This document shows positions 1-12,498 of a stretch of 12,498 nucleotides of DNA, piece by piece. The stretch lies in the NCBI GenBank assembly GCA_038886995.1, contig JAWALG010000028.1, positions 1-12,498 on the forward strand. The letters run 5' to 3'. Numbering within the stretch: position 1 is the first letter of the stretch; each line of letters begins with the position of its first letter. The translations under genes and the position numbers were made by a program. The notes beneath the pieces were generated by a model. The model was not told where the DNA came from, did no database searches, and saw only the letters and a list, made by a program, of their open reading frames with translations. Source of the stretch: Candidatus Iainarchaeum sp. (lineage in GTDB: Archaea; Iainarchaeota; Iainarchaeia; Iainarchaeales; DTGL01).

Positions 1-1626
1 AAAGTATGGTTTCAGACCGGCAAGAACTGAAACTTTGCCAACACCATTTAGGTCTGTTTTAGTTTCCCCAACAACATTGCCTGACATGGAGTCATATGCT
101 GTAATATTTACTGATTGCAACCGCTCATCATTTTCTCCATAAACAGTAAACTCAAAGTGTGCCTTTGGAATCTCTATTTTAATTACAACCTCAATCGGCT
201 TCTGCATTCCTGCCTTTGCCTCAAACATTCCACTGGATACTGGCGGGTAGTTTGCAAATGACGCCTTTGCATAGTAAATTCCTTCAGGCAGGTTGTAGAA
301 CTCACATTTGCCATCAGCACCTGTTGAGCATTGAAGGCCTGTTGATTCATTGCTCTTTTTGAATATCTCCACCTTTGCTTTTTCAAGTGGCTTTTCCTCA
401 GAATCCTTAACATAAACAAATAATGTTGTGCACTTATTCAGCTTTGATTCGTCGTATGTTATGTCATAAAATGATTCGCTAGGCCTTACCTTGAAATTTT
501 CTACCCATTCGCCAACTTTTACTATTAGATTGTAGTTCTTGTCTTCATCAACCCTAAATGTGTATTCCCCTTTGTCGTCAGCATATCTGCTTTGCACTAT
601 AACATTGTTTGCAAGGTCCCTAAGCTCGAGCATTGCCTTAACTGGCTGGCCTTTTGTATCAGACACACGCACCTTTATATTGTAAACCTTCTCGGCTGGT
701 TGTAAACTTACCTCAAATATTACTTGGCCAGCACCTTTTAGTTCTTTATACTCGCTTATTGTGCTCTTGTATTTTCCCGGCCCAGAGACGCTTATAGCAT
801 ATTTGCCTGGATCGACATCAGTAAAGCTAACGGAGCCAGCAGCGCTGCTTGGCAGAGGGCCTTCGATTGTTATTCCAAATTCGTTTATAAGCGAAACACT
901 TACTTCGCCAGCGCCGACAGCAAGACCAGTATCTGCACTTTTTATTACTGCAAGAATGCTGCCTTTTGTTGCAACGCTTTTAACCCTAACCTCAAAAGGC
1001 CTTGAGCTTATATCTGTTGTTGTGTATATGTCGCTGCCTACACGCAAGGTTAATGTTCCGCAATCGCTTGGTATTTTCTCAAGCGTTGCTTCACCACCAG
1101 AAGCAATGAGGTTTTTGTTCCACTCTGCTTTTGAGCAGTACGCAGAGAAATCTTTTACTTCGGTTGCTTTTTCTGATGTTTCGCCTTTGAGGAATATTAC
1201 CTTCTTATCAGCATAAGTAACAATTTCAATTGGCAGCACTATCTTTTCTTCTTTGTCACTCTCAAGCGACATTTTAAGTGAAGCTGATTTGTCTTGGTAT
1301 GTTGCTATTACAGTGAATTCCTTTTTTGCAGGTATGTCAAATGAGGCCTTGCCTCTTGAATCTGTTTTCTTATTTTTCTCTTCAAAGAATTGGCTTTTAA
1401 TTTTTACATCAGCATTGCTTATCGGCTGATTTTGCCTGTCCAAAACGGTTATATCGAGGGAGTAATATACTTCTTCTGCAGGCCAAAAAGTACTTATTAG
1501 GAAATAGGCAATTGCTGCCAACAACAAGAAAACTAACAGAAAAAATACTGGCAAAGGGATGCTATGCTCCTCGAGCCAAAACTTAAAATTCTCCCACTTC
1601 TCTTTTATGTTCTCAGTAAAGGACAT
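1..1626 (-). CDS. Large membrane-anchored surface protein with carboxypeptidase regulatory-like beta-sandwich repeats; partial (3' end runs off the window); paralog of the 2698-aa protein
   Basis: Not in the ORF track because it has no stop in the window. Hand translation from ATG at 1626 gives 542 uninterrupted codons: MSFTENIKEKWENFKFWLEEHSIPLPVFFLLVFLLLAAIAYFLISTFWP (one TM helix), then about six repeats opening with motifs such as LDITVLDRQNQPISNADVKI, IKVRVSDTKGQPVKAMLEL, LFVYVKDSEEKPLEKAKVEIF and FEFTVYGENDERLQSVNITAY, with T-D-x-x-G turns (TDSRG, TDLNG) and FTDVDPGKY / FYNLPEGIY, typical of CarboxypepD_reg/CnaB-like folds. It ends ...VSVLAGLKPYF at the window edge. Confidence 0.9.
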   Translation of the reverse strand, partial: MSFTENIKEKWENFKFWLEEHSIPLPVFFLLVFLLLAAIAYFLISTFWPAEEVYYSLDITVLDRQNQPISNADVKIKSQFFEEKNKKTDSRGKASFDIPAKKEFTVIATYQDKSASLKMSLESDKEEKIVLPIEIVTYADKKVIFLKGETSEKATEVKDFSAYCSKAEWNKNLIASGGEATLEKIPSDCGTLTLRVGSDIYTTTDISSRPFEVRVKSVATKGSILAVIKSADTGLAVGAGEVSVSLINEFGITIEGPLPSSAAGSVSFTDVDPGKYAISVSGPGKYKSTISEYKELKGAGQVIFEVSLQPAEKVYNIKVRVSDTKGQPVKAMLELRDLANNVIVQSRYADDKGEYTFRVDEDKNYNLIVKVGEWVENFKVRPSESFYDITYDESKLNKCTTLFVYVKDSEEKPLEKAKVEIFKKSNESTGLQCSTGADGKCEFYNLPEGIYYAKASFANYPPVSSGMFEAKAGMQKPIEVVIKIEIPKAHFEFTVYGENDERLQSVNITAYDSMSGNVVGETKTDLNGVGKVSVLAGLKPYF

Positions 1627-1662
1627 TTAAACCAACTGCCTCTATTAAAGGCCTTTTTTTGG

Positions 1663-1680
1663 TATTTATATAGTTATTTG
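1663..1680 (-). promoter_or_regulatory. Putative archaeal promoter (TATA box with A-rich upstream BRE-like segment) for the gene starting at 1626
   Basis: Minus strand reads caaataac-TATATAAATA (TATA-like element 1672-1663), about 37-46 nt upstream of the ATG, inside a 101-nt AT-rich intergenic gap (1627-1727). A weak AGAGG ribosome-binding-like motif lies between it and the ATG. Confidence 0.5.
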
Positions 1681-1727
1681 TAATTTATTAATCTTATCTT
1701 TAATTCAAAATACCTCTAATATTGTGA

Positions 1728-3419
1728 TTAAGGTACTTTAGGATAACAGCCATATACCTTTCCTTGATACTCATATGTTTGGCAAGTCCATTGGTCAGGA
1801 TTGCAGCTTTGTAGTGTTGGTTGGTGCTCTAGGGCACAACCAAGAGTGCCAAGAACTGAGCCAGAATTGTAGTTTGGGTTAAATGGTGTGTAGCTCATAT
1901 CAGGAATCTGGAACATAAACCTAACATTCCTGTTCTTGTTTACCTTATAGTTGGCATCGCCTTCTATAAAAGTCACAAAAAATGTAACTTCCGCAATCTC
2001 AGCACAACAGCTCCAGTTTTGGACTCCACAAAACCTTAACTTTTGTTCAAGGCCCGGTGCAGCAGCCATTAGAGCTGTGCAAACATCTTGCTGCACACTG
2101 ACTGTTTTTTCTGAAGGCCATTTTATTTTACTGCCCTCAAGATAATAGCCCAAATTTCGGTTTTGTGGTAGGTTGAAGTTGAAAGGGCATGCGCTAGGGT
2201 TGTTGGGCTCTTGCGGTGGCGCTATCCCTGGCAATGTAAGCCCAGGTGCAGAGAATTCTACTCTTTTTGCAGAAGTAGCGGTTGCATAAACCCTGTCAAA
2301 TGTTACATAGCAATCAACCCCTTCGACAGAAGGCCCTTTTGCGACAGTAAATTTTGCTGTGCTTAAAGGTGCAATATGCTGTGCTGAGAGATCACAGATG
2401 CGCATCTTTACAAGTTTTTCAAGTGATTCTCTTAAGTCCGCGCCATCTGAAGGGTTGTAAACAAAGGAATGGCCCCTAAAAGTGCCCGATACTTTATCCA
2501 GCTGGTTGCTGCCTGAATTTGGGCAACCTTTGTCATCAATAAACCTTGCAGTGGGCGGGAAATAAGGGTTCTCTCTGGGTTTGCAGTAACCATAGTCACA
2601 AATTCCTAATGCCATGGAATCAATTTCATTGTGTATTCTCGGAGACAAGTAGCCGTAGTCATTAGAGGAATTAACATTAGTAAGGTCAGTATGCATCAGA
2701 TACCTTGTGTACGCCATTGCCTTAAACAGCCTTGAAGGAACATACATCTTTAAGTCAGCTTTTGGTAATACGATCTCGCGTATCTCTTTTTTAGTTACCA
2801 GATCCTGGACAACAATCCTTGGCAAACTTTCATATTTTTCATTGCTAAGCTTTGTTATCCTGAGGTTAATATAAAAGCTGCCTATTGGACAACCCTGCGG
2901 CGTTCCGTCGCATTGAATTACCTCAATGAAATCCTCTTCTTCAGCTGAGACGAGTATCAGCTCAAGTATTGCCTCCTTTAATTTTTCTTCATCTCCAACA
3001 ACTTCGACTTTGTAACGCGCCTCATAAGTTAGCGTTTCCCTATAACCTCTTATCATCTCAGGCATGCTGTTAGCAATTTGTGATGCAAACATTGGCGAGC
3101 CACTGCGCCCGAAATAACCATGTATGAAATACTTTATTAGTGCATTCCAGTCCTCCCAAACAGAGAGGTCTTCTATTGGTATTGGGTTCATGCTTGTGTA
3201 ATACTCTATTTCTTCCCTAACATAATGGTTGAAGGAATTGAGAACATCAGTGCGCATAGTCCTAACAACTGCTTCGAGCCTGGCATCAGTTGTGGCATTT
3301 TCAACAAAGGTGTTTGCATTTCTTTCGCTTTGTATCATTATCAGAACAAGCATAGAACTTGTTACAACAATTATCATTGCAAGCAGCGCTGTGAAAAGAT
3401 TAAAGCCACGGTGCTGCAT
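1728..3419 (-). CDS. Cys-rich exported protein with class III (type IV pilin/archaellin-like) signal peptide; putative minor pilin/adhesin
   Basis: 563-aa ORF. N-terminus MQHRG|FNLFTALLAMIIVVTSSMLVLIMIQ has a short leader ending in R-G, then Phe and a ~22-aa hydrophobic helix. 16 Cys counted, most in the C-terminal half. Starts 4 nt after the stop of the giant gene and has a GAGGT RBS-like motif. The CDS is secure; the function is inferred. Confidence 0.75.
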   Translation of the reverse strand: MQHRGFNLFTALLAMIIVVTSSMLVLIMIQSERNANTFVENATTDARLEAVVRTMRTDVLNSFNHYVREEIEYYTSMNPIPIEDLSVWEDWNALIKYFIHGYFGRSGSPMFASQIANSMPEMIRGYRETLTYEARYKVEVVGDEEKLKEAILELILVSAEEEDFIEVIQCDGTPQGCPIGSFYINLRITKLSNEKYESLPRIVVQDLVTKKEIREIVLPKADLKMYVPSRLFKAMAYTRYLMHTDLTNVNSSNDYGYLSPRIHNEIDSMALGICDYGYCKPRENPYFPPTARFIDDKGCPNSGSNQLDKVSGTFRGHSFVYNPSDGADLRESLEKLVKMRICDLSAQHIAPLSTAKFTVAKGPSVEGVDCYVTFDRVYATATSAKRVEFSAPGLTLPGIAPPQEPNNPSACPFNFNLPQNRNLGYYLEGSKIKWPSEKTVSVQQDVCTALMAAAPGLEQKLRFCGVQNWSCCAEIAEVTFFVTFIEGDANYKVNKNRNVRFMFQIPDMSYTPFNPNYNSGSVLGTLGCALEHQPTLQSCNPDQWTCQTYEYQGKVYGCYPKVP

Positions 3420-3423
3420 AAAA

Positions 3424-6400
3424 TTACCTCTGCTCGGCTTTACATGTGTCGTACGTCTGCCATATCCTGTACTTTACCTCAACATCCATAGCATAGGTTC
3501 TTGCTTTGTCAGCAGACCTTTCTTTGCTTAGAACTTCAAAGGCAGACCTTATATTGTCCTGGTTTGCAGCTAACTTTTCACTTATGTGCATTGCGACGCA
3601 ATTTATTGTAAGCTTTATTTCCCCTTCTTCACTTTCATACCATTTTTGGTTCACAGGACATGGCTCAAAGTTCTCAAACCTTGTTGTAAGGGCAGCCATT
3701 ATTAGGGCTTCTTGCAAATTGAATTGGATTGATGCTTCTCTTATAAAACCGCTGTTTTTGTAGTATGCAACAACATCTTCTGGTTTTATGTAATCGCCTA
3801 CCTTGGGAGCCAAGCAGCCAACCATCTCAGAAAGCCCTTTTTCGCGGTATTCTTTGCAATCCTCACGCCACAATGCAGAAGGATTTTTGCTTATAGTGCT
3901 GCGCATCTCCTCTATTTCTTCAGGAGTATCTACCAATTCAAGGTTATAACTTGTGTTCCCATAGTCGTCCCTGCTTATTGTTATCTTGTAGGTTCTATTC
4001 TTGAGCAACTTTGGCCCAGTATAGCCACTTATAAGCTTTGAAGGATCTCCTATGCTAACACCCGCTTCAGGTATGTACCCTTTATCCATGAGGTCCTCAA
4101 TGCCTCCTTTTACATATGCGCTGTATGCAGCATAGCCAGCAGCATTGGAGGCCGCGCCGCACGCAATGCTTTTAGCCAACCTTGCCCAAAAAGTCCTTGT
4201 TTTAAGTGCGCTTAGCATTCTCTTAAATGCACCCGGCTGCTGTGTCTGTTTCATCACATCATCAGCGTTGCTAAGCACGTTTTCACCGTATCTTTGCATC
4301 AGGTTATTGCCTTGGTCCATCTTTACTCTTTCAAGTGCTTTATTTATGTATATATCCAAATTATCTGGGCTTAAACTGTCAGGTCCAACTGCCCTTTTTA
4401 CTGAAGCTTCTACGCCTTCACGCATACCTTTAGTGAATCTAACACCATATGTCTTATATCCTGCCTCTTCTATTTTATCAGCAATTGCACTTGCAAGTTT
4501 CTCTGGATCTACCTTGTATGATGAACGGAACATTGCTTTTATTTCATCGACATTAATATTCTTTGCGAAAAAGTCATCTGTTTGGCTTGCTATTAGTTTT
4601 TCTATTCCGGAACCTGGCTTCATGCCTTTGCTATAGACGATAGTTTTTATTGACTCGTCAGATGTTGCTTTCTGCCACATGCTTTTCACTACTGAGCCAT
4701 CCTTAATAACCTCCCCCAACGCTTTTGTCCCTTGTTCTTTGGCTTTCTCCTCTAATGTGCTTGCAATGCTTCTCTTCAAGGATTGTTGCAGTGTTGGAGT
4801 TAACGCATTGACAAATTCATCTGATGCTGATTGTGAAACATTAACAAGGTATTTGGAAGTGAAGCTCTTTGTTGCTTGCTGGGACATTTCCTCGGCAATG
4901 CTGTCAATTAAACCAAGCCTACTTACTCTATCCATTGGTAGTTTAGACCAACCTTTGGAAAAAACATAAGAACGCAATTCTGTTGCAAGCCAGTCTGCTT
5001 CAAAGCCAAGTATTGCTGCAGGCACTGCATTGTCCCAGTATTCATCCATTGCTTGGCCATAAAGGCCTGCTTCGGTGTTTGGTGTTGCCTTTCCACTGCT
5101 CCAGGGCGCATAGAACCAGCGCAAGTTTGATTTAACAGTTTCCCAAGCATCACCTAAAGCTTTATAGAATCCTTGCCCTGCTTTTGTCGTGCCAAGTAGG
5201 CCGCCAGCTGTGGCAGGCAGGCAATCAATCACGGCATTTATAAAGGCCTTGAGTCCTAAAGGATCTAAACCTGTAACTACATGACAAATAAATGAAGTAA
5301 GTAAGCAAGCACCGAAGTAAAGCCCATATCCTTTCCTTTTAAGGTCAAGTATCTTCTGGCCTATTGGGGAATCATCTATTCGGCCGCCTTTGCCAACCTC
5401 ATCCATAAGCTCTTGTGCTTTCTTAAGTCTGTCGCTCGCAGTCAAGCCTCTTGTTGCAGCAGCGAAATCAATCTCATTTGGCTCTCCTTTCCACCCAACA
5501 GTAGCATAGAAAACCTTGCTCTTTCCAGGTTCTACTTTTTCATTCGACATCTTTTGTATTAGCTTATACGGGTGTATTCCGCAGATTTCAAGTGTAACTT
5601 CCTTCCATGAGCGCATTTCTTTAGTCGCAAAGATAACACTCCTGGCTTTAACACCAATCTTCTTGCCTGCTGCAAGCTCAAAGTAAGTATCATTAGCTCT
5701 TACGCACAGCTTGAAGCTTTTCTTGAACTTTTTGCTTTCTTCGCTTTCTTTTTCAAGGGAAATTGCAGTTCCTTCTTGGTTTTCAGAATACTCCAAAATC
5801 CTTTTACCATCAACTTCAATCCAAACTTCTTGGATGCCCGCTTTTTCATTTTCGCTCATCGAAGCAAAGCTTGTTTTGAGTACCACTGGTTCAAGTGTTG
5901 TGCTGACTACATTCATGTCAACGCACATGGGCATTCCATAATAAAGCTCAATCGTATCTGATGCTTTTTCAATGTCAAGGTCGCCGGTATGCTCAAGCTT
6001 TGATATTATGAGCGCAGATTCATCCTTTGTTATGCAGCCCTCAATTGTAAATGAACCTTCCATCAGCTGCTTAAGCGCTTCAGATGCCTTTGCAATCATC
6101 TCATCTTGCATCTTCTCATCAAGCGTTACATAAAGCTTGTTGAGGGTAACACCCAAGACAGCTGGCTGTGCTTGCTGCTGTGATACCTGGTTCATTGAAA
6201 TCTTGGCAATCCCGCTTTCAGGAATCTCGCCAAGAATTACTTTAAGCTTGTTTGTATGGTATGCTACATTAACACGCCTCTTATCATCAAAGAGCTTCTG
6301 TGAAAAGACCTCGGCTGCCTTGCGCATCGCATCTGTGCCCTCAGTTGTTCCTAGCCATGTGTTGTAGTGCTTATCAGCTGTAAGCCCACGGTCAAGTGGC

Positions 6401-9400
6401 AGGAAATTTGCAATGTTCTGTATACGCATCATGCACTCAGGTGTAACCTTCCTATCTTCAACAACCTTCACAAGTATAAAGTAATTCTCTCTAGATAATC
6501 GCCCTTGGACATTTTGCACGGCGCCCTGTACCGATAATTTATAACGACCACAGCCAACCAATGGCTTTGTCATGAATATCTTGCTTGTTGTAAAACCAGT
6601 GGCACTCTTTACTATATCGCTAACATCGCCTTGGAAGTATTCTGTTATAAATGTTGAAAACTCCTTGGAACTTTCAACCCTTCTTTGCAGAACTTCTTTT
6701 CCAAGAGAATCATTTCTCATATAAACAGTGTAAACCTCTGGCACTATGCCCATTGCAGAAAAGCTGCAAAAGCCCTCCGTTTGGCTGCACATTGCGTAGC
6801 TGCTTACTAAATCATTCTGCTGCAGCACTTTGTCAACTTTTTGCATCACACCTTTGATCCGCTCGACAATATAACCAGAGAGCTGCATTGCATCACAGTA
6901 TCCAGACTCACAGCCAATGTCTGCGCTCATTACAGGGAACTGTACTGATTTTGTAACAGATGGTGGCTCTCCGCATACAGGTAGTTGCACTTCTTTATAT
7001 GCTGGGCCACCTGATACATCTGGCTTCTTTCCCACTTCAACAAGCACCGGCAAAGGATTAGAGTCAACGAATTTTTGGCTATTCACAAGGAATCCACTAA
7101 CGGTTATGTTGTCTGGCCTTTGTGCATTAAAGTAGTCACCGCGTTTGCTGAGCAAAATCTGCGCTTGAGCGCTTTCGTCAGGATACAAGAATTCTTTATC
7201 GCCGAGTAGCGTTATGCCCAAGGTATTGTTTCCGAGGTTTTGTGGTTTCAAGAGGAAGTTCCTAATAACCTCGCCGCACTCATTCTTTATATTTATTTTT
7301 TTAGAGATCACGCCTTGTGAAGAGTCCTCACTTGAAAAGTAAAGCTCATCAACAGGGGAAATCTTTATGCATTGTGCTGTTGAAACGAAAACCCATATTG
7401 AAACAACCTTCTGGAATTGCTTTCCATCAACAGTGCCTGTAAGTACTATCTCACCTTTGTGTGGGCCTCTAGTGAGGTTTGCTGCATTACTAGTTGCCAA
7501 TATTGTTCTTGGCTCCATCTCTTCGCCTGGGGCGAGAGTAACAGCAAACTGTGTTCCAGTCATTGCTGGATTTCCTTGTATGTATGGTGTTGGAGGTGCT
7601 TGCACGAAGTTCTGCATTCCAGGCATCTGCAGGCCTGGAGTGCTTTGTGGCTGAGCCGGCGTGCTACTGCCAGCTGAAGTAATATAAACCTCAATCTGCT
7701 GCGGTGCCTTAACACTCCACCTTATATTTTCAATTACCTTTTTGCCAAAGTTCTTTGCAAACAAAGGTGCTGTTCCAGTAAATGAGCCCTTAGAGGTATC
7801 AAAGCTCATGAAAATAGGTATGTTGTCGTTTGTTTGCAAAGCGTAAGCAGGATCTGTGAATAAGATCCCTAAGCTAACACTCTTTGTAATCTCTGGTGCA
7901 TCAAGCAGTATGGTTGCTTCTACTTTTTGCTCAAAGACACCTACTCTTTCAGCATTGTTTGTTATTTTCAACTCAATTGTTTTTGTTTCGCCAGGTGCTA
8001 TTGTGAACGGCTGTGCTGTTAGCGTTATTTTATTGTCATCGCTTTTCATCTTTGGTGTAAATGTGAGCGGCTTGTTGCAAAAGGCCTCATTCTTGTAAGT
8101 TATTGTCAATGGCAAAACTTCAGTTGATCCGGAAATGCCTGAAAAGTGCATCTCTGCTTCACTTTTGTCAATCTCAATGCACTCAGGCGGGATCTCCTTA
8201 TTATAAGAAATTTTTATCCTGCTTTTTGCAGTAACCACTGGGTTCTCTGAGCCACTAACAGTTAACTCAAATTCAGCATATGCTCTTTTCTCAGGATCGC
8301 CTTTGTATGTAGCAACTACTTCAATATCAATAGACCTATTAATATCAATTTTTGCAGGCAAGGCCACAATTATGTTAAAATCGCCAGTGTCTCCAGTTAG
8401 ACCTTTTACCTCATACCCAAGCTTATCTATTACATCGAAAGAATTATTTGTTAGCTTTATCTTTGCGCTTCTTTGCTTTTCACCTTTGTTTAGCATTATC
8501 TCGAGCTGAGGTTCAATTGAGAGCATCTTTTCTGCTGAAATTACTAATGGGAATGTTGCTTCTTTATAGCCAGTTGCCTTTGCTGTCAACACATACTTTC
8601 CTGGGCTCAGCTTGTCAGTGCCTAGAGTGTATGAGCCATTTGCTCCGTTTTCGTTGGTATTGTTGCCAGCAGTGCTTAGAAGCACCTCTCCGTCTCTAGC
8701 AACAGAGACAAATGCATGTGTAATTGCCTCTTTTGTTTCCGCATCCCTGAGCGTAACCTTTAGCTTTTCGCCTGCTTTTATTTCTCCATTTTTATATATC
8801 TCAGCAATAATCTGCCTACTACCAGTTACATTGAAGCTTACCTTCTTTGAAGCATTGAGGTCTGCTGCTCTTACAAATGCCACAAGTGTTGCTGCTCCAG
8901 GCGCATTCCCTTTGAAATACGCTCTTACCGACTTTGGAGTGTTTCCATCTAACTTTAAGCTGCCTCGAAGTTCTGCTTTTGAAAATTCCGCCTTAGGGCT
9001 GAATGATAGCAAATCCTCACTAAGATCAGAAAGCATCACATTTGAATTTTCGCTTCTAACAGTGAGCTCGGCATTCATTCTTTTGTCAGATCGCACTGTA
9101 ATTTCAAGAGCATAAGGTTGGCCTTCTGCAGCTGAAAAGCCCTCCTCTTTAAGCTTCAGGTTATTTGAATCTATTATCGCTAACTCTAGACACAAATCTT
9201 GTGAGCATTCTGCCTTTCCTTCCAGTATGCGCACTCTTGCAACCTTTGTTTCTGCGTAAAGTGCCTGCTTAGCATTGCTCGTTTTTTCATTTTTAAGAGT
9301 GCTATCTTCAGGATCTCTAAACACATTTGCGCCTATTTCGCTCCACGCCCTATAATGCACTTCAAAGTCATTTTCCTTGCCTATGTTTTCTGTTTTTACC

Positions 9401-11520
9401 TTTATCCCTATTACTGCCTGTGATGGCGCCTTGTCAAAGTAAAGTTCAAGCCATTTGTTTCTTTCATTTGCCGAGCCCCTGCTTGCAAGGTCTCTTTGTT
9501 CAGCAAGCGGTGGCTGGTAGCTTTTACCATACATGAAGCTGCTAACATTTCCATCAAAGCCAAAAATGCCAACCTCTTGTGAATCAGCAAGAGCAACACT
9601 ATCTGGGCCAACTCTCACATGAATTCCTGCTTTTTCTCCTTGAGGGAAAGTGACATTAAAGCGCAGCCATGCAAATTCGCCAGCAGTCACACCCTCAATA
9701 TTTTTGCCACTGGCATCAAATACTCCAGTAAACTCTATTGCTGGCTTTACGCCATCTGTTTGTTCTTTTTTATCAGGCCCTAAGCGCACCTCAGCAACAT
9801 TGTTTGCACCAACCCTAACCTCTTGTTCAAATGTTCTGCCATCTGGTGTTTTAACACTCACAAGGAAACTGTCGTTCATTTCACTGTCAAAGATTGCGCT
9901 GCCATTTACATTGCCAGTAAAGAGCACCTTTCCGCTTTTGCTTTTTACAGTGACTTCGCCCCTTAAAGGCAAACCATTTTCGTCAAGCAATACCAGTTCC
10001 ACAATGTTTGGCTTTCTTGAAAGGTTTATGTCTACCTGTTGGTCAATGCCAGCCATCACTACTATTTCCCTTTCACCATATTCAATTTCAGTTTCAGCTG
10101 TTATAAGGAATGTTCCCTCTGGCAGTGTTTCAATTATTGTTCCAGTAAGACCTGTTTTTCTTACAGGTATTCCCACAGGAATCTTCATTTCATTTGCTAT
10201 GCGATAATATTTAACTGCGGCATTGTTTGCAATGTTGCCTGAGCTGTTCCTTACAGTTATTCTCACGAGTGCCGAATTTTGCGCTGTTGGCTTTTCAAGC
10301 TTAATATCCATGCTTTTGGTTCCTGCACTTATCCTTCCATATGCTGGTAGAAAGCCCTCCTTATATGCAGTAACATAGTAATCTTTGTTTGGGTCAACAC
10401 CATCAAATGAAGCATTTCCCAAAACAGCAGTTTTCTTTGCGGAAACAAGCTGCAAGTTTGAGTCATAAAGCGAAACATCTGCATTTACCTGTACGATGCC
10501 ATCCTTTGAAGTGACATTTATTGTAAGCTGTGCACCGCCTTTCTTTAAGTATATCTTTTTCACAACTTCTGCTGTCCTTATGGTAAACTCTTCAACATAG
10601 CTTAAGTAGCCAGCTTTTTCAATGATAATCCTTACTTGGGTGTTTATCTTTATCTTCTCAGTATGGTCGCCGCTTTGAGAATTTATATCTGTTATCGTAA
10701 CACCAGTTGCGGAATTTATAATTCGAATGCTAACCCCTTTGACAAGATTTTTTGTTTCTTCGTCGTATACACTTATCAGCAGCGTACTTAAATTCACATC
10801 AACTGTTTTTGGCTTAAGCTTCACTACTTTAGTTTCCCCTTCATCGAACCGCATCGCTTCTTGTAAATCTTCATATCCATCAGCCGTGCACTTTAGCACA
10901 ACATCTGCTTTCTGAGGCACATTTACCATGAAAAGCCCATCAGCATCACGCACTAAATTCAAAGTATTCCTGTCAAACGAAACCTCGCACCTTGCATTTC
11001 TGACAAGAGTTGAAGTTAGTTCATCAATAAGCCGAACTTTTGCAGAGACAAGCTTGGCTTCTCTTTTAAGCGTAATGTTTATGGTTAAATTATTAGAATT
11101 TACCTCTTTCTCAGCAGATGCGCTCCTATAGCCAGCTTTTGAAGCCGATGCGGATATCATTGACCCAATTTTGATCCTCTTCAATTCTAATTTGTATCCA
11201 CTTTCCACAGTTGTGCTTTTCAGCGTTTGGCCTTCGTTGTATACTTCAATTTTAACGTCGCTTAGCGATTGTCCAGCGTCATCCCTGACAATGATAGTCA
11301 AGCTGACATCTGTGTAAGCGCCACCACCTGCAAATGAGAAAAATATTACCAAAAGAAGCACTATGACTGCTATTGTAAAAGGCAAAGAGGGTATGCCTCT
11401 GTTCTCAAGAAATTCAGCATAGCTATATGCAGGAATGCCTTTTTCCTGCAGCGCTTTAAGCAACTCAAACCATTTTTCCTCTATGTTTGCGTAAATAGAG
11501 CCAAGCTTATCCATTATCAT
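3424..11520 (-). CDS. Giant (2698 aa) membrane-anchored multi-domain surface protein, carboxypeptidase regulatory-like domain-containing
   Basis: Single uninterrupted ORF. N-terminal amphipathic segment and TM helix (LPFTIAVIVLLLVIFFSFAGG). Six ~85-aa beta-sandwich repeats at aa ~70-580 (V-x-D starts; KAGY/ADGY/KEGF motifs) and a seventh at about nt 8545-8765. Further Ig-like domains (TIAPGETKTIEL, TLAPGEE, LYPDES motifs), a Cys-rich mid-region, a helical module at aa ~2064-2473 and a distinct C-terminal domain. About two dozen N-x-S/T sequons by manual count. GGAGTG RBS 6 nt upstream; an alternative ATG lies at 11514. Confidence 0.92.
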   Translation of the reverse strand: MIMDKLGSIYANIEEKWFELLKALQEKGIPAYSYAEFLENRGIPSLPFTIAVIVLLLVIFFSFAGGGAYTDVSLTIIVRDDAGQSLSDVKIEVYNEGQTLKSTTVESGYKLELKRIKIGSMISASASKAGYRSASAEKEVNSNNLTINITLKREAKLVSAKVRLIDELTSTLVRNARCEVSFDRNTLNLVRDADGLFMVNVPQKADVVLKCTADGYEDLQEAMRFDEGETKVVKLKPKTVDVNLSTLLISVYDEETKNLVKGVSIRIINSATGVTITDINSQSGDHTEKIKINTQVRIIIEKAGYLSYVEEFTIRTAEVVKKIYLKKGGAQLTINVTSKDGIVQVNADVSLYDSNLQLVSAKKTAVLGNASFDGVDPNKDYYVTAYKEGFLPAYGRISAGTKSMDIKLEKPTAQNSALVRITVRNSSGNIANNAAVKYYRIANEMKIPVGIPVRKTGLTGTIIETLPEGTFLITAETEIEYGEREIVVMAGIDQQVDINLSRKPNIVELVLLDENGLPLRGEVTVKSKSGKVLFTGNVNGSAIFDSEMNDSFLVSVKTPDGRTFEQEVRVGANNVAEVRLGPDKKEQTDGVKPAIEFTGVFDASGKNIEGVTAGEFAWLRFNVTFPQGEKAGIHVRVGPDSVALADSQEVGIFGFDGNVSSFMYGKSYQPPLAEQRDLASRGSANERNKWLELYFDKAPSQAVIGIKVKTENIGKENDFEVHYRAWSEIGANVFRDPEDSTLKNEKTSNAKQALYAETKVARVRILEGKAECSQDLCLELAIIDSNNLKLKEEGFSAAEGQPYALEITVRSDKRMNAELTVRSENSNVMLSDLSEDLLSFSPKAEFSKAELRGSLKLDGNTPKSVRAYFKGNAPGAATLVAFVRAADLNASKKVSFNVTGSRQIIAEIYKNGEIKAGEKLKVTLRDAETKEAITHAFVSVARDGEVLLSTAGNNTNENGANGSYTLGTDKLSPGKYVLTAKATGYKEATFPLVISAEKMLSIEPQLEIMLNKGEKQRSAKIKLTNNSFDVIDKLGYEVKGLTGDTGDFNIIVALPAKIDINRSIDIEVVATYKGDPEKRAYAEFELTVSGSENPVVTAKSRIKISYNKEIPPECIEIDKSEAEMHFSGISGSTEVLPLTITYKNEAFCNKPLTFTPKMKSDDNKITLTAQPFTIAPGETKTIELKITNNAERVGVFEQKVEATILLDAPEITKSVSLGILFTDPAYALQTNDNIPIFMSFDTSKGSFTGTAPLFAKNFGKKVIENIRWSVKAPQQIEVYITSAGSSTPAQPQSTPGLQMPGMQNFVQAPPTPYIQGNPAMTGTQFAVTLAPGEEMEPRTILATSNAANLTRGPHKGEIVLTGTVDGKQFQKVVSIWVFVSTAQCIKISPVDELYFSSEDSSQGVISKKINIKNECGEVIRNFLLKPQNLGNNTLGITLLGDKEFLYPDESAQAQILLSKRGDYFNAQRPDNITVSGFLVNSQKFVDSNPLPVLVEVGKKPDVSGGPAYKEVQLPVCGEPPSVTKSVQFPVMSADIGCESGYCDAMQLSGYIVERIKGVMQKVDKVLQQNDLVSSYAMCSQTEGFCSFSAMGIVPEVYTVYMRNDSLGKEVLQRRVESSKEFSTFITEYFQGDVSDIVKSATGFTTSKIFMTKPLVGCGRYKLSVQGAVQNVQGRLSRENYFILVKVVEDRKVTPECMMRIQNIANFLPLDRGLTADKHYNTWLGTTEGTDAMRKAAEVFSQKLFDDKRRVNVAYHTNKLKVILGEIPESGIAKISMNQVSQQQAQPAVLGVTLNKLYVTLDEKMQDEMIAKASEALKQLMEGSFTIEGCITKDESALIISKLEHTGDLDIEKASDTIELYYGMPMCVDMNVVSTTLEPVVLKTSFASMSENEKAGIQEVWIEVDGKRILEYSENQEGTAISLEKESEESKKFKKSFKLCVRANDTYFELAAGKKIGVKARSVIFATKEMRSWKEVTLEICGIHPYKLIQKMSNEKVEPGKSKVFYATVGWKGEPNEIDFAAATRGLTASDRLKKAQELMDEVGKGGRIDDSPIGQKILDLKRKGYGLYFGACLLTSFICHVVTGLDPLGLKAFINAVIDCLPATAGGLLGTTKAGQGFYKALGDAWETVKSNLRWFYAPWSSGKATPNTEAGLYGQAMDEYWDNAVPAAILGFEADWLATELRSYVFSKGWSKLPMDRVSRLGLIDSIAEEMSQQATKSFTSKYLVNVSQSASDEFVNALTPTLQQSLKRSIASTLEEKAKEQGTKALGEVIKDGSVVKSMWQKATSDESIKTIVYSKGMKPGSGIEKLIASQTDDFFAKNINVDEIKAMFRSSYKVDPEKLASAIADKIEEAGYKTYGVRFTKGMREGVEASVKRAVGPDSLSPDNLDIYINKALERVKMDQGNNLMQRYGENVLSNADDVMKQTQQPGAFKRMLSALKTRTFWARLAKSIACGAASNAAGYAAYSAYVKGGIEDLMDKGYIPEAGVSIGDPSKLISGYTGPKLLKNRTYKITISRDDYGNTSYNLELVDTPEEIEEMRSTISKNPSALWREDCKEYREKGLSEMVGCLAPKVGDYIKPEDVVAYYKNSGFIREASIQFNLQEALIMAALTTRFENFEPCPVNQKWYESEEGEIKLTINCVAMHISEKLAANQDNIRSAFEVLSKERSADKARTYAMDVEVKYRIWQTYDTCKAEQR
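3426..3430 (-). promoter_or_regulatory. Shine-Dalgarno-like GAGGT overlapping the stop codon of the giant gene (probable translational coupling)
   Basis: Minus strand reads gcaGAGGTaattttATG. GAGGT lies 6 nt upstream of the ATG at 3419 and includes the T of the TAA at 3426-3424. Confidence 0.6.
9781..11313 (-). repeat. Six tandem, diverged carboxypeptidase-regulatory-like (CnaB/transthyretin-like) protein repeats
   Basis: Repeat starts: SLTIIVRDDAGQSLSDVKIEV, SAKVRLIDELTSTLVRNARCEV, TLLISVYDEETKNLVKGVSIRI, QLTINVTSKDGIVQVNADVSL, LVRITVRNSSGNIANNAAVKY, IVELVLLDENGLPLRGEVTV. Visible at protein level only; no near-identical DNA repeats were seen. Confidence 0.8.
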
Positions 11521-11526
11521 TTCTTA

Positions 11527-11532
11527 CACTCC
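11527..11532 (-). promoter_or_regulatory. Shine-Dalgarno-like GGAGTG for the giant gene
   Basis: Minus strand reads cgattGGAGTGtaagaaATG with a 6-nt spacer to the ATG at 11520, which favours the first of the two nearby ATGs. Confidence 0.6.
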
Positions 11533-11567
11533 AATCGCTGATTTATGAATAAGAAATGTTATTGTTA

Positions 11568-11590
11568 TTAATATAATTATTGTTTTTTGC
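11568..11590 (-). promoter_or_regulatory. Possible internal TATA/BRE promoter upstream of the giant gene
   Basis: Minus strand reads gcaaaaaacaataa-TTATATTAA, with the TATA-like element immediately after the sortase stop codon and about 50 nt before the ATG. The 56-nt gap is very AT-rich, so a chance match is possible. Confidence 0.3.
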
Positions 11591-12227
11591 CTTTGCTGCG
11601 TTTTTTTTCCAATAAGAGCATTCTCTTAAGGGCAGCTATCGAGCTAAAATCTCTTGTTGAAATAAAAAACCAAGCAGCATAATAAAGAGCAATCCCAACA
11701 AAAAGAGTTACCCTGAAAAGCACATTATGTATAAAATCCACTGTGCCAATGTCATTTAAATTTGCTATTGCAACAATCGTGGCAACGATCCTGAGGATAT
11801 TCAGGGCGTTCACAAAGGCAACCCCAACCAGAGCACCAATGGCTCTTTTCTTAATGCTAATCCCGGCTGAAGCAGCAATTGCACTTATAATTAGTGTGGT
11901 TTCAAGAAGGCCTGTGCATAAGTAGCTTATCTCAATATTGTGCTTTGAGTTTACAATAATCTTTGCAGGTTCTCCAAACAGAACTTCAGCAGAATAGCCC
12001 AAAATTTCAAGGACTGTTGCTGTTGTCTTTGCTGTTAAAAATTCAAAAATCTCCAAAGGCAGAAAATAAAAAATAATGGAAATAATAAAAAAATAAATTA
12101 GAAACAAGATTAGAAACTTTGCTGAAGCCAACAGCTCCTTCTTTAATCGCTGCTTGCCAACTTTTTTCTCATCGTGTCCCGAAAAACTACTAGCCCTTTT
12201 TTTACCCGGTGCGCTTTTTTTAGCCAT
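11577..12227 (-). CDS. Archaeosortase/exosortase-family membrane protein (short form)
   Basis: 216 aa with about 4-5 hydrophobic helices. Family signature motifs in the expected order: I-x-I-x-x-x-C-T-G (IEISYLCTG, Cys104), N-x-x-R-I (NILRI, Arg146) and His167 (DFIHNVLFR), preceded by the typical segment TAKTTATVLEILGY. Lys/Arg-rich tails at both ends. Subfamily cannot be assigned by eye. Confidence 0.85.
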   Translation of the reverse strand: MAKKSAPGKKRASSFSGHDEKKVGKQRLKKELLASAKFLILFLIYFFIISIIFYFLPLEIFEFLTAKTTATVLEILGYSAEVLFGEPAKIIVNSKHNIEISYLCTGLLETTLIISAIAASAGISIKKRAIGALVGVAFVNALNILRIVATIVAIANLNDIGTVDFIHNVLFRVTLFVGIALYYAAWFFISTRDFSSIAALKRMLLLEKKRSKGKKQ

Positions 12228-12242
12228 TTTTTATAGCCCTTT

Positions 12243-12498
12243 TTAGCTAGAGTACCTAAGGACTATTAAGCAACATGGTTGATCCCTGAATAACTCGTCA
12301 TCAAGGCATCTGCACCTAAATGAGCCGCCGTCCATCCACTCTACTTTTATCTCTGGAAGATCCTCTTCGATATAGGTCTTTAATCGTGTTGCTGAAGAAT
12401 GACAAATAACAGTAAATGTTACCTGGACATTGTCCCTGTTGTAGGTGATTCTTGAACCATCCTCTACAACAGTCCATTGCCTCTCTTTTGAGCCCTCT
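12243..12498 (-). CDS. C-terminal end of a Cys-rich hypothetical protein, probably exported; partial (5' end outside the window)
   Basis: Not in the ORF track. The frame from 12497 is open for 84 codons to TAA at 12245-12243: EGSKERQWTVVEDGSRITYNRDNVQVTFTVICHSSATRLKTYIEEDLPEIKVEWMDGGSFRCRCLDDELFRDQPCCLIVLRYSS. It ends 15 nt before the sortase ATG and has 5 Cys (C, CxC, CC). Confidence 0.75.
   Translation of the reverse strand, partial: EGSKERQWTVVEDGSRITYNRDNVQVTFTVICHSSATRLKTYIEEDLPEIKVEWMDGGSFRCRCLDDELFRDQPCCLIVLRYSS

Follow-up and report, generated by a model that had tools for sequence, protein, structure and literature searches.

The window, a 12,498-nucleotide stretch of Candidatus Iainarchaeum sp. 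DNA, carries one giant open reading frame (protein P0001) with neighbours on both sides (Table 1). From its N-terminus to its C-terminus, P0001 consists of a membrane anchor, a beta-sandwich stalk, a Cys-rich conserved region, a helical module and a C-terminal alpha/beta domain, with beta-sandwich domains placed by Pfam within aa 230-1240 only. In front of the anchor stands a conserved leader with [KR]-G-[IL]-P-[SA]-[FL]-P at its end, as read by eye in the giants inspected (11/11). The upstream gene encodes a protein of the exosortase/archaeosortase family, for which no subfamily model reached its own cut-off; such a gene also lies upstream in two further loci of the family (L001 and L002) and is absent from that position in another two (L005 and L006). 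Downstream, the Cys-rich neighbour begins with M-Q-H-R-G-F and then a hydrophobic stretch (by eye; the ComGF model matched weakly, E 0.029), and is followed by the beginning of a second giant surface protein that measures about 2,440-2,480 aa in relatives. A pilin-like gene follows the giant gene in all six loci that have downstream DNA, and the operon of giant, pilin-like protein and second giant is conserved (6/6 loci). No Rfam family and no tRNA was found in the window, and an antisense open reading frame at 4145-4636 on the plus strand had no Pfam match.

The family of P0001 comprises 29 proteins at E<=0.001, mostly of 2.7-3.4 kaa, and the relatives with names belong to Candidatus Iainarchaeum or Diapherotrites. 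Full-length relatives at 76, 58 and 51% identity come from Iainarchaeum/Diapherotrites MAGs, and all loci of the family (7/7) lie in archaeal MAGs, Iainarchaeum included. The query of the locus search was a 7-row alignment; the 30-row alignment was without a conserved stretch.

Table 1. Genes of the window and features of P0001, by nucleotide position
Feature	Residues (aa)	Position	Strand	Basis or remark
Second giant surface protein	first 542	1..1626	minus	beta-sandwich stalk, without hydrophobic hairpin
Downstream neighbour, Cys-rich protein, type IV pilin-like N-terminus	563 in all	1728..3419	minus	by eye
Giant open reading frame (P0001)	2,698 in all	3424..11520	minus	sole long open reading frame over the region
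C-terminal alpha/beta domain: beta-hairpin and helices	2509-2698	3427..3996	minus	lysozyme-like fold lead (weak)
All-helical module	2019-2479	4084..5466	minus	AlphaFold2 secondary structure
Closing helix: Cys2454, near-invariant Gly2455, Asn2459 and Gly2462	2444-2473	4102..4191	minus	
Hypervariable charged helical interior	2201-2440	4201..4920	minus	identity, dN, gap columns
Trp/aromatic-rich stretch	2111-2200	4921..5190	minus	pLDDT 33-61 for aa 2111-2180
Hydrophobic helix hairpin: Cys2072, Cys2079, Cys2100, D-C-x-x-P motif	2064-2110	5191..5331	minus	
Conserved strand and GWKG-x-P motif, directly before the module	2002-2012	5485..5517	minus	DSSP strand 2001-2008
N-terminal transmembrane anchor	46-64	11329..11385	minus	KD19 2.79; summed dG -2.6
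Upstream neighbour, exosortase/archaeosortase-family protein	216 in all	11577..12227	minus	TIGR04178, 33.4 bits (cut-off 23)

The helical module and its conserved borders

When aa 1941-2698 were modelled with AlphaFold2 (30-row alignment, mean pLDDT 77, pTM 0.43), helices ran from aa 2019 to 2479, about twenty of them N-terminal to the end domain, with strands on either side at 2001-2008, 2509-2517 and 2523-2529. The original prediction, made from sequence alone, had described a helical module at aa 2064-2473 bounded by hydrophobic, Cys-containing segments and flanked by beta-strand-like sequence, and in these respects it agrees with the model. All of its quoted peptides lie where they were placed, including the flanking KVFYATVGWKG (aa 2002-2012), RTYKITISRD (aa 2509-2518) and YNLELV (aa 2525-2530). 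The hairpin is modelled as two helices, 2052-2082 and 2089-2109, with a turn at aa 2083-2088, and the closing segment falls inside a single long helix, 2442-2479. The module has three cysteines in the hairpin (2072, 2079 and 2100) and one in the closing helix (2454), and the residues from 2101 to 2453 include no Cys. Within aa 2101-2200 there are six Trp, and the peptide AVPAAILGFEADWLA occupies aa 2165-2179.

The module as a whole had no Pfam, PDB-sequence or PHROG match. Searches of PDB sequences with this region returned nothing relevant (best E 1.3 with the single protein and 0.2 with a profile), Foldseek with the whole model returned generic helical proteins only (best E 0.15 in PDB and 0.01 in BFVD, TM ~0.1), and nothing in the ESM Atlas reached 0.9 (best score 0.84 for the module and 0.87 for the end domain). 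No description of the module or of the operon was found in the literature searched.

Comparison of orthologs bore out the expectation of conserved borders around a variable interior. Both borders of the module are conserved islands: their columns carry 1.8-2.4 bits and those of the interior 1.2-1.7 (28 rows). The GWKG-x-P block just ahead of the module is the top conservation block (2.88 bits). Among five close homologs, mean pairwise identity was 0.58-0.61 for the borders but fell to 0.34 for the interior, where 67/289 columns contained gaps. Compared with the relative P0002, the two 100-aa windows of aa 2201-2400 have identities of 0.54 and 0.42 and every other 100-aa window 0.71-0.92; no part of P0001 diverges more than the interior in this comparison. 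Interior dN was 0.379 against 0.05-0.11 elsewhere, or 3.6 times the protein average, with a dN/dS of 0.15; dS was saturated (1.2-2.6). Relaxed constraint, instead of selection for diversity, may thus account for the fast interior, and we do not claim positive selection. Since the module is kept in relatives as low as 24-35% identity and its borders are conserved, it is more than a product of chance.

Two cysteines, one from each border, vary together. Cys2079 and Cys2454 are both present in 17 and both absent in five of 22 relatives, with no discordant case, and with six added non-redundant relatives the counts become 19 with both and nine with neither (28/28 concordant); Cys2072 is found in 22/22 relatives and Cys2100 in 19/22 aligned columns. 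This joint presence or absence suggests a staple, as had been proposed for these cysteines. The best IQ-TREE tree needs three changes for the pair, and FastTree suggested three separate clades without it; a single clade for the five pair-less rows was not rejected by the AU test (p 0.133, IQ-TREE; two columns were dropped from the alignment, the Cys2454 column not among them), so the co-occurrence may rest on one evolutionary event. In the modelled geometry, an antiparallel hairpin with its turn at 2083-2088 would set residue 2072 opposite about 2099-2100. The module probably holds two disulfides, Cys2072-Cys2100 within the hairpin and Cys2079-Cys2454 from hairpin to closing helix. Complex prediction of the hairpin (aa 2045-2115) with the closing helix (aa 2436-2482) gave a score of 0.14 against a mark of 0.32 and counts neither way.

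The end domain and its possible lysozyme-like fold

Modelled by itself (aa 2480-2698, pLDDT 86, pTM 0.70), the end domain drew g-type lysozymes, MltC, MltF, Slt and LtgA as its top Foldseek PDB matches, and seven of the first ten rows shown are either a g-type lysozyme or MltC, a lytic transglycosylase; the best match is weak (E 0.028, probability 1.00, TM 0.36/0.44) and none reached E<=0.001. Glu2604 is conserved in 21/23. No Pfam SLT match was found in P0001, and when hhalign compared the alignment of the end domain with the SLT stretch in the relative P0026 (probability 0.6% over 22 columns), no E-S catalytic motif was found at an aligned position. True peptidoglycan hydrolases occur behind the module in 2/21 relatives scanned. 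P0026 carries an SLT domain at aa 2746-2875 (E 2.3e-10) with the E-S, G-M-F-Q and A-Y-N-G motifs, and P0020 carries NlpC/P60, Amidase_3 (E 1.6e-19) and Glucosaminidase. Module and end domain occur together in most full-length relatives.

Membrane propensity and candidate roles of the module

Of all 19-aa segments in the ectodomain, the most hydrophobic falls in the hairpin (Kyte-Doolittle 1.74); its second helix reaches 1.40 and the N-terminal anchor 2.79. No charged side chain occurs over 21 residues of helix 1, and in 22/22 relatives one to four Lys/Arg stand just ahead of it (within ~7-11 residues). Insertion free energy, calculated as a simplified sum of scale values over 19 residues, with ~0 or below expected of an anchor, was -2.6 for the N-terminal anchor, +1.9 for hairpin helix 1, +7.3 for helix 2 and +7.1 for the closing helix. 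Helix 2 contains a conserved Asp2099 and Pro2102, and the closing helix the near-invariant Asn2459. Among 22 relatives, KD19 reached at least 1.6 in six hairpins and the summed energy was at or below zero in none (0/22), and the hairpins contain 2-6 charged residues per 47-59 aa. By these calculated energies, neither hairpin nor closing helix is a translocon-type anchor, and hydrophobicity of transmembrane grade is not a trait of the family. That the segments are not ordinary anchors in the producer's own membrane agrees with the original prediction; conserved hydrophobicity of transmembrane grade is not supported.

Pfam, PHROG, PDB-sequence and Foldseek searches gave no significant match to pore formers of the colicin kind, to type III translocators or to tape-measure proteins. 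For a colicin-type pore-forming domain, no Pfam family appeared at E<=0.1 and no PDB match by phmmer or profile; for solved pore-forming folds, Foldseek gave no PDB match at E<=0.1, and no colicin, Bcl-2-like or diphtheria T domain stood among the rows shown. Like colicin pore domains, the module has a hairpin of two ~21-residue apolar helices in a helical domain whose other parts are charged or amphipathic; unlike them, it is about twice as large and probably tied by disulfides. A colicin-type hairpin, that is one long, uncharged, strongly hydrophobic and kept across relatives, was looked for and not found, given the charges and the six of 22 hairpins noted above.

We propose, with about as much reason for acceptance as for doubt, that the module is a helical head, stapled and with a contact surface that varies, in the envelope-attacking tip of a giant surface protein. 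The head would be a ~460-residue all-helical domain (aa 2019-2479) near the distal end, with the originally predicted feature as its conserved core. A single N-terminal helix would hold the protein in the archaeon's own membrane, and the long beta-sandwich stalk would carry the head outward. The hairpin helices (2064-2110) and the closing helix (2444-2473) would pack together, probably tied by the two disulfides, in a stapled core that could keep its fold while the ~240 residues between (aa 2201-2440) evolve fast. This variable helical surface may touch a partner cell, and the adjacent lysozyme-like domain may cut the partner's wall, a function to which some relatives would add true peptidoglycan hydrolases. 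A position that is distal and beside wall-lytic domains makes contact with the envelope of another cell plausible, and the head probably engages such an envelope. The interpretation in the original prediction is partly supported overall: contact with a partner's envelope is plausible, and membrane insertion is no more than possible. Since a free-living habit has been suggested for Iainarchaeota (PMC10936187), any partner cell stays putative.

Possible, if doubtful, is that the stapled hairpin is a latent inserter: once the wall has been cut, the head would open and the hairpin would enter the partner membrane as a pore, fusion site or conduit. The uncharged helix 1 with the highest hydrophobicity of the ectodomain, the ~21-residue length of both hairpin helices, the basic residues ahead of helix 1 in every relative and the distal place beside muralytic domains all fit such a role, and the aromatic-rich stretch behind the hairpin, modelled with low confidence, may enter too. 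Phage tape-measure and ejection proteins likewise pair a muralytic domain with long helices and hydrophobic segments, and the module may resemble them mechanistically: in both, helices that include segments of moderate hydrophobicity, rich in small residues, would lie beside a domain of lysozyme/transglycosylase type and be delivered to the envelope of another cell. The top BFVD rows were tape-measure, injection and internal virion proteins, none of them significant (best E 0.01, none at E<=0.001, TM about 0.10, rmsd > 30 Å), and PHROGs gave 0 families for four pieces. Unlike phage ejection proteins, P0001 is no component of a virion; it belongs to the surface of a cell, where it is anchored by its N-terminus and bears a stalk of 2,000 aa. 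Insertion is further opposed by the energies of helix 2 and the closing helix with their conserved Asp, Pro and Asn, by hydrophobicity that relatives do not keep, and by the lack of any significant link to pore formers in the sequence and structure searches; the predicted staples would moreover need either to open or to shift as one, for which there is no obvious trigger.

A more specific and, in our judgement, unlikely form of this idea is a contact-dependent 'harpoon' of Iainarchaeum-like archaea directed at bacteria, in which the tip would first cut peptidoglycan by means of a divergent lysozyme-like domain, the stapled hairpin would then open a conduit in the bacterial cytoplasmic membrane and the hypervariable surface would set which bacteria are targeted. 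If true, this would add a new class of envelope-breaching device, an archaeal one, and would directly show that an archaeon parasitises bacteria in a phylum regarded as possibly free-living.

It is rather less likely still that the module is a scaffold holding glycan strands for the end domain, in the manner of the alpha-superhelical domains of Slt70-type enzymes, with no part in recognition or at the membrane and with the hairpin as buried core. P0001 resembles Slt70-type transglycosylases in having about twenty helices directly N-terminal to a putatively lysozyme-like domain, and the two parts are kept together in most full-length relatives; Slt and LtgA appear at ranks 30 and 45 among the whole-model Foldseek matches, but at E 0.46-0.65 and TM 0.10-0.14, which is no real support. 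Unlike those enzymes (whole-model TM 0.11-0.14), P0001 showed no E-S motif at an aligned position and no SLT profile match in its end domain. A pure scaffold would also leave the fastest-evolving interior unexplained, and we know of no counterpart to this hypervariable interior among Slt70-type transglycosylases. Finally, the alternative raised with the original prediction, that the hydrophobic segments are ordinary transmembrane anchors tethering the protein at both ends in the producer's own membrane, is highly improbable: helix 1 comes near the usual Kyte-Doolittle threshold, but only the N-terminal helix has a negative insertion energy, no hairpin of a relative reaches zero, the basic residues are on the outer side of the hairpin with none placed in the turn, and the four conserved cysteines, with a co-varying pair among them, suit a unit folded outside the cytoplasm.

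The closest described proteins, in the part of the source available, are DPANN proteins of up to about 3,000 aa (fam00969) that are predicted to be membrane-bound or extracellular, carry GH23 in part and were proposed to bind and cut bacterial walls (PMC8204110). By description, the only level at which the two families are compared, the P0001 family shares with these the DPANN origin, the size, the membrane anchor and, in relative P0026, a Pfam SLT domain. It differs in that its named members are Iainarchaeum/Diapherotrites, whereas Table S3 of that study gives fam00969 in 0/25 Diapherotrites genomes. In addition, P0001 has no Pfam SLT match, GH23 was found in its family only in P0026 (21 relatives scanned), and a stapled helical module is not mentioned for fam00969 in the available part of that description (PMC8204110).

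Overall, the molecular means by which DPANN archaea attach to and draw from other cells are largely unknown, and giant DPANN proteins with a transglycosylase domain are in print, as far as the available part of the source goes, solely as a family for which binding to walls was proposed (PMC8204110). The present analysis adds the residue-level anatomy of a related Iainarchaeum family, comprising a conserved and probably disulfide-tied apolar core, a hypervariable helical surface, a putatively lysozyme-like end domain and a conserved operon with a pilin-like protein and a second giant, which makes it testable which part recognises a partner, cuts a wall or enters a membrane. A peptidoglycan substrate would imply a bacterial partner, and this would be relevant to how the phylum lives, for which dependence on a host is under dispute.

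The helical module of P0001

The 2,698-aa giant encoded in the window (P0001, to which all residue numbers refer) contains an all-helical module for which the original prediction had proposed insertion into a partner cell's membrane, with four cysteines stapling a pre-insertion state. The underlying sequence observation was confirmed and its interpretation partly supported. Every quoted peptide was located at its residues and coordinates in P0001, cysteines occur at 2072, 2079, 2100 and 2454, the stretch from 2101 to 2453 being free of them, and six Trp fall within aa 2101-2200, overlapping the end of the hairpin (aa 2064-2110). In an AlphaFold2 model of aa 1941-2698, built on a 30-row alignment (mean pLDDT 77, pTM 0.43), helices extend from aa 2019 to 2479 and the expected beta-strand flanks are modelled at 2001-2008, 2509-2517 and 2523-2529. 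The hairpin was modelled as helices 2052-2082 and 2089-2109 (pLDDT 72-85), and the closing segment (aa 2444-2473) lies inside a long helix, 2442-2479 (pLDDT 60-79).

The module had no match in Pfam at E<=0.1, in PHROGs or, by sequence, in the PDB, and no Atlas score of >=0.9, whilst Foldseek searches with its model returned no significant match in the PDB (best E 0.15) or BFVD (best E 0.01, TM about 0.10). Tape-measure, injection and internal virion proteins occupied the top BFVD rows, which we take as no more than a hint at how the module might work. The region ahead of the module was the best conserved part of P0001 (0.88-0.92 identity to the close relative P0002), with Cys-containing motifs kept family-wide, such as Y-C-D-A, G-C-G-x-Y, N-F-L-P-x-D and C-G-I-H-P-Y, and without Pfam or PHROG match.

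Conserved borders, variable interior and co-occurring cysteines

Using aa 1990-2698 as query, a word-indexed search retrieved four relatives, full-length or nearly so, at 76, 58, 51 and 43% identity, and an exhaustive HMMER search retrieved 29 proteins at E<=0.001 (15 at E<=1e-10, 4 at E<=1e-30), mostly of 2.7-3.4 kaa. Two of the four closest relatives carry the name Candidatus Diapherotrites, and a genome scan yielded seven loci, all from archaeal MAGs, those named being Candidatus Iainarchaeum, which is placed in Nanobdellati (formerly DPANN).

Comparison of orthologs, as had been suggested, showed conserved borders around a variable interior. Across 28 rows excluding the close relatives P0002-P0005 and P0009, the hairpin scored 2.4, 1.8 and 2.1 bits per column over three 15-residue blocks and the closing helix 2.2 and 2.4, against 1.2-1.7 for the interior (about aa 2201-2440). 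Mean pairwise identity among five close homologs was 0.58 in the hairpin, 0.61 in the closing helix and 0.34 in the interior, where 67 of 289 columns were gapped; in the closing helix, Gly2455, Asn2459 and Gly2462 were near-invariant. The most divergent stretch along the whole of P0001 was aa 2201-2400, with identities to P0002 of 0.54 (aa 2201-2300) and 0.42 (aa 2301-2400) compared with 0.71-0.92 in all other 100-aa windows, and to P0004, another close relative, of 0.29 and 0.17 compared with 0.47-0.89. Relative to the ortholog in L001, the locus of the closest relative, dN was 0.379 in the interior and 0.05-0.11 elsewhere; the interior ratio of 0.15 carries little information because dS is saturated (1.2-2.6).

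The proposed cysteine staple was supported by co-occurrence. Among the 22 rows of an hmmalign alignment with residues at both positions, Cys2079 and Cys2454 were both present in 17 and both absent in five, and six extra non-redundant relatives were concordant (both in the L006 giant and P0019, neither in P0052, P0053, P0054 and P0016), giving 19 with both, nine with neither and none discordant (n = 28). FastTree and IQ-TREE trees each required three changes, but an AU test did not reject a single clade for the five pair-lacking rows (p 0.133), and the co-occurrence therefore reflects between one and three independent events. Cys2072 was present in 22/22 rows and Cys2100 in 19/22 aligned columns, the remaining three having D-C-G-I-P a few columns off. 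We infer two putative disulfides, 2072-2100 inside the hairpin and 2079-2454 linking the hairpin to the closing helix. Our preferred reading, to which we give an even chance, is that the module forms a helical head stapled by disulfides, with a contact surface that evolves fast, and that this head would lie in a putative envelope-attacking tip of the giant.

Membrane insertion and other readings

Latent insertion of the stapled hairpin into a partner membrane is a doubtful alternative to the stapled head. No ectodomain window is more hydrophobic than the one in the hairpin (Kyte-Doolittle 1.74, compared with 2.79 for the N-terminal anchor), yet strong hydrophobicity is not conserved in the hairpin, since among 22 hairpin-bearing relatives the 19-residue Kyte-Doolittle value reached 1.6 in six and summed insertion energy was <=0 in none, which is some evidence against insertion. 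A role of the module as a glycan-holding scaffold is improbable. That the segments are ordinary anchors in the producer's own membrane, the reading that would have spoken against the original prediction, is very unlikely on the same counts, on summed energies of +1.9 and +7.3 for hairpin helices 1 and 2 and +7.1 for the closing helix (N-terminal helix, -2.6; simplified 19-residue sums on a biological hydrophobicity scale, with approximate scale values), and on the placement of basic residues, which precede hairpin helix 1 and are absent from the turn.

Genomic setting and relatives with peptidoglycan hydrolase domains

All four genes in the window lie on the minus strand, and no Rfam families or tRNAs were detected in it. 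An antisense ORF overlapping the module coding region, without Pfam match, is probably spurious, given that relatives conserve the minus-strand frame.

Coordinates of genes and sequence features in the window and in locus L001
Feature	Sequence	Position	Strand	Basis
Exosortase/archaeosortase-family protein	window	11577-12227	-	TIGR04178 33.4 bits, cut-off 23
Giant P0001, 2,698-aa ORF	window	3424-11520	-	ORF call
Leader region of P0001, aa 1-64	window	11329-11520		
Conserved pre-module region, aa about 1400-2000	window	about 5520-7300		
Antisense ORF, 163 aa	window	4145-4636	+	
563-aa Cys-rich protein, pilin-like N-terminus (R-G-F then hydrophobic helix)	window	1728-3419	-	sequence
Second beta-sandwich-rich giant, first 542 aa	window	1-1626	-	sequence
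Similar leader in second giant	window	1500-1626		
Region upstream of operon	L001	150-3293		
Similar leader in third downstream gene	L001	21308-21500		

The order giant, pilin-like protein, second giant was kept in all six loci with downstream DNA. The archaeosortase-like gene preceded the giant in two of four loci with upstream DNA and was absent there in the more distant L005 and L006. Enzymes of this type use a C-terminal sorting signal with a hydrophobic helix, and none of the three neighbouring proteins had a C-terminal hydrophobic helix fit as such a signal. The pilin-like protein, without Pfam or PHROG match, may be a large minor pilin or tip protein. Upstream of the operon, L001 has a gene for a platform protein of the T2SSF type (E 2.7e-6), together with two small ORFs whose N-termini are pilin-like; this hints that the giants are part of a type IV filament locus.

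A leader of ~45 aa was common to 11/11 giants examined, comprising an amphipathic helix and repeated G-I-P and ending in [KR]-G-[IL]-P-[SA]-[FL]-P abutting the membrane helix. The leader, for which neither Pfam nor NCBIfam offers a model, may serve as a long class III (prepilin-type) signal or as a sorting signal of a new kind.

Behind the module lies a C-terminal alpha/beta end domain, modelled separately as aa 2480-2698 (pLDDT 86, pTM 0.70). Lysozymes of the goose type headed its PDB list together with the lytic transglycosylases MltC, MltF, Slt and LtgA; the best fold match was weak (E 0.028, probability 1.00, TM 0.36/0.44), with none at E<=0.001. Glu2604 was conserved in 21/23 and Asp2554 in 18/23. 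A Pfam scan recognised peptidoglycan hydrolases behind the module in 2/21 relatives. In P0026, which one source annotates as a Diapherotrites transglycosylase SLT domain-containing protein, the SLT domain spans aa 2746-2875 (E 2.3e-10); a profile comparison of the end domain with this stretch gave no support (probability 0.6%). P0020 ends in NlpC/P60, Amidase_3 (E 1.6e-19) and Glucosaminidase domains in series (aa 2869-3315), an exceptionally full wall-degrading repertoire among archaeal proteins. Between closing helix and end domain, P0026 also bears an acidic, Asp-rich, Cys-containing insert (aa 2490-2535) with a D-G-x-D-N-D-G-D type run, which we take to resemble a calcium-binding motif. 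Members of this archaeal group are known to lack peptidoglycan, and the hydrolase domains of P0020 and P0026 thus point to action on bacterial walls.

In Castelle et al. (PMC8204110), the DPANN family fam00969 is proposed to bind bacterial walls, and Table S3 lists 201 sequences, GH23 in 0.53 of them and none of 25 Diapherotrites genomes. Large lytic murein transglycosylases in DPANN (PMC9723730, PMC10936187), a possibly free-living habit of Iainarchaeota (PMC10936187) and archaeal peptidoglycan hydrolases able to kill bacteria (PMC12352652) are likewise described; passages of PMC11329633 and PMC13705601 had no bearing on the P0001 family. The literature searched contained no description of the module or of the giant/pilin-like/second-giant operon. 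We file P0001 with the giant extracellular DPANN proteins that are proposed to attack cell walls.
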